DNA from: a virus
Strand: one strand, 5' to 3'
DNA length: 12,895 nucleotides
Virus genome (UHGV): UHGV-0182645
In this document: in pieces, positions 1-12,895 of the stretch
Layout: every line of letters starts with the position of its first letter
How positions within the stretch are numbered: the stretch's first letter is position 1
Notes under the pieces: model-generated
The model's input: the letters and a program-made list of their open reading frames with translations, nothing else
The model's database searches: none
What the model was told of the DNA's origin: nothing
Made by a program: the position numbers and the translations under genes

Positions 1-69
1 ATCGGCAATGCCGAAACCATCGAACTTGAAGAACGGATTGAGTACCACTATAAAATTCAAGTTGAATGA
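1..69 (+). CDS. 3' end of an ORF entering from upstream of the window (C-terminus ...IGNAETIELEERIEYHYKIQVE); product unknown
   Basis: Frame 1 is open from the window edge to TGA at 67-69. Supported only by the open frame and by operon-like packing with the two small ORFs that follow. Confidence 0.25.
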   Translation: MGNAETIELEERIEYHYKIQVE

Positions 70-100
70 TAGCAAGAGATAAGCAAGGAGTCACTACACT

Positions 101-190
101 ATGAACAGCTACTGTCTTTTCCCATCACTCGTTGTCCGCCACTCACGCGATAATCTGCATTCTTTACTCGCGCTGGGGGTGTCAAAATGA
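101..190 (+). CDS. small ORF, 29 aa (MNSYCLFPSLVVRHSRDNLHSLLALGVSK); possible leader or coupled peptide
   Basis: AAGGAG at 85-90 lies 10 nt before ATG 101. Its stop TGA 188-190 overlaps the ATG of the next ORF (ATGA). Below the ORF-track size cutoff; read by hand. Confidence 0.2.
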   Translation: MNSYCLFPSLVVRHSRDNLHSLLALGVSK

Positions 191-354
191 CCGTTCGCTA
201 CCTCAACTTTCAAATCCAGAACATCACTGGCGGTTGCTATGACTGGTTTGTCACTCTCGGAAAAGAAGTGATCACCGGGAAGCTGGATGAAGTGAAAGCT
301 AAAGCAATGGCCTACGCCTGCAAGCAAGCCAGGAAGAAATCCGCCAAAGCATAA
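187..354 (+). CDS. small basic-tailed protein, 55 aa (MTVRYLNFQIQNITGGCYDWFVTLGKEVITGKLDEVKAKAMAYACKQARKKSAKA); function unknown
   Basis: ATG 187 overlaps the upstream stop (ATGA), with a G-rich stretch (CTGGGGG) just upstream. Structured 3' region and an intrinsic terminator follow on the same strand. The antisense track ORF 109-327 has no such signals. Confidence 0.35.
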   Translation: MTVRYLNFQIQNITGGCYDWFVTLGKEVITGKLDEVKAKAMAYACKQARKKSAKA

Positions 355-459
355 AATACTGACTGTTGCGCCCTGACATTATCGTGGGGTATATTTCTAC
401 GGCACCTTAGAAAAACGGGTGCCGGGATTGGTCTCCCGGTAATGTCAAAGGCGACACAT

Positions 460-482
460 AGACGCCACAAGCGTCTTTTTTG
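460..482 (+). terminator. putative rho-independent terminator (stem AGACGC / GCGTCT, loop CACAA, then TTTTTTG)
   Basis: Hairpin followed directly by a T-run on the plus strand, downstream of the small-ORF cluster. Confidence 0.45.
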
Positions 483-645
483 TTGTCGGCGCACTCGCAC
501 ACCTATCAATGGTGGGCTGTGTGGTGGCTTCTTCGGAAGCGCCGGTTCCCTTTGACGCCGGTAAGACCAACTCCACACAGTCCACCGCCAGTAAGATTGG
601 TCTCTTCGGCGGTGGTATCGTTCACTGTCAAAGGAGGCTGCCAAT

Positions 646-861
646 ATGGCTACTATCCCTACCCCAACTCATTCTGAATTTATCTGGCGTTTCTATTCCT
701 GCCAAAAACACCTGTATATCTGCGTCATGGCTGCAACCGAAGCAGAAGCTCGTTCATACCTTCCTGAAGAACCCTGCATTTTTGCCGCACGCTTCACTCT
801 TGATGCGATGGAGATCCTCAATTACTGGAATCTGCCAATGAACTGCGTGGAGGTGCACTGA
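646..861 (+). CDS. hypothetical small protein, 71 aa, translationally coupled to the Rha-family gene
   Basis: AGGAGG at 632-637 lies 8 nt before ATG 646. Stop TGA 859-861 overlaps the ATG of the next gene by 1 nt. Confidence 0.5.
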   Translation: MATIPTPTHSEFIWRFYSCQKHLYICVMAATEAEARSYLPEEPCIFAARFTLDAMEILNYWNLPMNCVEVH

Positions 862-1802
862 TGAATCTGTCCATCTCTCAAAAAGCGACAATGACCAGTA
901 TTGAGATCGCGGAACTGGTAGGTAAGCGTCATGATAATGTGAAGCGTACCATTGAAGTATTAACTAAAGGTGGTGTCATTCAATTTCCTCAAATTGAGGA
1001 AATTGAAAATAAACAATCAGTTGGCCCTCGTCGATTTTCCAAGGCTTACATCTTTGAAGGCGAACAAGGAAAACGAGACAGCATTATTGTCGTCGCGCAG
1101 CTCTCTCCCGAATTCACCGCCCGGCTGGTGGACCGCTGGCGCGAACTGGAGAGTGCCAAAGTACAGTTAAAATCAAAAGCCGAAATTCTGGCTGAAATGG
1201 CGCAAATGCATCTTGAGCATGAACGCCGGATCAACGCCGTTAATGCCCAGGTAGCCGAAGTATCGGCACAAGTGTCCAAAGTCGCTGAAACCGTCGAGCA
1301 AATAAAGAAAGGCAATATGCCGGAAGGCTACATTGGCTACCGCCAGTTGGCGGCGAAATGTGGCCTGACTGAAGCCAAATGTCGCAACCTGGTTAACGCT
1401 TACCGGATTCCCACCGATACACATGAGTTTTTGACCCCCGATGGCTTGCTTGCGCGACGCTCCATTGTGGCTCTGGCCCCCTTCCGGAAAGCCTTCAAGC
1501 AGGTTATGTCGGAGGCAGAACCACGCAACAAACGCTGGTATCATCCCAAGATGGGGCTGTTTCAGGCAATCCATCATCCTTTACCGGAAATCCCAAAAGA
1601 TAATCTGTCACTGCATACCGCCAGAGAGAAGATCAGAAGTGGATATGCAACGGTATGCCGTCGCGCCTCATGGTCTGAAGGTGTATGGGTATGGCCCGAA
1701 GGCGGATCAAGGAAGCACTGGCGCACTATCCGGGATGGGAAAATCCATGCTATTGATTTAGCGCCAGAGGATATGGTTGCTATGGACTGGATTGTTAGTT
1801 AA
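861..1802 (+). CDS. phage regulatory protein, Rha family (antirepressor-like), 313 aa
   Basis: GGAGG at 849-853 lies 7 nt before ATG 861. The N-terminal segment TMTSIEIAELVGKRHDNVKRTIEVL matches the conserved Rha-domain signature (IAE..GK.H.NV.R.I) as I recall it; not search-verified. Confidence 0.7.
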   Translation: MNLSISQKATMTSIEIAELVGKRHDNVKRTIEVLTKGGVIQFPQIEEIENKQSVGPRRFSKAYIFEGEQGKRDSIIVVAQLSPEFTARLVDRWRELESAKVQLKSKAEILAEMAQMHLEHERRINAVNAQVAEVSAQVSKVAETVEQIKKGNMPEGYIGYRQLAAKCGLTEAKCRNLVNAYRIPTDTHEFLTPDGLLARRSIVALAPFRKAFKQVMSEAEPRNKRWYHPKMGLFQAIHHPLPEIPKDNLSLHTAREKIRSGYATVCRRASWSEGVWVWPEGGSRKHWRTIRDGKIHAIDLAPEDMVAMDWIVS

Positions 1803-1810
1803 TTACTGTT

Positions 1811-1838
1811 GCCCCGGCCAGGTCGGGGCTTTAATTTA
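1811..1838 (+). terminator. putative intrinsic terminator between convergent genes (stem GCCCCG / CGGGGC, then TTTAATTTA)
   Basis: GC-rich hairpin 9 nt after the Rha stop, followed by a T-rich tract on the plus strand. Sits between the convergent stops at 1802 and 1839. Confidence 0.4.
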
Positions 1839-2714
1839 CTAGTCCTGCTGACAATTCAGGAACATAAACGCACGTTTGTCCGTTAAATCCGTAACATAAT
1901 ATTCACGAATACCATTCGGTTTTATGCGGCGAGCATACACAAACTTATGAACTGGCTGGTCGCTGCCATAACTAACCTCAGTGCGAAATTCATCGACCGT
2001 GCTACCATCCTTTTCTGTCTCTTTGCGTATCAGCTTATTGTTCAGAACTGGTTGAGTCTCATCCATTCCGCTAAATGCATCTTGCCCGGTACTATTACCC
2101 CGGTTGCCACGTGGTAAATCCCACGAGAAATAAGTCCCATAGTCTGTAATTACCTGATCCCACGCCCCGGCTTCATCCATATAATGACTACGCTTCCCTT
2201 GGTATGTTACGTCAACCTTACAGGAAAACGTTGGCGCGCTATTACTTGCAGCAGAGGCCGTTGAAGATTGTGTAACACTGCCATTGTTGGCATTTCCATA
2301 GTTCCAGCCATCATGCAACGCTTTAACCCACAGATTAGTCAGGGATAGCGTAACATCATTCCCCAGCGCCTGGCTGATTCGAAGCCTCTGTATCCGACGC
2401 AACCCATACTCATAGGCTTCATCGTCATTAATCACTCGCCCACGTTGAGCGGCTACCACCCCAGATTGCCACGCACGATTAATTTCACGAATAAGATACA
2501 CTTGTGGATCAACTCCGTATCTGTTGTATTCATAGTAAAGGCTCATTGCGCCATGTTGGCTCTGGTATTCATTAGCCCATGATATAACCGCGTTTCTTCC
2601 ATAATCCGCGAGCGCAGAATGACTTGACAGAAGAAGAGCAACGCCAACAGTCTTCAGTAATTTGAATCGGAATAACTTTTTAATAATACGATTGGGAAAT
2701 ATGTTTTTGCTCAC
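1839..2714 (-). CDS. secreted or periplasmic protein of unknown function, 291 aa, with predicted N-terminal signal peptide; moron-like accessory gene
   Basis: 876-nt ORF starting at GTG with GAAAGG about 9 nt upstream. N-terminus has a basic n-region (KNIFPNRIIKKLFRFKLLK), a hydrophobic core (TVGVALLLSS) and an AxA-type cleavage motif (SALA/DYG). AT-rich upstream region at 2715-2830. No family recognised. Confidence 0.6.
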   Translation of the reverse strand: MSKNIFPNRIIKKLFRFKLLKTVGVALLLSSHSALADYGRNAVISWANEYQSQHGAMSLYYEYNRYGVDPQVYLIREINRAWQSGVVAAQRGRVINDDEAYEYGLRRIQRLRISQALGNDVTLSLTNLWVKALHDGWNYGNANNGSVTQSSTASAASNSAPTFSCKVDVTYQGKRSHYMDEAGAWDQVITDYGTYFSWDLPRGNRGNSTGQDAFSGMDETQPVLNNKLIRKETEKDGSTVDEFRTEVSYGSDQPVHKFVYARRIKPNGIREYYVTDLTDKRAFMFLNCQQD

Positions 2715-2943
2715 TTTTCAACCTTTCACCACAAATCAAGACTAACAACCCAATAATAATAACTAACCACTCTGTTTTTTTGATAAGCACCAAATCGTTT
2801 ACAAAAAAAATAGCAAATGACTATTGACACTATTCTGGAAATCACAAACTGCACATAATCCATCGCGCTAACGGCTCCCGTTGAAGGTTCTTTTGACGAT
2901 TAACTTTCAGCCGAAGCGCGGTAGGGAGTCATAACGCCAAAGC

Positions 2944-2968
2944 AGGCCGCCATGTGCGGCCTTTTTTT
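2944..2968 (+). terminator. strong rho-independent terminator (stem AGGCCGC / GCGGCCT, loop CATGT, then T7)
   Basis: Perfect GC-rich hairpin followed by TTTTTTT on the plus strand. No plus-strand protein gene lies upstream of it; see findings. Confidence 0.6.
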
Positions 2969-2995
2969 GTATCCGTCATCCGTGGAGGAAGGACA

Positions 2996-3649
2996 ATGGA
3001 AAAGATCGCAATATTCAGCCTGACCACCAGCAAGCCTCAAATGCTCACTGCAATACTGAAAGACGGTGCTCTCATTATTAACGAAGTAAAACCCCTTCCC
3101 GCGTCAGCATTGGAGCAAAAGCAAAAAATTCCTCCAGCTATAGCAGCCCTGCGGAAAAGCAAATTTAAGGTACTGGTAGACGAAATTACGCCAACGATCT
3201 CCGCTGGCACCGGAGCAAGTCAGGTGACTCTCAAGACCCGTCATGCCGATGGTAGAGCAGCAATCATCGTCGGGATGGAAAGATACAGAGAGTTAAAACT
3301 CCAGAAACTATTATCCCTGCCGCAAAATAACAAAGGTGCTTTCGAAATCCCCGACTCTATCGTTGATACCGAATACAATGGTAACGGAGAAGAAGTCTAC
3401 CGGGTGAACTGGCAGGACATCAGGCCGGAACATATTCTTATGATCCTGTGTTGCTACGCGACCGTATACCACAACGTTGCCAGTGCGGATTACGTAGAGC
3501 AGATGACCGGCGCAGTCGAGAAAGAGCAAAAAACAGGCATACTCGCTTCGTTCCTGTCCATTATTGGGCATGAAAAAGTTGAAGCAGGCACCTCCCAGCC
3601 AAAGTCACTGGCTGGGAAAGAAGTTGATGAAGATACCGTGATACTTTGA
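2996..3649 (+). CDS. hypothetical protein, 217 aa
   Basis: GGAGGA at 2984-2989 lies 6 nt before ATG 2996. The track ORF begins at 2954, but that ATG sits in the loop of the terminator hairpin, so I prefer 2996. No family recognised. Confidence 0.65.
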   Translation: MEKIAIFSLTTSKPQMLTAILKDGALIINEVKPLPASALEQKQKIPPAIAALRKSKFKVLVDEITPTISAGTGASQVTLKTRHADGRAAIIVGMERYRELKLQKLLSLPQNNKGAFEIPDSIVDTEYNGNGEEVYRVNWQDIRPEHILMILCCYATVYHNVASADYVEQMTGAVEKEQKTGILASFLSIIGHEKVEAGTSQPKSLAGKEVDEDTVIL

Positions 3650-3977
3650 TCACATTAGTAGCTTTGTTAACTCCCTCAATACCAGGTAGAAGAGTAACAA
3701 AAATATTGACGCCAGTATTTGCGTGGTCAATGAAGCGTTCATAAACAGATCAATTAGCATTAATAATTCGAATATAACATCCATGTCATTCACTCCGTTT
3801 AATTTTTAATCTAATGCCAGCAAATGAAGCTGGCCCCCGCACAAAGATTAATGAAAGTCACTTGTCACCAGTGAGGGGATTTATGAACCACATCCCCCTG
3901 AACTGGTGGCCTGTCTGTTTCTCACATTTCACACCCTGCATACAGTTTCCCCCAGGTTATGACTGAGAGGCTTTGTT

Positions 3978-4307
3978 ATGGGCTATAGCAGACTCGACGA
4001 CAGGTACATTGAAGACGATATTTTTCGTGCGCTGTTTCACCAGGAAATGATTAAGCGGGTATCGGAGTATCACTCTGATAATTTCCAGTACACGATAAAG
4101 ATTGATGAAGTATATCGTTCAGACCTTGCAGCCTACAGGGCGTATGGCAATGCAGATTTGCGCTGGGTATTCCGGGTGCTGGTGGGCCATGAGTCAGAAA
4201 TGGAAGAAATGCCCGCCGGGACCACGTTAACTCTTCCTGATGTGGCATGGCTGAGGAACAAGATCCGTGATTACGCGAGCGCGGAACCGGAGATAGAAAA
4301 TGCCTGA
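3978..4307 (+). CDS. small protein with C-terminal LysM-like / phage tail protein X-like segment (tentative), 109 aa
   Basis: GAGAGG at 3965-3970 lies 7 nt before ATG 3978. The C-terminal stretch YRAYGNADLRWVFRVLVGHESEMEEMPAGTTLTLPDVAWL resembles the P2 gpX pattern (..YYG....VL.....P.GT.V.LPDV) from memory. Its stop overlaps the next start. Confidence 0.55.
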   Translation: MGYSRLDDRYIEDDIFRALFHQEMIKRVSEYHSDNFQYTIKIDEVYRSDLAAYRAYGNADLRWVFRVLVGHESEMEEMPAGTTLTLPDVAWLRNKIRDYASAEPEIENA

Positions 4308-5493
4308 TTTCCTGAAAAACCAGGACGGGCGCTATATCACTGACGGCCTGTCCTCTAAGGACTTCACGCGTTTATTCGACCTTATCAGGAAAGAACAAAC
4401 CCGTAAGCGCCGACAAGCTCACCGGACGCTGACGCCAGGTAGACTGAGGAACAAATCCGCCGAAGATATTCTCAAGTTAGGGAAGAAAAAAGGCGGCACG
4501 TTCTTCACGCGAGACGACCTGAAAGGTTTCGAAAAGCTACGGAGTAAAACACGCGAAAAATATGACAGCAAGACGGCTGGCATCACATACGCCCAGCTGG
4601 TGGCATCCAGCCAGGCAATCGATATTAAGCGTGCAAATAACGCCGTGGATGACGGATCTGGTATCAAAAGAGCTACACCCGTATCTCTTCGCCACAACGT
4701 GATTAATATCCGCGTAGAAGCATCGGATATATCCGTCCACCAGCACCATATCGTCCGGATACGCTTTGAAGAATGGGATCAGATGGTCGATGACATCGCA
4801 GAAGACGATAAATCAGCTCTGAAAATCACTAAATCACTGTGCGCTGGGCGGGTGTCTTTCGATTGTGACTGTGGTCGTCATCAATACTGGTATCGTTACA
4901 TCGCTACTGCGGGTAACTTTGCCCTGGCCCCGCCAAAAGAATACGCCTATCCAAAAGTTCGTAACCCTAAGCTACAAGGCGTCGCCTGTAAACACGTGAT
5001 CCACTCAATGACGCGGTTACAGTCCGCTAGTTGGCAAATGAGTATTGCTCGTGCGTTACAAAAGGCCGCAACGCAAATTGCATTTGGTGACGATCGCCGC
5101 CGTACAACCAAACACTTCTCAAAAGAAGACGAGAGGGAGTTTAATCGCAATCGCAACAGTAAAACAAACGTTGACGCTGCCAAGCGCGAATGGAGGCTCT
5201 ATCAGAAGCGCCAGGCAGCTTTAAGTACAAAACTGGCAAAGGACAACGGCAAGATCGACAAGCTACGTGACCAATTGACCAGGGCCAGAAAGTTGTCAGA
5301 CGCACAGAAAAAACGGGCGGCTGCAAAAGAAGCGGCCTTGCAACGTGAGAAACAGAAAAACAAGGAGCTTCAGCAACGCCTTGCCGATCAGTTCGCACTG
5401 AAGAAGCAAGCGTTCATTGATGCGCTTGTCATGGCTGGAACGCCACAAGAACAGGCTGAGAAGATGTTTATAGAGTACGTGAAAAAAGCATAA
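4300..5493 (+). CDS. 397-aa protein with a CxC...CxH (SWIM-like) putative zinc-binding motif and a highly charged C-terminal coiled-coil-like tail; function unknown
   Basis: ATG 4300 overlaps the upstream stop (ATGCCTGA). Motif FDCDCGRHQYW...GVACKHVIH. The last ~100 aa are K/R/E/Q/A-rich with heptad-like periodicity. Confidence 0.7.
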   Translation: MPDFLKNQDGRYITDGLSSKDFTRLFDLIRKEQTRKRRQAHRTLTPGRLRNKSAEDILKLGKKKGGTFFTRDDLKGFEKLRSKTREKYDSKTAGITYAQLVASSQAIDIKRANNAVDDGSGIKRATPVSLRHNVINIRVEASDISVHQHHIVRIRFEEWDQMVDDIAEDDKSALKITKSLCAGRVSFDCDCGRHQYWYRYIATAGNFALAPPKEYAYPKVRNPKLQGVACKHVIHSMTRLQSASWQMSIARALQKAATQIAFGDDRRRTTKHFSKEDEREFNRNRNSKTNVDAAKREWRLYQKRQAALSTKLAKDNGKIDKLRDQLTRARKLSDAQKKRAAAKEAALQREKQKNKELQQRLADQFALKKQAFIDALVMAGTPQEQAEKMFIEYVKKA

Positions 5494-5526
5494 ACCACAC
5501 ATAGCCTAGTAGTTTATGCTGGGCTT

Positions 5527-6255
5527 TCATTTTTTTGAAAGATCAATTCCAGTATTATCAAACAAACTGGAAATATCAGACACCAATTTATTAAAATGCT
5601 TGTCATCATTATAGAATGATGTGCTTTTTATAGCGACTATAAAATCACATAAATCTTGCGGAGATTCAATGCTAACCCCCTTATTTTTATATAGCTCAAT
5701 AATACTGCCAACATCAGTATGCAATAGTTTTATCGCGCCACAAATTTCTCGCTGTTTCGCAACTAGGTCATTAAGTTTATTTTCATTTTCATCTAAGATT
5801 TGTTTTGAATATTTAGCGTCATTGGTTGCTTGATTTAACTTTGTTTTCTTTCTTTGCAATTCTATTCTTTTATCATAATCAGCAACTTCATCTAAATATC
5901 TTATTTCAGTGTATAATTTACTTGTTAGCTTAGATATCTTCAGTGTGAGAATAGGAGCTAACACAGATGCAAATACTCCATAAACAAATGGGATTACAAC
6001 GTGATAAACCCACGGGGATACAATCCAATTATCAAAGAACGGGACATTGCCACCAACAAAAACAATAGATAATGTATATAGGATGTCGTCCTTTGACTTT
6101 AATATAATTAAAATATCCTTCCAGTTAAAAATTAGAAAAGAAATGACAACATATGCAAAAACCTTGTTAAATATTTTATCTTTTATTATTTCAGAAAATG
6201 ATTTTAGTTCTGTTTCATTTATAGACGGATTATCTGTAACTTTTTCTGACATCAT
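5527..6255 (-). CDS. AT-rich membrane protein, 242 aa: two predicted TM segments, a coiled-coil segment and a C-terminal domain; candidate exclusion or abortive-infection effector
   Basis: AGGAT lies 6 nt before ATG 6255. Hydrophobic segments VFAYVVISFLIFNWKDILIIL and VVIPFVYGVFASVLAPILTL, then a charged heptad-like stretch (RIELQRKKTKLNQATNDAKYSKQILDENENKLNDLVAKQ). Hand-counted G+C in sampled 60-nt stretches is about 23-32%, against about 50% in flanking genes. Confidence 0.65.
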   Translation of the reverse strand: MMSEKVTDNPSINETELKSFSEIIKDKIFNKVFAYVVISFLIFNWKDILIILKSKDDILYTLSIVFVGGNVPFFDNWIVSPWVYHVVIPFVYGVFASVLAPILTLKISKLTSKLYTEIRYLDEVADYDKRIELQRKKTKLNQATNDAKYSKQILDENENKLNDLVAKQREICGAIKLLHTDVGSIIELYKNKGVSIESPQDLCDFIVAIKSTSFYNDDKHFNKLVSDISSLFDNTGIDLSKK

Positions 6256-6276
6256 AGCTTATCCTGATTACTTTTA

Positions 6277-6477
6277 TTATGGATAGTTAAAAGATTCAAC
6301 AGGTGATGGTGGCTGAATTGGGTAATGTTTCTTCTCGTACTCCTCAATGAGAAGACTCATAACCTCAAAGAAATCACCTTCCGGAGTATTCATTTCCGGT
6401 TCGTTATCGAACATCGGTTCGACCGCACGCAGTGCGGCCTCATAATCTTGTTCTGTACGGATAGGTTTAATGTTCAT
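6277..6477 (-). CDS. orphan 66-aa ORF resembling only the N-terminal (non-HTH) part of a longer HigA-type antitoxin; possible gene remnant or small partner of the adjacent membrane protein
   Basis: Sequence MNIKPIRTEQDYEAALRAVEPMFDNEPEMNTPEGDFFEVMSLLIEEYEKKHYPIQPP fits the N-terminal consensus I recall for that antitoxin family (..EYE.AL..I..L.D....PEGD..E.L..LIE.YE..HYPI). The ORF stops where the HTH would start. No clear SD; it starts 12 nt after a terminator hairpin. Confidence 0.4.
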   Translation of the reverse strand: MNIKPIRTEQDYEAALRAVEPMFDNEPEMNTPEGDFFEVMSLLIEEYEKKHYPIQPPSPVESFNYP

Positions 6478-6489
6478 TAATTACAAAGG

Positions 6490-6516
6490 AAAGCCCACTT
6501 GCTAAGTGGGCTTTTT
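6490..6516. terminator. bidirectional-capable intrinsic terminator (10-bp stem AAAGCCCACT / AGTGGGCTTT, loop TGCTA)
   Basis: Perfect 10-bp stem. Followed on the plus strand by TTGTATGTGTTTT and on the minus strand by CCUUUGU. Sits 18 nt past the higA stop. Confidence 0.5.
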
Positions 6517-6533
6517 GTATGTGTTTTACTATA

Positions 6534-6872
6534 TCAGGCTGCTTTTTTATTCAGGTTCCGCTGAGAAATAAATTTTTCAGCAGTATTGATACGACTTAAC
6601 TCTTCCTGAACGCGCATATCATTTTCGACTTCCCACAGATCTACTGCGGTCTGAAGATTAATCCAAAAATCTACAGAAGTATCGAATGCTTTTGCCAGGC
6701 GATATGCCATATCCATCGTTAGCTTACGATTATTATTAACAAGAGCACTTACGGTGTTACGATGAACATGAAGTATTTCTGCTAACTCGTTGATCTTCAG
6801 CTCTAACGGCTCCAGGTATTCGTACAGAAGGATATCACCTACGGTCGTCGGTTTTCTGGTTGCCTGTTTCAT
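6534..6872 (-). CDS. higA: HigA-type antitoxin, XRE-family HTH, 112 aa
   Basis: AAGGG lies about 7 nt before ATG 6872. The protein shows the HigA pattern (PGDIL..EYLEPL...INELAEIL.V....VS.L.N....LT.DMA.RL...F..S..FW.NLQ) and lies immediately downstream of the HigB-like toxin gene. Confidence 0.85.
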   Translation of the reverse strand: MKQATRKPTTVGDILLYEYLEPLELKINELAEILHVHRNTVSALVNNNRKLTMDMAYRLAKAFDTSVDFWINLQTAVDLWEVENDMRVQEELSRINTAEKFISQRNLNKKAA

Positions 6873-6942
6873 TTTTTGCCCTTACTAGCGTGCGTATTAA
6901 GTGGACTCTGGTCAGAACCCGGACCGTAACCGGGAATCTGTT

Positions 6943-7245
6943 TTAGTATTTGTGAGGGTCGAGATACAAGTCCTCGGCCTTTCCGTTAACCCACTTAAAA
7001 ATTAACCTATATTGCTTATTCACCCTTACTGATGAATAGCCATTTAGCTTCCCTGACAGTTCCTCATACCGATTACCTGGTGGTGATCTTAAATCCTTAC
7101 AGGTAGTTGCGGCATTGATAATGTCCAACTTCCGTGACAATGTCATATGAATATCAGGAGGTATCTTTCTATGTGGTGTTGAAAATTCAAAAAAATCATC
7201 AAGCCACGCATCCCTGAAATCCTTTATGTTAATTTTTTTGGTCAT
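6943..7245 (-). CDS. higB: HigB-type toxin (RelE/ParE superfamily, killer-protein family), 100 aa
   Basis: C-terminal signature YEELSGKLNGYSSVRVNKQYRLIFKWVNGKAEDLYLDPHKY matches the HigB killer-protein motif (W/YR..F.F.NGDA..L.Y.DYH) from memory. Toxin-first order with the HTH antitoxin downstream. Confidence 0.85.
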   Translation of the reverse strand: MTKKINIKDFRDAWLDDFFEFSTPHRKIPPDIHMTLSRKLDIINAATTCKDLRSPPGNRYEELSGKLNGYSSVRVNKQYRLIFKWVNGKAEDLYLDPHKY

Positions 7246-7284
7246 TAGTCATTTGATCCTCCGTGATGATTACCGAATGCCATA

Positions 7285-7318
7285 ACTATAGCGCACTGTT
7301 GCACTGTGCGCAAGTGCA
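7285..7318 (-). promoter_or_regulatory. putative higBA promoter with overlapping operator-like repeats (-10 TATAGT; GCACTGT x2 plus inverted GTGCA)
   Basis: On the minus strand, TATAGT (plus coords 7285-7290) sits about 40 nt upstream of the higB ATG. Immediately upstream is GCACTGT-T-GCACTGT-GCGCAA-GTGCA (7293-7318), a typical arrangement for autoregulated TA operators. The -35 is weak (TTGCGC). Confidence 0.35.
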
Positions 7319-7407
7319 TTTTATGGATTCCCCCTCCTTCATCCAAAATCACAATCTCCCGAAAATCTTCCTTTCGATACCTGACAGATCGACCTTTGAG
7401 GATGCTT

Positions 7408-8199
7408 ATGGGCCGTTTTGACGAATGGTTTGCTGACGATGCAAACCTGGCAAGTAAGGAGTCAGAACATGACAGCACGCAGAGAGAAACGCCAGCGCCG
7501 ATTGAAGCGAATGCAGGAGGTGCGCCGGAACATGGCAATACCGGTTCGGATTCATTCAGCATTCTGGAAGAGCAACCCGCCGCCAAAGCTGATAGCCATG
7601 ATAATTTTGCTGATAGCAACGCTGGCCTTACTCCGGATGCTGCCGAATCAGATATAGCCATACTTCCACCTTCCCTGGCTGGCAGAGAACCAACTCCACA
7701 GCTAAAAGCACGCTATAACGGGCATAAAGCCTTTAATGACCAAATCCGCGCAGACTGGATGCTGATTATTGAATCCAGCCCAGACGCGTTTCAGGCTCTC
7801 TTATATCGACCAGATGTTGGCACATATGGGGTAGTCAGCGACGAAACAGGAGAAGAGTCATTCACTGAACTGGATAACAACCAACGCGAACTGACTTACC
7901 AGGAACCTGAAATCGTTTATGTGCTGGATAACCCTGACGGGCGTGACTCTTTCCATGCGATTGACGCAGACGGTGAGCAGGATGGCTTAACCGATGATGT
8001 TCTGATTCTGCGTATTGCAGCAAATAACGTCCCCGTCGGCTCAATTCTTGAATGGAATGAAGAGATGGTAAACGGCGTAGCCCGCCGCTGGTGGTACGTG
8101 CACCGTATTTTTAGCTACGGCACACAGCATGTTGGTTCGCTTTACTACTGCATACCTGCCAGGAATTTTGATACGACTCAAAACGGAGTGATCGAATGA
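7408..8199 (+). CDS. hypothetical protein, 263 aa, with an acidic low-complexity N-terminal half; first gene of a four-gene coupled operon
   Basis: GAGG at 7398-7401 lies 6 nt before ATG 7408. The track ORF starts at GTG 7306, but that would run through the divergent higBA promoter. Stop overlaps the next start (ATGA). Confidence 0.65.
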   Translation: MGRFDEWFADDANLASKESEHDSTQRETPAPIEANAGGAPEHGNTGSDSFSILEEQPAAKADSHDNFADSNAGLTPDAAESDIAILPPSLAGREPTPQLKARYNGHKAFNDQIRADWMLIIESSPDAFQALLYRPDVGTYGVVSDETGEESFTELDNNQRELTYQEPEIVYVLDNPDGRDSFHAIDADGEQDGLTDDVLILRIAANNVPVGSILEWNEEMVNGVARRWWYVHRIFSYGTQHVGSLYYCIPARNFDTTQNGVIE

Positions 8200-8963
8200 C
8201 TTCAAATAAAACCCTCCTGGCGCGAACAGGTGAATGGCAAACCTCACGCACAGGAAAATTCCAGACCACGGGCTTTGAAAACGTGGATAACGCGTTTGCG
8301 ACGCTAATCAGCAACATTTTTTCTGATATCTTACTTGTGGCCCCCGCGCCGGAAGAAAAACGCTTTGCGTCATTCCTGAATCGTCCACCAGCAGAGCGTG
8401 TCTATGTGGCCCGTTTCGACAATGCGATCGAGTTTCTTAAAGCAGTACGTCGCGCAAATGCCGGGCAAGGGAGAAAACCTGAAAACCAGAACATTAACCG
8501 GGATGCTCTCCCCCTGGTCAATATCTCACGCACTATGGATATCAATTATATCAACGATGATCAGCAGATTGACCGCAAAAAAGTAGCCAGTTTTTGCGAA
8601 CCGGATACCGGAATGCCTTTAGCAGAACTGGAATACACCCAGGCCATTCTGACGTATGACGTTACGTTAATGGCAACTGATAAAGCGACCATGAGTCTGA
8701 TGTGTAATTCGCTGGGCGCACGGCTTCGCCTGATGACAGGTACACAATTTGAAGCAACCACTCACCTTGTTCGTGTCCCGGTCCCGCTGATTTGCTCGAT
8801 ACAGGATGCCAAAGAAGTCGGCTTTACGGATGTTTCAGCACCAATTGGAGAAGAGCGTATTTATGCCACACAAGCGCCGATAAGTGTGATTGCAGACGTG
8901 ATCACAGCATGGGAGTTGGACGCAAAACGTATTATTACCGAAACCTCGATATCTATGGGGTGA
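8196..8963 (+). CDS. hypothetical protein, 255 aa
   Basis: ATG 8196 overlaps the upstream stop. Continuous coding-like composition. No family recognised. Confidence 0.65.
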   Translation: MTSNKTLLARTGEWQTSRTGKFQTTGFENVDNAFATLISNIFSDILLVAPAPEEKRFASFLNRPPAERVYVARFDNAIEFLKAVRRANAGQGRKPENQNINRDALPLVNISRTMDINYINDDQQIDRKKVASFCEPDTGMPLAELEYTQAILTYDVTLMATDKATMSLMCNSLGARLRLMTGTQFEATTHLVRVPVPLICSIQDAKEVGFTDVSAPIGEERIYATQAPISVIADVITAWELDAKRIITETSISMG

Positions 8964-8966
8964 TAA

Positions 8967-9947
8967 GTGGCCCAGGAGTTACAACAATATTTTCTACAGT
9001 CAGTGCTCATTAACGATAACAAAGTGCCACGAGACTGGATTTTTACCGCAGTATATGTAGAAAAAACCAGCCTCAAAGCCCCTTTGCTAAAACTGGAAAT
9101 TCATGACGCTACCGGCACCGTAATTGATGACTGGAAAGCAAAATACGGTGCATCGCTGGTGGCTGAAATGGGCGATCCAAACGGTAATGCAGGCACTTTT
9201 AAAACAGATTTCTTTGTTACGTCTGCAATGCTGGCTGGTGATGTTGTTACCGTTATTGCTGTCAGTGAAGACGTGCGCAGGTTTAAGATCCCCTCCCCGC
9301 GCACAAATTTACATACCAACAAAACACCAGACGCTATATTCAAGGCATATTCCGGCAAGCTTAAAATTACCAGCAGCGTGCTAAAACGCGCAGTTACATA
9401 TCATCTGAATGCCGGTGACAAACCGTCAAAAATGCTCTCGCAGATAGCGCGAGACAAAGGTGCATTATGTTGGGTATGCCGTGGGGAATTTAACTTTTAC
9501 ACCCTGGCTGATCTGATGAAGCAAACGCCATCATTTACCTACGAGGGGAATAACCCTAAAGCAGAATACACTTTGTCCAAAATGCGCCTACTCCAACAGG
9601 AACATGCGACAACAGCAAAGAATCAATATCGTTTTGTTGGGTATTCCATGACCGATGGCTACGTCGAATATGGCGATAGCTCACTCCCAGTGCGTTATAT
9701 ATCCGACTCTGATATGGAAACTCTTCGCAATATGCAGCTGTCTCTCGTCCCCAAAATGGATATAGAAGTCGCAGGCAATCCGGATATAAAACCGGGAATG
9801 GTAATAGAGATTATCGTATACCGCTATGACCAGGAAAACCGCATTGATGAATCAATGCCCCGCAAGCTGATAGTAAAAAATGTTGCGCACTTTGAAGACC
9901 GCGTAGGCTACACAACACGAATGATATTAGGAGTGCCGAACAAATGA
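8967..9947 (+). CDS. hypothetical protein, 326 aa (GTG start); possibly a structural or baseplate-associated protein by position
   Basis: GTG 8967 with GGGGTGA upstream, 3 nt after the previous stop. Its stop overlaps the next start (ATGA). A functional guess rests only on adjacency to the spike-like gene. Confidence 0.6.
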   Translation: MAQELQQYFLQSVLINDNKVPRDWIFTAVYVEKTSLKAPLLKLEIHDATGTVIDDWKAKYGASLVAEMGDPNGNAGTFKTDFFVTSAMLAGDVVTVIAVSEDVRRFKIPSPRTNLHTNKTPDAIFKAYSGKLKITSSVLKRAVTYHLNAGDKPSKMLSQIARDKGALCWVCRGEFNFYTLADLMKQTPSFTYEGNNPKAEYTLSKMRLLQQEHATTAKNQYRFVGYSMTDGYVEYGDSSLPVRYISDSDMETLRNMQLSLVPKMDIEVAGNPDIKPGMVIEIIVYRYDQENRIDESMPRKLIVKNVAHFEDRVGYTTRMILGVPNK

Positions 9948-10597
9948 AGCGTAGAGCGCAAATTGTTGGAACTGTGCACCCGGCAGGGCTTATGCGTGCT
10001 CAGGTCCGTGTTTTACCAGACTGGAATGGCGTTCCTGATGACGATCTACCCTGGGCAGAATACCTGTTACCCATAGGTAACGCGTTTGTACCTACAGTAA
10101 AAGGCGACCTGGTATGGGTAGAGTTTCCTTATCTGGATGTTAATGGTCGAATTGATACCAGACGCCCAATGATAGTTGGCGCAGCTCAGGATGCGCCTGG
10201 CGGAGTACCAAACGTCGCGCCGGAGGCGTCAGGCAATGGTAGCGGCTGGACGCCACCAGAAGTAGACGGAGCGCCTCCCCGCCCGCAATTTTCGGCGACA
10301 AAAGATTTCGTGATTCACCGCAACAATGTGCTCGAAGTGCGAACGGCTGGCGGTGGATATGAAATAGCGAATACGGCAGCAGGCTCAAGGATTGGAATGA
10401 ATGAATCAGGGCAGATATACATCATTGGTCCGGCTGATGTAGTAGTGAATGCGGGAGGGAGTGTTAACGTCAAATCAGCCGATAACATCAGCGTTAATGG
10501 CAAAAACATTACTGTGACAGCCGACGAAAATATTGATTTCAAGGCTGGAGGCACCTTCCAGGCTATCGCAAGCAACTTTGATTTCAAGAAGGGATAG
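9944..10597 (+). CDS. gp5/gpV-type spike-like protein (N-terminal OB-fold signature, C-terminal repetitive beta-rich segment), 217 aa
   Basis: N-terminus AQIVGTVHPAGLMRAQVRVLPDW...LPWAEYLLPIGNAFVPTVKGDLVWVEFPY...RRPMIVGA lines up by eye with P2 gpV (GIIVETDLNAGRCRVQT..TDWLQWL...PSVGEQVLIL...FVLPGIY). C-terminus is G/N/V-rich (VVVNAGGSVNVKSADNISVNGKNITVTADENIDFKAGG). Not search-verified. Confidence 0.5.
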   Translation: MKRRAQIVGTVHPAGLMRAQVRVLPDWNGVPDDDLPWAEYLLPIGNAFVPTVKGDLVWVEFPYLDVNGRIDTRRPMIVGAAQDAPGGVPNVAPEASGNGSGWTPPEVDGAPPRPQFSATKDFVIHRNNVLEVRTAGGGYEIANTAAGSRIGMNESGQIYIIGPADVVVNAGGSVNVKSADNISVNGKNITVTADENIDFKAGGTFQAIASNFDFKKG

Positions 10598-10606
10598 AAA
10601 ACACAT

Positions 10607-10650
10607 CCAATTGTGTTAGATAATTGAATAGAATTTTCTAACACAATTGG
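10607..10650. repeat. perfect 14-bp inverted repeat (CCAATTGTGTTAGA ... TCTAACACAATTGG) with a 16-bp AT-rich spacer, just upstream of rdgC
   Basis: Exact reverse complements at 10607-10620 and 10637-10650. The right arm overlaps the rdgC ribosome-binding region (GGTGA at 10649-10653). Confidence 0.6.
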
Positions 10651-10656
10651 TGAAAC

Positions 10657-11562
10657 ATGAGATCAGTCGCTTTCAAAAACATCTTCATCTATCGTCTTTC
10701 ACGTGAAGTTAACTGGAGTGCCGCAGAAGTATCCGATGCTCTTAGCAAATTCGTGTTTACTCCTTGCGGTTCTCAGGACACAGCTAAAGTCGGTTGGACA
10801 CCTGTTCTTGGTGACAACCTCACCCATGAATACCAGGGTTTTCTGCTAATACAGCATAAGCGAGAAGAAAAAATTCTCCCCTCGCAGGTGCTCAAGGAAG
10901 AGTTGCAGAAAAAAGTCCTGAAACTCGAAGAAGAGCAAGCCCGCAAGCTGAAGAAAACGGAAAGAGACAGTCTTAAAGATGAAGTCCTGCATTCACTTTT
11001 GCCTCGCGCGTTCACGAGAAAATCACTCGCCAAAATCCTGATCGACCGCAGCAACCATCTGGTATTCGTTGAGGCAAGCAGCGCCAAAAAGGCAGAGGAC
11101 CAGCTGGCTTTATTGCGAAAGTCGCTCGGCAGCCTGCCTGTCATTCCATTCACACCACGCGAACCGCTGGAAATTACAATGACCGAGTGGTTTAAAAGCG
11201 GCTTCCCTGCCGGATTTACAGCAGGTGAAGACGCCACATTAAAGGGTCTGCTCGATAATGGTGGTGCCGTTCGCTGCAACAAAGTTGATCTACAGTCCGA
11301 CGAGATTATGTCTCACATTGAGGCGGGGAAAGTAGCTACGACCGTTGCAATTAACTGGATGGACCGTGCGTCGTTCAGAGTCAACGATGATATGAGTATC
11401 AAAGCCCTGACATTCTGTGATGATCTCTATGACCAGAACGACGATATCGACCGGGAGGATGTAGCACAACGATTTGATGCTGATTTCGTGCTCTTTACGG
11501 GCGAATTATCTGCACTGTTTAACGCGCTGGTGGAGGCCATTGGCGGTGAAGCAGAACGATAA
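10657..11562 (+). CDS. rdgC: recombination-associated protein RdgC homolog, 301 aa
   Basis: Near-colinear by-eye match to E. coli RdgC over the full length, for example [94 protein letters not shown] and GGEA. GGTGA lies 4 nt before the ATG. Confidence 0.9.
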
Positions 11563-11578
11563 TAACCGACCGCTTGTT

Positions 11579-12226
11579 GTGAGTCTTTGTGATTTTACGG
11601 GGGCAATGGTTGCCCCCTGGCTGGAATACGGTGTCGATGCCGCTATCGTCGATCCACAGCACTTATCGACCAGTGACGAGCGGATGCAATCAGGTGCCGT
11701 TCTGACGCGTATTAGTGCGATCATCGATAGCGATGAAGTATACGCTTTTCTCCGTAAGAATTTGCAGCGCATCGTGTTTCTGGCCGGGTTCCCACCGTGT
11801 ACTGACCTGGCTGTTTCCGGCGCGCGCTGGTTTTCGGACAAGGCTAATAAAGATCCGGTTTTCCAGTTCAAAGCAATGCAGGTTGTCTGGCAGTGTTATG
11901 ACATTGCAAAGATGATCGGTTGTCCGTACATGATTGAAAATCCGGTCAGCAAAATATCGACATTCTGGCGTAAGCCAGATCACATCTTTCACCCTTACTT
12001 CTTCACTGCATATTGTCAGGAAGATAACTACACCAAAAAAACATGCCTCTGGAGCGGCCAGGGCTTTGTCATGCCTGATGCCCTAATGGACGAATCATTA
12101 GGCAAGCCAGATAACAGAATCCATGCCGCGCCACCAGGGCCTGACAGGGCTAATTTCCGAAGTGCTACTCCACATGGATTCGCAAAGGCAGTTTTCGAAG
12201 CGAATAAGGGGGTGCTCTATGAGTAA
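11579..12226 (+). CDS. compact C5-cytosine-methyltransferase-like protein (motif I-like, PPC in place of PCQ, ENP in place of ENV, C-terminal motif-X-like), about 215 aa; start uncertain
   Basis: VVSLCDFTGAMVAPWLEYGVDAAIVD resembles motif I of C5-MTases, FLAGFPPCTDLAVSG resembles motif IV (GFPCQ.FS.SG), and YMIENPVS resembles motif VI. There is no room for a normal target-recognition domain. I chose GTG 11579 to retain motif I without overlapping rdgC; ATG 11606 and ATG 11474 are alternatives. Confidence 0.5.
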   Translation: MSLCDFTGAMVAPWLEYGVDAAIVDPQHLSTSDERMQSGAVLTRISAIIDSDEVYAFLRKNLQRIVFLAGFPPCTDLAVSGARWFSDKANKDPVFQFKAMQVVWQCYDIAKMIGCPYMIENPVSKISTFWRKPDHIFHPYFFTAYCQEDNYTKKTCLWSGQGFVMPDALMDESLGKPDNRIHAAPPGPDRANFRSATPHGFAKAVFEANKGVLYE

Positions 12227-12857
12227 ATCTATAGCAAGCATAGCCATAGAAAAACAGGATACGATGGCTGAAATTAGCTATATGCGCACCATTCGGACTC
12301 CGGATGAATATGAGCGTCCGATATTCAAATGGGTAGGTGGTAAATTCTCAGAATTGCCTACAGTGCTTGAGCATCTACCACACGGTAAGCGGTTAATAGA
12401 ACCATTCGTTGGTGGCGGTTCCGTATTTACGAATGCAGGATTTCGCCACAACCTGCTTAATGATATTAACGGTGACCTGATTAACTTCTATCAGACATTG
12501 CAGCGAGAAGGACATTCGCTCGTCACGCTGTCATATAGTTTTTTCAAAAATTACAACAACGCTGACGCTTACCTCGAAGTGCGTGAGGCATTTAACAGAG
12601 GAAAATATGACCAGCTACATCATGCTGCCGCATTTTTGTACCTTAATCGTCACTGTTTTAATGGCGTAACGCGGTACAACCAAAATGGCGAGTTCAACGT
12701 GGGGTATGGCAAATACAAAGCGCCCTACTTCCCACATGCAGAGATGGAGGCATTTTTGGCTGATGACGTACTCAAAAACACTTCCTTTGTATCAGGAGAC
12801 TTTGCTAGCGTCATCGAGGCAGCTGGTGCATCCGACGCCGATTTTGTGTACCGATAA
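12219..12857 (+). pseudogene. Dam-family (D12 class) N6-adenine methyltransferase-like ORF, apparently truncated just before the catalytic DPPY motif
   Basis: Colinear by-eye match to E. coli Dam from FKWVGGK through EPFVGGGSVF, LNDINGDLINFY, FLYLNRHCFNGVTRYNQNGEFNVGYGKYKAPYFPHAEMEAF to ...ASDADFVYR, then TAA at 12855-12857. In Dam the equivalent position reads ...DASVVYCDPPY. AAGGGGG lies 6 nt before ATG 12219; ATG 12264 is an alternative start. None of the three frames after the stop encodes DPPY within the remaining 38 nt. Confidence 0.65.
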
Positions 12858-12895
12858 TGCTGTAATGATTGCCTGCCGCGGTTATTTTATGTATC

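Follow-up and report, generated by a model that had tools for sequence, protein, structure and literature searches.

The leader and the antirepressor operon

The window, a stretch of 12,895 nt from virus genome UHGV-0182645, carries on its plus strand, in this order, site a1, site b1, a C4 antisense RNA gene, site a2, site b2, an Icd-like ORF, and a Rha/Ant-family antirepressor gene. All features described here lie on the plus strand, except where the minus strand is named. A scan of the window against Rfam returns exactly two matches above the curated thresholds, isrK and C4 antisense RNA.

The Icd-like ORF (646–861, 71 aa) shares 63% identity with P1 Icd across 59 aa (E 6e-28) and matches phrog_1426. 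RefSeq names the same ORF on matching E. coli plasmids 'host cell division inhibitor Icd-like protein'. Its stop codon overlaps the start codon of the antirepressor gene (861–1802) in the sequence TGATG (859–863). The product of the latter gene matches Pfam Phage_pRha and phrog_63 'anti-repressor Ant' (E 4.7e-62), and its D6 homologue is annotated as anti-repressor Ant. An intrinsic terminator-like hairpin identified by the terminator scan (1811–1829; eight pairs, seven of them G-C) closes the operon.

The window comes from a D6-like phage-plasmid. Region 330–900 shares 99.3% identity with an E. coli plasmid of ~95 kb and 83.6% with phage-plasmid D6. Plasmids account for 250 of the 295 E. coli matches, and the closest relatives are phage D6 and E. 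coli phage-plasmids of about 90 kb. Elsewhere, the window codes for baseplate and tail proteins, HigBA, and an hrdC-like exonuclease. D6 itself carries two C4 modules, one P1-like and one homologous to the window. A c4/icd/antirepressor region and a second region with c4 and icd have already been reported for a D6-like plasmid (PMC6799933). On the matching plasmid, RefSeq annotates a pseudo-CDS across the C4 gene.

For comparison, 80 IMG/VR loci were collected via the Icd-like protein, and D6 (both loci), P1, P7, RCS47, an Stx2 phage, and Gifsy-1 were added. Eleven diverse sequences make up alignment A2, to which the fractions of paired cells and the compensatory changes given below refer where indicated.

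The IsrK-family RNA, the C4 RNA, and their target sites

A putative σ70 leader promoter is positioned at 366–395, with a −35 element TTGCGC (366–371), an 18-bp spacer, and a −10 element TATATT (390–395), and would start transcription at ~402. The position matches that of PisrK in Gifsy-1 (TTGACA-17-TATATT), and the TT of the −35 element and the TAT of the −10 element are invariant in A2. A scan with the σ70 consensus does not flag this promoter, the −35 hexamer of which has only three of six consensus matches. Its placement derives only from homology to Gifsy-1 PisrK and from the conserved positions. A search for the operator consensus of P1 C1, ATTGCTCTAATAAATTT, that tolerated as many as three mismatches gave no match within the window.

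The putative promoter is followed by an IsrK-family leader or small RNA (402–481; Rfam RF01394, 60 bits against a threshold of 50, E 5e-11). The predicted minimum-free-energy (MFE) fold (−27.7 kcal/mol, z −2.46) consists of hairpin 1 (402–407/417–422), hairpin 2 (423–427/434–438), and an intrinsic terminator; all three hairpins are present in it, and hairpin 1 has two covarying pairs. The RNA belongs to the isrK family, with a score above the gathering threshold and with two 5' hairpins plus a terminator. It is located directly upstream of a C4-like RNA and an antirepressor gene, like the RNA of the Gifsy-1 type locus, and the order isrK, C4, antirepressor is the same in 15 of the 15 isrK-type loci scanned.

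The terminator (460–482) was part of the original prediction and is found by the terminator scan; it is also part of the isrK model. It reads AGACGC-CACAA-GCGUCU followed by U6, with the stem at 460–476, and is 93.8% paired in relatives. By analogy with Gifsy-1, it would end the short RNA and would be leaky. Site a1 (UUGGUCU, 428–434) is mostly in the loop of hairpin 2, with base 434 closing the stem, and is complementary to the segment a' of C4. Site b1 (GUCAAAGG, 444–451) is single-stranded in the Rfam isrK consensus and is complementary to the segment b' of C4.

The upstream element shares with the Rfam family c4-a1b1 (RF03163) a two-hairpin architecture with a1 in the second loop. The c4-a1b1 family goes back to Weinberg et al. 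2010 and overlaps isrK, and its threshold is passed by P1, P7, D6 locus 1, locus L081, and Gifsy-1. The element of the window scores 17.6 bits at 389–442, against a threshold of 46.7 (E 0.04). Since this score is sub-threshold, we file the element under isrK only.

The C4 antisense RNA gene (505–592) is matched by Rfam RF01695 with 75.3 bits against a threshold of 45 (E 1.4e-13), the complete model (1–87) being aligned. The predicted fold (−42.9 kcal/mol, z −5.14) has a 17-bp closing stem (510–526/571–587) around two hairpins. In A2, 8 of the 17 pairs of the closing stem are compensatory and 99.5% of the cells are paired. Hairpin I (527–540) is the UUCG tetraloop hairpin GCTTC-TTCG-GAAGC that had been described; four of its five pairs are compensatory, all cells are paired, and the loop in relatives is UUCG or GAAA. 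Hairpin II (541–562), which is part of the Rfam consensus, has a stem at 541–545/558–562 and a 12-nt loop; one of its five pairs is compensatory and at least 99.5% of the cells are paired. Neither the closing stem nor hairpin II was among the elements listed originally. The mature C4 is predicted at ~511–589 by alignment to the annotated P1 c4. The tetranucleotide GCCA at 587–590, just after the closing stem, resembles a tRNA 3' end.

Two segments of C4 are exposed. Segment b' (CCUUUGAC, 549–556) is in the loop of hairpin II and is the exact complement of b1 and b2. Segment a' (AGACCAA, 564–570) is in the single-stranded junction and is the exact complement of 428–434 and 597–603. The original prediction had reported the repeated motifs and overlooked these complements, which are the organising feature of the region. 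Together with the long, covariation-supported closing stem around two hairpins, the complementarity of the exposed a' and b' to a2 and b2, the position of b2 at the ribosome-binding site of the downstream gene, and the location on the same strand upstream of the Icd-like ORF and the Rha/Ant gene identify the RNA as a member of the C4 family.

Site a2 (UUGGUCU, 597–603) is presented in the loop of a hairpin at 582–615. Its arms CCACCGCC/GGCGGTGG (582–589/608–615) form the 8-bp stem seen originally; the helix has three compensatory pairs and is 89.8% paired. Site b2 (GUCAAAGG, 627–634) overlaps the Shine-Dalgarno sequence AAGGAGG (631–637) of the Icd-like ORF. The sites explain the repeated motifs of the original prediction, both copies of which are present in each case. 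The 10-mer GATTGGTCTC is found at 426–435 and 595–604, and the 9-mer TGTCAAAGG at 443–451 and 626–634; the second copy of the 9-mer does run into the Shine-Dalgarno sequence of the ORF at 646.

The elements described originally are all at the positions given for them and are beyond chance, as judged by shuffles and by fold z-scores. A 10-nt direct repeat within 400–640 is present in 1.65% of 2000 dinucleotide shuffles. Three 7-mers occur twice directly with the reverse complement between the copies; shuffled sequences contain 0.025 such 7-mers on average, and none of the 2000 shuffles reaches three. The fold z-scores are −2.46 for 400–482, −5.14 for 505–592, −2.48 for 578–660, and −6.29 for 400–660.

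A covariation analysis across homologous regions had been proposed as a check, and it finds the helices and the repeated motifs conserved, with compensatory changes. The helices tested are the intramolecular ones together with a'·a2 and b'·b2. In A2, 97.2% of the cells are paired and 24 pairs are changed on both sides. For four of the five measures, all 500 shuffles stay below the observed value; for the fifth, further pair types, 8 of them attain it. When the partners are slid by 1–3 columns as a control, only 33–47% of the cells are paired. The a'·a2 helix is 100% paired, with five of seven pairs compensatory, and the b'·b2 helix is 95.5% paired, with four of eight pairs compensatory. The upstream sites behave similarly across the relatives: a1·a' is 98.7% paired, with five of seven pairs changed on both sides, and b1·b' is 94.3% paired, with four of eight pairs changed on both sides.

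The 40 distinct leader sequences contain ~8 variants of a' and ~8 variants of b'. With hardly any exceptions among the loci, the local a' is matched by exact or G·U complements in a1 and a2, and the local b' by complements in b1 and b2; only L036 clearly departs from this, with an a1 of another type. The exact sequences of a' and b' would set the immunity specificity. Between loci, 13.5–14 of 15 positions pair when the window type is combined with the L035 type, and 9–10.5 of 15 when it is combined with D6 locus 2; C4 RNAs and leaders are thus predicted to cross-react in the first combination and not in the second. The family membership, the structures, the complementarities with their covariation, and the gene context are shown for the window element itself.

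Two pairs of structures in the leader are genuinely exclusive. The 5' arm of the a2 hairpin (582–589) shares nucleotides with the 3' strand (571–587) of the closing stem of C4, and a1/b1 compete with a2/b2 for a'/b'. The duplex of a1b1 with a'b' is near-continuous, with a predicted energy of −28.7 kcal/mol; the separate duplexes of a2 and b2 have energies of −9.2 and −12.9 kcal/mol, respectively. For the read-through RNA (402–660), we compared two conformers. Conformer A, in which a1b1 is paired to a'b' and the a2 hairpin is formed, is predicted at −111.3 kcal/mol. For conformer B, which combines the C4 fold with the IsrK hairpins, the predicted energy is −102.8 kcal/mol. The unprocessed read-through RNA thus thermodynamically favours conformer A over the C4 fold, and the yield of mature C4 is therefore uncertain.

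Proposed regulation and alternative explanations

The arrangement suggests the following mechanism, for which we infer the promoter, the RNA processing, the direction of regulation, and the size of the effect. Transcription would start at ~402, and most transcripts would probably end at the terminator at 460–482, giving an IsrK-family RNA of ~80 nt that bears a1 and b1. Transcripts that read through would serve as a precursor, from which C4 (~511–589) would be released by RNase P as in P1/P7. RNase P reportedly cuts the C4 of P1/P7, an RNA of ~77 nt, out of its precursor (Hartmann et al. 1995, as cited by PMC11143913).

In the leader of icd, b' of C4 (549–556) would pair with b2 and a' (564–570) with a2. 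Since b2 overlaps the Shine-Dalgarno sequence, C4 bound there would block translation of icd, which by analogy with P1 would be the first gene repressed. The Rha/Ant gene would be silenced as well, through the overlapping stop and start codons and polarity, and the prophage would stay repressed. Homology and covariation argue for the silencing step in the window, repression by C4 being carried over from P1/P7; full repression of ant in P1 requires C4 (PMC8198154). Sites a1 and b1 would be near-contiguous target mimics that pair with a'/b' either in cis, in the unprocessed transcript, or in trans, from the short RNA, and either route would counteract C4. The a1·a' pairing together with activation by IsrK has been shown in Gifsy-1. 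In the annotation of P1, the role of a1/b1 is labelled 'putative'.

A different role for a1 and b1 is suggested by P4 CI RNA. C4 could bind a1/b1 and alter termination at 460–482, thereby autoregulating read-through, an activity that could coexist with the decoy. The end of b1 is 8 nt upstream of the terminator stem, and GGCG (450–453) could pair with CGCC (463–466) to form an antiterminator overlapping the 3' end of b1. P4 CI acts in this way at seqA and seqC, and the authors of the Gifsy-1 study raised the same idea for STnc1160 (PMC4825925). However, GGCG and CGCC hardly vary among relatives, so that covariation is uninformative here, and constitutive STnc1160/orf45 failed to relieve IsrK toxicity in Gifsy-1, contrary to the termination model (PMC4825925). 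Moreover, the pairing of a'·a2 and b'·b2 over the ribosome-binding site is fully supported and suffices for repression. We consider this termination control unlikely. Far less probable is an attenuator in which the hairpins CGGCACC/GGTGCCG (400–406/418–424) and CCGGGA/TCCCGG (422–427/434–439) exclude each other and decide whether the terminator at 460–482 forms. Both stems exist where the original prediction drew them, with the terminator downstream, but they share only the three basal nucleotides 422–424. Once their outer one to three pairs are removed, the two hairpins form side by side in the MFE fold as well as in the Rfam consensus structures of isrK and c4-a1b1; neither overlaps the terminator, and both are conserved jointly in all relatives. 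The mutual exclusion has to be given up, and with it the attenuator, which has hardly any probability left.

The repeated 9- and 10-mers had also been read as paired operator sites, duplicated DNA elements bound by a repressor protein. Two exact copies of each motif do flank the region, and a C1 operator controls the c4 promoter in P1, but the complements of the motifs within C4 change together with them in relatives, which an operator model does not predict. The motifs are, in addition, downstream of the predicted transcription start, and the window lacks sites that match the consensus of the P1 C1 operator. The motifs are instead targets at the RNA level, covarying with segments of C4 on the same strand, and we give operators next to no weight. 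A minus-strand cis-antisense RNA of the P22 sar type, crossing the ribosome-binding site of the ORF at 646, is just as improbable. Its one candidate promoter, TTGGCA-17-TAAATT at 705 to 677 on the minus strand, is within conserved coding sequence; promoter-like sites in the region are at chance level (three found, 2.2 expected), the minus-strand terminator scan from 677 to 400 finds none, and all covariation favours plus-strand RNA structures. The region therefore does not belong with the sar-type loci. That the C4 region acts instead through a protein is very improbable, too. An ATG at 509 opens an ORF of 110 aa (509–841), which would regulate via its translation and is equivalent to orf45 of Gifsy-1, for which a tagged product has been detected (PMC4825925). 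Yet the substitutions in relatives are paired, compensatory stem changes, and the authors of the Gifsy-1 study noted that the nucleotide sequence is conserved while the amino-acid sequence is not (PMC4825925). As the ORF is out of frame with icd and ends 20 nt before the start of rha, a coupling of the Gifsy-1 type is impossible.

We assign a probability of about 0.88 to the C4 reading, in which region 400–640 is an RNA leader that controls an antirepressor operon of the immI type on a D6/P1-like phage-plasmid. The view that the region is a small-RNA or antisense-RNA locus controlling an antirepressor-like operon is borne out by the Rfam matches to C4 and isrK, the covarying target sites, and the Icd and Ant genes. 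Two unannotated RNA genes and four target sites account for the entire structured non-coding region, and the operon starting at 646 and 861 is identified as the secondary-immunity (antirepressor) switch of a D6-like phage-plasmid. The module is of an already known kind, consisting of curated RNA families in a phage group with earlier reports of c4 and icd, and the value for the window is mainly annotation.

Comparison with known systems

In the immI region of P22, sar is a transcript of the strand opposite to ant and runs across the ant ribosome-binding site. The original prediction took sar-ant as the analogue of the window. Both are temperate-phage systems in which a small RNA restricts how much antirepressor is made, but the regulator of the window is on the same strand as its target and acts via two short, discontinuous complementarities. 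The right analogue is the c4-icd-ant arrangement of P1/P7 immI, whose antisense RNA is excised from the transcript that also bears its target; isrK-anrP of Gifsy-1 comes second. P4 immunity is likewise of a different kind, as CI RNA of P4 acts by premature transcription termination, not by occlusion of a ribosome-binding site. The P4 system (CI RNA, seqA/seqB/seqC) resembles the window in that the small RNA derives from the leader of its own target and has sites on both sides (PMC4825925).

In P1/P7 immI, as in the window, a1-b1, C4 with b' and a', a2-b2, icd, and an antirepressor gene are arranged on one strand. This region (c4, icd, ant1/2; Citron and Schuster 1990) is represented in Rfam by RF01695 and RF03163. 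String searches for the sites reproduce their annotated coordinates in P1 immI exactly. In both systems, b2 is over the ribosome-binding site of icd, the C4 fold is the same, and the Icd proteins are 63% identical. The specificity is defined by differences in a'/b', as it is between P1 and P7: the P1 segments are CUGUCAA and UCACUAAC, and those of the window are AGACCAA and CCUUUGAC. Unlike that of P1, the upstream element of the window is of isrK type and has an evident intrinsic terminator, and the antirepressor is of the Rha family, whereas P1 has Ant1/2. According to the P1 annotation, a C1 operator controls the c4 promoter; the window contains no match to the C1 operator consensus. D6-like phages also differ from P1 in carrying a module of the window type besides a P1-like one.

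The locus of Salmonella Gifsy-1 (isrK, orf45/STnc1160, anrP) is alike in having an isrK RNA that presents a1 in its second hairpin loop and has a leaky terminator, then a C4-family RNA, a2/b2, and an antirepressor gene. In Gifsy-1 coordinates, isrK is at 34316–34240, C4 at 34214–34131, and the ATG of anrP at 34076. The Rfam match to C4 is 26 nt downstream of isrK, and anrP follows directly after a2/b2. Unlike the window, Gifsy-1 is without icd, so that a2/b2 are immediately before anrP, and it is an integrated lambdoid prophage and not a phage-plasmid. The published orf45 begins at the AUGG of the C4 5' end, and the processed RNA STnc1160 of ~80 nt corresponds to C4.

In Gifsy-1, the terminator of IsrK is partly read through (Hershko-Shalev et al. 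2016, PMC4825925), and IsrK supplied in trans raises antirepressor translation ~140-fold (PMC4825925). Binding of IsrK to Hfq and trans-activation of the antirepressor have been shown only for Gifsy-1 (PMC4825925). The mutants G28A/C162U and G31A/C159U of that study (PMC4825925) map to a1 (UUGGCGU) and a' (ACGCCAA). As these compensatory mutations fall in a1 and a', the study experimentally demonstrates a1·a' pairing. Its authors account for their data by translation of orf45, not by a C4 decoy, and they cite P4 CI RNA and not P1 C4 (PMC4825925). A search of open-access PMC and bioRxiv found no paper that ties IsrK or STnc1160 mechanistically to C4.

We propose, tentatively and at somewhat less than even odds, that IsrK-family RNAs may generally be the a1/b1 anti-antisense partners of C4, that orf45/STnc1160 is C4, and that the recombining a/b variants form a modular immunity code. 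If so, the antirepressor would be switched on by capture of the a'/b' segments of C4, either by the short terminated RNA or by the corresponding segment in cis. Gifsy-1 IsrK and the classical C4 of P1 would then be parts of the same module, which would provide a function for the 'putative' a1/b1 and an RNA identity for orf45. What may be fresh is this unification of IsrK with a1b1 and of orf45/STnc1160 with C4, together with the modular set of specificity variants. The gain would be modest: two literatures are brought together, and no new mechanism is added. Such a modular code would let two orthogonal C4 circuits share one phage-plasmid, as in D6.

Predicted competing folds of the C4 RNA and its second target site

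When the C4 antisense RNA folds, its closing stem is formed by window positions 510–526 and 571–587. The a2 hairpin (582–615) is positioned to compete with this stem. In particular, the 3' arm of the hairpin, GGCGGUGG (608–615), is a mimic of the stem's own 5' strand. In D6 and locus L081, all three strands (those of the closing stem and the hairpin arm) vary in concert. This co-variation implies that a choice between the C4 fold and a hairpin presenting a2 would be conserved.

For the 5' end of the processed mRNA (590–700), the predicted structure pairs GGUCUCUU (599–606), made up of the a2 region plus flanking sequence, with the Shine-Dalgarno region of the icd-like ORF, AGGAGGCU (632–639). 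The predicted helix is weak and self-sequestering, and includes four G·U pairs. On the minus strand, a sigma-70-like site (TTGGCA-17-TAAATT; 705–677) lies within the icd-like ORF and is directed back at the leader; its frequency is at chance level and the underlying coding sequence is conserved.

Upstream, GGCG (450–453) could pair with CGCC (463–466) as a candidate antiterminator, which would overlap b1 at its 3' end as well as the 5' arm of the IsrK terminator. This pairing hardly varies across relatives, too little for covariation. The window-type and D6-type leaders are colinear apart from an insertion/deletion of ~22 nt in the spacer (483–504) that separates the IsrK terminator from C4.

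Variation of targets and modules among relatives

In one IMG/VR relative (L036), the a1 site UUGAGAC, located ~97 nt upstream of C4, is mismatched to the a' of the same locus (GUUCCAA), which a2 does match; this locus looks like a recombinant. In the group of IMG/VR loci L035, L039, and L048, the a1–a' match is perfect and the a2–a' pairing includes one G·U.

D6 carries two complete C4–icd–antirepressor modules (19408–22658 and 71930–78513) with unlike a'/b' sequences, and cross-pairing between the two modules reaches 8–9 of 15 positions. A phage search with window 330–900 as the query found two matching places each in RCS47, JL22, and vB_EcoM-673R5; for RCS47, C4 modules are confirmed or annotated at two sites.

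The E. coli plasmid NZ_CP173482 is 99.3% identical to the window over positions 330–900. Two stretches of the plasmid locus (L001, 3178–3237 and 3530–4240) are of note: across the C4 gene, RefSeq has a pseudo 'hypothetical protein' and annotates no ncRNA, and the Rha gene, intact in the window, is a truncated pseudogene on the plasmid.

Comparison with Gifsy-1 and D6-like plasmids

In the Gifsy-1 isrK–C4–antirepressor locus (NC_010392, 34076–34316, minus strand), an Rfam C4 match (34214–34131) coincides with the published 'orf45'/STnc1160. The compensatory mutants of the Gifsy-1 IsrK paper (PMC4825925) lie in the segments that correspond to a1 and a' in a C4 system. The P1 C4 work goes uncited there, and a search of open-access PMC and bioRxiv literature turned up no publication linking Gifsy-1 'orf45'/STnc1160/IsrK to P1 C4.

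The window also encodes a HigB toxin (6943–7245, minus strand) paired with an HTH antitoxin (6534–6872, minus strand), a pair likewise reported in D6-like plasmids.

Follow-up and report, generated by a model that had tools for sequence, protein, structure and literature searches.

The window, as we call the whole stretch of DNA analysed here (12,895 nucleotides; virus genome UHGV-0182645), is an E. coli plasmid prophage that is related to P1 and resembles phage D6. Comparison of its first 4.3 kb with phage D6 revealed 92.5% identity across 75% of that 4.3 kb, and positions 1700-3000 matched 103 E. coli plasmids and 0 chromosomes. P1/D6-like phage-plasmids are frequent in E. coli and Salmonella and serve as vehicles of resistance genes. 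The following features were located in the window:

402-481, plus strand: isrK-like RNA (60 bits)
505-592, plus strand: C4 antisense RNA (75 bits)
646-861, plus strand: icd, 3' of the C4 RNA
861-1802, plus strand: gene of a Rha-type antirepressor (Pfam Phage_pRha; PHROG 63, 'anti-repressor Ant')
1811-1829, plus strand: GC-rich hairpin with a plus-strand T-tract; it terminates the icd-Rha operon and is common to the two convergent genes
1839-2714, minus strand: coding sequence of 291 aa (GTG start, TAG stop) for a predicted exported two-domain protein of the D6 gp79/PHROG 13054 family, rare 'type B' allele
1842-2234, minus strand: predicted C-terminal β-barrel domain (aa 161-291)
2235-2279, minus strand: low-complexity linker rich in S/T/A/N (aa 146-160), the junction of N-domain exchange
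2280-2606, minus strand: N-terminal 'type B' domain (aa 37-145)
2607-2714, minus strand: predicted signal peptide (aa 1-36)
2715-2823, minus strand: allele-specific AT-rich 5' region with the motif AAGG (2725-2722), a weak promoter candidate and an inverted repeat
2944-2962, plus strand: hairpin and T7 terminator in the conserved mat leader, 230 nt upstream of the start of the 291-aa ORF
2996-3649, plus strand: mat, the next plus-strand gene beyond the 291-aa ORF
after mat: homologues of P1 genes 26 and 25
farther downstream: a low-GC minus-strand gene, a HigBA module, baseplate-region genes, rdgC and a gene for a Dam-class methyltransferase

The isrK-like RNA and the C4 RNA ahead of icd and the Rha gene mark a P1-type immI region. 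The 291-aa ORF is placed between this immI operon (isrK/C4 RNA, icd, Rha-type antirepressor) and mat, convergent with the Rha gene and divergent from mat. The initial annotation had called a minus-strand ORF of this length between the plus-strand Rha gene and the next plus-strand gene, and this was borne out: near-identical plasmids carry the same coding sequence in the NCBI PGAP annotation, as hypothetical protein WP_236478011.1. A Shine-Dalgarno motif (AAGG, 2725-2722) was found 7 nt 5' of the GTG codon. The 291-aa protein has 43 identical database members, and the window allele was present in 5 of 5,426 complete E. coli genomes, annotated there as a hypothetical protein. Compared with the D6-type allele, the C-terminal domain (C-domain) showed a dN/dS of 0.03, at a pS of 0.75 with synonymous sites saturated. 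The C-domain alleles are thus of ancient divergence and under strong purifying selection.

The surrounding DNA was also compared with other plasmids. Positions 1-80 of the window did not align to the closest E. coli plasmid or to D6-type plasmids; alignment started at position 81. The C4 segment (481-580) had just 75% identity to a typical D6-like plasmid, and the adjoining 100-nt blocks mostly had 86-98%. The segment may belong to a heteroimmune immI allele that is linked to the rare gp79 allele. The Rha gene is whole in the window (313 aa); the annotation of the closest E. coli plasmid, pPSS-08-1_2, lists it as a pseudogene truncated at the C-terminus (L001, 7162-7872). The part encoding the Rha N-terminus (881-1080) was only 67-75% identical to D6-type plasmids. 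Farther downstream, a 242-aa ORF (5527-6255, minus strand) had a GC content of 0.28-0.31 compared with about 0.48 in its flanks. It matched PHROG 8191 (unknown function) and, weakly, coiled-coil families, has hydrophobic N-terminal segments and gave no PADLOC match. This further minus-strand accessory gene is conserved in D6 as orf73 and adjoins a toxin-antitoxin module (6277-7245, minus strand). The module comprises a HigB-like toxin (6943-7245, minus strand; Pfam E 4e-35), an HTH antitoxin (6534-6872) and, after the antitoxin, a 66-aa remnant (6277-6477) that NCBI annotates as a truncated HTH pseudogene. In place of this remnant, D6 carries an intact second HigA-like gene.

The signal peptide (MSKNIFPNRIIKKLFRFKLLKTVGVALLLSSHSALA, followed by DY), of the Sec/SPase I type, was assigned by feature calculation on 13 family members, in which the cleavage site is aligned. 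Its n-region has a charge of +6, its h-core is LKTVGVALLL (aa 20-29, KD 2.04), and A34-L-A36 directly precedes D37, placing the predicted cleavage between ALA and DY. Every family member has an equivalent signal peptide at the aligned position, with A26 and D37 conserved. The basic n-region, hydrophobic core and AxA motif of the Sec signal peptide proposed initially were recovered in the protein and in all homologues. A motif scan of the 291-aa protein revealed no lipobox cysteine. The mature protein would comprise 255 aa (about 29 kDa, pI 5.9, GRAVY -0.75) and has no further hydrophobic segment. It had been described as rich in Y, W, N, G and S; enrichment was found for Tyr (2.5-fold), Asn (1.8-fold) and Trp (1.6-fold), but Gly and Ser were barely raised.

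Since the ORF is oriented against its neighbours, it must have its own promoter. The region upstream is AT-rich (GC 0.36), as had been noted. The promoter that it was said probably to hold fared less well: a consensus scan gave no minus-strand sigma-70 site for the ORF, and a relaxed scan gave weak candidates only, such as TTATCA-N19-TATTAT at 2786-2756. The P1 C1 operator consensus was absent from the window. An A/T-tract inverted repeat (2772-2786 / 2799-2813; 15-nt arms, 80% complementary, 12 nt apart) was observed 58-99 nt upstream of the ORF start, overlapping the weak promoter candidate; the repeat might serve as an operator or as a site of the H-NS type. The allele-specific cassette has at its edge (2815-2833, plus strand) the sequence AAATGACTA-N4-CACTAT, which faces mat. 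It reproduces exactly the -22 box of LPsit, a late promoter of P1, and a -10-like hexamer follows at equal spacing. The box is absent from the D6-type plasmid L013 and may be chance.

The gene had also been described as bracketed by hairpin terminators. Hairpins are indeed present at 1811-1829 and 2944-2962, but both are plus-strand terminators with plus-strand T-tracts. Neither has a U-tract on the minus strand, and no canonical minus-strand terminator was found 3' of the ORF. The second hairpin ends a stable fold in the mat leader (2860-2972, plus strand; MFE -42.1 kcal/mol, z -3.2, equalled by 0 of 200 shuffles). This leader lies inside a block (2824-3000) with 99-100% conservation among about 100 plasmids of E. 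coli, and it has a weak isrK-like Rfam match (E 0.7). The leader might control mat, either as an attenuator or as an sRNA.

The 291-aa protein was then modelled with AlphaFold2 on a 12-sequence alignment. The model consists of a signal-peptide helix, an all-helical N-terminal domain (N-domain; aa 38-144 in the model) with six predicted helices, a linker predicted to be disordered (aa 146-158, pLDDT < 50) and a β-rich C-domain (aa 162-290). Modelled alone with AlphaFold2, the C-domain reached a pLDDT of 91.2 and a pTM of 0.86. Conservation is concentrated there: 62 of the 66 invariant columns in an 11-sequence alignment fall within the C-domain. Cys165 on the first strand and Cys288 on the last strand are invariant in all relatives, and the SimB-like N-domain found in other family members has a separate invariant Cys pair. 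Each domain type has an invariant Cys pair, as for periplasmic disulfides, which fits the likely location of the mature protein in the oxidising periplasm. As modelled, the C-domain is a soluble barrel and no outer-membrane one, because many charged residues line its strands and it is hydrophilic overall. Its best-conserved segment is an exposed loop, FSWDLPRGNRGNSTGQDAF.

With the full model, Foldseek found nothing below E 0.09 in the PDB. In BFVD, Foldseek matched only uncharacterised phage proteins of about 130 aa. When the PDB was searched by sequence, using profiles of the C-domain and of the N-domain, no match had an E-value under 0.1. The structural neighbours of the C-domain are listed here with the value obtained for each:

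Cap15 receptor barrel: 8.1
Nitrobindin: 7.6 / 7.5
Rv0813: 7.0
Lipid-binding BT_2261: 6.8
Outer-membrane barrels: 6-7
PhiA: 6.3
PliC: 5.5
YceI: 5.3-6.0

The small soluble up-and-down β-barrels (Cap15 receptor domain, nitrobindin/THAP4, FABP-like Rv0813, YceI, PliC/MliC) resemble the C-domain in topology only, at 2-13% identity. On the basis of the model, these fold neighbours point equally to ligand binding or to enzyme inhibition. A periplasmic ligand-binding or carrier protein, with a calycin/FABP/nitrobindin-like barrel for a hydrophobic or cyclic small molecule, would imply lysogenic conversion without exclusion. We consider this unlikely. The identity to such barrels is low, the best-conserved element is the exposed loop rather than obvious cavity residues, and a swappable N-domain beside the immunity region suggests conflict-driven specificity, not metabolism. 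Enzyme inhibition would mean a PliC/MliC-like periplasmic inhibitor of peptidoglycan hydrolases, shielding the wall of the lysogen against lysozymes or against the transglycosylase that an incoming phage carries on its tail; inhibition of the latter would itself be exclusion. PliC is among the neighbours; the PliC/MliC motifs (S.SGA.Y and Y...TKG), the Pfam MliC domain and the Ivy motifs were all absent from the protein, and such an inhibitor seems improbable.

The initial annotation could not place the protein in any family. Here, its C-terminal half (aa 143-291) matched PHROG 13054 (unknown function) with an E-value of 5.6e-83, and BLASTP aligned 150 aa, spanning the C-domain, with residues 148-297 of gp79 from phage D6 at 75% identity. 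By sequence, the protein thus qualifies as a D6 gp79/PHROG 13054 family member through its predicted barrel. Pfam, NCBIfam and PADLOC gave zero matches for it. A motif scan confirmed that ADP-ribosyltransferase motifs are absent, and homology to a virion or lysis protein, named beforehand as an argument against a conversion or exclusion factor, was not found.

An exhaustive HMMER search with a three-sequence profile over 1.84 billion representative proteins (E ≤ 0.001) returned only 11 family proteins. The weakest of them, P0018, is a repeat protein matching just a short stretch of the profile. Relatives with the same type B architecture are P0002, P0008 and P0011, and the type B N-domain is confined to these three, the window protein and a protein from a Buttiauxella island. 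This island was the single further locus found in a scan of 185,579 species genomes, and a further homology search with the C-domain profile added no members. Other groups are SimB-like proteins (type A), barrels that stand alone behind a signal peptide (P0013, P0016, P0017) and fusions to other N-terminal regions (P0014, membrane-anchored, and P0015). Export signals were present in all homologues found.

The family is nearly always carried by mobile elements. Homologues lie elsewhere in P1-like elements, after ssb/darA or a parM-like partition module, in integrase-bearing islands, in plasmid-like contigs and in one chromosomal islet. No neighbour gene was conserved across six distant homologue contexts, and a multi-gene system was rejected on this ground; the lack of a conserved neighbour fits a single-gene accessory function. 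At three loci (L006, L010, L035), which are accessory regions of plasmids or integrative elements, stand-alone or differently fused barrels repeatedly occur near DUF5417 genes. Tad2-like, ParE-like and StbA/ParM genes were found nearby once each among these loci.

The C-domain was found in 59 PLSDB plasmids (49 from Escherichia and 10 from Salmonella). The window allele was present in 3 of these and the SimB-like allele in 56. In IMG/VR, all 17 loci (17/17) carry the gene between Rha and mat, with type B at 3 and type A at 14. The DNA identity of the window to a typical D6-like plasmid changes sharply along the locus:

81-1834 (immI operon through Rha): 87.5%
1848-2232 (C-domain coding): 76%
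2233-2823 (signal peptide, N-domain and 5' region): none detectable
2824-8000 (mat and downstream): 98%

The C-domain matches gp79 while the N-terminal half does not, and the window gene is therefore a rare, domain-swapped allele of the gp79 gene. The relative P0003 combines a type A N-domain with a C-domain that is 90% identical to that of the window, which locates the exchange at the linker. The type A and type B N-domains are unrelated: BLASTP gave no N-terminal alignment between the two, and hhalign gave a probability of 0.07%. The gene is thus replaced among similar genomes, a trait of 'morons', as an allele cassette (1835-2823) between flanks of 87-98% identity. The base composition is not set apart as in the 'moron' signature, since the GC content of the ORF (0.45-0.49) equals that of its flanks (0.48-0.52). 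The earlier picture was upheld in its structural part: a predicted exported protein is encoded by a stand-alone gene that is directed against its neighbours, here at a variable accessory site of a temperate phage-plasmid. A variable N-domain could also be matched to toxins, if the protein gave immunity against a periplasm-acting toxin such as a colicin, another bacteriocin or a T6SS effector. We regard such a role as very unlikely.

The same locus is known from D6-like Salmonella plasmids, which carry a simB-like gene, called a superinfection-exclusion simB homologue, in a divergent region (PMC6799933). In a lytic-cycle role, the periplasmic protein would be a virion morphogenesis or lysis accessory instead of a factor expressed in the lysogen. 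The gene adjoins the morphogenesis genes mat, 26 and 25, one relative directly follows ssb/darA in the same orientation, and the LPsit-like box lies at 2815-2833, albeit on the opposite strand. Against this, the gene is transcribed against the morphogenesis genes, and no virion or lysis PHROG showed homology, PHROG 13054 being listed as 'unknown function'. In addition, the gene is dispensable or replaceable, as pSL26_91 has other genes in place of the simB-like gene (PMC6799933), the gp79-family gene is absent from P1, and stand-alone homologues occur in non-phage islands. We give a lytic-cycle role little credence.

Phage D6 gp79 (ASR76365.1) was annotated by its depositors as a 'putative superimmunity accessory function protein, similar to P1 simB'. 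It shares with the window protein the locus (Rha/pmgF/orf80 to mat), the minus strand and the order of signal peptide, N-domain, linker and β-barrel. The two differ in that the signal peptide, N-domain and 5' region show no similarity, and the window allele has no SimB-like module. Between Rha and the gene, D6 has a pmgF-like gene and orf80, both missing from the window. The SimB-like part of gp79 is restricted to residues 52-143, with 49% identity to P1 SimB.

P1 SimB (YP_006512.1; 111 aa) is likewise exported, its gene adjoins immI on the strand opposite c4-icd-ant, and the N-domain of the commoner allele is its homologue. The P1 annotation gives SimB a 'putative accessory function', and simB is non-essential. 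The window protein was rejected as a SimB homologue (BLASTP E 3.4; hhalign probability 0.07%). SimB is a single small domain translationally coupled to simC, whereas the window carries a single gene, with no simA or simC. The D6-like plasmid pYU39_89 has no simA or simC homologue either (PMC6799933). P1 SimC (Sim; 264 aa) is similar in size to the window protein, is exported with a cleaved signal peptide, is non-essential and adjoins immI. Neither sequence nor profile comparison linked it to the window protein (profile probabilities below 0.1%), and homology was also rejected in this case.

By analogy with these P1 proteins, we tentatively favour a superinfection-exclusion or envelope-protection role in the periplasm, while considering it short of probable; the exclusion or lysogenic-conversion factor suggested initially is thus plausible. 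One module of the commoner allele is known from the P1 sim operon, and P1 simABC also adjoins immI on the opposite strand. The placement of the simB homologue of D6-like Salmonella plasmids in a divergent region (PMC6799933) is consistent with this role. Furthermore, simC is a documented superinfection-exclusion gene of P1 (PMC2409434), and simABC is among eight hypervariable regions of P1-like plasmids (PMC9603915). Finally, a specificity factor driven by conflict would be expected to join a conserved scaffold to an exchangeable domain, as is the case here. These points are the reason for our preference.

Several observations weigh against exclusion. The window allele is without the SimB-like module, neither the C-domain nor the type B N-domain is linked to exclusion by homology, and the function of SimB itself in P1 is only putative. 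The PADLOC defence models gave no match. The structural neighbours are generic ligand-binding or inhibitor barrels of low identity, the consensus and relaxed scans did not find a promoter beyond the weak candidates, and a compositional 'moron' signature is lacking. In addition, some homologues are situated in ssb/darA operons or in non-phage islands.

If the exclusion reading is correct, the stand-alone accessory gene between the immI operon and mat would be expressed in the lysogen and would yield a soluble periplasmic protein after removal of the signal peptide. In this protein, a predicted disulfide-clamped C-terminal β-barrel is linked flexibly to an exchangeable N-domain, which is SimB-like in most D6-like plasmids and has been swapped for an unrelated, predicted helical domain in the window. 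The protein would then protect the lysogen at the envelope by superinfection exclusion in the manner of P1 Sim. The barrel would provide the common function, for example by binding to some conserved component of the periplasm or envelope, and the N-domain would set the specificity.

A broader reading, which we regard as doubtful, is that proteins with this barrel form a class, not described before, of modular entry-exclusion factors that act in the periplasm and are borne on phage-plasmids, plasmids and integrative islands. In such a class, the barrel would dock to the envelope and interchangeable N-domains (SimB-like, helical type B and others) would choose which phage or DNA-transfer machinery is blocked. 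If true, this would be the first function assigned to P1 SimB.

In summary, the gene is a rare, domain-swapped member of a phage-plasmid family that has been catalogued but not characterised. It is well defined and no surprise for specialists, and as a candidate for exclusion among P1/D6-like elements it is of moderate interest. An exported family with exchangeable domains beside the immunity region shows the pattern expected of an exclusion determinant under conflict. The factors that decide which P1/D6-like phage-plasmids can co-infect or displace one another are poorly known. Knowing the function of this gene would clarify the SimB/gp79 proteins and the rules of incompatibility and exclusion among phage-plasmids.

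Follow-up and report, generated by a model that had tools for sequence, protein, structure and literature searches.

A conserved structured leader of mat in P1-related phage-plasmids is a candidate late small RNA complementary to the capsid mRNA leader

Few phage-encoded small RNAs are known to regulate the structural genes of their own phage in trans, and in the literature searched none has been reported for P1-like phages besides the immunity RNA C4. This antisense RNA of phages P1 and P7 is a structured phage-plasmid RNA of ~80-100 nt; it is processed from the transcript that it regulates, represses icd/ant in the immunity region and is reported to recognize its target not by a single long duplex but via two short exposed segments (Citron and Schuster 1990). 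A second kind of precedent is offered by DsrA, RprA and ArcZ, self-terminated RNAs that pair in trans with the upstream strand of an inhibitory leader helix of rpoS, thereby freeing the initiation region. In a third, seen in the riboswitch-derived SreA and SreB of Listeria and in rnTrpL, a promoter, a structured leader and a terminator precede a gene, such that the terminated product acts in trans and read-through expresses the gene. Finally, the PR'-6S RNA-tR' unit of phage lambda and the put RNAs of HK022 combine a late-region promoter, a short terminated transcript ahead of the late genes and a structured nascent RNA upstream of a terminator.

Here, we describe a locus that can be compared with each of these systems. 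The window (the whole stretch of 12,895 nt that was analysed) derives from a D6-like, phage P1-related phage-plasmid of E. coli, i.e., a plasmid prophage. The element of interest sits between a divergent gene and mat, immediately 5' of the latter (Table 1); the closest relative of the window, NZ_AP027678.1, carries both this element and the capsid leader considered below on the same strand. A copy of the C4 antisense RNA itself (Rfam RF01695) is found at 505-592 of the window. The mat-leader RNA resembles C4 in being a structured RNA of the same genomes and of a comparable size but, in contrast to it, has an intrinsic terminator, a late-type promoter and a predicted capsid target 16-18 kb away, and Rfam scans recovered no sequence or profile similarity between the two. 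The action predicted for it is akin to that of DsrA, RprA and ArcZ; however, the target here is the extreme 5' end of an mRNA with a second site 2 nt downstream, the RNA at the same time forms the 5' leader of a different gene, and activation is merely inferred and not evident in phage P1. Unlike SreA/SreB and rnTrpL, it is phage-encoded, has a late promoter and lacks any known ligand or attenuation signal. It also differs from the lambda and HK022 units: there is no evidence of Q-, N- or put-like antitermination at the mat leader, the downstream unit is the single gene mat rather than a late operon, and the loops match another mRNA and not RNA polymerase or antiterminator sites. Neither a description of this RNA nor transcriptome or reporter data on it were found in the literature searched.

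Table 1. Features of the mat leader and its surroundings, with positions in the 12,895-nt window
Feature	Position	Strand	Remarks
-35-like hexamer TTGACA	2824-2829	+	conserved as TTGAC(A/C); upstream edge of the module
Late-promoter box GGAAATCACAAACTG, 15 nt	2837-2851	+	position of the Lpa '-22' element in phage P1 late promoters
-10 hexamer CATAAT	2854-2859	+	24 bp from TTGACA
Helix P1, 5' strand	2865-2879	+	outer GCG-UA, inner GGCUCCC
Hairpin P2	2882-2909	+	2882-2889 pairs with 2902-2909; 12-nt loop CUUUUGACGAUU (2890-2901)
Pairing site 1 (seed) UGAAGGUUCUUUUGAC	2882-2897	+	complements +1..+16 of the predicted gene-23 mRNA, GUCAAAAGAACCUUCA
Hairpin P3	2910-2922	+	GCCG/CGGU, loop AAGCG; includes invariant GCGCGG (2916-2921)
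Pairing site 2 GCGCGG	2916-2921	+	complements invariant CCGCGC at +19..+24 of the capsid leader
Helix P1, 3' strand	2924-2937	+	GGGAGUC-A-UA-A-CGC
Intrinsic terminator P4	2944-2968	+	stem 2944-2950/2956-2962, loop CAUGU, U tract 2962-2968
mat RBS GGAGGAAGG	2984-2992	+	upstream of the mat ATG
mat CDS	2996-3649	+	217 aa

An earlier sequence-only reading of the region had pointed to the two promoter-like hexamers and their 24-bp spacing, the hairpin with its T7 tract and the absence of plus-strand coding between promoter and terminator, and had suggested that an RNA of about 100 nt might end there. The sequence features all held: the ORF listing contains no plus-strand ORF of >=20 aa within 2746-2951, the nearest being a 27-aa TTG ORF (2662-2745) and a 23-aa ATG ORF beginning within the hairpin, neither of which is conserved. 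The hairpin (AGGCCGC-CAUGU-GCGGCCU, with 6 G-C among its 7 bp and a 5-nt loop), which had been called the most canonical terminator of the window, ranks second in our terminator scan (tail TTTTTTTGTA), with 26 terminator-like sites in the window against 12.2 +/- 3.4 in shuffles, and the mat ATG is corrected to 2996 from 2998. The ~100-nt plus-strand RNA is supported by conservation, covariation, the late-promoter box and complementarity to the capsid mRNA, its expression remaining untested. That this RNA is the mat leader, that its family reaches phage P1 and that it has an identifiable target were not part of that reading.

Homology to ~95% of the relatives begins exactly at the TTGACA, which matches by position the -35 of the predicted Pmat promoter in the phage P1 annotation. 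We rejected it as the -35 element for CATAAT: the spacer varies across clades from 18 to 27 bp, with 18 bp seen only in an Enterobacter-type variant, and the earlier view that it lies too far away for a standard sigma-70 promoter is upheld. The gap is occupied by the 15-nt box, which lies 8-17 nt from TTGAC depending on the clade and is followed at a fixed distance in all clades by a -10-like hexamer retaining A2 and T6. The D6 genome has 11 matches to this box at <=3 mismatches as opposed to 0-6 in shuffled sequences; six of the 11 are positioned just 5' of late operons (mat, R-S-U, lydA, prt, pmgB and upfC), each then having a -10-like hexamer, and a seventh copy is found upstream of gene 23. 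This sharing of the box is shown directly, and, as box and -10 recur upstream of D6 late operons, we infer a late-type promoter at 2837-2859. It meets the criteria of what we define as the D6-type late promoter class, namely GGAAAT(C/A)ACAAACTG, 3-4 nt and a -10-like hexamer, and the annotated late promoter LPmat of phage P1 is at the equivalent place. By analogy, the box is presumably activated by the Lpa homologue of the phage (D6 orf4), a dependence that is untested. The Lpa sites of phage P1 are built on a 9-bp inverted repeat that differs from the D6-type box (PMC10695390); this P1-type repeat AAGTNACTT (centred near -22) is present at the mat and gene-23 promoters of phage P1 and Cronobacter phage JK004 and is absent at 2837-2851, leaving the criterion for a P1-type late promoter unmet. 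Two further readings were discarded, namely a sigma-54 promoter at CTGGAAATCACAAACTGCA, in which the GG, itself unconserved, is separated from the GC by 14 nt rather than 12, and a minus-strand promoter at the box, the -10 of which is poor and unconserved. Transcription is predicted to start at ~2865-2867, an inference and not a measurement.

The predicted RNA of ~103 nt (~2866-2968) adopts a three-way junction formed by helices P1, P2 and P3, followed by the terminator hairpin P4. Independent minimum-energy folds yielded the same junction and terminator in seven of eight clades, and in each of the 13 clade representatives tested the two strands of helix P1 give a duplex (-12 to -25 kcal/mol), despite their differing sequences. 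Compensatory changes are seen at 10 of the 12 pairs of helix P1, and four of the eight P2 pairs have changes on both sides; the P2 loop motif UUUUG(A/G)C is invariant. Overall, 17 of 31 base pairs show compensatory changes versus 11.6 in shuffles (none of 500 reaching 17), and 89.5% of cells are paired as against 77.3% when shuffled and 34-51% with slid partners. The caveats are that the structural alignment behind these counts was fitted to the model, and that the covariation rests on a modest number of independent clades (~10-12). Many G-U pairs of the fold are compatible with the plus strand only. The interval ~2865-2968 is moreover the most conserved stretch of the locus, with a variability 7-70x below that of the mat CDS: in two clades, the pairwise differences per site are 0.016 and 0.002 for the RNA, 0.119 and 0.139 for the mat CDS and 0.085 and 0.124 for the promoter. 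The examination of relatives proposed alongside the sequence-only reading is thereby supplied, and both the conservation and the structural covariation are shown; that the RNA is made, where it starts and where it ends remain inferences without expression data.

The two pairings suggested in that reading fared differently. GGCUCCC (2873-2879) with GGGAGUC (2924-2930) held with strong covariation, being the inner part of helix P1. CGCGCU (2864-2869) with AGCGCG (2915-2920) held only in part: the minimum-energy fold of the single sequence contains it, and the P31 clade offers one compensatory change, but its conservation is confined to E. coli-type clades, and it relies on bases at or before the predicted start. 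We rejected it as a conserved pseudoknot or alternative pairing, it being missing in most clades and partly upstream of that start, though a lineage-specific alternative fold is possible. A pairing of the loop with helix P1 (UUUUGAC/GUCAUAA) was likewise dropped on account of its inconsistency between clades. Scanning 2700-3020 against Rfam 15 at gathering and permissive thresholds identified no family, and no described riboswitch or leader family was matched at gathering scores; the best sub-threshold matches were isrK at 14.7 bits (cut-off 50; the terminator alone) and STnc410 at 15.3 bits.

The terminator satisfies the sequence criteria for intrinsic termination, i.e., a GC-rich stem-loop and a U tract, termination itself being inferred. 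A hairpin and T run occupy this position in all clades, and also in phage P1 and JK004; the stem is paired in 99.4% of cells with one compensatory change from G-C to A-U, and the U tract differs by clade (U7 vs UUUCGCCUUUU). The distance from the U tract to the mat ATG is only 27 nt, and mat transcription therefore needs terminator read-through; no promoter-like site was found in this interval in a site scan. The placement of a structured leader and terminator directly 5' of mat in all clades meets the layout criterion for an attenuator. On manual inspection, no conserved antiterminator pairing overlaps the terminator, and the 5' strand of helix P1 has only a short GC-rich complementarity, inconsistently present, to the 5' arm of the terminator; the two structures do not overlap and are separated by a 6-nt linker. 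Strict mat linkage and the 27-nt gap would also be expected of a purely cis-acting leader.

All of the mat loci examined have the element 5' of the gene. Searches made independently of mat and confirmed with a covariance model recovered it only directly 5' of mat homologues, such that the exclusive linkage is shown. The covariance model R1 gives full-length matches in 26 representative loci and detects a single copy in the D6 genome; a gapped pattern scan returned mostly chance matches, which were filtered with the covariance model, and a protein search of the genome contigs with a single Mat query retrieved one close relative only. Among E. coli plasmids, 101 have the element and 102 the capsid leader, and the family extends over D6-like phage-plasmids of Escherichia, Salmonella, Shigella and Enterobacter together with many metagenomic relatives. 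In many of the distant loci, a separate terminator lies upstream of the TTGAC promoter.

Phage P1 and JK004 have mat leaders with the same three-way junction and terminator architecture and different sequences. The models R1 and R2, built from D6-like members, give no full-length match in either phage, and their equivalence to the D6-like RNA is inferred from synteny, fold and two-site complementarity and not from a sequence model. In phage P1, the element, predicted to give an RNA spanning ~2703-2817, falls within the annotated mat CDS, which is likely to be 37 codons too long, the shorter Mat having 213 aa.

The loops of the RNA are complementary to the 5' end of the mRNA of gene 23, coding for the major capsid protein, which lies outside the window on the same strand, ~16-18 kb away on the replicon. 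Its predicted 5' end reads GUCAAAAG. A perfect complement of the 16-nt site 1 is present at a single further place in the 91-kb D6 genome, where the gene-23 mRNA is predicted to start (+1), and site 1 starts at the predicted capsid +1 in every clade. The 38 contigs having both loci provide 11 distinct RNA/target combinations, all of them complementary (11/11; examples of site-1 pairs, RNA/target, are GGUUCUUUUGAC/GUCAAAAGAACC, GGAAUUUUUGAC/GUCAAAAAUUCC, GAGGUUUUUUGGC/GCCAAAAAACCUC and AGCUUUUUCGAC/GUCGAAAAGCU). In the first 12 positions, the deviations are G-U wobbles (~8 cases) and indels in two clades, never A-C, and the site-1 indels can be accommodated as single-base bulges. Cognate duplexes have energies of -20.6 to -29.1 kcal/mol (z = -2.6 to -5.4), and among ~10,900 windows the leader site is the best or second-best in 10 of 11 contigs. 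The other occurrences of GTCAAAAG in D6 are within coding regions and without the second site; among the D6 duplex scans, only the contiguous 16-mer stood out. Duplexes of the whole apical domain in D6 (-32 to -40 kcal/mol, long and gapped) fell at random coding sites and were dismissed, and a 14-mer scan for a target in the L079 clade was uninformative, returning chance matches. In phage P1 and JK004, site 2 is GGCAC facing GUGCC at +19..+23, the same mRNA position as CCGCGC, and two fully compensatory site-1 changes distinguish the two phages. The gene-23 mRNA of phage P1 is predicted to begin at GAAAAGGG. The duplex of phage P1 has a z-score of only -1.3 versus shuffles. The co-varying complementarity is shown, whereas pairing itself is inferred. 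The locus meets two criteria for a small RNA: a conserved exposed seed with target complementarity kept by compensatory changes, and a discrete unit with promoter and terminator, lacking a conserved ORF, the promoter activity being inferred.

We propose that the locus encodes a late small RNA which base-pairs with the leader of the capsid mRNA and is at once the leader and attenuator of mat; this reading, for which all the evidence is computational, we favour at a probability of roughly 0.6. Under it, the late-type promoter of mat would transcribe the ~103-nt RNA, which would fold as the P1/P2/P3 junction, and the majority of transcripts would stop at the strong terminator. In trans, the P2 arm and loop (site 1) and the GCGCGG of P3 (site 2) would pair with +1..16 and +19..24 of the gene-23 mRNA, itself predicted to be transcribed, 16-18 kb off, by a promoter belonging to the same late class. 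The two sites cannot form one continuous duplex; a two-helix complex of the kissing type is needed, which is beyond folding tools. For the D6-like clades, folding of the free capsid leader is predicted to hold the GUG start codon in a helix with the bases immediately 3' of site 1, and binding of the small RNA would open this helix to allow more capsid translation, an 'anti-antisense' activation like that of DsrA on rpoS; alternatively, pairing may stabilize the 5' end of the mRNA. For eight D6-like leaders with the start codon set correctly, the computed probability of its being unpaired goes from 0.00-0.07 in the free leader to 0.31-0.89 with both sites blocked. The start codon of phage P1 is not clearly sequestered (P unpaired 0.65), and that of contig L434 scored as unpaired (1.00), albeit with an offset that missed the actual start codon; activation through unmasking of the start codon may hence not hold generally. 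The direction of the effect is thus one more inference. In cis, read-through transcripts would keep the RNA as the mat 5' leader, with the terminator setting a low mat expression. A bolder version, which we regard as no better than an even bet, is that the mat leader of P1-like phage-plasmids, phage P1 among them, gives rise to a hitherto undescribed late small RNA, which pairs at two sites within the first ~24 nt of the capsid mRNA and thereby licenses or tunes capsid synthesis.

The rival that survives best, though we consider it unlikely, is a purely cis-acting mat leader or attenuator, with, e.g., a protein or ligand binding the three-way junction and no function in trans. In its favour, the element invariably sits immediately 5' of mat, there is no space for a separate mat promoter, the succession of junction, terminator, RBS and gene resembles a riboswitch or attenuator, the terminator strength differs between clades as if read-through were tuned, and there are indications of an unidentified antitermination in phage P1 (PMC10695390). 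However, it leaves unexplained both the co-variation of the P2 loop and P3 motif with the 5' end of the capsid mRNA and the unique 16-mer complement at the gene-23 +1; moreover, manual inspection found no conserved antiterminator pairing, and Rfam gave no match.

Two further alternatives appear very unlikely. In one, the complementarity would reflect inverted DNA sites at the mat leader and gene-23 promoter for a phage DNA-binding protein or recombinase, rather than RNA pairing. Promoters of the same class do lie immediately 5' of both copies, and correlated changes would likewise result if two sites co-evolved with a single protein. Against this, the differences between the copies in the first 12 positions are transitions giving G-U on the transcribed strands with no A-C, the mat-side copy lies within a hairpin whose own pairing covaries, and the copies are on the transcribed strand and mutually antisense, with site 1 at the predicted capsid +1 in every clade. 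In the other, the direction is reversed: an abundant capsid leader would pair with the nascent mat leader, alter its folding or termination and so control mat. The complementarity would be identical, mat can be expressed by read-through only, and late promoters would make both RNAs; yet the two sites lie at least 23 nt upstream of the terminator stem without overlapping it, intrinsic termination is independent of the upstream structure, and the terminated RNA, with its closing helix P1 and terminator hairpin, looks like a stable small RNA.

That the terminator is a mere insulator against stray transcription from the divergent region, or the leftover of an old module boundary, with no functional RNA upstream, is the least likely of these readings: homology to most relatives does start at a module boundary (2824), and the hairpin in L131 apparently terminates an unrelated upstream gene, but no part of the locus varies less than the interval from promoter to terminator, the upstream RNA has covarying helices, the element is preserved from D6-like phages to phage P1, and in many distant loci the TTGAC promoter is itself preceded by another terminator. 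The earlier suggestion that it insulates mat from the divergent promoter region is unsupported because the promoter is flanked by the divergent gene on one side and the terminator on the other, placing the latter inside the mat transcription unit.

If the bolder version, in which the small RNA licenses or tunes capsid synthesis, is true, it would constitute an RNA-level checkpoint in virion morphogenesis, and the classical 'maturation control' locus would in part be an RNA gene, with the Mat of phage P1 mis-annotated by 37 codons. The proposal names a target that is specific and falsifiable, for which the outcome of compensatory mutagenesis is predicted base by base, and, as the family reaches phage P1 and JK004 in diverged form, it is directly testable in P1, a genetically tractable model. 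The analysis also suggests a corrected mat start for phage P1 and provides a definition of the late-promoter box of D6 type. Resistance genes are often found on D6- and P1-like phage-plasmids, and the control of capsid production in these elements would therefore bear on their spread.

We consider the block directly upstream of mat likely (probability about 0.6) to be, in kind, a base-pairing small RNA derived from a terminated 5' leader; all the evidence is computational, and it is an inference that the RNA is transcribed, that it terminates and that it pairs, as is the direction in which it would regulate. The window comes from an E. coli plasmid prophage of the D6-like type, related to P1. 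Its isrK-like RNA, C4 RNA, icd and ant (402-1802) form a P1 immI-type immunity region. The gene at the position of the divergent hypothetical gene varies among relatives, being simB-like in D6 and encoding other hypothetical proteins elsewhere; the C-terminal half of its product in the window matches PHROG 13054. A HigB/HigA-type (RelE/ParE family) toxin-antitoxin pair, recognized from the annotation of a related plasmid and of D6, lies amid the tail genes (6534-7245, minus strand).

Features of the locus and of related phage loci (window positions unless a phage is named; P1, P2 and P3 denote the helix and hairpins of the RNA)
Feature	Position	Strand	Remarks
isrK-like RNA and C4 RNA	402-592		the next two rows together; first in the layout of the window
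isrK-like RNA	402-481		60 bits
C4 antisense RNA	505-592		75 bits
icd	646-861		downstream of the isrK-like RNA and C4 RNA
ant	861-1802		after icd
Hypothetical gene	1839-2714	minus	divergent; between ant and the intergenic region with the element
TTGACA	2824-2829
Box GGAAATCACAAACTG	2837-2851		15 nt
CATAAT	2854-2859		24-bp spacer from TTGACA
Helix P1	2865-2879 with 2924-2937
Hairpin P2	2882-2889 with 2902-2909		12-nt loop CUUUUGACGAUU
Small hairpin P3	2910-2913 with 2919-2922
Linker	after the junction		6 nt, then terminator
Terminator hairpin AGGCCGC-CAUGU-GCGGCCU	2944-2962		then seven T, 2962-2968
mat, "maturation control protein"	2996-3649		ATG at 2996
Homologues of P1 genes 26 and 25			downstream of mat
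Box plus -10 sites in D6 (L102/L103 loci)	72122, 56920, 54140, 45513, 38137, 31533, 25243	minus
Annotated mat CDS of phage P1 (locus L008)	AF234172 2716-3468		250 aa

The sequence-only reading had reported the TTGACA, the distant CATAAT and the hairpin with its seven T, and all of these held when the sequence was read again; of the terminator-like sites that a consensus scan lists for the window, the hairpin ranks second. Between 2746 and 2951 the plus strand has no ORF as long as 20 aa, and the 2860-2970 region folds at -41.8 kcal/mol (z = -2.8 versus dinucleotide shuffles). An Rfam search of the region assigned the RNA to no family, giving only two sub-threshold hits, isrK, matched by the terminator (14.7 bits, cut-off 50), and an STnc410 fragment, and we found no account of the RNA in the searchable literature. 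Only 27 nt, including the ribosome-binding site GGAGGAAGG, separate the U tract from the mat ATG, leaving no space for a separate mat promoter; we therefore infer that mat transcription must cross the terminator. In phage D6, as in ~95% of related plasmids, homology begins exactly at the TTGACA, and the element and mat thus constitute a single module, bounded at 2824, with variable upstream DNA.

To examine conservation, upstream regions were gathered via Mat homologues (36-100% identical) from IMG/VR, metagenomes, plasmids and genomes. Every mat locus collected retains the succession TTGAC(A/C), box, -10-like hexamer, ~100-nt block with invariant UUUUG(A/G)C and GCGCGG, GC hairpin with T run, ribosome-binding site and mat. 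In two clades the block differs at 0.016 and 0.002 per site, against 0.119 and 0.139 for the mat CDS and 0.085 and 0.124 for the promoter. With sequences that differ between them, all 13 clade representatives tested pair the two flanks of the block, 5' with 3', into a long duplex of -12 to -25 kcal/mol, and independent minimum-energy folds yield the same three-way junction in 7/8 clades. A covariance model (R1) built on five E. coli-type sequences gave full-length matches at 26/26 representative loci (27.7-139.6 bits, E < 2e-4) and a single copy in the D6 genome. In its alignment 89.5% of cells are paired, a share that drops to 77.3 +/- 0.9% for shuffles and to 34-51% when the partners are slid; both sides change at 17 of 31 pairs versus 11.6 in shuffles (0/500 reach 17), with 10/12 compensatory pairs in helix P1. 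These counts are biased towards structure, as the alignment was fitted to the model, but the model-free flank duplexes and independent folds agree with them. The G-U pairs are numerous, which points to the plus strand as the functional one. Pattern searches not using mat, filtered by covariance model, recovered the element only directly 5' of mat homologues, including one locus (L165) missed by the protein search. Of the two pairings within the block proposed by the sequence-only reading, GGCUCCC/GGGAGUC held as the inner part of helix P1, whereas CGCGCU/AGCGCG is not conserved across the family. Two metagenomic loci are disrupted: in OJTV01000222.1 an IS1 end breaks the element within P3, just 5' of the 3' strand of helix P1, and in OGPE01003191.1 an unrelated gene replaces everything upstream of the terminator hairpin, which it appears to take as its own terminator.

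The 24-bp spacer excludes an ordinary sigma-70 promoter formed by TTGACA and CATAAT, as had been noted. The spacer holds the 15-nt box, which occurs 11 times in the complete D6 genome with up to 3 mismatches (0-6 in shuffles). Six of them are found immediately 5' of a late operon and on its coding strand (mat, the R-S-U tail-fibre operon, lydA, prt/pro, pmgB/sit and upfC), and 3-4 nt further on each has a -10-like hexamer; a seventh copy, more diverged, precedes gene 23. At least seven late operons of D6 follow this D6-type late-promoter box, GGAAAT(C/A)ACAAACTG plus a -10. Phage P1 has 11 late promoters of the Lpa-dependent type (PMC10695390), of which LPmat is annotated at the equivalent position 5' of mat; it comprises a -22 box AAGTGACTT and a -10, and overlaps a predicted sigma-70 promoter that likewise has TTGACA as its -35. 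From sequence alone we infer a late promoter of the D6 type at 2837-2859, its start being predicted near 2865-2867. By analogy, the D6 Lpa homologue (orf4) would be its activator. The D6 box does not match the P1-type 9-bp inverted repeat, and this difference hints at a possible altered specificity of that homologue. An exact P1-type late -22 box, AAGTCACTT, occurs between mat and the gene-26 homologue (3855-3863); on the minus strand TCAT and TAATCT come after it, an arrangement that would direct transcription back to mat.

When the D6 genome was scanned with the apical domain, the 5' arm and loop of P2 proved to have one uninterrupted, perfect complement of 16 nt, UGAAGGUUCUUUUGAC (2882-2897) with GUCAAAAGAACCUUCA, the only other copy in the 91-kb genome. 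This complement shares its transcribed strand with mat and begins ~7 nt past the -10 of the late-type promoter of gene 23 (major capsid protein), hence at the position predicted as +1 of the capsid mRNA; the GUG start comes 43 nt later. Capsid-gene loci were then retrieved for the contigs that had supplied mat loci. The 38 contigs with both loci contain 11 distinct combinations of small RNA and target, complementary in 11/11.

Examples from the 11 combinations of small RNA and capsid mRNA 5' end
Small RNA	Capsid mRNA 5' end
GGUUCUUUUGAC	GUCAAAAGAACC
GGAAUUUUUGAC	GUCAAAAAUUCC
GAGGGUACUUUUGAC	GUCAAAAGUA(A)CUCUC
GAGGUUUUUUGGC	GCCAAAAAACCUC
GGGUACUUUUGGC	GCCAAAAGUAUU
AGCUUUUUCGAC	GUCGAAAAGCU

Non-exact positions among the first 12 are G-U (~8 cases) or single-base bulges, never A-C, which favours RNA pairing over a DNA site present twice. 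Duplexes between cognate partners reach -20.6 to -29.1 kcal/mol (z = -2.6 to -5.4), and the leader site ranks first or second among ~10,900 windows in 10/11 contigs. At a second site, GCGCGG (2916-2921, P3 loop and stem) complements CCGCGC, which the capsid leader carries without variation at +19..+24; in D6 both sites occur together in the gene-23 leader only. Among E. coli genomes the element is found on 101 plasmids and the capsid leader on 102. The target falls outside the 12.9-kb window, and in the nearest relative of the window, NZ_AP027678.1, the element (~51.9-52.1 kb) and an intact target (~67.9 kb) share a strand.

In phage P1 a ~115-nt segment after the LPmat -10 (2691-2696), inside the annotated mat CDS, takes up the same three-way junction and terminator in a plain minimum-energy fold (-39.4 kcal/mol, z = -2.3), with helix CGCCCGGUAC/GUACCGGGCG, P2 loop UCCCUUUUCAAAUAU, P3 loop GGCACA and a hairpin with a U-rich tract. 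Downstream are GGGGG and an ATG at 2827. Residue 2 of D6-type Mat aligns with residue 40 of annotated P1 Mat, and Cronobacter phage JK004 is annotated with the short form. The ATG at 2827 aligns with the start of D6-type Mat. The annotated start of the P1 CDS is therefore probably 37 codons too far upstream, and the first 37 codons would be the RNA and terminator rather than coding. The gene-23 mRNA predicted from annotated LP23 begins GAAAAGGGAUUCACACAAGUGCC; its +1..+12 pairs with GGAUCCCUUUUC in the P2 arm and loop, and its GUGCC (+19..+23) with GGCAC in the P3 loop. JK004 pairs GGGACUCUUUUC with GAAAAGAGUUCC, two fully compensatory changes relative to P1, and GGCAC with GUGCC as in P1. Neither R1 nor R2, a second model from D6-like members, detects these leaders; their equivalence rests on position, architecture and function, not on profiles.

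In the free capsid leader, bases 3' of and overlapping the first site pair with the start-codon region in the 8 D6-like leaders with a correctly set start codon (UUCACG with CGUGAA in D6; CUCGCAG with UUGUGAG in the L079-type, the largest distant clade), and this masking helix itself covaries. Blocking both target sites raises the probability of an unpaired start codon from 0.00-0.07 to 0.31-0.89. Leader nucleotides 1-12 are unpaired in free-leader folds and therefore available for loop-to-single-strand contact, and the RNA loop holds a YUNR-type sequence (UUGA, UUGG or UUCG). Such motifs are typical of antisense recognition loops. One continuous duplex over both sites is impossible, implying a two-helix kissing-type complex; the C4 RNA of P1 likewise uses two short sites. 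Pairing is thus predicted to open the start-codon helix and activate capsid translation, though we hold this direction loosely, because the P1 start codon is not clearly masked and 5'-end stabilization or repression is also compatible with the pairing.

The alternative that the hairpin is merely an insulating terminator, without a functional RNA, is very unlikely: the comparisons do not support it, and support instead the small RNA suggested by the sequence-only reading, its transcription and termination remaining inferred. Besides acting in trans, the small-RNA leader would, from the geometry of a terminator directly 5' of mat, attenuate mat in cis. Mat lacks any Pfam domain and falls in PHROG 1837, a family of unassigned function. 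Its AlphaFold model (pLDDT 79) bears a weak, borderline likeness (Foldseek E ~1e-3, TM 0.44-0.49) to the nuclease domains of large terminases and to RuvC-type resolvases (RNase H-like fold), and Mat may be a nuclease. Attenuation, if true, may fit a need for scarce Mat. The proposed RNA would be unusual in arising from a late promoter, in targeting the extreme 5' end of its own phage's major capsid mRNA, in recognizing it through two sites, and in being carried, unrecognized, by the model phage P1.

What the first reader, a model, noticed from the sequence alone, without database searches (positions are those of the whole stretch)
5527..6255. Strongly AT-rich two-TM plus coiled-coil protein in a minus-strand accessory island: candidate new exclusion or abortive-infection effector
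Seen in sequence: this 242-aa gene is compositionally foreign, with hand-counted G+C of roughly 23-32% in sampled 60-nt stretches against about 50% in neighbouring genes. It has its own SD. It encodes two hydrophobic helices near the N-terminus, a charged heptad-like segment and a C-terminal domain of about 70 aa that I cannot assign to any family. It sits, with higBA, on the opposite strand between two plus-strand phage-like operons, which is how phage morons and defence cassettes are typically inserted. Inference: small membrane-anchored proteins in such positions (SieB-like, Abi-like) often act in superinfection exclusion or abortive infection. I have no direct evidence of function.
Basis: partly seen in the sequence, partly recalled or inferred. 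Interest (0 to 1): 0.7.

Follow-up and report, generated by a model that had tools for sequence, protein, structure and literature searches.

The report
Hypervariable membrane-protein moron in P1-like phage-plasmids
The flagged gene is a real, AT-rich gene for an inner-membrane protein of an unannotated family, carried as an add-on gene by D6/P1-like plasmid prophages, and its allele is swapped again and again between otherwise near-identical phages, which fits a phage-exclusion or defence gene although no function has been shown.

Summary
The gene at 5527-6255(-) encodes 242 aa at 29.5% G+C (flanking tail genes 49%). It has an AGGA ribosome-binding site, two hydrophobic helices, a long charged helix and an unassigned C-terminus.

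The window is a D6-like, P1-type phage-plasmid. In P1, tail genes 25 and 7 lie 3 nt apart. Here an antisense cassette sits between them: higB, higA, a 66-aa HigA remnant and the target ("X").

X matches no Pfam, NCBIfam or PADLOC model. It belongs to PHROG 8191 (function unknown). Only 41 cluster representatives among 1.84 billion proteins match it.

The main new result is allele swapping. In three separate P1-like lineages the flanks are 96-100% identical while X alleles share only 33-63% identity. The membrane module is conserved (about 68%) and the cytoplasmic helix is not (17-29%).

X also occurs alone in the same slot, as an inserted gene in P2-like and lambdoid prophages, next to a PD-T7-4-like gene and a cytosine methyltransferase (possible R-M module), and as a lone chromosomal gene. 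It often follows a toxin-antitoxin module, but the module type varies and the adjacent HigA decays while X stays intact.

Best reading (about 0.4): an autonomous, prophage-expressed exclusion or abortive-infection protein. This rests on circumstantial evidence only.

The parts
5527..6255 (-). Target gene X: 242-aa predicted inner-membrane protein, PHROG 8191, function unknown
   Evidence: ORF. G+C 0.295. Full-length match to phrog_8191, E 8.5e-122. No Pfam, NCBIfam or PADLOC hit. AlphaFold mean pLDDT 81 with a 28-sequence alignment.
6262..6265 (-). AGGA ribosome-binding site, 6 nt before the ATG
   Evidence: Read directly from the sequence.
6100..6162 (-). Codons 32-52: first hydrophobic helix, with a conserved polar kink (S39, invariant N44, W45)
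   Evidence: Kyte-Doolittle scan. Invariant columns in the family alignment. Helix break at residue 44 in the model.
5941..6012 (-). Codons 82-105: second, strongly hydrophobic transmembrane helix, with invariant P89 and near-invariant P101
5680..5940 (-). Codons 106-192: long charged helix (18 K/R, 14 D/E), the most variable part between alleles (17-29% mean pairwise identity over residues 121-200, versus 43% for 101-120)
5530..5679 (-). Codons 193-242: small helical C-terminal domain with no assignable family (32-38% identity between alleles)
5482..5526 (.). Convergent terminator-like hairpins between gene 25 and X. The plus-strand hairpin is at 5503-5525 followed by a T-run. The minus-strand hairpin is AGCATAAAC..GTTTATGCT followed by TTTTT.
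   Evidence: Plus strand from the scan. Minus strand read from the sequence.
5450..6305 (.). Swapped hypervariable segment. Nucleotide identity to other D6-like elements drops to about 45-75% here, and flanks are 96-100% identical beyond about 100 nt from the edges.
   Evidence: Sliding-window identity against L012, L015 and L017. Breakpoint inside orf72.
6277..6477 (-). 66-aa remnant of a K-12-type HigA (D6 orf72): the first 57 codons are kept and the HTH domain is lost
   Evidence: PADLOC PD-Lambda-2_B positions 1-65, E 2.5e-16. Alignment to D6. Full-length D6 orf72 matches PDB 5IFG HigA, E 8.7e-8.
6488..6516 (.). G+C-rich hairpin between higA and the 66-aa ORF, with a poor T-tract on the minus strand
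6534..6872 (-). higA antitoxin (TIGR02607, HTH_3)
6943..7245 (-). higB toxin (PF05015, HigB-like/RelE)
4300..5493 (+). P1 gene 25-like tail protein, left border of the insertion slot
7408..8199 (+). P1 gene 7-like tail protein, right border of the slot. The likely start is 7408; the listed ORF runs from 7306.

Best explanation
X is a functional add-on gene (moron) of D6-like and other P1-like phage-plasmids.

**The protein.** It is predicted to be an inner-membrane protein with both ends in the cytoplasm. The N-terminal membrane module is conserved: an amphipathic helix, a kinked first hydrophobic helix with an invariant Asn, a short loop helix, and a proline-containing second transmembrane helix. 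The cytoplasmic long helix and small C-terminal domain evolve fast.

**Proposed mechanism.** I propose that X is expressed from the resident prophage and works on its own as a phage-exclusion determinant. The variable cytoplasmic part would recognise a component of an infecting phage or rival phage-plasmid. The conserved, probably oligomeric, membrane module would then compromise the membrane (abortive infection) or block DNA entry.

**What is shown.** The gene, its composition, the insertion site, the allele swapping, the domain-wise conservation pattern, its independence from the neighbouring HigA, and its occurrence in other prophage insertion sites and defence neighbourhoods.

**What is inferred.** The topology, oligomerisation, expression in the lysogen, and the whole functional claim.
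For: - **Insertion.** P1 has genes 25 and 7 only 3 nt apart in one late operon. D6-like elements carry a 1.6-2.0 kb antisense cassette there.
- **Real coding gene.** pN/pS is 0.33 within the window-type allele. The model reaches pLDDT 81. The family has 41 cluster representatives at E < 1e-3.
- **Allele swapping in three lineages.**
  - D6-like: seven allele classes share 30-63% amino-acid identity, while divergence is confined to 5450-6305 inside 96-100% identical DNA.
  - L023 / L035 / Klebsiella: HigBA is 97-100% identical but X is 49-93% identical.
  - L045 / L046: tail genes are 97-100% identical but X is 49% identical.
- **Conserved membrane module, variable tail.** Residues 21-60 average about 68% pairwise identity, against 17-29% for residues 121-200. 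N44 and P89 are invariant across 28 members.
- **Autonomy.**
  - X is alone in the 25/7 slot in L045 and L046.
  - It is a lone gene in an Enterobacter chromosome.
  - The adjacent orf72 is truncated or frameshifted while X stays intact.
- **Other contexts.**
  - 12 nt after a PD-T7-4-like DUF4145 gene, on an island with recombinases.
  - An inserted gene in a lambdoid prophage and in a P2-like prophage between gpD and ogr.
  - Near an AAA_13 ATPase and integrase fragments.
  - After a cytosine methyltransferase.
  - Near a WYL regulator.
- **Composition.** X is AT-rich in every context, 0.28-0.39 G+C; hosts are 0.44-0.50 in seven of the nine loci checked, and three loci are themselves AT-rich (0.28-0.36).
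Against: - No experiment and no homology to any characterised exclusion or defence protein.
- Long charged helices drift quickly even without selection. Low identity in residues 121-200 is therefore not proof of an arms race.
- The neighbourhood evidence covers about 20 loci and was not scored against a background.
- No convincing promoter was found directly upstream of X.
- The bulk of the protein is predicted to be cytoplasmic. That fits sensing inside the cell but is atypical for classical injection blockers.
Confidence: 0.4

Rival explanations
1. X is a superinfection-exclusion protein in the strict sense. It sits in the inner membrane and blocks genome entry of related P1/D6-like phages, for example by engaging their ejected tail or tape-measure proteins or a host membrane factor. 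The allele classes would then define exclusion groups among competing phage-plasmids.
For: - X is the constant occupant of one slot across diverged P1-like phage-plasmids.
- Several alleles coexist in the population. Among PLSDB plasmids 71 are window-type and about 31 enterobacterial plasmids carry other alleles. Among 5,426 complete E. coli genomes, 51 carry the window type and 24 carry other alleles, always on plasmids.
- The conserved membrane module could bind a conserved host or phage membrane partner.
Against: - The predicted periplasmic loop is only about 28 residues, and the most variable part is predicted to be cytoplasmic.
- Relatives also sit in P2-like and lambdoid prophages and in non-phage islands. 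A P1-specific role is therefore unlikely to be general.
Confidence: 0.2
2. X is the third, accessory component of a HigBA-type toxin-antitoxin defence cassette. The layout would resemble PD-lambda-2, where a HigB-like toxin and a HigA-like protein need a third gene for defence. X would tune or trigger the toxin-antitoxin pair rather than act alone.
For: - The order HigB(PF09907) - K-12-type HigA - X recurs in five element types whose HigB and HigA share only 22-54% identity between lineages. These are D6-like L018/20/24/25, L023, the E. hormaechei plasmid L035 (with L027), the Klebsiella IncFIB plasmid L034, and L041/L049.
- That HigB matches PD-Lambda-2_A (E 4.7e-42) and the HigA matches the N-terminal part of PD-Lambda-2_B.
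- PD-lambda-2C is required for defence but not for neutralising the toxin (PMC9519451).
Against: - The toxin-antitoxin partner is interchangeable: PF09907 HigBA, PF05015 HigBA in D6 and the window, and TacAT in L030 and L048.
- The K-12-type HigA next to X is truncated or frameshifted in the window type, L017, L022 and L048 while X stays intact.
- X occurs with no toxin-antitoxin module at all.
- X has no PD-Lambda-2_C match, and the HigA lacks the peptidase domain.
Confidence: 0.12
3. X is a cargo gene unrelated to phage exclusion. It could be a membrane protein that alters host envelope physiology, or one that aids plasmid or prophage persistence. Its divergence would then reflect weak constraint on a helical stalk plus frequent recombination in an AT-rich segment.
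For: - Nothing ties X to a defence phenotype.
- pN/pS of 0.33 shows looser constraint than gene 25 at 0.08.
- Coiled-coil-like segments drift fast.
- Many of the neighbours are toxin-antitoxin or maintenance genes.
Against: - Sharp, repeated replacement of just this gene inside near-identical backbones in three lineages is hard to explain without selection for diversity.
- The membrane module is well conserved, with invariant polar and proline residues, so it is more than an anchor.
Confidence: 0.2
4. X is the toxin of a toxin-antitoxin pair whose antitoxin is the upstream HigA-like orf72 (the 66-aa ORF in the window).
For: The gene order is antitoxin-like HTH protein followed by a small membrane protein, with 21-90 nt between them.
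Against: - orf72 is 93-100% identical across elements whose X alleles share only 33-58% identity with the window allele.
- orf72 loses its HTH domain or is frameshifted while X stays intact.
- orf72 is intact wherever its own PF09907 HigB is present, so HigB is its partner.
- X occurs alone.
Confidence: 0.04

Closest known systems
Phage morons that encode membrane exclusion or abortive-infection proteins (lambda/P22 SieB, P22 SieA, T4 Imm, lambda RexB, HK97 gp15) - compared from general knowledge
   Same: X is a small prophage-borne gene, transcribed against or apart from the structural operon. It has deviant base composition and its own terminator, and it encodes an inner-membrane protein.
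   Different: X shows no sequence or fold similarity to any of them. Its architecture of a two-helix membrane module, a helix of about 85 residues and a C-terminal domain matches none of them. No phenotype is known.
PD-lambda-2 (Vassallo et al. 2022, PMC9519451): HigB-like A, HigA-peptidase B, third gene C
   Same: Relatives of the window carry a PD-Lambda-2_A-type HigB, a HigA whose N-terminus matches PD-Lambda-2_B, and then X as a third gene. In PD-lambda-2 the third gene is needed for defence only.
   Different: The window lacks the A-type HigB. Its B-like gene is a 66-aa stump with neither HTH nor peptidase domain. X is not homologous to PD-Lambda-2_C.
Pore-forming two-transmembrane-helix effectors of defence systems (CBASS 2TM / SLATT-type) and two-helix P-loop cation channels (KcsA, NaK, MthK, viral Kcv)
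   Same: The layout is alike: amphipathic N-terminal helix, first membrane helix, short loop helix, second membrane helix, then a long cytoplasmic helix. Twenty of the 22 Foldseek PDB rows are pore domains of such channels. One of 28 family members hits PADLOC 'Effector 2TM' at E 4e-4.
   Different: All Foldseek E-values are 2.8 or higher, with TM-scores of 0.10-0.16. There is no Pfam Ion_trans_2 or SLATT hit even for the isolated membrane module. The 'VGG' motif after the loop helix is not conserved in the family.
PHROG 8191 (with weak links to phrog_13369 and phrog_22645)
   Same: Full-length match, positions 1-242 of 242, E 8.5e-122. X is a member.
   Different: The PHROG carries no function, so membership explains nothing.

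Membership tests
Phage moron (extra gene inserted between genes that are adjacent in a related phage) | The flanking genes are adjacent in a relative | tested here: met
   P1 genes 25 and 7 are 3 nt apart in one late operon. In the window they are separated by about 1.9 kb of antisense genes.
Phage moron | Base composition differs from the surrounding genome | tested here: met
   G+C is 0.295 against 0.49 for the flanking genes.
Phage moron | Own promoter and terminator | tested here: inconclusive
   Terminator-like hairpins lie downstream. The consensus scan found no clear promoter directly upstream of X.
Sie / Abi membrane proteins (SieB, SieA, Imm, RexB and PADLOC Abi models) | Sequence homology to a characterised family | tested here: not met
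   No PADLOC hit at E <= 1, no Pfam or NCBIfam hit, and only unknown-function PHROGs.
Sie / Abi membrane proteins | Exclusion or abortive-infection phenotype in a lysogen | not testable with these tools
   Requires phage challenge assays.
PD-lambda-2 tripartite system | HigB-like A component present | tested here: not met
   The window's HigB is PF05015 and has no PADLOC hit. The A-type HigB is found only in relatives such as L018, E 4.7e-42.
PD-lambda-2 tripartite system | B component with HTH and peptidase domains | tested here: not met
   Only positions 1-65 of 402 match, and the ORF ends after 66 aa.
PD-lambda-2 tripartite system | C component homologous to PD-Lambda-2_C | tested here: not met
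   X has no PADLOC match.
Type II toxin-antitoxin pair formed by orf72/66-aa ORF and X | Obligate co-occurrence and co-variation of the two partners | tested here: not met
   orf72 is conserved or decaying while X varies and stays intact, and X occurs alone.
Two-helix P-loop cation channels (Pfam Ion_trans_2) | Profile match and a conserved selectivity-filter motif | tested here: not met
   No Pfam hit on whole proteins or on isolated membrane modules. The motif is not conserved. Foldseek E-values are 2.8 or higher.
PHROG 8191 | Full-length profile match | tested here: met
   E 8.5e-122, positions 1-242 of 242.

The most novel reading that the evidence does not exclude
X founds an undescribed class of single-protein, membrane-acting phage-immunity determinants. 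A conserved two-helix module, possibly channel-like, would be gated by a hypervariable cytoplasmic stalk and sensor. Its allele classes would set exclusion specificities among competing P1-like phage-plasmids and other temperate phages. Its repeated attachment to toxin-antitoxin operons would be a way to keep it expressed and retained.
Probability: 0.15. Interest if true: 0.75.

Novelty: new variant of a known kind. Interest (0 to 1): 0.55.

Why it matters
D6-like phage-plasmids occur in about 1.4% of complete E. coli genomes (75 of 5,426), and also in Salmonella and Shigella. Their accessory genes are almost unstudied.

This gene is the fastest-changing element of an otherwise conserved tail region. 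It belongs to a family without any annotation. It recurs in insertion sites of P1-, P2- and lambda-like prophages and next to known defence genes.

If it is an exclusion or abortive-infection gene, it would add a compact single-gene system with natural allele series to the defence catalogue. Such a series is ideal for mapping specificity. It would also help explain competition between phage-plasmids that spread resistance genes.

If it is not, the allele swapping itself still needs an explanation.

Tried and rejected
- **Profile searches.** Pfam, NCBIfam and PADLOC gave nothing for X, either for all 28 family members or for isolated membrane modules. The only hits were coiled-coil noise such as ZapB, LmuB and JetC.
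- **PDB sequence search.** The only hit was a spurious one at E 0.0034 to a sialic-acid-binding protein over the helical segment.
- **First AlphaFold run.** A three-sequence alignment gave an unusable model with pLDDT 43.
- **Homologue searches.**
  - The word-indexed search with the family profile added only one sequence.
  - The genome-collection scan with the broad alignment failed for lack of a conserved stretch.
  - The same scan with the narrower alignment found one locus.
- **Heptad test.** Not significant.
- **Promoter scan.** No convincing promoter for X.
- **Literature.**
  - No paper on D6 orf73 or on a HigBA-plus-membrane-gene cassette was found.
  - The search meant to show which HigA domain binds HigB did not answer that question.
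- **Rejected readings.**
  - orf72 as antitoxin with X as toxin.
  - X as a tail or assembly gene.
  - X as a holin or spanin: it has no lysis-gene neighbourhood and the stalk is predicted to be cytoplasmic.
  - X as a canonical K+ channel.

Full report
**1. The observation**

The ORF 5527-6255 on the minus strand exists and encodes 242 aa. Its G+C is 0.295, with codon positions at 0.39, 0.26 and 0.23. The two flanking tail genes are at 0.49 and the window overall is at 0.46. An AGGA motif lies 6 nt before the ATG, and hairpins followed by T-runs lie downstream.

Hydropathy analysis gives two clear hydrophobic segments, residues 32-52 and 82-105. With a 28-sequence family alignment, AlphaFold gives a confident model with mean pLDDT 81. 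It has helices at 12-28, 31-43, 45-53 and 58-65, one uninterrupted helix over 81-192, and two short C-terminal helices.

Lys and Arg residues flank the N-terminal side of the first helix and the C-terminal side of the second. I therefore infer that both termini are cytoplasmic and that a loop of about 28 residues faces the periplasm. This is an inference, not a test. Heptad periodicity in the long helix is weak, since 277 of 2000 shuffles reach the same score. 'Coiled coil' remains a guess.

It missed a 66-aa ORF at 6277-6477 between higA and the target.

**2. Where the window comes from**

The region is about 89% identical to phage D6, a P1-type plasmid prophage. It is 98-99.7% identical to many plasmids of about 90 kb from E. 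coli, Salmonella and Shigella.

The plus-strand genes are homologues of P1 genes mat, 26, 25, 7, 24, 6, 5 and hrdC. In P1 itself, genes 25 and 7 are 3 nt apart within one late operon. The minus-strand block of higB, higA, the 66-aa ORF and X is therefore an insertion into a tail operon, which is the classical layout of a moron.

**3. The 66-aa ORF and the toxin-antitoxin genes**

HigB belongs to PF05015 and HigA to TIGR02607. The 66-aa ORF corresponds to the first 57 codons of D6 orf72. That gene encodes a 119-aa protein resembling E. coli K-12 HigA (PDB 5IFG, E 8.7e-8), with an N-terminal domain followed by an HTH domain. It also matches the first 65 positions of PADLOC PD-Lambda-2_B.

The window and D6 are nearly base-for-base identical up to about position 6305 and then diverge completely. 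The HTH domain was therefore lost at a recombination breakpoint.

In several relatives (L018, L020, L024, L025, L023, L035, L041 and Klebsiella plasmids), orf72 is preceded by its natural partner. This is a PF09907 HigB, which matches PD-Lambda-2_A at E 4.7e-42. Where that HigB has been replaced by another toxin-antitoxin module, orf72 tends to decay. It is truncated in the window type, frameshifted in L017 and L022, and reduced to a 57-aa remnant behind TacAT in L048. So orf72 is a relic of a K-12-type higBA, not a partner that X needs.

**4. The X family**

X has no Pfam, NCBIfam or PADLOC match. It is a full-length member of PHROG 8191, which has no known function.

A word-indexed search of 5.8 billion protein clusters found only six hits, which fall into two alleles of 95-98% and 58-61% identity. 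An exhaustive HMMER scan of 1.84 billion cluster representatives found 41 proteins at E < 1e-3. All are about 200-320 aa and share the same layout.

Across 28 members, N44 and P89 are invariant. S39, W45 and P101 are nearly invariant. The motif around the first helix is conserved (F/Y-x-Y-x3-S-x4-N-W-x2-I-x-I-x2-K-S-K-x-D-I). The membrane part is thus more than an anchor.

Fold searches found nothing significant. As a curiosity, 20 of the 22 Foldseek PDB rows are pore domains of two-helix P-loop cation channels, and the helix order in the model parallels KcsA. However, the E-values are 2.8 or higher, the putative filter motif is not conserved, and no Ion_trans_2 or SLATT profile matches. I treat this as a lead only.

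**5. The key comparative result**

I fetched 23 IMG/VR loci that carry an X relative and mapped all window proteins onto them.

- *D6-like lineage.* HigBA, orf72 and the tail proteins are 93-100% identical to those of the window. X falls into classes of 97-98%, 58%, 47%, 43%, 41% and 37% identity (35% in the more divergent L023). The classes are 30-63% identical to each other. At the DNA level the divergence is confined to about 5450-6305, and the flanks are 96-100% identical beyond about 100 nt from the segment edges. This pattern requires replacement by recombination from a diverse pool. Mutation in place cannot produce it.
- *Second lineage* (L023, the E. hormaechei plasmid and Klebsiella plasmids). 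HigB and HigA are 97-100% identical, but X is 49-93% identical.
- *Third lineage* (L045 and L046). Tail proteins are 97-100% identical, but X is 49% identical.

Variation is uneven along the protein. Residues 21-60 average about 68% pairwise identity, residues 81-120 about 50%, residues 121-200 only 17-29%, and residues 201-240 about 35%. Within the window-type allele pN/pS is 0.33, against 0.08 for gene 25. X is therefore constrained, but loosely.

In PLSDB, 71 plasmids carry the window type (90% identity or more) and 85 carry more distant relatives. Of these 85, most are Klebsiella plasmids (54 Klebsiella records in all), and the ones inspected carry a partial copy, cut by IS903B in the locus examined. 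Among 5,426 complete E. coli genomes, 75 carry X, always on a plasmid.

**6. Other contexts**

- X is alone in the 25/7 slot of L045 and L046.
- It lies between gpD and ogr in a P2-like prophage.
- It lies on the opposite strand between replication and nin-type genes of a lambdoid prophage.
- It starts 12 nt after a DUF4145 gene that matches PD-T7-4, on an island with recombinases.
- It lies near an AAA_13 ATPase and integrase fragments.
- It follows a cytosine methyltransferase and a 603-aa gene.
- It lies near a WYL regulator.
- It follows TacAT.
- It is a lone gene between housekeeping genes in an Enterobacter chromosome.
- It is AT-rich in every context, 0.28-0.39 G+C; seven of the nine loci checked are at 0.44-0.50, while three (L026, L040, L053) are themselves AT-rich at 0.28-0.36.

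This distribution is typical of prophage accessory and defence-island genes. I did not score it against a background.

**7. Mechanism**

The data support an autonomous gene whose conserved membrane module is joined to a fast-changing cytoplasmic stalk and end domain. By analogy with defence proteins that pair a conserved effector with a variable sensor, the most likely reading is as follows. X is a prophage-expressed exclusion determinant. Its cytoplasmic part detects an invader, and its membrane module then damages the membrane or blocks entry. I put this at about 0.4.

The rivals are:
- A strict injection block directed at related phage-plasmids, at 0.2. The small periplasmic exposure argues against it.
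- A third component of HigBA-type cassettes in the manner of PD-lambda-2, at 0.12. The recurrent HigB-HigA-X order across HigBA pairs of only 22-54% identity argues for it. The interchangeable toxin-antitoxin partners, the decaying HigA and the solitary copies argue against it.
- A function unrelated to defence, at 0.2.
- A toxin paired with orf72, at 0.04. The comparisons above largely refute it.

**8. Novelty**

No publication on this gene was found. The kind of element, a moron-encoded membrane protein that probably acts in exclusion, is known. The family, its architecture and its allele-swapping behaviour in the gene 25/7 slot are not described. I rate it as a new variant of a known kind, with interest 0.55. 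It is a well-founded candidate with a clear experimental path, but it has no functional proof.

Noticed in passing
window 6277-6477 (-); L017, L022, L048: The 66-aa ORF is a K-12-type HigA cut after 57 codons at a recombination breakpoint near 6305. The same orphan antitoxin is frameshifted in L017 and L022. In L048 a 57-aa remnant survives behind a TacAT module. It is intact wherever a PF09907 HigB precedes it. Whether the stump still neutralises a K-12-type HigB, for example that of a rival phage-plasmid or of the host, is unknown.
   Followed up: partly
window 5503-5525 (+): A terminator-like hairpin with a T-run lies directly after gene 25 on the plus strand. In P1 this point is inside a single late operon (26-25-7-24-6-5). 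Gene 7 and the genes after it may therefore need their own promoter or antitermination in D6-like elements.
   Followed up: no
L024 5974-6704: This X allele is a chimera: the N-terminus resembles one allele class and the C-terminus another. It is broken into ORFs of 147 and 83 aa. This is evidence for recombination inside the gene and for occasional loss.
   Followed up: partly
L034 (Klebsiella IncFIB plasmid NZ_CP132738.1) 4153-5363: The higB - higA - X cassette also occurs on large non-phage Klebsiella plasmids, with HigBA 97-100% identical to that of phage-plasmid L023. There X is cut to 137 aa by IS903B. Most of the 54 Klebsiella plasmids in PLSDB that carry an X relative show a similar partial match to residues 18-147, and a few match only 18-101 or 18-70.
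   Followed up: partly
database cluster of the window protein: Many deposited copies of X are 'partial' proteins at the ends of contigs of about 55 kb. Short-read assemblies apparently often break inside this AT-rich gene.
   Followed up: no
window 1839-2714 (-): This is a simB-like gene. Only its C-terminal 127 aa match D6 (83%), whereas the whole length matches L025 (98%). The neighbouring 2551-2850 patch has G+C 0.36. It appears to be a second variable accessory locus in the window.
   Followed up: no
window 3650-3793 (-): A 47-aa, very hydrophobic ORF lies in a low-GC patch (0.39) between mat and gene 26, at the position of D6 orf77. It could be a small membrane peptide.
   Followed up: no
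window 7306-8199 (+): The listed ORF for the gene 7 homologue starts at a GTG at 7306. In most relatives that upstream stretch contains a stop codon, and the PHROG match starts at residue 34. The real start is therefore probably the ATG at 7408.
   Followed up: partly
family alignment A3: One of the 28 family members matches the PADLOC CBASS 'Effector 2TM' model at E 4e-4. I did not identify which member. All other PADLOC hits are coiled-coil noise.
   Followed up: partly

Follow-up and report, generated by a model that had tools for sequence, protein, structure and literature searches.

The stretch of DNA analyzed here, called the window below, covers 12,895 nt of the virus genome UHGV-0182645 and is part of a D6-like phage-plasmid. 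A megablast search with positions 5400-7350 returned Escherichia phage D6, at a mean identity of 88%, together with 112 plasmids in PLSDB from E. coli, Salmonella, and Shigella, almost all of which are non-mobilizable and approximately 90 kb in size. The ORF under study lies on the minus strand in a variable cargo slot between tail genes that resemble gene 25 and gene 7 of phage P1. The following features are found at or near this locus:

4300-5493, plus strand: P1 gene 25-like tail gene, on one side of the slot; P1 gene 7-like tail genes lie on the other side
5489-7345, no strand assigned: variable cargo slot
5527-6255, minus strand: gene of a membrane/coiled-coil protein of 242 aa (phrog_8191), 57% identical to the D6 allele
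6256-6276, minus strand: spacer of 21 nt from the remnant stop to the start of the membrane gene, carrying the AGGA Shine-Dalgarno sequence of the latter (6262-6265)
6277-6477, minus strand: higA' remnant ORF of 66 aa, with an ATG start and a TAA stop (6277-6279)
6485-7345, minus strand: replacement cassette (HigB-like RelE toxin, HigA antidote, and terminator), in the place where siblings have the cognate PF09907 higB and its promoter
6490-6514, minus strand: terminator-like hairpin, part of the incoming higBA cassette of the PF05015 type, with a T-rich tail and its end 12 nt before the remnant ATG
6534-6872, minus strand: HigA antidote (TIGR02607, E = 8e-30)
6943-7245, minus strand: HigB-like RelE toxin (PF05015, E = 4e-35)

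The layout agrees with the initial annotation on every point that it described. An AT-rich membrane protein gene was said to follow directly downstream of the ORF; its GC content is 0.28-0.35, as compared to about 0.48 in the flanks, and its product has a long helix preceded by hydrophobic segments at approximately residues 32-52 and 78-108. The AlphaFold2 model of this protein is poor, with a pLDDT of 65 and a pTM of 0.29. The 21 nt that had been counted between the stop of the ORF and this gene are exact. The ORF had also been placed after a terminator hairpin and without an obvious Shine-Dalgarno sequence, and none is indeed seen between the hairpin and the remnant ATG (CCTTTGTAATTA-ATG). 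The PF05015/TIGR02607 toxin-antitoxin pair on the other side of the hairpin is intact, and its toxin shows no variation among the 12 loci sampled.

Various other elements were observed elsewhere in the window. A second AT-rich patch (2551-2850, GC 0.36) adjoins an ORF of 291 aa on the minus strand (1839-2714), the product of which has a hydrophobic N-terminus and no Pfam or PADLOC match. Two Rfam families scored above the gathering threshold on the plus strand, the isrK Hfq-binding RNA (402-481, 60 bits) and the C4 antisense RNA (505-592, 75 bits), both upstream of the gene for a Rha-domain protein (861-1802). The region 402-592 looks like a P1-type immI-like immunity region. The ORF at 10657-11562 on the plus strand corresponds in position to an RdgC annotation in a close relative plasmid, and the counterpart of the ORF at 12123-12857 on the plus strand is annotated in NZ_CP032875.1 as a DNA adenine methylase, marked partial by RefSeq.

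The likeness of the 66-aa product to the N-terminal half of an antitoxin is far beyond chance. Profile likeness to antitoxin N-terminal domains was found with the PADLOC model PD-Lambda-2_B, of which positions 1-65 of 402 were matched (E = 2.5e-16), and with the PHROGs family phrog_1373, annotated as "transcriptional regulator," of which positions 1-63 of 166 were matched (E = 8.4e-19). Pfam and NCBIfam scans of the ORF gave no match, and its HigA family was recognized via PADLOC, PHROGs, and direct comparison only. Another PHROGs family, phrog_10398, has 66 positions and matches the ORF from end to end; it is the same truncated ORF.

Direct comparison was made with orf72 of phage D6 (ASR76362.1, "HigA family addiction module anti-toxin"), a HigA-type protein of 119 aa which, like WP_001022419.1 and WP_021551809.1 of D6-like plasmids, is the product of the same gene at the same locus. 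Residues 1-54 of the ORF are identical to those of D6 orf72, codons 1-54 being without any difference; codons 55, 60, and 61 differ, and the two sequences are unrelated from codon 62. The likeness thus stops at residue 61, after which five unrelated residues, SFNYP, lead to the stop codon. The Pfam HTH_3 domain of D6 orf72 comprises residues 63-115 and begins two residues past this point. Both domains of the full-length protein are covered by its alignment with the HigA of E. coli K-12 and Shigella (residues 6-112 on residues 24-132 of PDB 5IFG_B, E = 8e-8; also 5YCL_A). As compared to D6 orf72, the window copy is without residues 62-119, including HTH_3, without the original stop codon, and without the terminator, and it has gained five unrelated codons. 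The reading by eye in the initial annotation, in which the ORF resembled only the N-terminal half of a longer HigA-type antitoxin and stopped where the helix-turn-helix (HTH) would begin, is borne out by these partial profile matches and by the alignment with the full-length antitoxin, which covers the N-terminal domain only. Two parts of the ORF can be distinguished:

6295-6477, minus strand: codons 1-61, derived from a 119-aa HigA antitoxin of the type that partners PF09907 toxins, according to sequence comparison
6277-6294, minus strand: codons 62-66 and the stop, unrelated to HigA and apparently derived from what used to be the membrane-gene 5' leader

Of the hallmarks of a HigA-type system, the N-terminal helical domain is present, while the C-terminal Xre-type HTH (PF01381), which serves dimerization and operator binding, and an adjacent upstream cognate HigB of the PF09907 family in the same operon are absent. 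A tblastn search across the whole window detected no HTH-coding remnant. A split or frameshifted higA with its HTH encoded nearby was ruled out, as the window holds no HTH-coding DNA. Neither the window nor the complete window-type plasmid NZ_CP032875.1 (p1_000837 of E. coli WCHEC000837) specifies a PF09907 HigB; the toxins and antitoxins of this plasmid are two RelE/ParE-HigA pairs and Phd/Doc. In RefSeq, the pseudogene label given by the PGAP pipeline to the window-type ORF reads [quoted passage not shown]

The retained part is well preserved. All conserved positions of the N-terminal domain that are nearly invariant in the family are kept in the ORF (T8, D11, Y12, A14-L16, P32-D35, L43, and E48). 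AlphaFold2 predicted a helical hairpin with a pLDDT of 87, and this part is very acidic, with a net charge of -9. Foldseek found no significant counterpart of the model in the PDB (best E = 1.8); a hairpin of two helices is too simple to be informative. Short relatives of the same antitoxin family that consist of the N-terminal domain only were also noticed at three other loci (L031, L033, and L034; proteins P0009, P0025, and P0028), the sites being beside trbL on a conjugative element, in Photorhabdus, and on a chromosome between ybaB and recR. Remnants of this antitoxin gene family seem to be frequent.

Two known systems share this module. HigA (YgjM) of E. coli K-12, the antitoxin of the PF09907 HigB (YgjN) and the protein in PDB entries 5IFG_B and 5YCL_A, belongs to the same two-domain family, in which the HTH of the K-12 protein is C-terminal (PMC7984235). 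The window keeps only the N-terminal domain, has no adjacent PF09907 toxin, and its sequence identity with K-12 HigA is low. The PD-lambda-2 defense system consists of a HigB-like component A, a component B of about 400 aa in which a HigA-like domain is fused to a peptidase, and a P4-antitoxin-like component C (Vassallo et al. 2022, PMC9519451). Component B, the peptidase of which is of the ImmA/IrrE type, shares only its N-terminal module with the 66-aa ORF, which has neither the HTH nor the peptidase domain. No match to the PD-Lambda-2 A or C models was obtained among the five window proteins scanned with PADLOC, the PF05015 HigB (6943-7245) included. As only positions 1-65 of the 402 of component B are matched, the assignment of the ORF to a PD-lambda-2 system was ruled out.

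The cargo slot was found in different states in the relatives of the window:

pTB423 (L006, NZ_CP034790.1): HigB (PF09907, 100 aa, WP_021551810.1) followed by the 119-aa HigA (WP_021551809.1), 3 nt apart, without a membrane gene
L003, L004, and L005: PF09907 HigB and 119-aa HigA, a terminator hairpin, approximately 60 nt, and a membrane-protein homologue of 243-275 aa
Phage D6 and a few plasmids: PF05015 HigB-like toxin, TIGR02607 HigA, and terminator replacing the PF09907 higB; then the full-length 119-aa HigA and the membrane gene
The window: the D6 layout, with HigA cut to 66 aa and a different allele of the membrane gene (57% amino acid identity to that of D6)

Related elements thus carry an intact HTH at the same locus, in the full-length 119-aa HigA of D6 and of L003-L006. 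Within the slot, only 6296-6484 is common to the window and the ancestral-type plasmids, with a nucleotide identity of 91-95% to the sibling alleles; because nothing else of the slot is shared with them, the remnant ORF is a stretch of old sequence flanked on both sides by replaced segments. Its left breakpoint lies at 6295/6296. To the right of this point, 6296-9850 is 99.3% identical to phage D6. To its left, D6 has 309 nt where the window has the 109 nt of 6187-6295, and these 109 nt match none of them; over 5450-6186, the identity to D6 is only about 55-82%. The three mismatches with D6 in codons 55, 60, and 61 are clustered just before the junction. On the evidence of these alignments, the fragment has suffered losses on both of its sides, that of the cognate higB and that of the HTH.

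The upstream signals differ in a similar way. In the ancestral layout, the Shine-Dalgarno sequence of higA, GGAG, is located inside the 3' end of higB (…CTGGAGTAAATC-ATG), while in D6 and in the window, the tail of the terminator has taken the place of GGAG (…GGGCTTTCCTTTGTAATTA-ATG); the hairpin occupies the former site of the ancestral Shine-Dalgarno sequence. No sigma-70-like site was detected in a promoter scan of the minus strand between 6256 and 6540, and an Rfam search over 5400-7400 yielded no RNA family. Leaderless expression, which the initial annotation had offered as an option, was rejected as unsupported, as no -10-like element was seen by eye at the distance needed for a leaderless start at the ATG. 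Transcription of the remnant, if any, would occur by read-through from the higBA cassette. At the other end, the last approximately 15 nt of the ORF and the spacer of 21 nt look, by eye, like the leader that natively precedes the membrane gene in the D6 and sibling alleles (CTAT..CATAA..AATCA..GG..TA..G..ATG).

According to these comparisons, the ancestral cargo of the slot was higB (PF09907), higA (119 aa), a terminator, and the membrane protein gene. In a first step, which the comparison with relatives shows, an unrelated PF05015 HigB/TIGR02607 HigA cassette with its terminator replaced higB, the promoter, and the Shine-Dalgarno sequence of higA, up to approximately 7 nt before the higA ATG. 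The outcome was an orphan full-length higA, as seen in phage D6. In a second step, likewise shown by comparison, a recombination or deletion took away codon 62 onward, the higA stop, and the terminator, about 200 bp in total, so that the codons of the N-terminal domain now run into the leader of a divergent membrane-gene allele. Recombination with a divergent allele plus a deletion of approximately 200 bp is the simplest reading; we infer the order in which the membrane allele arrived and the deletion took place. Orphan and degraded antitoxin genes arise by turnover of toxin-antitoxin loci, and anti-addiction modules are a concept of the toxin-antitoxin literature. The fragment resembles such orphans in that it has no toxin, is located at a hot spot for recombination within a mobile element, and has sister lineages with independent inactivations.

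The initial annotation had proposed that the ORF is the scar of a toxin-antitoxin locus of which the AT-rich gene displaced the 3' part. A scar consisting of the N-terminal domain only, with the HTH gone, agrees with the data; the role given to the membrane gene does not, as its homologue is the regular third gene after HigB and HigA in siblings and is present in D6 as well. The AT-rich gene as a foreign cassette that displaced the HTH was ruled out, since homologues follow a full-length HigA in many loci. The order HigB (PF09907), HigA (N-terminal domain plus HTH), membrane protein was observed in the majority of the contexts examined, namely in D6-like phage-plasmids (L003-L005), in Klebsiella IncFIB plasmids (L009 and L010), on a Leclercia chromosome (L014), on an Enterobacter plasmid (L016), and in L017-L019. 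Membrane-protein homologues in these loci include the following:

L003, 1368-2105
L009, 2950-3681
L014, 3001-3618
L016, 3001-3738

As the D6-type and Klebsiella-type clusters are only 26% (HigB), 29% (HigA), and 42% (membrane protein) identical, the gene order is either old or repeatedly assembled. Exceptions exist. L006 contains HigBA without the membrane gene, and in the Klebsiella grimontii locus L012, the membrane gene follows umuDC, with no HigA or HigB called adjacent to it. The absence of HigA from K. grimontii rests on gene calls: tblastn with the 119-aa HigA gave no match in these loci, which is no valid negative, since the known 139-aa HigA of L014 and L016 escaped the same search. 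The phrog_8191 family is small: among 1.84 billion proteins, 105 representative clusters reach E <= 0.001, and 30 reach <= 1e-10; a profile search of genome contigs with an alignment of the membrane protein found nothing.

The second proposal of the initial annotation, a functional small protein that regulates or neutralizes the membrane effector, would require the N-terminal fragment to bind or control the 242-aa protein. This is extremely unlikely. The three-gene order is kept at the deep divergence given above, the gap between ORF and membrane gene is only 21 nt, and the loss of the HTH coincided with the appearance of a new allele of the membrane gene. These points are outweighed by loci in which the two genes go separate ways: the membrane gene is intact where an IS3-family element splits the ORF (L008) and where no HigA or HigB is called beside it (L012), and HigBA occurs without it in L006. 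Moreover, a terminator hairpin and approximately 60 nt separate higA from the membrane gene in the full-length loci, and a fragment without HTH cannot be a DNA-binding regulator. The proposal thus found no support.

A role in cis only, in which the remnant would be kept as a transcribed spacer or leader for read-through from higBA into the membrane gene and its peptide would be irrelevant, is very unlikely as well. It would fit a membrane gene deprived of its upstream region by the deletion, the lack of a promoter-like site on the minus strand from the terminator to the membrane gene, the weak T-tract of the hairpin on this strand (TTTCCTTTGT), and the AGGA Shine-Dalgarno sequence that the membrane gene has kept. 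The IS3 element in L008, however, cuts the read-through path, and the membrane gene is still intact. Promoter prediction is weak evidence either way, and nothing requires these particular 200 nt.

The good preservation of the N-terminal domain bears on a third alternative, in which the 66-aa domain would be translated at a low level and, as a stand-alone mini-antitoxin, would bind the PF09907 HigB of siblings. Such an anti-addiction factor would safeguard cells in which an incompatible sibling that carries HigB is displaced by a window-type plasmid. K-12 HigA (5IFG) presumably binds its toxin with the N-terminal part, by analogy with HigA2 of V. cholerae, although open-access papers yielded no explicit statement of HigB binding by this domain. 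For HigA2 of V. cholerae, a published study describes the N-terminal part as the toxin-binding part (PMC11006873), which counts in favor of this alternative. So do the intact domain with all its nearly invariant positions, the confidently predicted helical hairpin, the cognate HigB carried by siblings of the same replicon type (rep_cluster_1704), and the fact that no other state is as common as the truncated allele. Over the 61 residues in common, the N-terminal domains of the sibling HigA proteins differ from the ORF only by C41S, E55Q, and I60V. Nevertheless, the alternative is unlikely: the ORF has no Shine-Dalgarno sequence, a terminator lies 12 nt upstream of it, and the dimerizing HTH half is lost. 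The N-terminal domain is not generally protected in the same toxin-less lineage, in which a frameshift and a nonsense mutation accompanied by replacements in the domain (D35N) were found, and one plasmid tolerates the IS3 element inside the ORF. The commonness of the truncated allele is explained by hitch-hiking. Overall, it is improbable that the 66-aa hairpin is a translated free toxin-binding module, whether kept against the PF09907 HigB of siblings or as a partner of the membrane protein encoded by the third gene.

Intact higA alleles differ pairwise by 6-18 synonymous and 0-3 non-synonymous changes and are thus under strong purifying selection. In the toxin-less D6-type lineage, the orphan higA has suffered several independent inactivations, including the deletion of the window type. 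L029 and L030 carry a +1 frameshift at codon 53, leading to a product of 54 aa (P0012). In L038, a Q69* nonsense mutation is combined with six lineage-specific replacements (P5T, N25S, M29T, D35N, F37L, and F65S), one of which changes D35, a residue that is nearly invariant in the family. In L008 (pMTY12355_3, NZ_CP134379.1), an otherwise window-type plasmid, an IS3-family element is located at 2729-4054 inside the 66-aa ORF.

The ORF is, with good confidence, a non-functional remnant (pseudogene) of a K-12-type HigA antitoxin gene. It is a partial match to a gene that is intact at the same locus in relatives, its expression signals and its partner are lost, and sister copies are disrupted. 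Several observations stand against this reading. AU-rich starts without a Shine-Dalgarno sequence can be translated, and the part left over is, by confident prediction, a complete helical hairpin that could have kept the ability to bind a HigB. The frame is open, with almost no variation, in all sampled copies of the junction except for the IS3 case, and at least 1000 contigs are on record with the exact 66-aa protein. In PLSDB, 71 plasmids carry the junction, and among 5,426 complete E. coli genomes, 50 contain it, in each case on a plasmid; the window-type membrane allele was found in 71 PLSDB records (>=90% identity), which fits the number of junction records. As only 3 of the 201 nt vary among the window-type copies of the ORF, their open frame is uninformative on selection. 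The fragment is most likely neutral DNA, since it has no cognate toxin, no DNA-binding domain, and no ribosome-binding site, and it would be common only by riding on a very successful phage-plasmid lineage.

The membrane gene beside the remnant shows a different pattern. Among 12 near-identical loci with the same junction, its pN/pS was 0.32, as compared to 0.09-0.13 for its neighbors, and replacements recurred at residues 7, 91, 165, and 166. Such a pattern is indicative of relaxed or diversifying selection on the gene in the loci compared.

In conclusion, the remnant is a clean and well-resolved example of toxin-antitoxin cargo turnover at a hot spot flanked by tail genes in D6-like phage-plasmids. 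It was already known as a partial gene or pseudogene in RefSeq, is ordinary, and matters little as such. Caution is advised with phrog_10398 and with the names "HigA antitoxin" or "transcription regulator" given in PHROGs and UniRef to an ORF without a DNA-binding domain or a cognate toxin. A more interesting by-product is the conserved order of HigB (PF09907), HigA, and a membrane/coiled-coil protein across plasmids, phage-plasmids, and one chromosome; this cluster may be an uncharacterized three-gene addiction or abortive-infection module.

Follow-up and report, generated by a model that had tools for sequence, protein, structure and literature searches.

The higBA module of a D6-like phage-plasmid: an annotated toxin-antitoxin pair with a conserved operator inside its promoter

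Identity of the module

The minus strand of the stretch analysed here (the window, 12,895 nucleotides of the UHGV virus genome UHGV-0182645) carries the already annotated HigB/HigA pair of phage-plasmid D6 and its Escherichia coli and Salmonella relatives, a real but ordinary toxin-antitoxin module. The two features that had seemed odd in a sequence-only reading, the long gap between the genes and the repeats at the promoter, are normal, conserved traits of the gene family. As an overall explanation, we put at roughly three in four the probability that the region represents a higBA addiction cassette carried by a D6-like phage-plasmid of the P1 family, and GenBank, RefSeq and the literature already describe the D6 module as an addiction system.

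The window itself derives from such an element, matching phage D6 and E. coli plasmids of ~90 kb; across 5400-7700, all 100 E. coli matches among those listed are plasmids of about that size. The higBA DNA is >99% identical to D6 orf70/orf71 over the promoter, genes, spacer and terminator, and lies in the same place, between the homologues of P1 genes 25 and 7. Six point differences separate the two modules, with higB 100% identical to orf70 at the DNA level and the changes in higA synonymous only. The D6 genes are annotated in GenBank MF356679 as 'RelE family mRNA endonuclease addiction module toxin' and 'HigA family addiction module anti-toxin', and the RefSeq entries for the pair are WP_000162415.1 and WP_000806445.1. 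The window differs from D6 in the region of the fourth operator half-site (ACAGTGC versus ACGGTGC), in two substitutions that weaken the spacer hairpin by shortening its core from 7 to 5 bp, and in the truncation of the downstream orf72. Intact, almost unvarying copies of the module are found in ~90 plasmids, and a decayed, frameshifted copy is present in pSa1423-160k (L004).

The toxin gene lies upstream, with higB (7245-6943) followed on the same strand by higA (6872-6534), and the two share one upstream promoter and one downstream terminator, so arranged that they are probably co-transcribed as one unit. HigB (100 aa) belongs to the RelE-fold mRNA interferase toxins, matching Pfam PF05015 (HigB-like_toxin; E=4.4e-35, 120.5 bits against a cut-off of 27) and phrog_3066, 'toxin of TA system'. 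Its nearest solved structure is GraT of Pseudomonas putida (6f8s_B, E=2.8e-14), in an alignment that spans residues 20-87 only, and its C-terminal His aligns with HigB of Proteus vulgaris. HigA (112 aa) is a YbaQ-type helix-turn-helix (HTH) antitoxin/repressor that scores 102.5 bits against the NCBIfam equivalog TIGR02607 (antidote_HigA; cut-off 47.7), matches Pfam HTH_3, and has PDB matches to YbaQ, GraA and HigA; against the E. coli YbaQ structure 2eby it gives E=1e-53 with a nearly identical recognition helix. The sequence-only reading had named the genes from motifs, and these matches bear the assignment out, with both genes intact. With its HigB/RelE-fold toxin, HigA-type HTH (Xre) antitoxin and toxin-first order, the module is a member of the HigBA type II family.

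Relation to known systems

Judging by protein identity and layout, the module is a paralogue of the higB-1/ybaQ pair located between ybaP and copA on the E. coli chromosome, with ~80% identity in HigB, ~78% in HigA, and the same gene order and promoter-operator design. Unlike the phage-plasmid pair, the chromosomal one has a spacer of 35 nt without the GC hairpin, and its toxin is absent from K-12 and from the majority of phylogroups. In that system, ybaQ is required for viability only in strains whose higB-1 is intact, the higB-1 promoter carries a YbaQ motif, and knock-down of ybaQ de-represses higB-1 (Rousset et al., bioRxiv 10.1101/2020.05.25.114553).

More distant systems share parts of this design. 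The GraT/GraA pair of P. putida (PDB 6f8s, 6fix) provides the closest toxin structure and likewise has an HTH-dimer antitoxin. The founding hig system, HigB-HigA of Rts1/P. vulgaris, is also toxin-first and plasmid-borne, with a RelE-fold toxin of the same Pfam family and an HTH antitoxin, but its proteins are only distantly related (toxin E ~1e-3, antitoxin E ~1e-4) and its operator sequences differ. Finally, Phd-Doc of P1 has the same presumed job, the stabilisation of the plasmid prophage by post-segregational killing, and both systems are found on D6-like plasmids; however, its proteins belong to unrelated families, and its antitoxin gene precedes the toxin gene.

Promoter and operator

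The predicted higB promoter, as read from the sequence, is of the sigma-70 type and occupies 7285-7313 on the minus strand, with a -35 element TTGCGC (7313-7308), a 17-nt spacer and a -10 element TATAGT (7290-7285). With 8/12 consensus matches it falls below the threshold of the consensus scan and is thus absent from the scan list, yet its architecture, TTGnGC ... TAnnnT, is conserved across the clade. On the plus strand, GCACTGT is found at 7293-7299 and again at 7301-7307, accompanied by the inverted repeats TGCACT/AGTGCA (7300-7305/7313-7318) and GCGCACTGT/ACTGTGCGC. The repeats next to TATAGT are thus present as the sequence-only reading had described them, and they do lie in the promoter of the module; the conserved unit, however, is not the GCACTGT tandem. 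A 7-nt repeat in two copies is by itself not significant, and the second heptamer is not kept even in D6, where it reads ACGGTGC, which is why the tetramers GCAC/GTGC are preferred as the unit.

Four such tetramers (7317-7314, 7309-7306, 7304-7301 and 7296-7293) make up a 25-bp dyad, GCAC-TTGC-GCAC-A-GTGC-AACA-GTGC, at 7293-7317, which is the predicted site for two dimers of the YbaQ-type HigA. The pattern GCAC-N4-GCAC-N-GTGC-N4-GTGC occurs once in the window, where 0.01 is expected, and exactly in 30/38 related loci from different species, at a fixed distance from higB and in the same promoter frame. Its uniqueness in the window together with this exact recurrence in homologous loci makes the promoter repeats more than a product of chance. 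The operator sits between the -35 TTGCGC and the -10 TATAGT and fills the promoter spacer, and it is the likely binding site of HigA. While the overlap of the dyad with the spacer is conserved in those 30 loci, the demonstration of repression is confined to the chromosomal paralogue. The layout of the half-sites also fits that of GraTA, where two antitoxin dimers, sitting on opposite faces of the DNA, bind a central palindrome and distal half-sites (PMC6393540). The likeness is one of geometry, as the operator sequences are unrelated (TAACGTTA in GraTA versus GCAC-N-GTGC in the window).

A late promoter of the P1 type was also considered at the start of higB. The -22 box of P1 LP26, AAATGACTA, is matched exactly at 7246-7254 on the minus strand, but no -10 element follows it on either strand, and the match is treated as a coincidence or a vestige.

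Translation start of higB

The Shine-Dalgarno sequence GGAGG (7258-7262, minus strand) lies 12 nt from the higB ATG at 7245 and only 5 nt from an out-of-frame ATG at 7252. The latter opens a mini-ORF (7229-7252, minus strand; MTNDQKN and a stop) that is out of frame with higB and overlaps its start. Out-of-frame ATGs at this position recur across the family: one is found at -5 in 14/37 loci and at -7 in 4/37, against a background of ~1/37 per position. In these loci, the out-of-frame ATG precedes that of higB by 5-7 nt, is better placed relative to the Shine-Dalgarno sequence, and opens a mini-ORF of 1-14 codons overlapping the higB start. In the D6 lineage, this putative decoy derives from a tandem 7-nt unit, AATGACC, with 2 copies in the window and 5 in E. 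albertii. It could be speculated that two features tune the cassette: the conserved decoy ATG may throttle translation of the toxin, with the AATGACC copy number making its output adjustable, and the near-universal orphan ybaQ of E. coli may serve as host immunity (anti-addiction) against the toxin of the phage-plasmid. We offer this as a tentative proposal.

The spacer between higB and higA

The two genes are separated by exactly 70 nt (6873-6942). This gap had been called unusually long, which holds by comparison with toxin-antitoxin pairs in general, as illustrated by two other pairs in sister plasmids with gaps of 3 and 8 nt; within the clade it is ordinary, as the spacers of 40 Enterobacterales loci range from 11 to 115 nt with a median of ~61. 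On the minus strand, the spacer holds the Shine-Dalgarno sequence of higA (AAGGG, 6883-6879) and an in-frame TAA (6884-6882). A longer HigA filling the gap is ruled out, since this stop lies 12 nt upstream of the ATG and the spacer contains no ATG of its own. Between lineages the spacer sequences are not homologous, and consist of various hairpins, (CCCGTAGA)n repeats, or nothing of the kind.

The GC-rich hairpin pointed out in the sequence-only reading is present. It forms a stem-loop at 6913-6940 on the minus strand, with a core of CCCGG (6934-6930) and CCGGG (6922-6918), a 7-nt loop and an outer stem CAGA/TCTG. Folded alone (29 nt) it reaches -13.4 kcal/mol (z=-3.05), while the fold of the whole spacer is unexceptional (z=-0.44 or -0.8). 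The core is kept in D6 and in plasmid loci L002, L003, L004, L008 and L009, with differing loops and flanking pairs, and compared with D6 and with the nearest plasmid the window has two substitutions that disrupt pairs. The hairpin is a trait of the plasmid lineage that is weakened in the window. As a family-wide trait it was rejected, because spacers across the clade are no more stably folded than their dinucleotide-shuffled versions (mean z=-0.58; 2/29 below -2).

Two explanations would give the spacer a regulatory purpose. In one, the hairpin is a functional regulator, either as an RNA stem-loop that sets the ratio of toxin to antitoxin through stability, processing or attenuation, or as a plus-strand terminator that shields higB from antisense read-through of the late tail operon. 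The CCCGG/CCGGG core persists in seven plasmid-lineage sequences at 75-99% identity despite differing loops, a flanking pair changes from A-T (D6, L008, L009) to G-C (L003), and the local fold reaches z of about -3 to -4.7; on the plus strand, the stem is followed by AATCTGTTTT, which was called terminator-like, and in L003 and L008 by the tail TTTTATTTT or TTTGTTTT. Against this, a DNA palindrome would give the same covariation, the two substitutions of the window allele each break a pair present in D6 and L002, and the hairpin is missing from the chromosomal paralogue and many clade members, whose spacers fold like shuffled sequence. An intrinsic terminator or attenuator on the sense strand was rejected, as no T-run follows the stem there, and read-through on the plus strand already meets two stronger terminators upstream (5503-5525 and 6488-6516). 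An Rfam scan of the spacer and leader gave no match better than E=0.12, with all matches far below the gathering scores. A regulatory hairpin is therefore doubtful; we grant it at most a modest tuning role, and a function is without support. In the other explanation, the long spacer exists to hold a separate higA promoter from which the antitoxin would be supplied independently. Both Rts1 higBA and mqsRA are known to have internal promoters of this kind, and K-12 expresses ybaQ without any higB upstream. However, the consensus scan found no sigma-70-like promoter on the minus strand within 6873-6942, and the sole minus-strand candidate upstream of higA lies inside higB (7146-7118, 9/12 matches). 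Such sites occur at chance level (8 found versus 7.2 expected), the -35 of the candidate is not conserved in L003, and the lack of homology between spacers of different lineages also speaks against this explanation. The candidate was accordingly rejected, and a dedicated higA promoter is very improbable.

Cassette boundaries and the cargo site

The sequence-only reading had placed the module in a minus-strand island between phage operons, and this was confirmed: the island splits a phage tail operon that in P1 runs contiguously through genes 26-25-7-24-6-5. Compared with the sister plasmid pTB423 (L084), homology ends at 7346 and resumes at 6484, so that the whole cassette, comprising promoter/operator, higB, spacer, higA and terminator, spans 6485-7345 on the minus strand. 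This 861-bp block stands in the place of higB2 and its promoter in pTB423. The cassette is closed by a bidirectional intrinsic terminator (6488-6516), called on both strands (-15.5 kcal/mol, z=-4.7).

Beyond the terminator lies a truncated orphan antitoxin gene, higA2 (6277-6477, minus strand), which encodes 66 aa in the window and the full-length 119 aa in D6 (orf72) and pTB423; RefSeq marks the equivalent gene as a pseudogene. Full-length HigA2 matches the PADLOC model PD-Lambda-2_B (E=4e-43). The higBA cassette has taken the place of the toxin in an older HigB2/HigA2 pair and left behind a decaying orphan antitoxin. An AT-rich gene encoding a membrane and coiled-coil protein comes after higA2 and matches only phrog_8191, a family of unknown function. 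The contents of the site vary between sister plasmids, with HigB2/HigA2 in pTB423 and AlpA in W444. The interval from tail gene 25 to tail gene 7 is mapped as a cargo hotspot, in which toxin-antitoxin cassettes are swapped as whole units and orphan antitoxins stay behind.

Proposed mechanism and role

In the proposed mechanism, the single sigma-70 promoter (TTGCGC-17-TATAGT) would give a bicistronic higB-higA mRNA ending at the hairpin terminator (6490-6514). HigB would be a toxin of the GraT/HigB-1 type that has a RelE fold and cleaves mRNA in a ribosome-dependent way, and HigA a YbaQ-type HTH protein that neutralises it; the conditional essentiality of ybaQ in the paralogue lends indirect support to such growth arrest and rescue. 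Translation of the two genes is probably not coupled, as higA would be read from its own Shine-Dalgarno sequence after the 70-nt gap. Two HigA dimers probably bind the operator, each on one of two interleaved pairs of inverted half-sites (1 with 3, 2 with 4); by occupying these 25 bp, which fill the -35/-10 spacer, they would shut the promoter off. Homology to higB-1/ybaQ and GraTA is thus what suggests toxicity, repression and stoichiometry, whereas the comparisons above show directly the family to which the pair belongs, the anatomy of its genes, the conservation of the operator, the limits of the cassette and its genomic context.

The most likely role of the module is to stabilise the plasmid prophage, presumably by post-segregational killing alongside phd-doc. 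D6-like plasmids are said to carry phd-doc and higA-higB as two killing systems, a literature statement in which plasmid stabilisation and antitoxin lability are asserted by annotation only (PMC6799933). GraA is an unusually stable antitoxin (PMC6393540), and if the same holds for HigA, this would argue against classical post-segregational killing. Furthermore, the host ybaQ, with its near-identical operator and recognition helix, might neutralise or cross-repress the plasmid module and thereby blunt addiction.

Two other roles were weighed against stabilisation of the prophage. As cargo of the prophage, the module might serve above all against other phages, by abortive infection, or in competition between elements; the anti-phage role had also been raised in the sequence-only reading. 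Toxin-antitoxin pairs do act in phage defence, and the cassette occupies a variable cargo site whose contents differ between sister plasmids, next to an orphan HigA2 with its PD-Lambda-2_B match and, after it, the phrog_8191 membrane/coiled-coil gene. HigB itself has no PADLOC match, though, and HigA has only weak generic HTH matches (E of 1.5e-4 or weaker); the AT-rich neighbour is matched neither in PADLOC nor in Pfam or NCBIfam, so a defence-system assignment was rejected for both HigB and this neighbour. The chromosomal paralogue acts as a plain repressor-controlled toxin, and higBA and the genes downstream of it are not a single unit, since the terminator lies between them. As the published view is also post-segregational killing (PMC6799933), the anti-phage role is unsupported and distinctly unlikely. 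Somewhat less so, but still unlikely, is that the cassette is largely neutralised selfish cargo, its promoter cross-repressed and its HigB cross-neutralised by chromosomal YbaQ in most E. coli, so that it hitch-hikes with little benefit to the plasmid. Consistent with this, ybaQ is chromosomal in ~4,833/5,426 (~89%) complete E. coli genomes, the operators are nearly identical (GCACTTGCGCACAGTGC in both plasmid and chromosomal copies), and so are the recognition helices, within an overall identity of ~78%; the frameshifted copy in pSa1423-160k and the likewise decaying HigA2 next door point the same way. Neutralised cargo is at odds, however, with a module that stays intact and nearly invariant in ~90 plasmids and differs from D6 by synonymous changes only.

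Significance

As a discovery, the module is of small value: it is annotated in phage D6 and RefSeq, cited as one of the two killing systems of D6-like plasmids, and has a characterised paralogue. The analysis instead refines its description. It provides a precise model of the operator, in which four GCAC/GTGC half-sites lie within the promoter, and this model predicts cross-talk between plasmid HigA and host YbaQ. It also gives evidence that members of the clade as a rule have long higB-higA spacers without homology to one another, and tight packing is therefore not required for toxin-first pairs. These refinements bear on the competition and persistence of phage-plasmids, including the D6-like elements, which are common in E. 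coli and Salmonella of clinical and livestock origin.

Identity and source of the higBA cassette

The minus-strand genes at this locus are a known, already annotated toxin-antitoxin cassette, and the sequence-only reading described the region correctly. The assignments it made by motif hold in profile searches: HigB (100 aa, 6943-7245) matches Pfam HigB-like_toxin over the full length (E=4.4e-35; 120.5 bits, cut-off 27), while HigA (112 aa, 6534-6872) matches HTH_3 and antidote_HigA, an NCBIfam equivalog (102.5 bits, cut-off 47.7). From the stop codon of higB to the start codon of higA, the distance put earlier at about 70 nt is exactly 70 nt (6873-6942). A longer HigA reaching into it is ruled out by an in-frame TAA 12 nt 5' of the higA ATG, and higA has its own Shine-Dalgarno, AAGGG, at 6883-6879.

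The stretch 5400-7700 is 90% identical to phage D6, a P1-related plasmid prophage, and matches, at up to 99.6% identity, 100 replicons of E. coli, every one a plasmid of ~90 kb. In the D6 GenBank record orf70 is listed as "RelE family mRNA endonuclease addiction module toxin", while orf71 appears as "HigA family addiction module anti-toxin"; RefSeq, too, names these proteins in the plasmids. Six differences separate the window from D6 across the 941 nt of the higBA unit: HigB is unchanged, and the two in higA are synonymous. For D6-like plasmids in Salmonella, phd-doc and higA-higB have been given as the two post-segregational killing systems (PMC6799933). One Salmonella plasmid, pSa1423-160k, carries a 92.5% identical copy of the cassette (locus L004, 3070-3935) with several frameshifts in both genes, so the module can decay.

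HigA shares ~78-80% identity with E. coli YbaQ (PDB 2eby; E=1e-53), and the two have almost the same recognition helix. The nearest solved toxin to HigB is P. putida GraT (6f8s_B, E=2.8e-14), whereas P. vulgaris HigB is only a distant match. By DNA search, about 4,833 of the 5,426 complete genomes of E. coli have the chromosomal ybaQ paralogue. Some strains carry both higB and ybaQ between ybaP and copA, while K-12 has ybaQ alone, with toxin and operator missing. The ybaQ gene is essential only where higB-1, the chromosomal toxin gene, is intact; a YbaQ motif lies within the higB-1 promoter, and higB-1 is strongly de-repressed on ybaQ knock-down (bioRxiv 10.1101/2020.05.25.114553).

Promoter and operator

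The regions 5' of higB were aligned across a set of 76 related loci, one genome per species. A recurrent pattern emerged, GCAC-TTGn-GCAC-n-GTGC-nnnn-GTGC followed by two bases and TAnnnT. Of 38 loci, 30 have the exact form GCAC-N4-GCAC-N-GTGC-N4-GTGC, in most cases 32-47 nt ahead of the higB ATG; the window has it once (7293-7317), against 0.01 expected. The putative higB promoter consists of a -35 TTGCGC (7313-7308, minus) and a -10 TATAGT (7290-7285, minus), and half-sites 2-4 fall inside their 17-nt spacer. A consensus promoter scan did not list it because TTGCGC matches only three of six -35 positions; the call rests on conservation across relatives.

The two GCACTGT copies pointed out earlier (7293-7299 and 7301-7307) are present, as are the overlapping inverted repeats and the TATAGT. 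The repeats are real, but the tandem GCACTGT is not their unit: it arises incidentally from half-sites 3 and 4, and the second heptamer is not kept, even in D6. Instead, the four GCAC/GTGC tetramers form a 25-bp dyad, in which half-sites 1 and 3 can be taken as one inverted pair and 2 and 4 as another, interdigitated with the first and centred 8 bp from it. This layout fits the geometry solved for GraA, where two dimers bind opposite faces, each using half of the central palindrome and one distal site (PMC6393540). Judged from their conservation, the repeats are a putative family-wide operator and the predicted HigA site. Since the half-site layout fits that of GraA, the most likely mechanism would be a block of the higB promoter by two HigA dimers. 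Where the chromosomal toxin is still present, the higB-1 operator is nearly identical to that of the plasmid; given this and the near-matching recognition helices, host YbaQ may cross-repress or neutralise the phage-plasmid higBA.

The higB-higA spacer and its hairpin

The spacer had been called unusually long. This holds against ordinary pairs, as the genes of two other toxin-antitoxin pairs on sister plasmids lie 8 and 3 nt apart, but not within the YbaQ-type clade, where the gap spans 11-115 nt with a median of ~61 (40 Enterobacterales loci); more distant relatives have 12-15 nt. A long gap is, across the loci compared, the clade norm. Spacer contents are unrelated by homology across lineages, comprising differing GC hairpins, an 8-nt tandem repeat, or nothing, and clade spacers are no more stably folded than dinucleotide-shuffled controls (mean z=-0.58; 2/29 below -2). 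In Pectobacterium and Brenneria (L023, L025, L026 and L046), the spacer is built of the 8-nt repeat CCCGTAGA in 3-7 copies, and this copy number accounts for the varying spacer length between species. The simplest reading is that translational coupling was abandoned in the clade, leaving the gap free to vary.

The hairpin CCCGG-N7-CCGGG is present as described (6918-6934, minus), with an outer stem CAGA/TCTG. Folded in isolation it reaches -13.4 kcal/mol (z=-3.05); the fold of the whole 70-nt spacer is unexceptional (z=-0.44). Its core is kept in all seven aligned plasmid-lineage sequences: the window, D6, the nearest plasmid L002, pSa1423-160k, locus L008, an E. albertii plasmid contig (L009) and, most divergent of those listed at 75% identity, a Salmonella plasmid (L003). 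The loops differ, and the pair next to the core is A-T in some sequences but G-C in L003, which hints at selection. However, the same covariation is expected from a DNA palindrome, the chromosomal higB-1/ybaQ paralogue lacks the hairpin, and the window allele carries two substitutions, each breaking a pair kept in D6 and the 99.6%-identical L002. The sense strand has no T-run after the stem, which argues against a conventional terminator or attenuator here. In the plus orientation AATCTGTTTT comes after the stem, and the hairpin was scored as terminator-like; it could thus damp antisense read-through from the tail operon, yet two stronger plus-strand terminators already lie upstream. An Rfam search for the hairpin returned no match, and a scan found no sigma-70-like site in the spacer; the single candidate inside higB was at chance level and not conserved. 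A regulatory function is judged unlikely; the hairpin is a feature of the plasmid lineage, and what it does, if anything, is doubtful.

An out-of-frame start codon before higB

The Shine-Dalgarno GGAGG (7262-7258, minus) is 12 nt away from the higB ATG (7245) but 5 nt away from another ATG, at 7252. This upstream ATG is out of frame with higB, opens MTNDQKN*, and has the better Shine-Dalgarno distance. Among the loci scored, which include L003 and L008-L041 (window element 7229-7262, minus), such an ATG stands at -5 in 14/37 and at -7 in 4/37, against about 1/37 per position elsewhere, although these loci are phylogenetically related and the counts overstate independence. The mini-ORF has 1-14 codons and overlaps the toxin start; in some loci its stop overlaps the higB start codon (ATGGAATGA, ATGTAATG). 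Loci without the extra ATG have the Shine-Dalgarno at the usual distance, and no equivalent peak was seen before higA across the clade. The out-of-frame ATG may throttle or couple toxin translation, which we offer as a hypothesis only.

In the D6 lineage, the extra ATG derives from a tandem 7-nt unit, AATGACC, with two copies in the window (one imperfect; 7240-7253, minus) and five in the E. albertii contig (~1466-1506). Each added copy brings a further start codon, in most cases not in the higB frame, and the repeat looks prone to strand slippage.

A cargo site within the tail operon

In P1, the tail/baseplate genes 26-25-7-24-6-5 form one contiguous late operon. The window bears out the claim that the module is embedded among phage operons: a minus-strand island (5527-7245) separates the homologues of genes 25 and 7. 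Compared with the sister plasmid pTB423, homology ends at 7346 and resumes at 6484. The intervening 861 bp form a self-contained cassette: promoter/operator, higB, spacer and higA, closed at 6488-6516 by a strong bidirectional terminator that both the terminator scan and the fold support. At the same site, pTB423 has another pair, HigB2 of K-12 type and a 119-aa HigA2 separated by 3 nt (locus L084, 5075-5830), and plasmid W444 has an AlpA gene (locus L085, 5082-5600); in the window and in D6 the occupants are higBA, an orphan HigA2 and an AT-rich gene. The gene-25/gene-7 site (window 5527-7345) is a cargo hotspot of D6-like phage-plasmids.

D6 encodes a full-length HigA2 (orf72), 98% identical to the pTB423 protein, without HigB2; in the window HigA2 is cut from 119 to 66 aa (6277-6477, minus). 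The GraT/YbaQ-type cassette thus replaced the toxin of the older pair, leaving an orphan antitoxin that is now decaying. The truncated HigA2 is perhaps a relic with anti-addiction function. The sister plasmids L002 (3915-4486) and W444 (L085, 7224-7795) have one more RelE/ParE-HigA pair, its genes 8 nt apart, between their mat and gene-26 homologues; the corresponding place in the window (3650-3977) has none.

Ahead of the gene-7 homologue (ATG 7408) no late-promoter box of the P1 type can be seen (7246-7407, plus), even though the island interrupts genes that P1 keeps in one operon. To be expressed, genes 7-24-6-5 may depend on transcripts that cross the island antisense to higBA and run past plus-strand terminators at 5503-5525 and 6488-6516. 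The -22 box of P1 LP26, AAATGACTA, has two exact copies in the window. One, upstream of the mat homologue, is followed after 4 nt by CACTAT, and the site (2815-2833, plus) is probably a late promoter; the other (7246-7254, minus) overlaps the higB start codon and has no -10 after it on either strand.

Likely role

An anti-phage role had been suggested for higBA, but it is unsupported, as neither HigB nor the AT-rich neighbour matches PADLOC; full-length HigA2 does match the PADLOC model PD-Lambda-2_B (E=4e-43). The AT-rich gene (242 aa, 5527-6255, minus) is absent from pTB423 and only 73% identical in DNA to its D6 counterpart. Its product has hydrophobic N-terminal segments and a coiled-coil-like tail, with a match to phrog_8191 (unknown function) and none in Pfam or NCBIfam. 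While GraA, the nearest characterised antitoxin, is unusually stable (PMC6393540), and interference from host YbaQ may also bear on this role, higBA most likely serves to stabilise the plasmid prophage.

Follow-up and report, generated by a model that had tools for sequence, protein, structure and literature searches.

Four coupled genes in a D6-like plasmid prophage segment are very probably orthologues of P1 genes 7, 24, 6, and 5

Introduction

What do four tightly coupled genes encode when the last specifies a spike-like protein and rdgC and methyltransferase genes come next on the same strand? This question is raised by positions 7408 to 10597 of a 12,895-nucleotide stretch of viral DNA (UHGV-0182645), the whole of which is hereafter called the window. 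An earlier note on this DNA, based on the letters alone, had proposed several unconventional roles for the block. Here we compare the block with its relatives, including phage P1, whose protein roles are described by cryo-EM (PMC12810830), by proteomics and HHpred (PMC9024508), and in bioRxiv 10.1101/2025.07.21.665459.

Results

The window resembles phage D6

The window shares 94% DNA identity with Escherichia phage D6 across 90% of its length, and this P1-family plasmid prophage (GenBank MF356679 / NC_050154) is a close relative. Identity is ~97% over positions 6296 to 12828, and E. coli plasmids match the window with DNA identities of up to 98.6%. The corresponding D6 genes, orf69 to orf66, overlap in the same way and encode proteins identical in length to those of the window (263, 255, 326, and 217 aa), and the D6 spike protein is 92% identical to that of the window. 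In both, a HigBA island lies upstream of these genes, and hrdC, a cytosine-methylase-like gene, and dmt lie downstream. The depositors of D6 labeled the four genes as “similar to P1 gene 7,” “24,” “6,” and “5.” Differences from D6 include the absence from the window of pmgF and orf80, which in D6 lie between ant and a simB-like gene, and the presence of a 66-aa ORF where D6 carries the 119-aa orf72. Moreover, the ends of the window are unrelated to D6, and its Dam gene is truncated.

The same arrangement recurs elsewhere. Six contigs that encode an identical spike protein carry the four ORFs with the same lengths and order (6/6), and the identical spike was found in 3750 index blocks, typically on contigs of 88 to 93 kb that hold the four-gene block along with major capsid-, sheath-, upfC-, and upfB-type genes. 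On these contigs, homologues of upfC (PAAR) and upfB are located ~7 kb downstream of the block; in relatives with the identical spike, the PAAR-motif gene at this distance encodes 94 aa, and it falls outside the window. The earlier note had suggested comparing gene order with relatives, and the same block was recovered in D6, P1, the distant relative L013, and the six contigs. The present analysis itself establishes the homologies, the order of the genes, the folds of the spike and stopper, and the variable island discussed below. The four genes are very probably the D6-lineage orthologues of P1 genes 7, 24, 6, and 5 in a D6-like plasmid prophage, and these coupled P1 genes are already known and structurally solved.

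Four coupled genes match P1 tail proteins

The block lies entirely on the plus strand and consists of orthologues of gene 7 (D6 orf69; neck stopper; 7408–8199; 263 aa), gene 24 (orf68; tail terminator; 8196–8963; 255 aa), gene 6 (orf67; baseplate hub; 8967–9947; 326 aa), and gene 5 (orf66; central spike; 9944–10597; 217 aa). The four genes had been described as overlapping or abutting. ORFs are indeed present at these coordinates, with ATGA overlaps at the 7/24 (8196–8199) and 6/5 (9944–9947) junctions, but the 24/6 junction reads TGA-TAA-GTG, leaving a 3-nt gap before a GTG start at 8967 and no overlap. The broader view of a tightly coupled unit holds. Shine–Dalgarno-like purine runs (GAGGA, GGAG, GGGG, and AGGAG) are found 5 to 10 nt upstream of all four starts. 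The window, P1, D6, and other relatives all carry 7-24-6-5 in this order on a single strand, with the starts and stops coupled. This tight coupling fits co-translation of the four genes, and we infer that 7-24-6-5 is expressed late and translationally coupled. The coupled pairs also have equal copy numbers in the P1 virion, 6:6 for 7/24 and 3:3 for 6/5, a match that may be linked to the coupling.

None of the four proteins was recognized by Pfam at threshold, and the informative resources were PHROGs, PDB sequences, and fold searches. All four products match PHROG tail families with E values of about 1e-42 to 1e-144, namely PHROG 1906 (gene 7; E 3e-115), 1767 (gene 24; E 4e-113), 1390 (gene 6; E 3e-144), and 430 (gene 5; E 8e-42). 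By phmmer, the PDB chains matched are those of P1 Gp7 (9ums_B; E 6e-43), Gp24 (8jan_y; E 1.6e-14, residues 13–235), Gp6 (9vzk_1; E 1.9e-71), and Gp5 (9vzk_q; E 5.4e-54). BLASTP identities to the P1 proteins are 46% for gp7 over 158 aa, only 22% for gp24 over 227 aa (E 4e-19), 37% for gp6 over 321 aa, and 46% for gp5. In P1, the orthologous genes follow this order too, their starts and stops likewise tightly coupled, and the roles of the proteins have been solved by cryo-EM (9ums, 8jan, 9vzk; PMC12810830).

The gene 7 product resembles the P1 protein in both sequence and fold, with a helix plus beta-sandwich body homologous to the solved stopper. The best Foldseek match of its model is the P1 connector 9ums_B (E 7e-14), a chain in which 158 of 242 residues are modeled, and weaker matches were obtained with the phiCD508 neck, the T4 neck, and the phage 812 stopper chains. 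As a head-completion protein, the hexameric P1 gp7 forms the neck stopper and joins the adaptor to the tail terminator (PMC12810830). An alignment of 35 homologues reveals a conserved MGRFDEWF motif in residues 1 to 10, followed by a hypervariable, strongly acidic linker (residues ~11–85) that is predicted to be disordered; in the AlphaFold model, residues 11 to 81 have pLDDT values below 50. The conserved body comprises residues ~86 to 263. The acidic, low-complexity N terminus reported previously for this protein was confirmed, in that residues 1 to 97 include 20 D+E versus 5 K+R, and A/G/S/P/T account for 48%. This N-terminal extension, composed of the motif and the ~75-residue linker, is the one feature here that lacks an explanation in the literature consulted.

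Sequence comparison links the gene 24 product to a structurally defined terminator. P1 gp24 is the tail terminator, a hexamer capping the tube and sheath (PMC12810830, PMC9024508), and it matches T4 gp15 by HHpred (PMC9024508). Likewise, the gene 6 product is homologous to a structurally defined hub through the P1 gp6 chain 9vzk_1, with no Pfam match. P1 gp6 is a trimeric, pseudo-hexameric baseplate hub (PMC12810830, PMC9024508), whose likeness to T4 gp27 and Mu gp44 comes from published HHpred results (PMC9024508). The D6 GenBank label “tape measure” for the hub gene is out of date.

The last protein is, as the earlier note proposed, a spike of the gp5/gpV type, in which a beta-helix follows the N-terminal OB-fold and a lysozyme domain is absent. 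Its structural model (pLDDT 89.9) has P1 gp5 as the top Foldseek match, and weaker but significant matches include VgrG, Afp8, PVC spikes, the R2 pyocin spike 4s37, and P2 gpV (3qr8), with the Mu spike 9ki1_V weaker still. Sequence identity to spikes of the P2 gpV, T4 gp5, Mu gp45, and VgrG types is only 12 to 18%, whereas the OB-fold and beta-helical needle are common to all of them. The window spike differs from T4 gp5, which carries a lysozyme domain, and from VgrG, which carries a gp27-like fusion.

The gpV-like OB-fold that had been aligned by eye at the N terminus is supported by the model match to P2 gpV and by the finding that 28 of the 42 aligned spike-family members match PF04717 (Phage_base_V). 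The PF04717 search proposed for this protein thus succeeded with its homologues, but the window spike alone gave no match at E values up to 0.1. Its DUF2345 match (E 0.0055) is below threshold, and the Pfam threshold for Phage_GPD was not reached. The C-terminal region, which had been noted as repetitive and beta-rich, corresponds to a beta-helical needle, as indicated by the family profile and by the full-length structural match to the P1 gp5 needle. The profile matches VgrG, Afp8, and T4 gp5; in T4 gp5 it reaches the beta-helix region, and in VgrG chains the C-terminal part. In P1, cryo-EM places gp5 as a trimeric spike on the hub, capped by the PAAR-like protein UpfC (PMC12810830).

Genes 26 and 25 are separated from the block by an island

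The earlier note had stated that no other tail or baseplate genes were recognizable. This statement does not survive the four PHROG tail-family matches or the presence of genes 26 and 25 at positions 3978 to 5493. The gene 26 orthologue (D6 orf75; 3978–4307, plus strand) encodes a baseplate plug that matches PHROG 1269 (E 2e-36) and P1 Gp26 (PDB 9ay5_S / 9vzk; E 1e-16). It is followed by the gene 25 orthologue (D6 orf74; 4300–5493, plus strand), which encodes a “tail stability” protein (PHROG 1722; E 5e-196) with a conserved CxC...CxH motif. This protein is 56% identical to P1 gp25 and 46% identical to its L013 homologue, and it gave no match in PDB or Pfam. The usual baseplate partners that the earlier note did not recognize are absent only because the tail genes of P1-family genomes are spread across several late operons (PMC9024508).

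In P1, gene 26 comes first in a contiguous late operon, 26-25-7-24-6-5, located behind the late promoter LP26. The six genes are also contiguous in L013, whose spike is 40% identical, and are followed there by rdgC and Dam. The window and D6, in contrast, share a split between genes 25 and 7, such that genes 26 and 25 are not joined to the block behind one late promoter as in P1. An intrinsic-terminator-like hairpin is located directly after gene 25 (5503–5525, plus strand) and would separate 26-25 from 7-24-6-5. Beyond it, a 1.7-kb island on the minus strand (5527–7245) splits 25 from 7. The island encodes a 242-aa orf73-like protein, a 66-aa HigA-like fragment, HigA (HTH_3), and the HigB toxin, and its G+C content falls to 31 to 34% over about positions 5500 to 6500. 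In outline, its cargo is a HigBA pair and a membrane-like protein. The content of this site varies among relatives, some of which carry a different toxin–antitoxin pair.

Because of this insertion, the 7-24-6-5 block would need a promoter of its own. The P1 late box was defined from LP26 and LPdar as AAGTNACTT-N4-TAnnnT. With up to two mismatches allowed, no such box was found on the plus strand between 7246 and 7407, and the window's single perfect match is on the minus strand, running leftward from 3863 and away from gene 26. No match to the sigma-70 consensus was listed in 7246 to 7407 in either direction, and sites in the sigma-70 scan were no more numerous than in shuffled sequence. A CACT-N7-AGTG element plus a TTATG motif precedes gene 26 and also gene 7. 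This element was considered as a late promoter and dropped, as it was not found upstream of D6 genes 23, 22, and 21, and its copy at gene 7 belongs to DNA specific to the island, in place of which relatives with another toxin–antitoxin pair carry other sequence. The copy at gene 7 is more likely a higBA operator or promoter.

The downstream genes resemble a separate unit

The RdgC-family gene (P1 hrdC, D6 orf65; 10657–11562, plus strand; PF04381, E 5e-103) begins after a 59-nt gap from the spike stop codon. This gap holds a perfect 13-bp inverted repeat, CCAATTGTGTTAG-N18-CTAACACAATTGG (10608–10651), and the TTTTCTAACA motif recurs in D6 intergenic regions. The repeat is a candidate bivalent repressor operator. 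Downstream of gene 5, P1 carries the convergent dbn-ban genes, whereas the window carries the rdgC and methylase genes. In P1, a uhr-hrdC-dmt operon is under C1 control at Odmt. The proposal that the operon runs on into the rdgC and methyltransferase genes is correct with regard to strand, but the gap and its inverted repeat intervene. These features suggest that rdgC and the methylase genes belong to a unit of their own under repressor control, and the RdgC-family gene is outside the virion module.

Discussion

We propose that the four genes represent the distal two thirds of a P1-type late morphogenetic operon, 26-25-7-24-6-5, in its D6-lineage copy, and that the encoded virion proteins would act at the two ends of a contractile tail. 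If oligomeric states and locations in the virion are carried over from the P1 cryo-EM structures, the gene 7 product would be a hexameric stopper that serves as a cap for the portal adaptor and docks with the tail terminator, itself the presumably hexameric gene 24 product. At the other end, the gene 6 product would form a trimeric, pseudo-hexameric baseplate hub, and the gene 5 product a trimeric membrane-piercing spike. The remaining baseplate, tube, sheath, and fiber genes would reside in other late operons of a plasmid prophage of ~90 kb, as they do in P1 and D6. In the D6 lineage, an insertion on the opposite strand, the variable island with its HigBA pair, parts gene 25 from gene 7.

The window could instead be a defective remnant, wherein a D6-like segment (81–12828) is embedded in unrelated DNA and the four genes no longer serve to build a phage. 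The ends of the window (1–80 and 12829–12895) have no counterpart in D6-like phages, plasmids, or E. coli genomes. Exact-pattern scans did not find the ends in viral contigs or the right end in GTDB genome contigs, and distant blastn searches of plasmids with the ends gave no match. In addition, the right breakpoint cuts Dam to 212 aa just before DPPY, compared with 301 aa in D6. These unmatched ends and the cut Dam gene mean that the location of this copy in an intact phage is not certain. However, the four ORFs are intact, with the lengths seen in D6 and other contigs; the spike is identical to copies on 88- to 93-kb contigs; and the segment is 98.6 to 99.6% identical to those elements. The unmatched ends amount to only 80 and 67 nt and could be mosaic joints or artifacts of how the window was made. 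We consider a defective remnant improbable. The earlier suggestion that part of a tail cluster had become joined to an early region is contradicted by the same arrangement in the isolated phage D6 and on the 88- to 93-kb contigs.

Still less credible, to the point of being nearly negligible, is a minimal baseplate-tip complex of four proteins that works without the usual baseplate partners. Although the hub and spike are the only baseplate-type proteins encoded within 7408 to 10597, and Pfam recognizes none of the four proteins at threshold, the other two are homologous to P1 proteins, the neck stopper and the tail terminator, neither of which belongs to the baseplate. The stopper and terminator are located at the opposite end of the tail (PMC12810830), which leaves no basis for the reduced or unconventional tip module suggested earlier. 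P1 carries the same genes and has a full baseplate that includes Tub, PmgG, PmgA, gp16, BplA, gp26, UpfB, UpfC, and Sit (PMC12810830). Furthermore, genes 26 and 25 are present in the window, and D6 has gene 21-, 22-, 23-, upfB-, and upfC-type genes at other loci.

Equally hard to credit is a spike fold in a nonvirion role, such as a secreted or defense-related needle co-expressed with the rdgC and methyltransferase genes that follow on the same strand in an adjacency kept even in a distant relative, because the best sequence (46% identity) and fold match is the P1 virion spike, the gene is coupled by start and stop to the hub gene, an operator-like repeat precedes rdgC in the 59-nt gap, and P1 keeps its hrdC-dmt genes elsewhere in a C1-controlled operon; nothing points to the recruitment of this protein to another role.

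Within the preferred reading of a P1-type late operon, a more speculative proposal is that the N-terminal extension of the stopper has a dedicated function and that the 25/7 junction is a hotspot for cargo exchange in D6-like phage-plasmids, although we regard this combination as unlikely. The extension could, for example, serve as an electrostatic DNA-end gate in the neck channel or as a docking arm for internal proteins being ejected. The junction may be a dedicated site where D6-like phage-plasmids swap toxin–antitoxin or defense cargo.

As a discovery, little here is new, but a plausible misreading is corrected. On many plasmids of E. coli and Salmonella, these four genes still carry the RefSeq label “hypothetical protein,” and the P1 structures now permit the precise names stopper, tail terminator, hub, and spike. 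A spike gene without neighboring baseplate genes is normal in P1-family phage-plasmids.

The four coupled genes encode P1-type neck and tail tip proteins

In a megablast search, the window matches a plasmid prophage of the P1 family, Escherichia phage D6, with 94% identity across 90% of its length. At least 80% of the window is also covered by 81 plasmids (best 98.6% identity) and in 70 of 5426 complete E. coli genomes, on plasmids or chromosomes. A protein identical to the spike of the window occurs in 3750 index blocks, and the same four-gene block surrounds it in all six contigs examined, five of which are 88 to 93 kb long.

The four plus-strand ORFs are orthologues of P1 genes 7 (7408–8199, 263 aa), 24 (8196–8963, 255 aa), 6 (8967–9947, 326 aa), and 5 (9944–10597, 217 aa). 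The earlier note had described them as overlapping or abutting. This holds for the first and third junctions, which are ATGA overlaps; the middle junction (TGA-TAA-GTG) is instead a 3-nt gap followed by a GTG start. A Shine-Dalgarno-like purine run precedes each of the four starts, and the proposed coupling of the genes stands.

All four products match PHROG tail families (E 1e-42 to 1e-144), and each matches a structurally solved P1 virion protein: Gp7 (PDB 9ums_B, E 6e-43; 46% identity to the P1 protein), Gp24 (8jan_y, E 1.6e-14; 22%), Gp6 (9vzk_1, E 1.9e-71; 37%), and Gp5 (9vzk_q, E 5.4e-54; 46%). In cryo-EM structures of P1, the portal-adaptor-stopper connector has a gp7 hexamer as its stopper, which docks on the tail terminator, a gp24 hexamer. 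The hub is a gp6 trimer, and the spike is a gp5 trimer that carries the PAAR-like UpfC as its cap, with the UpfB tripod around it (PMC12810830). An independent preprint gives gp6 and gp5 the same roles (10.1101/2025.07.21.665459). Earlier proteomics and HHpred analyses likened gp24 to T4 gp15 and gp6 to T4 gp27 and Mu gp44; in P1 gp5 they recognised the OB-fold and beta-helix known from T4 gp5, but no lysozyme domain (PMC9024508).

The depositors of D6 had annotated orf69 to orf66 as similar to P1 genes 7, 24, 6, and 5. The block is not the orphan, reduced baseplate tip that had been entertained but an ordinary, already characterised P1/D6 module of stopper, terminator, hub, and spike. In RefSeq plasmid records all four genes are labelled hypothetical proteins. 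The GenBank entry for D6 names the gene 6 orthologue (orf67) a putative tail tape measure protein, whereas gp6 is the hub in the P1 structures; the tape measure is Sit according to PMC9024508.

Spike fold and stopper N-terminus

Searched alone against Pfam, the window spike protein does not reach PF04717, and its sole signal is a sub-threshold match to DUF2345. When the family was aligned (the window protein and 41 homologues), 28 of the 42 members matched PF04717, and the family profile matched contractile injection system (CIS) and T6SS spikes as well as T4 gp5 in the PDB. The AlphaFold model (pLDDT 89.9) has P1 gp5 as its top fold match (E 1e-21, TM 0.72), followed by VgrG, Afp8, PVC spikes, the R2 pyocin spike, and P2 gpV (E 7e-8 to 1e-3), and more weakly by the Mu spike (E 0.013) and plain OB-folds such as IF1. 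Because the model matches P1 gp5 and other OB-fold spikes, the OB-fold originally recognised by eye in the last gene product is correct.

The acidic, low-complexity N-terminal part attributed to the first product is likewise borne out, with 20 acidic against 5 basic residues and an A/G/S/P/T content of 48% within residues 1 to 97. Across 35 aligned homologues, the stopper begins with a conserved MGRFDEWF motif, followed by an acidic, hypervariable linker of varying length and by a well conserved body from about residue 86 onward. The structural model has pLDDT values below 50 at residues 11 to 81 and then a confident helix and beta-sandwich. In fold comparison it comes closest to the P1 connector chain, in which 158 of 242 residues are modelled; other phage neck and stopper chains match weakly. 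This linker is the sole part of the finding without an explanation in the cited literature.

A probable separate unit of rdgC and the methylase genes

The 59-nt gap between the spike stop codon and rdgC carries a perfect 13-bp inverted repeat (10608–10651). Its half-site, TTTTCTAACA, resembles the C1 operator core of P1. In D6, the half-site is nearly confined to intergenic regions, lying ahead of pdcB, hrdC, and gene 23 and flanking ref on either side, and TTTTCTAACA(C/T) is found at positions 7028–7055, 11125, 11779, 23621–23648, and 33554 of the D6 locus (L001), often as inverted pairs. About 0.07 copies of the 10-mer are expected by chance in 37.8 kb, counting both strands. The TTTTCTAACA(C/T) motif, present directly upstream of rdgC, is a candidate operator of the D6-type C1 repressor. 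Given this repeat, its likeness to a C1 operator, and the fact that hrdC-dmt is a C1-controlled operon in P1, we infer that rdgC and the methylase genes do not end the morphogenetic operon but are a unit of their own under repressor control.

The right breakpoint of the window falls inside the dmt-like Dam gene. The ORF (12219–12857) ends in DADFVYR after 212 aa and lacks the catalytic DPPY motif, whereas D6 Dam continues through VIFCDPPYEPL to 301 aa. Window positions 1–80 and 12829–12895 had no match in D6-like phages, plasmids, or E. coli genomes; neither end was found in viral contigs, nor the right end in GTDB genome contigs. These unmatched ends (80 and 67 bases) and the truncation of Dam just before DPPY could indicate that this copy sits in a rearranged element, although the four genes themselves are intact; a defective remnant that no longer builds a phage is very improbable.

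Near the left end, isrK (402–481; Rfam, 60 bits), a C4 antisense RNA (505–592; Rfam, 75 bits), icd (646–861), and a Rha/Ant-type antirepressor gene (861–1802) make up a P1-type immI immunity region. Between the antirepressor and a simB-like gene (1802–1839), the window lacks pmgF and orf80 of D6.

A P1-type operon split at a variable hotspot

In P1, genes 26-25-7-24-6-5 lie contiguously behind the late promoter LP26, and a distant relative (spike identity 40%) likewise carries all six in one run, with rdgC and a Dam methylase gene behind them. The window retains orthologues of the plug gene 26 (P1 Gp26 in the PDB, E 1e-16) and of gene 25 at 3978–5493. Thus, the claim that the four tail-family genes lack other recognisable tail or baseplate partners does not hold. 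Further P1-family tail genes reside in other operons (sheath gene 22, tube gene bplB, tub, pmgG, pmgA, gene 16, bplA, sit, R, S, U, upfB, and upfC; PMC9024508), and D6 carries homologues of genes 21, 22, 23, upfB, and upfC elsewhere in its genome.

The gene 25 product (4300–5493) had no match in Pfam or the PDB. Its CDC...CKH motif (FDCDCGRHQYWYRY...GVACKH), kept in P1 gp25 and a 46%-identical homologue, recalls a SWIM-type zinc finger; the long basic C-terminal region that follows may adopt a coiled-coil structure.

A perfect P1-type late-promoter palindrome (AAGTSACTT) lies at 3855–3863. Read on the minus strand, and so away from gene 26, it has a TAATCT -10 box at the correct spacing; in the plus direction the corresponding hexamer, CCAGTG, makes a poor -10 box. 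In P1, LPpmgL and LP26 diverge from the equivalent box. Motif and promoter scans upstream of gene 7 identified no promoter for the split-off 7-24-6-5 block.

One contig with the identical spike (L008; GCA_900604155.1, 822 kb) is of chromosomal size and holds a D6-like element. At about 13230–20607, the glnS-like gene of this element is in fragments and nagE-, nagB-, nagA-, and nagC-type genes follow directly, which suggests integration via homologous recombination between phage-borne and chromosomal glnS.

Directly after gene 25, a terminator-like hairpin (5503–5525) is followed by a minus-strand island (5527–7245) encoding an orf73-like protein, a short HigA-like ORF, HigA, and HigB, with G+C falling to 31 to 34% over about 5500–6500. 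The short ORF (6277–6477, 66 aa) resembles a HigA-like regulator family (PHROG 1373) in the N-terminal part of that family alone, and it stands where D6 has the 119-aa HigA-like orf72. Among the six contigs with the identical spike, the cargo at the 25/7 junction differs, comprising toxin-antitoxin pairs (HigB-like PF05015 with an HTH_3 antitoxin, or HigB_toxin PF09907 with a 119-aa partner) and extra ORFs, whereas P1 and the distant relative have nothing inserted there. Homology between the island variants restarts just ~60 nt upstream of gene 7. Therefore, the P1-type operon is split at a variable hotspot in the D6 lineage.

Follow-up and report, generated by a model that had tools for sequence, protein, structure and literature searches.

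In bacteriophage P1, 22 dispersed sites are bound by the master repressor C1, and their operator sequence is asymmetric and 17 bp long (ATTGCTCTAATAAATTT; PMC8546580). The site Odmt (Op68), with the promoter Pdmt, controls the uhr-hrdC-dmt genes; it is a single site lying upstream of the -35 box, about 70 bp before uhr. At Obanab (Op72ab) and Oc1ab (Op99ab), opposite-strand copies with their A/T-rich ends in the centre form an imperfect palindrome over the promoter, and the two 17-mers of such a bivalent pair are offset by 11 bp within a continuous 28-bp palindrome. Inverted repeats can also act as RNA. In the insertion sequences IS10 and IS50, fold-back of read-through transcripts protects the transposase genes from outside transcription. 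In IS200, a 5' stem-loop sequesters the Shine-Dalgarno (SD) sequence (PMC4513863).

The stretch of DNA analyzed here (12,895 nucleotides, hereafter the window) carries an inverted repeat directly before an rdgC gene. Judged from its sequence and position, this repeat is probably the positional and functional analogue of P1 Odmt (Op68) with Pdmt. The P1 C1 operators used for comparison were taken from the annotation of the P1 RefSeq record.

The inverted repeat and its genomic setting

The repeat occupies positions 10607-10650, between the TAG stop codon of the ORF at 9944-10597 and the ATG of rdgC at 10657. Its arms, CCAATTGTGTTAGA at 10607-10620 and the exact reverse complement at 10637-10650, are perfect over 14 bp and enclose a spacer of 16 bp; these coordinates, reported in a first-pass annotation of the sequence, were verified. 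The repeat finder extended the arms inward to 19 nt (10607-10625 and 10632-10650) with 1 mismatch and a 6-nt loop. A search of the whole window found no longer inverted repeat, and the longest perfect arm in Markov-1 simulated windows (n = 40) was at most 11 bp, compared with the 14 bp observed. RNA fold prediction, which the first-pass annotation had proposed as a check, gave -27.5 kcal/mol (z = -5.3) for the + strand of 10585-10675; the minus strand of the same region folded at -25.0 kcal/mol.

Several details of the earlier description needed adjustment. The right arm was said to include the rdgC SD (GGTGA, 10649-10653), and only its two G's (10649-10650) lie in the arm, with the remainder outside. 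The ribosome-binding region thus delimited (10649-10659, + strand) ends with the ATG at 10657-10659, and the hairpin ends 6 nt from this ATG. The self-palindrome CAATTG noted in each arm is present here, but it is not conserved (phage D6 has CATTTG) and is incidental. The full 14-mer, of which further copies were sought, is single in both the window and the plasmid described below, whereas its inner part, TGTGTTAGA, is found together with an A/T-rich tail at about 17 places in the element.

Over positions 9900-11600, the window matches several non-mobilizable E. coli plasmids of ~90 kb, e.g. pLD93-1-90kb (NZ_CP047663), with 100% identity. Its identity to phage D6, itself a plasmid prophage related to P1, is 90.5% over this region. 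By this sequence identity, the window is assigned to a D6-like, P1-related phage-plasmid. The gene upstream of the repeat (9944-10597, + strand) encodes a baseplate protein homologous to that of P1 gene 5 (PHROG 430; D6 annotation), and according to the D6 annotation it closes a block of co-directional tail/baseplate genes, the homologues of P1 genes 7, 24, 6, and 5 (about 7306-10597). Downstream, the D6 annotation lists hrdC (RdgC family), a putative cytosine methylase, and a Dam methylase, and the Pfam and PHROG assignments are concordant. The first gene of this operon, rdgC (10657-11562, + strand), matches Pfam RdgC with E = 5e-103, and its D6 counterpart, D6_65, is annotated as "similar to P1 gene hrdC". 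It is followed by a methyltransferase-like ORF (11606-12226, + strand; PHROG 757), a homologue of D6_64 and putative DNA-cytosine methylase whose true start may be further upstream, and by a Dam-type adenine methylase ORF homologous to the C-terminal half of P1 dmt (12219-12857, + strand, also given as 12123-12857; stop at 12857). The tail/baseplate genes and the rdgC-operon genes all lie on the + strand of the window, and the terminator scan detected no terminator-like sites on the + strand of 10597-10657.

Other features of the window and of its relatives were recorded along with this arrangement. The Dam-type ORF is about 90 codons shorter than the 301-aa protein of D6, and its counterpart in pLD93-1-90kb is flagged as a pseudogene; by sequence, the operon's methylase may be defective in this lineage. 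Just beyond the window, D6-like phage-plasmids carry glnS, a full-length glutaminyl-tRNA synthetase gene (41098-42759 of pLD93-1-90kb, L001; D6_62 in D6), which converges on the dam end of the rdgC operon. A RelE/HigB-HigA toxin-antitoxin pair (6534-7245, minus strand) and a further ORF at 5527-6255, both on the opposite strand, intervene between the tail-gene homologues of P1 25 and 7. This tail operon is uninterrupted in P1; here it is split by the inserted genes, so a separate promoter would be needed upstream of gene 7 (about 7246-7305). Between converging genes at 6488-6516 lies a strong, bidirectional hairpin that resembles a terminator, with a 13-bp stem, GGAAAGCCCACTT...AAGTGGGCTTTTT. 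At the left end of the window, an isrK-like RNA (402-481, + strand; Rfam RF01394, 60 bits) and a C4 antisense RNA (505-592, + strand; Rfam RF01695, 75 bits) were detected; the C4 RNA is followed by an icd-like ORF (646-861) and an anti-repressor ORF (861-1802), forming a module of the P1 immI type (c4-icd-ant). The anti-repressor ORF contains another inverted repeat at 979-1007, TTCAATTTCCTCAA T TTGAGGAAATTGAA, whose perfect 14-bp arms flank a single central nucleotide and are as long as the arms of the rdgC repeat. An exact 11-bp direct repeat, TTGATTTCAAG, is found at the 3' end of the baseplate gene (10533-10543 and 10578-10588, 45 bp apart) and probably reflects a repeated peptide motif (...DFKA.../...DFKK...).

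A dispersed motif and its P1 counterparts

An asymmetric motif, T(G/A)TGTTAGAAAAyTAATTT, is present once in each arm of the repeat. To derive it, the 14-mer was searched against the whole plasmid with mismatches allowed, and anchoring on TGTTAGA then gave 16 aligned sites. At a position weight matrix (PWM) score of at least 15, pLD93-1-90kb contains 17 sites, compared with 0.33 expected from shuffled sequences, and TGTTAGAAA occurs 13 times in this plasmid against an expectation of about 0.7. The PWM was trained on the same sites, making this enrichment partly circular; the fairer test is the independent D6 genome, where the scan returned the same set of sites at the same positions. Most copies in the element are single and asymmetric. 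Converging pairs occur three times per D6-like genome, before rdgC/hrdC, before ref, and before a pdcB homologue, and all share the geometry TGTTAGA-N16-TCTAACA. In the window, the PWM scan found only two sites, which are the two arms of the repeat.

The left copy, a predicted D6-type C1 operator, is TGTGTTAGATAATTGAATA at 10612-10630 on the + strand (PWM score 22.4). The ATTG that leads into it (10609-10611 plus T10612) parallels the one with which the P1 consensus starts. The right copy, likewise predicted, is TGTGTTAGAAAATTCTATT at 10627-10645 on the minus strand (PWM score 23.1) and converges on the left copy.

Relatives were gathered through the RdgC protein, which yielded 27 viral contigs, and through the core pattern in metagenomes; a scan of genome contigs for RdgC relatives confirmed none. 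The left operator core is kept in all relatives but L023, where it has decayed, and TTTTCTAACA in the right copy is invariant in 16/16 aligned variants, L023 included. The operator cores together with a GATAAT hexamer are invariant among rdgC homologues down to 79% identity, and the right copy and GATAAT are still present at 67% identity. The matches of the core-pattern scan in metagenomes came mostly from an unrelated soil family at AbiEi-type antitoxin promoters. This soil and rhizosphere family comprises L040:4589-4617 and about 25 other metagenome loci (L034-L088) with the same TGTTAGATAAT-N-TTTTTCTAACA inverted repeat. Its consensus, gctcctgtc-TGTTAGATAATAGCATGGTTTTTTCTAACA-agctATG, lies directly 5' of a DUF6088/AbiEi-type antitoxin gene adjoining a relaxase gene. 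The soil-family repeat is probably the auto-operator of the antitoxin, and its likeness to the D6 operator pair looks like a coincidence.

The dispersed D6-type sites occupy places that match those of P1 C1 operators. They lie before icd-ant (Oc4/Op51 in P1), before repL (OrepL/Op53), before ref (Oref), over the ref 3' end (Omat), before lpa (Olpa/Op94), before c1 (Oc1ab), before pmgS (OpmgRa/b), near pmgM (O26/Oppp), and adjoining the cre homologue (Oc1e). The site before hrdC-dmt matches Odmt/Op68 with Pdmt, which in P1 precedes uhr-hrdC-dmt. A C1 homologue is also present, encoded by a 345-aa ORF convergent with pacB; it was matched to P1 C1 by BLASTP with E = 7e-8 and a weak 20% identity over 239 aa. 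Its D6 counterpart, D6_1, was annotated by the D6 depositors as a "prophage repressor, similar to P1 C1", and one copy of the motif lies 12 bp before the gene of the C1 homologue.

The specificity of the sites differs from that of P1. With up to 3 mismatches allowed, ATTGCTCTAATAAATTT has 14 matches in half of P1 and 0 in D6 or pLD93, and the D6 consensus has 14-15 matches in D6-like elements and 0 in P1. The two consensus sequences are thus mutually exclusive, as expected for hetero-immune relatives. The repeat is therefore likely to belong to the broader class of C1-type operators, with a specificity of its own, and not to be a P1-immunity operator. Only about 10-11 of the 17 positions of the P1 operator consensus are matched by the arms.

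From the motif family, its dispersal, the synteny with P1, the conservation of the sites, and the presence of a C1 homologue, we infer that the repeat represents a bivalent operator of the D6 C1 type, made of two converging asymmetric sites for the prophage master repressor. We consider this reading highly probable. The first-pass annotation had proposed a symmetric site for a dimeric regulator, and the idea of a protein-binding site is upheld in spirit; the unit, however, is an asymmetric putative operator of about 19 bp of the P1 C1 type, present here as two converging copies and elsewhere mostly as single ones. A symmetric dimeric regulator unrelated to prophage immunity would agree with the perfect dyad symmetry. 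We rejected it on the grounds that most motif copies are single and asymmetric and that the symmetric outer bases lack sequence conservation. The late-promoter (Lpa) -22 box of P1, AACAAATGACT, which lies 9 bp before the -10 box in P1, is unlike the arms, has no good match at the repeat, and was rejected as well; either of these identities is extremely improbable.

The assignment of this repressor to this motif comes from comparative genomics. The homologue resembles P1 C1 only weakly (20% identity), the two copies are spaced differently from a P1 pair (34 bp vs 28 bp), and the partial match of the arms to the P1 consensus likewise counts against the operator reading. The operators are not annotated in the D6 GenBank record, and nothing relevant to D6 operators or to the motif string was found in the literature searched, which did not extend to Gilcrease & Casjens 2018 on the D6 genome or Lobocka 2004 on that of P1. 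The D6 operator consensus may be unpublished.

The predicted promoter and the outer arms

The promoter scan placed a -35 hexamer TAGAAA (10595-10600) and, after an 18-bp spacer, a -10 hexamer GATAAT (10619-10624) on the + strand, giving a predicted promoter of the rdgC operon at 10595-10624; hits of this kind were no commoner across the window than in shuffled sequences. Support for GATAAT comes from its invariance in 16/16 distinct relatives aligned, including L023 with its decayed left operator, and ordinary single operators have GAAAAy where the rdgC site has GATAAT. The -35 hexamer is weak. It was placed by consensus match only, its spacer is 18 bp, and it overlaps the upstream TAG stop codon, which weighs against this part of the operator model. 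The A-run 3' of the upstream stop is conserved; A10-A12 did not vary in alignment A1. Given where the -10 box lies, transcription is predicted to start in a zone at 10629-10633 (+ strand), in the hairpin loop. A start about 7 nt past the -10 box, near 10631, would give a native leader of about 26 nt that contains the right arm only.

In the proposed mechanism, a sigma-70 promoter of the rdgC(hrdC)-dcm-dam operon would lie under the operator pair, with the left copy over the -10 box GATAAT and the right copy over about +1 to +15. The repressor would be the 345-aa C1 homologue encoded beside pacB, binding both copies. In the plasmid-prophage state, the bound repressor would shut the rdgC(hrdC)-dcm-dam operon off, and loss of the repressor would turn it on.

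The operator reading alone does not account for the outer bases of the arms, which stay complementary in four lineages that differ in sequence. The outer 5-7 bp (10607-10613 and 10644-10650) lie beyond the informative operator core and covary among lineages. The outer 5-9 bp read CCAATTG/CAATTGG, CCATTTG/CAAATGG (D6), GCAAAACTG/CAGTTTTGC, and TTCAATG/CATTGGA in the four lineages, and in each case they pair. Across 22 unique haplotypes, 143 of 154 outer pairs (93%) were Watson-Crick, compared with 22-47% when the partner was slid; the haplotypes are related by descent, and these pair counts are not independent events. Pairs were counted with a core-anchored script, as the MAFFT alignment A1 misregistered the lineage-C arms (gap at column 58). 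Each of the outer positions 3-7 showed at least 2 pair types, and at outer position 1 the G-C, G-T, and A-T states were all observed. Among wobbles, 8 haplotypes carried G-T pairs fitting the + strand RNA and 1 carried A-C. Since the outer arms are complementary although they lie outside the operator core, something beyond repressor binding seems to keep the palindrome.

Energy calculations indicated what a hairpin would do to the ribosome site. In the window, opening the region from -14 to +5 was calculated to cost 16.1 kcal/mol in a read-through RNA and 5.4 kcal/mol in an RNA from the predicted start. In lineages A-C, the cost was 13-20 kcal/mol for read-through and 2.6-6.5 kcal/mol from the predicted start, and in L029 the effect was small (7.4 vs 5.2 kcal/mol). 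In four lineages, 5-9 nt lie between the stem and the ATG, and the arms are about 14-16 bp long. Lineage C has no recognizable Shine-Dalgarno sequence, and in L023 the repeat is absent. The bivalent operators of ref and pdcB lack extended arms; their hairpins are predicted at about -13 kcal/mol, compared with -22.7 kcal/mol at rdgC, and their distances to the start codon are 47 and 83 nt, compared with 6 nt at rdgC. No Rfam family reached its gathering threshold at the repeat; the matches were to generic miRNA-precursor hairpins at about 17-20 bits, against thresholds of at least 47.

Alternative readings and comparison with known systems

Compatible with the operator, and possibly a second layer on it, is the reading that the full repeat is also selected as a + strand RNA hairpin, which we give somewhat less than an even chance. 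Late tail/baseplate transcripts would run into rdgC, where no terminator intervenes, and would carry both arms, forming a stem of 14-19 bp that would block 30S binding at rdgC and/or act as a stable 3' barrier for the tail mRNA. An mRNA from the internal, repressor-controlled promoter would lack the left arm and be translatable. The four lineages with different outer sequences, the 143/154 Watson-Crick pairs, and the several pair types per position argue for this layer, as do the + strand direction of the wobbles (8 G-T vs 1 A-C), the weak information of the outer bases in the operator motif, the missing extension at ref and pdcB, and opening costs in lineages A-C that are far above those from the predicted start. 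SD-sequestering hairpins are, moreover, established for IS200 (PMC4513863). Set against this, the start site is itself a prediction, lineage C has no SD to hide, L029 shows a small effect, and L023 lacks the repeat. Covariation is also possible in a DNA palindrome without selection, the wobble bias could stem from strand-biased C-to-T mutation, haplotypes that share descent do not give independent counts, and late read-through expression of Dam might be useful and not harmful. The original proposal that an RNA stem sequesters the SD survives in part: the outer-arm covariation supports it, but GATAAT predicts a start in the loop that would leave the operon's own mRNA without the left arm, confining the hairpin to read-through.

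The complementary outer arms could also be a neutral by-product of the repeat, with repressor binding as its sole function. Template-switch "correction" of quasi-palindromes is an established mutational mechanism, and template switching or intrastrand repair would copy one arm from the other so that the flanks drift and stay symmetric. Exact Watson-Crick symmetry with lineage-specific sequences, as observed, is what this would give. It is nevertheless rather unlikely. The bivalent operators of ref and pdcB share the cores and spacing of the rdgC pair but lack extended arms, arm-copying does not predict wobble intermediates with an 8:1 strand bias, and the arm length is held at about 14-16 bp with the end always 5-9 nt from the ATG. 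Still less probable is a role as a minus-strand terminator or as a + strand RNase III or 3'-end stabilizer site dividing the tail mRNA from the rdgC operon. On the minus strand, AUGUGUUUUCUAUCC comes after the stem, an extended fold brings UUUU against the helix, and a 14 + 4 bp stem approaches the length of RNase III substrates; the A-run 3' of the stop codon, conserved in relatives, would fit termination or processing but is equally explicable as a -35/UP region. The U-rich tract that the first-pass annotation placed on the minus-strand side is indeed there, although it begins 5 nt past the stem and no gene on the minus strand has its end at this place; the closest gene that converges, glnS in relatives, is about 2.5 kb off, past dam. 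On the + strand no U-tract follows the stem, in keeping with the earlier judgment that this is not a classical terminator, and the terminator scan was negative here on both strands. Such a role would also leave the same core motif, present as single copies at 14 other promoters, unaccounted for.

Combining the operator with the RNA hairpin, we tentatively propose one 44-bp palindrome with two jobs, a DNA double operator and an RNA hairpin that would silence rdgC translation in read-through transcripts only. This model is a little more doubtful than the hairpin layer as such. It would mean that rdgC is expressed only when its own de-repressed promoter fires, and that at least 5 lineage-specific double substitutions kept the outer arms complementary, both of which we hold with the same reserve. 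Most likely, the rdgC operator pair belongs to a common type of phage control site; what sets it apart is that the outer arms also stay complementary, as if an RNA hairpin mattered too.

The operator reading provides a likely operator sequence and regulon map for the D6 group of phage-plasmids. D6-type elements are common in both E. coli and Salmonella; the collections searched contained about 100 complete plasmids of this group, and the GenBank/RefSeq records of these elements carry no operator annotation. Distinct operator specificities would explain why D6 and P1 should be hetero-immune, and the RdgC/methylase operon is predicted to be early and repressor-controlled, as in P1. If the RNA layer is true, a compact palindrome would be read at both the DNA and the RNA level and would insulate an early operon from late read-through. 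These results extend the P1 paradigm to a diverged relative and do not overturn current understanding.

Compared with P1, the D6-type sites share the character of dispersed, asymmetric, A/T-rich master-repressor sites, one of them at the promoter of an operon for an RdgC homologue and Dam (Odmt/Pdmt in P1), and the remaining sites are syntenic with those of the C1 regulon at icd-ant, repL, ref, mat, lpa, c1, and pmgRS. The specificities differ, with T(G/A)TGTTAGAAAAyTAATTT in D6-type elements and ATTGCTCTAATAAATTT in P1 and no cross-matches, and so do the repressors, of 345 aa and 283 aa, with 20% identity. Unlike the single Odmt site, the D6-type site consists of two converging copies over the predicted -10 box and start, ends 6 nt before rdgC, and has no uhr. 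In its pair of converging copies it resembles Obanab and Oc1ab, whose copies likewise lie on opposite strands; the D6-type pairs are offset by 15 bp (TGTTAGA-N16-TCTAACA, 34 bp from outer TG to CA) and have a non-palindromic, lineage-variable centre. With IS10/IS50 and IS200, the locus shares an inverted repeat beside a ribosome site, and here the upstream arm is predicted to lie 5' of the operon's own start, so that only read-through RNA would fold. Unlike those elements, the locus is not a transposon, its arms double as predicted operators, and its overlap with the SD is 2 nt here and none in one lineage.

Follow-up and report, generated by a model that had tools for sequence, protein, structure and literature searches.

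Near the right-hand end of the virus genome UHGV-0182645, the whole 12,895-nt stretch of which was analysed and is referred to here as the window, a reading frame that closely resembles the gene for the adenine methyltransferase Dam stops just before the place where its catalytic DPPY motif would be expected. This raises the question of whether the gene has been broken by a rearrangement or insertion, is kept as a catalytically dead fragment, carries a false stop introduced by a sequencing error, or has been cut off by the way in which the contig was made. The window amounts to one complete contig, assembled from the short reads of a human gut metagenome, of a D6-like phage-plasmid present at low coverage, and the truncation of dam is most likely an artefact: the gene looks cut off because its sequence gives way, over the last 76 bases, to that of tsaD, an unrelated gene of Phascolarctobacterium. 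A chimeric read or an assembly artefact at a low-coverage contig end is favoured as the cause, with a probability of roughly 0.88.

The Dam-like reading frame and its phage-plasmid setting

The reading frame (Table 1) starts 8 nt inside the preceding ORF, downstream of a G-rich stretch (GGGGG at 12208-12212), and its stop is followed by 38 nt to the window end. By its profile matches the predicted 212-aa product is a clear member of the Dam family (D12 class) over its N-terminal part, scoring 171.7 bits against TIGR00571 (cutoff 114.85) and 135.6 bits against PF02086 (E = 3e-39, cutoff 22). These matches cover positions 2-178 of 267 in TIGR00571 and 1-180 of 253 in PF02086 and thus fall short of a full-length Dam domain, whereas Dam of phage D6 covers TIGR00571 end to end (2-265 of 267). 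The AdoMet-binding motif FxGxG is present, EPFVGGGSVF of the window ORF aligning with EPFVGAGSVF of E. coli Dam, and catalytic motif IV, (D/N)PPY, is absent from the 212-aa ORF and from all frames of the following 38 nt. A sequence-only reading of this locus had described a Dam-like ORF that stops just short of DPPY, with no frame of the last 38 nt encoding the motif; the former was borne out by the ORF translation and the profile matches, and the latter was confirmed as well. The same reading had allowed that DPPY might lie elsewhere in the ORF through a faulty alignment, which it does not, and the DPPY of the D6 orthologue aligns with ...ASVVYCDPPY of E. coli Dam.

Table 1. Features assigned in the window, with coordinates, strand and basis
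Feature	Coordinates	Strand	Basis or remark
Second foreign tail	1..80		GC 39%; frame +1 reads ...IGNAETIELEERIEYHYKIQVE followed by two stops
D6-like (P1-related) E. coli phage-plasmid segment	81..12828		Single 98.6%-identical piece versus pPSS-08-1_2
orf64 homologue, methyltransferase-like, 226 aa	11546..12226	+	phrog_757 'DNA methyltransferase', E = 3e-78; D6 orf64 annotation
Dam-like ORF as it stands, 212 aa	12219..12857	+	ATG at 12219 to TAA; C-terminal end ...VIEAAGASDADFVYR
Genuine 5' part of phage-plasmid dam	12219..12819	+	Codons 1-200 and first base of codon 201
Crossover zone CAGCTGGTG	12820..12828		Three-way base-by-base comparison
Phascolarctobacterium tsaD fragment	12820..12895	+	Codons 297-321 of 340; tsaD frame reads QLVHPTPILCTDNAVMIACRGYFMY
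TAA ending the Dam-like ORF	12855..12857	+	tsaD sequence ...ACC GAT AAT GCT... read in the wrong frame

Nearly all of the window is occupied by a segment of a D6-like E. coli phage-plasmid, D6 itself being a P1-related (P1-like) phage-plasmid (PMC7969092, PMC10879196). This segment contains the icd/Rha region, tail and baseplate genes, higBA, rdgC, orf64 and the 5' two-thirds of dam, and by colinearity and gene order the window belongs with the D6-like phage-plasmids. Its best match over the whole window is pPSS-08-1_2, in a single colinear piece, and at least 80% of the window is covered by 70 E. coli plasmids. Among the matches listed, the limits of the match are exactly those of the segment in all E. 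coli (27) and plasmid (15) records, and the match in the dam region ends at 12828 in 27 of the 27 E. coli records listed, out of 100 that match. Over 12100-12828 the window shares 98.8% identity with Escherichia phage D6 and 99.9% with several E. coli plasmids of ~90 kb. Elements of this kind that match the window were found only in E. coli, Salmonella and Shigella.

Two further genes of the segment deserve mention. The orf64 homologue has no match in Pfam or NCBIfam and matches phrog_757, annotated as 'DNA methyltransferase', while Dam matches positions 510-686 of the 779 in phrog_116; together with the 8-nt overlap of the two genes, this suggests that orf64 and dam may correspond to a single fused protein in Dmt of the P1 type. 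The Rha-family (antirepressor-like) gene at 861-1802 is intact and encodes 313 aa; this exact protein is rare, with 7 contigs on record, and its counterpart in pPSS-08-1_2 is labelled by PGAP as a C-terminally truncated pseudogene.

In D6 the gene that corresponds to the window ORF is orf63, encoding a 301-aa 'site-specific DNA-adenine methylase' (ASR76355.1) that aligns with E. coli Dam at E = 2e-58 and reads ...VIEAAGEGDVIFCDPPYEPL... where the window ORF breaks off, with ...EAAGEGDVIFCDPPY across the motif region. Residues 1-203 of the window product are essentially identical to those of D6 Dam and of the Dams of D6-like plasmids (98.8-99.9% at the nucleotide level), and the gene has the same neighbours, rdgC and orf64, and the same overlap with orf64; in D6, rdgC and orf64 lie upstream and a glnS copy lies downstream. 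The difference is that the window copy is without everything from motif IV (DPPY) onward, residues 204-301, and has out-of-frame tsaD instead. More distant relatives of the D6-like enzyme are E. coli Dam (PDB 2g1p, 4gbe) and the Dam-like part of P1 Dmt. The complete gene is widely held among close relatives: at least 80% of the 906-nt dam is present in 98 of the 101 E. coli plasmids that have the gene, and an identical orf64 protein is followed by a 301-aa D12 methyltransferase in 10 of 10 places. By analogy, the intact 301-aa enzyme presumably targets GATC, in a role like that of E. coli Dam or the Dam domain of P1 Dmt.

The breakpoint and the two foreign tails

The Dam homology of the ORF stops at residue 203 (nt 12828), and the breakpoint at which it gives way to unrelated DNA is sharp, sitting 27-36 nt upstream of the ORF stop. 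On its left, 12780-12819 is identical to the plasmid pLD93-1-90kb at 40 of 40 positions, against 9 of 40 for Phascolarctobacterium; on its right, 12829-12895 is identical to Phascolarctobacterium at 67 of 67 positions, against 20 of 67 for pLD93-1-90kb and 17-20 of 67, which is chance level, for D6-like relatives. Within the crossover zone, the C at 12820 and the GCTGGTG at 12822-12828 are common to both parents, while at 12821 the window has A, as Phascolarctobacterium does, in place of the G of the three D6-like sequences aligned. The genuine dam part to the left of this zone, which includes the AdoMet-binding EPFVGGGSVF motif, is 99.9% identical to pLD93-1-90kb and others.

To the right of the breakpoint, the 76-nt tail is identical at 76 of 76 positions in 16 gut-metagenome contigs and 96-99% identical to all other tsaD loci fetched. 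An exact 34-nt stretch of it occurs in 4 Phascolarctobacterium genomes, in 2 contigs filed under other names and in 77 human-gut metagenome contigs, and nowhere in IMG/VR; a search of 5,426 complete E. coli genomes gave no match to the tail, and one of plasmids gave chance-level matches only. It sits inside a 340-aa TsaD ORF (locus L016; TIGR03723, 448.5 bits, cutoff 296.1; PF00814), where it corresponds to the conserved ...HPTPILCTDNAVMIA... C-terminal region of tsaD from Phascolarctobacterium succinatutens and its relatives, a genus classed in the Negativicutes (gut Firmicutes). The gene tsaD encodes tRNA N6-adenosine threonylcarbamoyltransferase, of the TsaD/Kae1/Qri7 family. In contrast to that gene, the window has 25 codons only, fused out of frame after dam and without start, promoter or remainder, so that it holds no tsaD gene. 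Two loci with tsaD stretches 98.7% identical over the 76 nt, CAVCLW010000006.1 and CAVKUS010000011.1, are filed in 'Escherichia coli' and 'Bacteroides sp. CAG:545' bins, respectively, of a species-representative genome collection, and these look like mis-binned contigs.

The predicted last nine residues of the ORF, ASDADFVYR, and its stop codon are thus foreign tsaD read out of frame and not diverged Dam, and their likeness to 'DDASVVYC' of Dam is a coincidence, as the residues come from foreign DNA. The Dam likeness that had been followed as far as ASDADFVYR therefore stands through residue 203 and fails for the remainder. It is only because foreign sequence replaces both that the window dam is without motif IV and the full domain length. 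As a gene, the window dam is the 5' two-thirds of the already known D6-type dam, and the tail comes from within a housekeeping gene that is likewise known.

The opposite end, on the left, is foreign as well. Positions 1-80, which are foreign to all D6-like relatives, look like the last 22 codons of some gene; they match no E. coli genome, match plasmids and phages at chance level only, and have no match among all fetched loci, including ~80 from Phascolarctobacterium; two stretches of 36-38 nt were absent from an exact scan of the viral contigs of IMG/VR. The best lead, a Clostridium 'linear amide C-N hydrolase' gene, is not significant (E = 8). In two contigs from the same strain (NODE_408, k119_56980) the sequence does not break at position 81 but continues to the left into normal D6-like neighbours (Ref nuclease, DUF4406), so the left tail is not part of the plasmid and the left end is a demonstrable chimera. 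At 80 and 76 nt, neither foreign tail is as long as a typical short read.

The search for a mobile-element signature also bears on the right-hand join. No terminal repeats or IS-like features are common to both window ends, and no repeat links both ends or flanks the breakpoint, as IS, transposon or att features would. An IS or att junction was rejected on these grounds and because what lies past the junction is internal housekeeping-gene sequence; the foreign DNA is neither an IS end nor an att site nor a displaced half of the gene, for all of which the sequence-only reading had advised looking. The idea that the gene is truncated at a junction fared better in part, since unrelated DNA is indeed joined to dam at a sharp breakpoint, though a chimeric contig end is favoured over a pseudogene.

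Origin of the junction

Contigs from three other assemblies correspond to the same strain. In ERZ914733 (run ERR589837 of PRJEB6997, human gut), k127_39236 equals window 12-12895 with one internal mismatch, its left tail being 11 nt shorter and differing at window positions 12-14 and 37. In ERZ27262670, k119_68736 equals window 6924-12895 with at most 1 mismatch and k119_56980 equals window 81-6926 with 1 mismatch in 6,846 nt. In ERZ773112, NODE_408 (29,296 nt) equals window 81-11802 and extends a further 1,065 nt to the right, with 1 mismatch in the 11,722 nt compared and a k-mer coverage of only 4.4. Each of these contigs thus differs from the window by at most 1 mismatch, against 0.7-3% for other D6-like plasmids, and from this near-identity and the common last base we infer that a single read set underlies the window and the three assemblies.

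The exact 212-aa chimeric protein occurs in only 2 contigs, k127_39236 and k119_68736, among ~15 billion proteins. Both are MEGAHIT contigs and both end at the exact last base of the window, 38 nt past the stop, so that the dam-tsaD junction is present in three assemblies counting the window; NODE_408 is not listed as a carrier of the chimeric ORF, though it would be expected to reach approximately window 12867, and this is the one indirect sign in these assemblies of a true 3' half of dam. No Phascolarctobacterium polymorphism at the base after 12895 was found among the contigs compared, and there is thus nothing at that base to make an assembly graph branch. The identical last base and the lack of polymorphism at the next one together point to a dead end imposed by the one read or fragment that crosses the junction. 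The length of 12819-12895, 77 nt, would also agree with a unitig end at k = 77, a reading that is not relied on here because the MEGAHIT default k list for the k119 assembly presumably has no k = 77.

The junction behaves like a known class of artefact, the chimeric contig ends of short-read metagenome assemblies, with which it shares sub-read-length foreign tails at both window ends, an identical dead-end base across assemblies, 4.4x coverage and a normal left flank in other contigs; in the present case the evidence for an in vitro origin comes from the assemblies. The gut sample would have held Phascolarctobacterium together with low-depth E. coli carrying the plasmid, and a chimeric fragment would have joined plasmid dam at nt 12820 to the interior of tsaD, probably on the C/GCTGGTG microhomology by template switching or ligation during library preparation. 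Once plasmid coverage gave out, a MEGAHIT-type assembler would then probably have extended the contig along the chimeric read as far as that read's final base. In the frame of dam, tsaD contributes nine unrelated codons and then TAA, and a gene caller would report a 212-aa Dam without DPPY. The real plasmid would run from 12820 into the normal 3' half of dam, ...GAAGACGATGTGATTTTTTGTGATCCGCCGTAT, and would most likely encode the usual intact 301-aa Dam-family methyltransferase. The join would on this evidence have arisen in vitro or in silico, and not in the cell.

Three points speak against an artefact, namely that the junction recurs in three assemblies, that illegitimate recombination in living cells also produces joins with 7-9 nt of microhomology, and that for both ends of a contig to be chimeric by chance is somewhat unusual. 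They bear on the best of the rival explanations, in which a D6-like phage-plasmid would have recombined illegitimately with a Phascolarctobacterium chromosome on GCTGGTG, destroying dam and gaining Firmicute DNA; the clean join, the reproduction of that join and a tail that matches a co-resident gut species at 100% are all as such an event would leave them. Phascolarctobacterium is a strictly anaerobic Negativicute, however, and since the D6-like elements found here were only in E. coli, Salmonella and Shigella, no shared host is seen. The junction is moreover confined to one strain, every assembly that has it breaks off at the same base, the left-hand contig end is demonstrably chimeric, and the relatives have a full-length dam, which together make a real junction improbable.

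A second possibility is that this plasmid lineage retains a naturally truncated, catalytically dead N-terminal Dam fragment, whether as a pseudogene or as a remnant that binds DNA or AdoMet, as the sequence-only reading had proposed in suggesting retention for binding. The ORF as written, with its FxGxG motif and without DPPY, has the appearance of such a protein, yet the truncation is made by foreign tsaD and not by a mutation of dam, no relative shares it, most or all of the gene is held by nearly all plasmids that carry it, and the chimeric protein is found on two contigs of one strain only. Retention for binding thus finds no support, and this explanation is very improbable.

Still less probable is the insertion of a 12.7-kb piece of phage-plasmid within tsaD on a Phascolarctobacterium chromosome, to which the tsaD sequence of the right flank might seem to point. 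In that case the left flank should be upstream tsaD, and positions 1-80 match neither tsaD nor the ~80 Phascolarctobacterium loci (several kb each around tsaD), which excludes a simple insertion; in addition, tsaD is uninterrupted in both Phascolarctobacterium loci read (L006, L016), and normal plasmid DNA lies to the left of position 81 in the same strain. Lastly, a base-calling error or frameshift near 12855 that makes a false stop in an intact gene, for which the position of the stop is the only argument, is ruled out, because from 12829 to the window end the agreement with D6-like relatives over 67 bases in a row is no better than chance, and no frame encodes DPPY.

Implications and the surroundings of dam in relatives

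The chimeric contig end favoured here calls for caution with any 'truncated' or 'catalytically dead' gene that lies no farther than a read length from the end of a contig: a chimeric tail should be tested for before such a gene is taken for a pseudogene, a neofunctionalised fragment or the mark of a rearrangement. Public protein collections already list the chimeric ORF discussed here as a complete 212-aa protein. Were the junction true, the passage of Firmicute DNA into an enterobacterial phage-plasmid would have been recorded directly, which is rare: a fresh inter-phylum transfer into a transducing phage-plasmid in the human gut at the cost of its Dam methylase; nothing in the present data favours this.

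Several features of dam and its neighbours in the relatives were observed in passing. In two loci (L001, 3186-4025; L003, 14724-15563), the intact D6-like dam is annotated by RefSeq/PGAP as a pseudogene 'missing N-terminus' despite a complete 301-aa ORF. The glnS copy that normally lies downstream of dam is absent in pPSS-08-1_2 and some relatives (L003, 15563-15707; L109, L111), in which the par region follows directly after dam. Several contigs of 208 kb to 823 kb have genes that flank the chromosomal glnS of E. coli beside their D6-like orf64-dam-glnS block: a PTS EIICBA gene adjoins glnS in L097, L099/L118 and L112, and FUR, YbfN and OprD-like genes lie upstream of orf64 in L100. These arrangements would be consistent either with integration of D6-like elements via glnS homology or with assembly collapse at the shared glnS.

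Follow-up and report, generated by a model that had tools for sequence, protein, structure and literature searches.

Gene content and genomic context of the locus

The window, which is the whole stretch of 12,895 nucleotides analysed here from the virus genome UHGV-0182645, encodes a set of tail and baseplate genes (positions 7306-10597) homologous to genes 7, 24, 6 and 5 of phage P1, followed by rdgC, an open reading frame (ORF) for a predicted compact cytosine-C5 methyltransferase (C5-MTase) and a gene of the Dam family. The region from 10600 to 12828 matches Escherichia phage D6 at 96.5% identity and shares 99-100% identity with many non-mobilizable plasmids, of a size of about 90 kb, from E. 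coli, Salmonella and Shigella. The window belongs to a D6-like phage-plasmid of the P1 family, and this identity is backed by the neighbours of the C5-MTase gene, namely the P1-homologous tail and baseplate genes, rdgC and the Dam-family gene. The rdgC locus is syntenic with the uhr-hrdC-dmt region of P1. The features identified are collected in Table 1.

Table 1. Features of the rdgC-methyltransferase region and of the compact C5-MTase encoded in it
Feature	Position in window	Strand	Evidence or remark
rdgC (P1 hrdC homolog)	10657..11562	+	PF04381, E-value 5e-103; same operon-like block, directly 5' of the C5-MTase coding sequence
Shine-Dalgarno sequence GGAGG	11532..11536	+	9-nt spacer to GTG 11546; inside the 3' end of rdgC; read from the sequence
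Compact C5-cytosine DNA methyltransferase (predicted), 226 aa (= phage D6 orf64)	11546..12226	+	Annotation in D6 and plasmids; PHROG 757; dN/dS
Motif I-like LCDFTG, residues 14-19 (SLCDFTG, 13-19)	11585..11602	+	Putative SAM-binding loop after strand β1
Asp36, acidic residue of motif II, end of β2	11651..11653	+	Conserved in 99 of 100 relatives; predicted SAM ribose contact
Motif IV FPPC (GFPPC, residues 81-85)	11789..11800	+	Cys85 invariant
Catalytic loop TDLAVSGARWF, residues 86-96 (putative)	11801..11833	+	Highly conserved; pLDDT below 50
Motif VI ENP, E131-N132-P133	11936..11944	+	E131 and P133 invariant, N132 95%
Lys164-Lys165 in YTKKTCLW, strand β7	12035..12040	+	K164 invariant; motif VIII position
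Short segment in place of a canonical TRD, residues 170-204	12053..12157	+	W169-R205 spacing
RSATP near the C-terminus (residues 205-209), just ahead of the last helix (210-223)	12158..12172	+	Conservation in 100 relatives
Dam-family adenine methyltransferase ORF	12219..12857	+	PF02086, E-value 3e-39; overlaps the C5-MTase ORF by 8 nt

The ORF of the compact protein is intact and ends with a TAA stop codon at 12224-12226, so that it overlaps the ATG at 12219 of the Dam-like ORF; the location between rdgC and a Dam-like gene and the 8-nt overlap, both described in an earlier note on this DNA, are borne out by the sequence. In the window the homology of the Dam ORF breaks off at 12829, ahead of the DPPY motif, the alignments to D6 and to one plasmid ending after 12828, whereas in D6 and all the other relatives Dam is intact and comprises 301 residues. 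The final 67 nt of the window have no plasmid match and no match elsewhere within the window. No match to the consensus of the P1 C1 operator is present anywhere in the window, and the only sigma-70-like site found 5' of rdgC is no better than expected by chance.

In P1, hrdC is followed by Dmt, in which a PF00145 domain and a PF02086 domain are fused, whereas the window has separate C5 and Dam ORFs at the same position. The N-terminal domain of P1 Dmt is a canonical PF00145 enzyme, unlike the compact protein of the window. The idea that the compact protein is a shortened version of the C5 domain of P1 has been rejected, as a BLASTP comparison of the compact protein with P1 Dmt gave no similarity. 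Among the 80 closest viral loci the arrangement with rdgC upstream and Dam downstream is seen in 10, which are the D6-like ones only, and in 69 no Dam gene occurs within 4 kb. Adjacency to Dam is limited to the D6 lineage among these 80 loci, and the link between the C5 and Dam genes is a functional association which is not obligatory. A distant metagenomic relative (P0121) has the compact domain naturally fused to Dam and is the only such fusion seen.

Translation start

Translation is likely to start at GTG 11546, from which residues are numbered throughout, rather than at GTG 11579 or ATG 11606. The latter two had been set against each other in the earlier note; this was a false dilemma, in which the in-frame GTG at 11546 with its strong Shine-Dalgarno sequence had been overlooked. 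The start at 11546 overlaps the rdgC stop codon by 17 nt and agrees, as does the resulting length, with the annotation of phage D6 and of the plasmids; 4,961 blocks of public assemblies contain the exact product of 226 residues. The arrangement GGAGG-N9-GTG is kept in relatives of 82-93% identity (L010-L018), which is not independent evidence because GGAGG also encodes rdgC residues. A relative of 64% identity has an ATG start that overlaps the rdgC stop codon and lies six residues ahead of VVSLCD. In all the homologs at least about five residues precede the SLCD sequence, and strand β1 is formed by residues 10-14 in the AF2 model; a start at GTG 11579 would therefore clip β1, and one at ATG 11606 would delete the conserved motif I, the loss that had already been pointed out for this ATG.

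Conserved sequence motifs

Conservation has been analysed over a set of 100 diverse representatives of the family, which are 34-51% identical to the query. Six residues (C85, E131, P133, P150, K164 and W169) are invariant in all the 100 relatives, and D36, F82, P83, N132, R205, T208, P209 and G211 are conserved in at least 90% of them. All the motifs quoted in the earlier note are present in the sequence, and their occurrence, as judged from the aligned sequences, is far beyond what chance would be expected to produce.

The motif I-like segment is without the canonical FxGxG pattern and keeps a single glycine; D16 is found in 86%, Thr or Ser at position 18 in 98% and G19 in 80% of the relatives. 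In motif IV, where F82 is present in 91 of the 100 relatives, Cys85 (nucleotides 11798-11800) is predicted to be the catalytic nucleophile. The low pLDDT of residues 86-96 together with their strong conservation fits a mobile catalytic loop. The Val of the canonical motif VI is replaced by the invariant Pro133. The segment YTKKTCLW is conserved, and its Lys164-Lys165 would be the equivalent of motif VIII on the basis of their position and pattern. Further towards the C-terminus, R205 (95%), S206 (90%), T208 (94%) and P209 (98%) of the RSATP segment form part of a conserved motif, RSATPHGFAKAV, which spans residues 205-216 and follows the pattern RSATPxGFAxAV.

Canonical C5 enzymes of the M.HhaI and M.HaeIII type (PF00145) have PCQ, ENV and the Arg of motif VIII, whereas the protein of the window has PPC, ENP and Lys. 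The protein has no match to PF00145 at an E-value of 1 or better, and this family is touched weakly by 4 of the 100 relatives, the best E-value being 0.0039. Searches of Pfam, NCBIfam, PADLOC and the PDB sequences with the single protein or with two family profiles gave no relevant match. Weak matches to ornithine decarboxylase, CENP-W and BH2621 have been rejected as chance.

Assignment to the C5 methyltransferase fold

A profile of 100 family members has been compared by hhalign with a profile of nine canonical C5 methyltransferases comprising M.HhaI, five phage enzymes and three P1-type Dmt sequences. The alignment extends over 120 columns with an E-value of 1.2e-5 and a probability of 81%. 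It pairs the segment SLCDFTGAM with DLFAGLGGF of M.HhaI, and D36, C85 and E131-N132-P133 with E40, C81 and E119-N120-V121 of M.HhaI, respectively. Fragments of the M.HhaI sequence used here are in agreement with PDB alignments, and tblastn with this sequence retrieves phage C5 methyltransferases.

The AF2 model of the protein has a pLDDT of 83.8 and a pTM of 0.84. The top Foldseek matches of the model are DNMT3A and DNMT3B, and its class I methyltransferase fold is most similar to the catalytic domains of C5 DNA methyltransferases. RNA methyltransferases of the FtsJ type score nearly as high but cover about 130 residues, as against 170-187 for the C5 DNA methyltransferases. The catalytic domains of DNMT3A and DNMT3B share only 11-13% sequence identity with the protein of the window. 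Structure, profile-profile comparison and conservation are three independent lines that agree on the assignment to C5 DNA methyltransferases.

The C5-MTase-like fold with elements resembling motifs I, IV and VI, which had been proposed from the sequence along with a profile comparison and a structure prediction as ways of checking it, is thus supported by both, motifs I, IV and VI aligning with those of M.HhaI and the C5 DNA methyltransferases standing at the top of the fold matches. The motif X label suggested for the C-terminus is tentative. A conserved motif is indeed located there, but hhalign of the C-terminal half with the canonical motifs VIII-X gave no significant alignment (E-value 0.24). 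In this non-significant alignment RSATP is set against RxLTP of motif IX (RxLTPxE), whereas its location, where the last helix begins, would speak for motif X.

Absence of a target-recognition domain as a property of the family

As shown here, the protein keeps just the catalytic Rossmann-type domain of the C5 methyltransferases. The earlier claim that it is too small to accommodate a target-recognition domain (TRD) proves correct, the slot being of 35 residues. The spacing from W169 to R205 amounts to 35 residues in the protein of the window and has a median of 35.5 and a range of 31-82 in the 100 relatives. By residue numbering, about 138 residues lie between R165 and N304 of M.HhaI, compared with the 35 at the TRD slot of the window protein, and DNMT3 enzymes, which form a tetramer with regulatory domains, have a TRD loop of about 50 residues. 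Three relatives (P0006, P0007 and P0121) have an insertion of about 28 residues exactly at the TRD slot. Such insertions in some of the relatives indicate that the slot exists but is normally empty.

The median length of the 100 relatives is 230.5 residues, and the protein of the window, with 226 residues, is a single domain without TRD. The dN/dS ratio against relatives of the D6 lineage is 0.05-0.10. As the short slot is the family norm and dN/dS is low, compactness is a property of the family and not a truncation, and the protein is minimal and not degenerate. Of the explanations that the earlier note had put side by side for so small a protein, that of a minimal cytosine methyltransferase is favoured by the family-wide short slot, the conserved catalytic residues and this dN/dS ratio.

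A characterised homolog in phage K42

Escape mutants of phage K42 (KarlJaspers-like, Drexlerviridae) that overcome retron Ec86 disrupt a 711-bp gene referred to as dcm (bioRxiv 10.1101/2023.08.16.553469). When produced from a plasmid in the absence of any other phage gene, K42 Dcm triggered retron Ec86/Eco1 and raised the 5-methylcytosine (5mC) of msDNA as measured by LC-MS, and its quadruple mutant C82A/E128A/K175A/K176A was inactive (bioRxiv 10.1101/2023.08.16.553469). The mutated residues were picked by superposing an AlphaFold model on DNMT3A, and K175 and K176 are named as substrate-binding residues in the same preprint (bioRxiv 10.1101/2023.08.16.553469).

In a homolog of 236 residues encoded by phages tuinn and FritzSarasin, the positions mutated in K42 Dcm are occupied by exactly the same residues (Cys, Glu, Lys and Lys). 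This homolog shares 38% sequence identity with that of the window, which matches tuinn in tblastn with an E-value of 2e-32. The match in residue numbers and the 38% identity indicate that K42 Dcm belongs to the same family as the protein of the window, such that C82, E128, K175 and K176 of K42 Dcm correspond to C85, E131, K164 and K165. The two proteins have in common the compact architecture without TRD, with DNMT3A and DNMT3B as the best structural match. They differ in motif I, which has the canonical-looking sequence FDGSG in K42 Dcm and CDFTG in the window protein, and in the β6-β7 hairpin, which is longer in K42 Dcm. The K42 gene is a solitary one, surrounded by small early genes and close to a helicase, whereas that of the window is located between rdgC and dam. 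Activity has been shown for K42 Dcm only.

Strain MG1655, used in the experiments with K42 Dcm, carries a host dcm gene. Without the phage enzyme the retron was silent in this strain and little 5mC was present in msDNA (bioRxiv 10.1101/2023.08.16.553469). The 5mC assay was a targeted one, and specificity for CCWGG was assumed from the host Dcm and not measured (bioRxiv 10.1101/2023.08.16.553469). This assumption sits uneasily with the failure of MG1655, with its host dcm, to trigger the retron.

Functional assignment and alternative explanations

Taken together, these observations suggest that the product of the gene is probably an active DNA cytosine-C5 methyltransferase which is free-standing, depends on SAM and belongs to a compact 'phage Dcm-like' family (PHROG 757). 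The earlier note had also considered a degenerate methyltransferase, taken here to mean a catalytically dead remnant retained for binding of SAM or DNA. A motif I that departs from FxGxG and the lack of a match to any curated family model would be in keeping with such a remnant, but Cys85, Glu131 and Lys164 are invariant in the 100 divergent relatives, dN/dS is 0.05-0.10, the short architecture is the norm of the family, and the K42 homolog is active but loses its activity in the quadruple mutant, where the catalytic Cys is among the residues replaced. With catalytic residues so strictly conserved across the family, this explanation is rejected as extremely improbable. The possibility of partner dependence, in which the compact protein catalyses the reaction and the adjacent Dam or another DNA-binding protein finds the DNA target, draws on the stop/start overlap with Dam, the fusion of the P1 C5 domain to Dam, the natural fusion in P0121 and the absence of a TRD from the compact protein. 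It is disfavoured, and we regard it as quite unlikely, since an adjacent Dam is confined to the 10 D6-like loci while 69 of the 80 are without Dam within 4 kb, the gene of phage tuinn has no neighbouring methyltransferase, and K42 Dcm is active in vivo from a plasmid carrying no other phage gene (bioRxiv 10.1101/2023.08.16.553469). The K42 experiment rules out a phage-encoded partner and not every host partner, because host proteins including the host Dam were present.

A further proposal of the earlier note, that an enzyme of the same fold performs different chemistry, has found no positive support beyond two short motifs. One form of it is that the covalent Cys chemistry is retained and another group transferred, carboxy-SAM made by the host CmoA being used for production of 5-carboxymethylcytosine as in CmoX, or both cofactors being accepted. 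CmoX is a phage homolog of C5 methyltransferases that uses carboxy-SAM (Cx-SAM) and is defined by SPPC, by an Arg, which binds the carboxymethyl group, in place of Asn304 of M.HhaI, and by a neighbouring CmoA (PMC12783734). Enterobacterial hosts make Cx-SAM, and E. coli CmoA served as the positive control for its synthesis (PMC12783734). Members of the compact family carry FPPC, and Arg205, located where the last helix starts, is conserved in 95% of them. The K42 homolog also has the Arg-Ser motif, yet it raised 5mC. An Arg at this position is present in DNMT3A and DNMT3B and PPC in DNMT1, and both kinds of enzyme use SAM. Moreover, the hhalign comparison with SpCmoX gives a probability of 19.5% only, and the structural equivalence of Arg205 with N304/R350 (N304 of HhaI) is putative, hhalign preferring motif IX, non-significantly. 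CmoX (PDB 8yf3) is a protein of 372 residues with a TRD and SPPC, usually with CmoA and an amide ligase adjacent; none of these is found in the window protein, which has FPPC. No homolog of CmoA or of CmoY (ligase) occurs within 4 kb in the 80 related loci, in the D6, plasmid or tuinn loci, or in the window, whereas 4,257 CmoA genes have been reported among 5,615 CmoX contigs (PMC12783734). We therefore give this alternative little credence. A substrate other than the cytosine of double-stranded DNA, the same Rossmann core acting as a methyltransferase of RNA, single-stranded DNA or nucleotides, might be expected of a protein that lacks a TRD for reading the duplex, and for a homolog, methylation has been documented only on the hairpin of the single-stranded msDNA. 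This too is very unlikely given the shorter coverage of the RNA methyltransferase matches (about 130 residues as against 170-187), the alignment of the invariant Pro-Cys and of Glu-Asn-Pro with motifs IV and VI of DNA C5 methyltransferases, and the location of the gene in the position of the P1 C5 DNA methyltransferase domain. A broader view is that the compact family is not made up of plain sequence-specific 5mC enzymes and would carry out either near non-specific C5 modification or, with carboxy-SAM, formation of 5-carboxymethylcytosine. This view follows from the missing TRD and from the Pro-Pro-Cys and the Arg before the last helix that are common with CmoX, and it is considered improbable.

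Proposed mechanism and biological role

An active, free-standing C5-MTase of this family would hold SAM in the LCDFTG loop of motif I, the ribose being contacted by Asp36. The target cytosine would be flipped out and attacked at C6 by Cys85 of FPPC, while Glu131 of ENP would hold and protonate the base; transfer of the methyl group to C5 would then be followed by release of the enzyme. As a separate TRD is absent, the contacts with DNA would have to be supplied by the mobile loop that follows Cys85, the β6-β7 hairpin with the invariant Lys164, and the 35-residue segment preceding RSATP. Oligomerisation as in DNMT3A and DNMT3B may add to these contacts.

In the D6-like phage-plasmid, the gene is translationally coupled within an rdgC-cmt-dam block, in which it takes the position of the canonical C5 domain of the bifunctional P1 Dmt. 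The most likely role of the enzyme is to shield phage and plasmid DNA from restriction by methylating it. Against this role stands the BASEL study, in which resistance to restriction in Drexlerviridae was not clearly linked to methyltransferase content. By analogy with the homolog of K42, the only one for which this has been shown, such enzymes may trigger the retron Ec86/Eco1 defence as a side effect.

Distribution and annotation of the family

Phage D6 orf64 (MF356679), annotated as 'putative DNA-cytosine methylase', is the same protein as that of the window (99.6% identity by tblastn); the two have no amino acid difference except for the translation of the GTG start codon, and the neighbours rdgC and dam are alike in D6 and the window. 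The gene is thus an ordinary, already annotated and very common gene of phage-plasmids, and the finding is not new. The protein matches PHROG 757 ('DNA methyltransferase') over residues 2-213 with an E-value of 3.6e-76. In the records annotated by PGAP that were examined, RefSeq plasmids of E. coli included, it is named 'hypothetical protein'.

For the window itself nothing new is implied, and the value of the analysis lies in annotation. A curated model would give a name to a likely anti-restriction gene and likely trigger of retron Ec86, and would reach many genomes of therapeutic phages and phage-plasmids. How a C5 methyltransferase of about 225 residues selects cytosines without a TRD is a modest but real scientific question. 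If the specificity proves to be minimal, the enzyme could serve as a small tool of the kind that M.EcoGII is for adenine.

Clustering of the family at 90% identity gives at least 7,924 clusters, clustering at 50% identity at least 1,592, and almost all of its members are 200-260 residues long. On plasmids, the gene is encoded in 89 of 5,426 complete E. coli genomes. A search seeded with the N-terminus of P1 Dmt returned only near-identical P1-like proteins. Homologs of the compact protein have been identified by tblastn in 1,591 of 50,697 phage records (about 3%), and the phages concerned include T1-like, Dhillonvirus-like and rV5-like phages, Klebsiella Webervirus, and phages of Campylobacter and Flavobacterium. 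Canonical enzymes were found in 1,064 phage records by tblastn with M.HhaI at a stricter threshold.

Fusions and target of the compact methyltransferase domain

The compact methyltransferase domain, C5-cytosine DNA methyltransferase-like and devoid of a TRD, also occurs in homologous proteins as a part of larger architectures. It is fused with Dam in P0121 and with an HNH endonuclease in P0195, and has been identified within phage proteins of 1,126 and 1,397 residues (BFVD A0A6J5NPY6 and A0A6J5SE15), one of which carries a helicase/UvrB N-terminal domain annotation. A further homolog, P0262, has an N-terminal Mu Gp48-like domain followed by only the C-terminal portion of the compact methyltransferase domain.

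MG1655 is a dcm+ strain. In the work on retron Ec86, which is triggered by a homolog of the window protein, the 'Dcm' of phage K42, the CCWGG specificity of the phage enzyme was taken over from the host Dcm by assumption, and in the host strain MG1655 itself the retron is silent and the msDNA 5mC is not high (bioRxiv 10.1101/2023.08.16.553469). As CCWGG is assumed and a dcm+ strain shows neither the retron trigger nor high msDNA 5mC, CCWGG is at most a putative target of the compact family.

Genomic context

An intact Dam of 301 residues is present in all the relatives examined. Homology of the Dam ORF in the window extends no further than 12828, and the ORF terminates at 12857 ('DFVYR*'), shortly before the catalytic DPPY. 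The segments 12829-12895 and 1-80 have no match in the D6-like plasmids, which are near-identical otherwise. The unmatched ends and the break in Dam could represent a true junction or a contig-end artefact.

In D6-like elements (loci L093-L098, L001 and L002) dam is closely followed by a complete glutaminyl-tRNA synthetase gene (glnS). On contigs of 388 kb and 823 kb, from two assemblies, glnS is in turn followed by a PTS EIICBA gene, an order which suggests that the D6-like element is integrated into, or assembled through, a larger replicon at glnS.

Other features of the window
Feature	Position	Strand	Match
ORF with Rha-type phage regulatory domain	861-1802		PF09669 (E 4e-9)
242-aa ORF in low-GC island	5527-6255	minus	phrog_8191 (unknown function)
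HTH antitoxin	6534-6872	minus	PF01381
HigB-like toxin	6943-7245	minus	PF05015 (E 4e-35)

The left end (1-3000) is mosaic, since matches covering at least 80% of it were limited to 3 plasmids; proteins annotated as Icd-like, Ash-family and 'maturation control' are encoded by related plasmids in the region of the Rha-type ORF.

The segment 5401-6600 forms a low-GC island (GC 33-34%, against 42-52% in the rest of the window). Its 242-aa ORF, for which no Pfam family was matched, sits between tail genes on one side and the HigBA module on the other, and has the appearance of an accessory gene that was acquired. The D6 annotation names the HigBA module a RelE/HigA addiction module.
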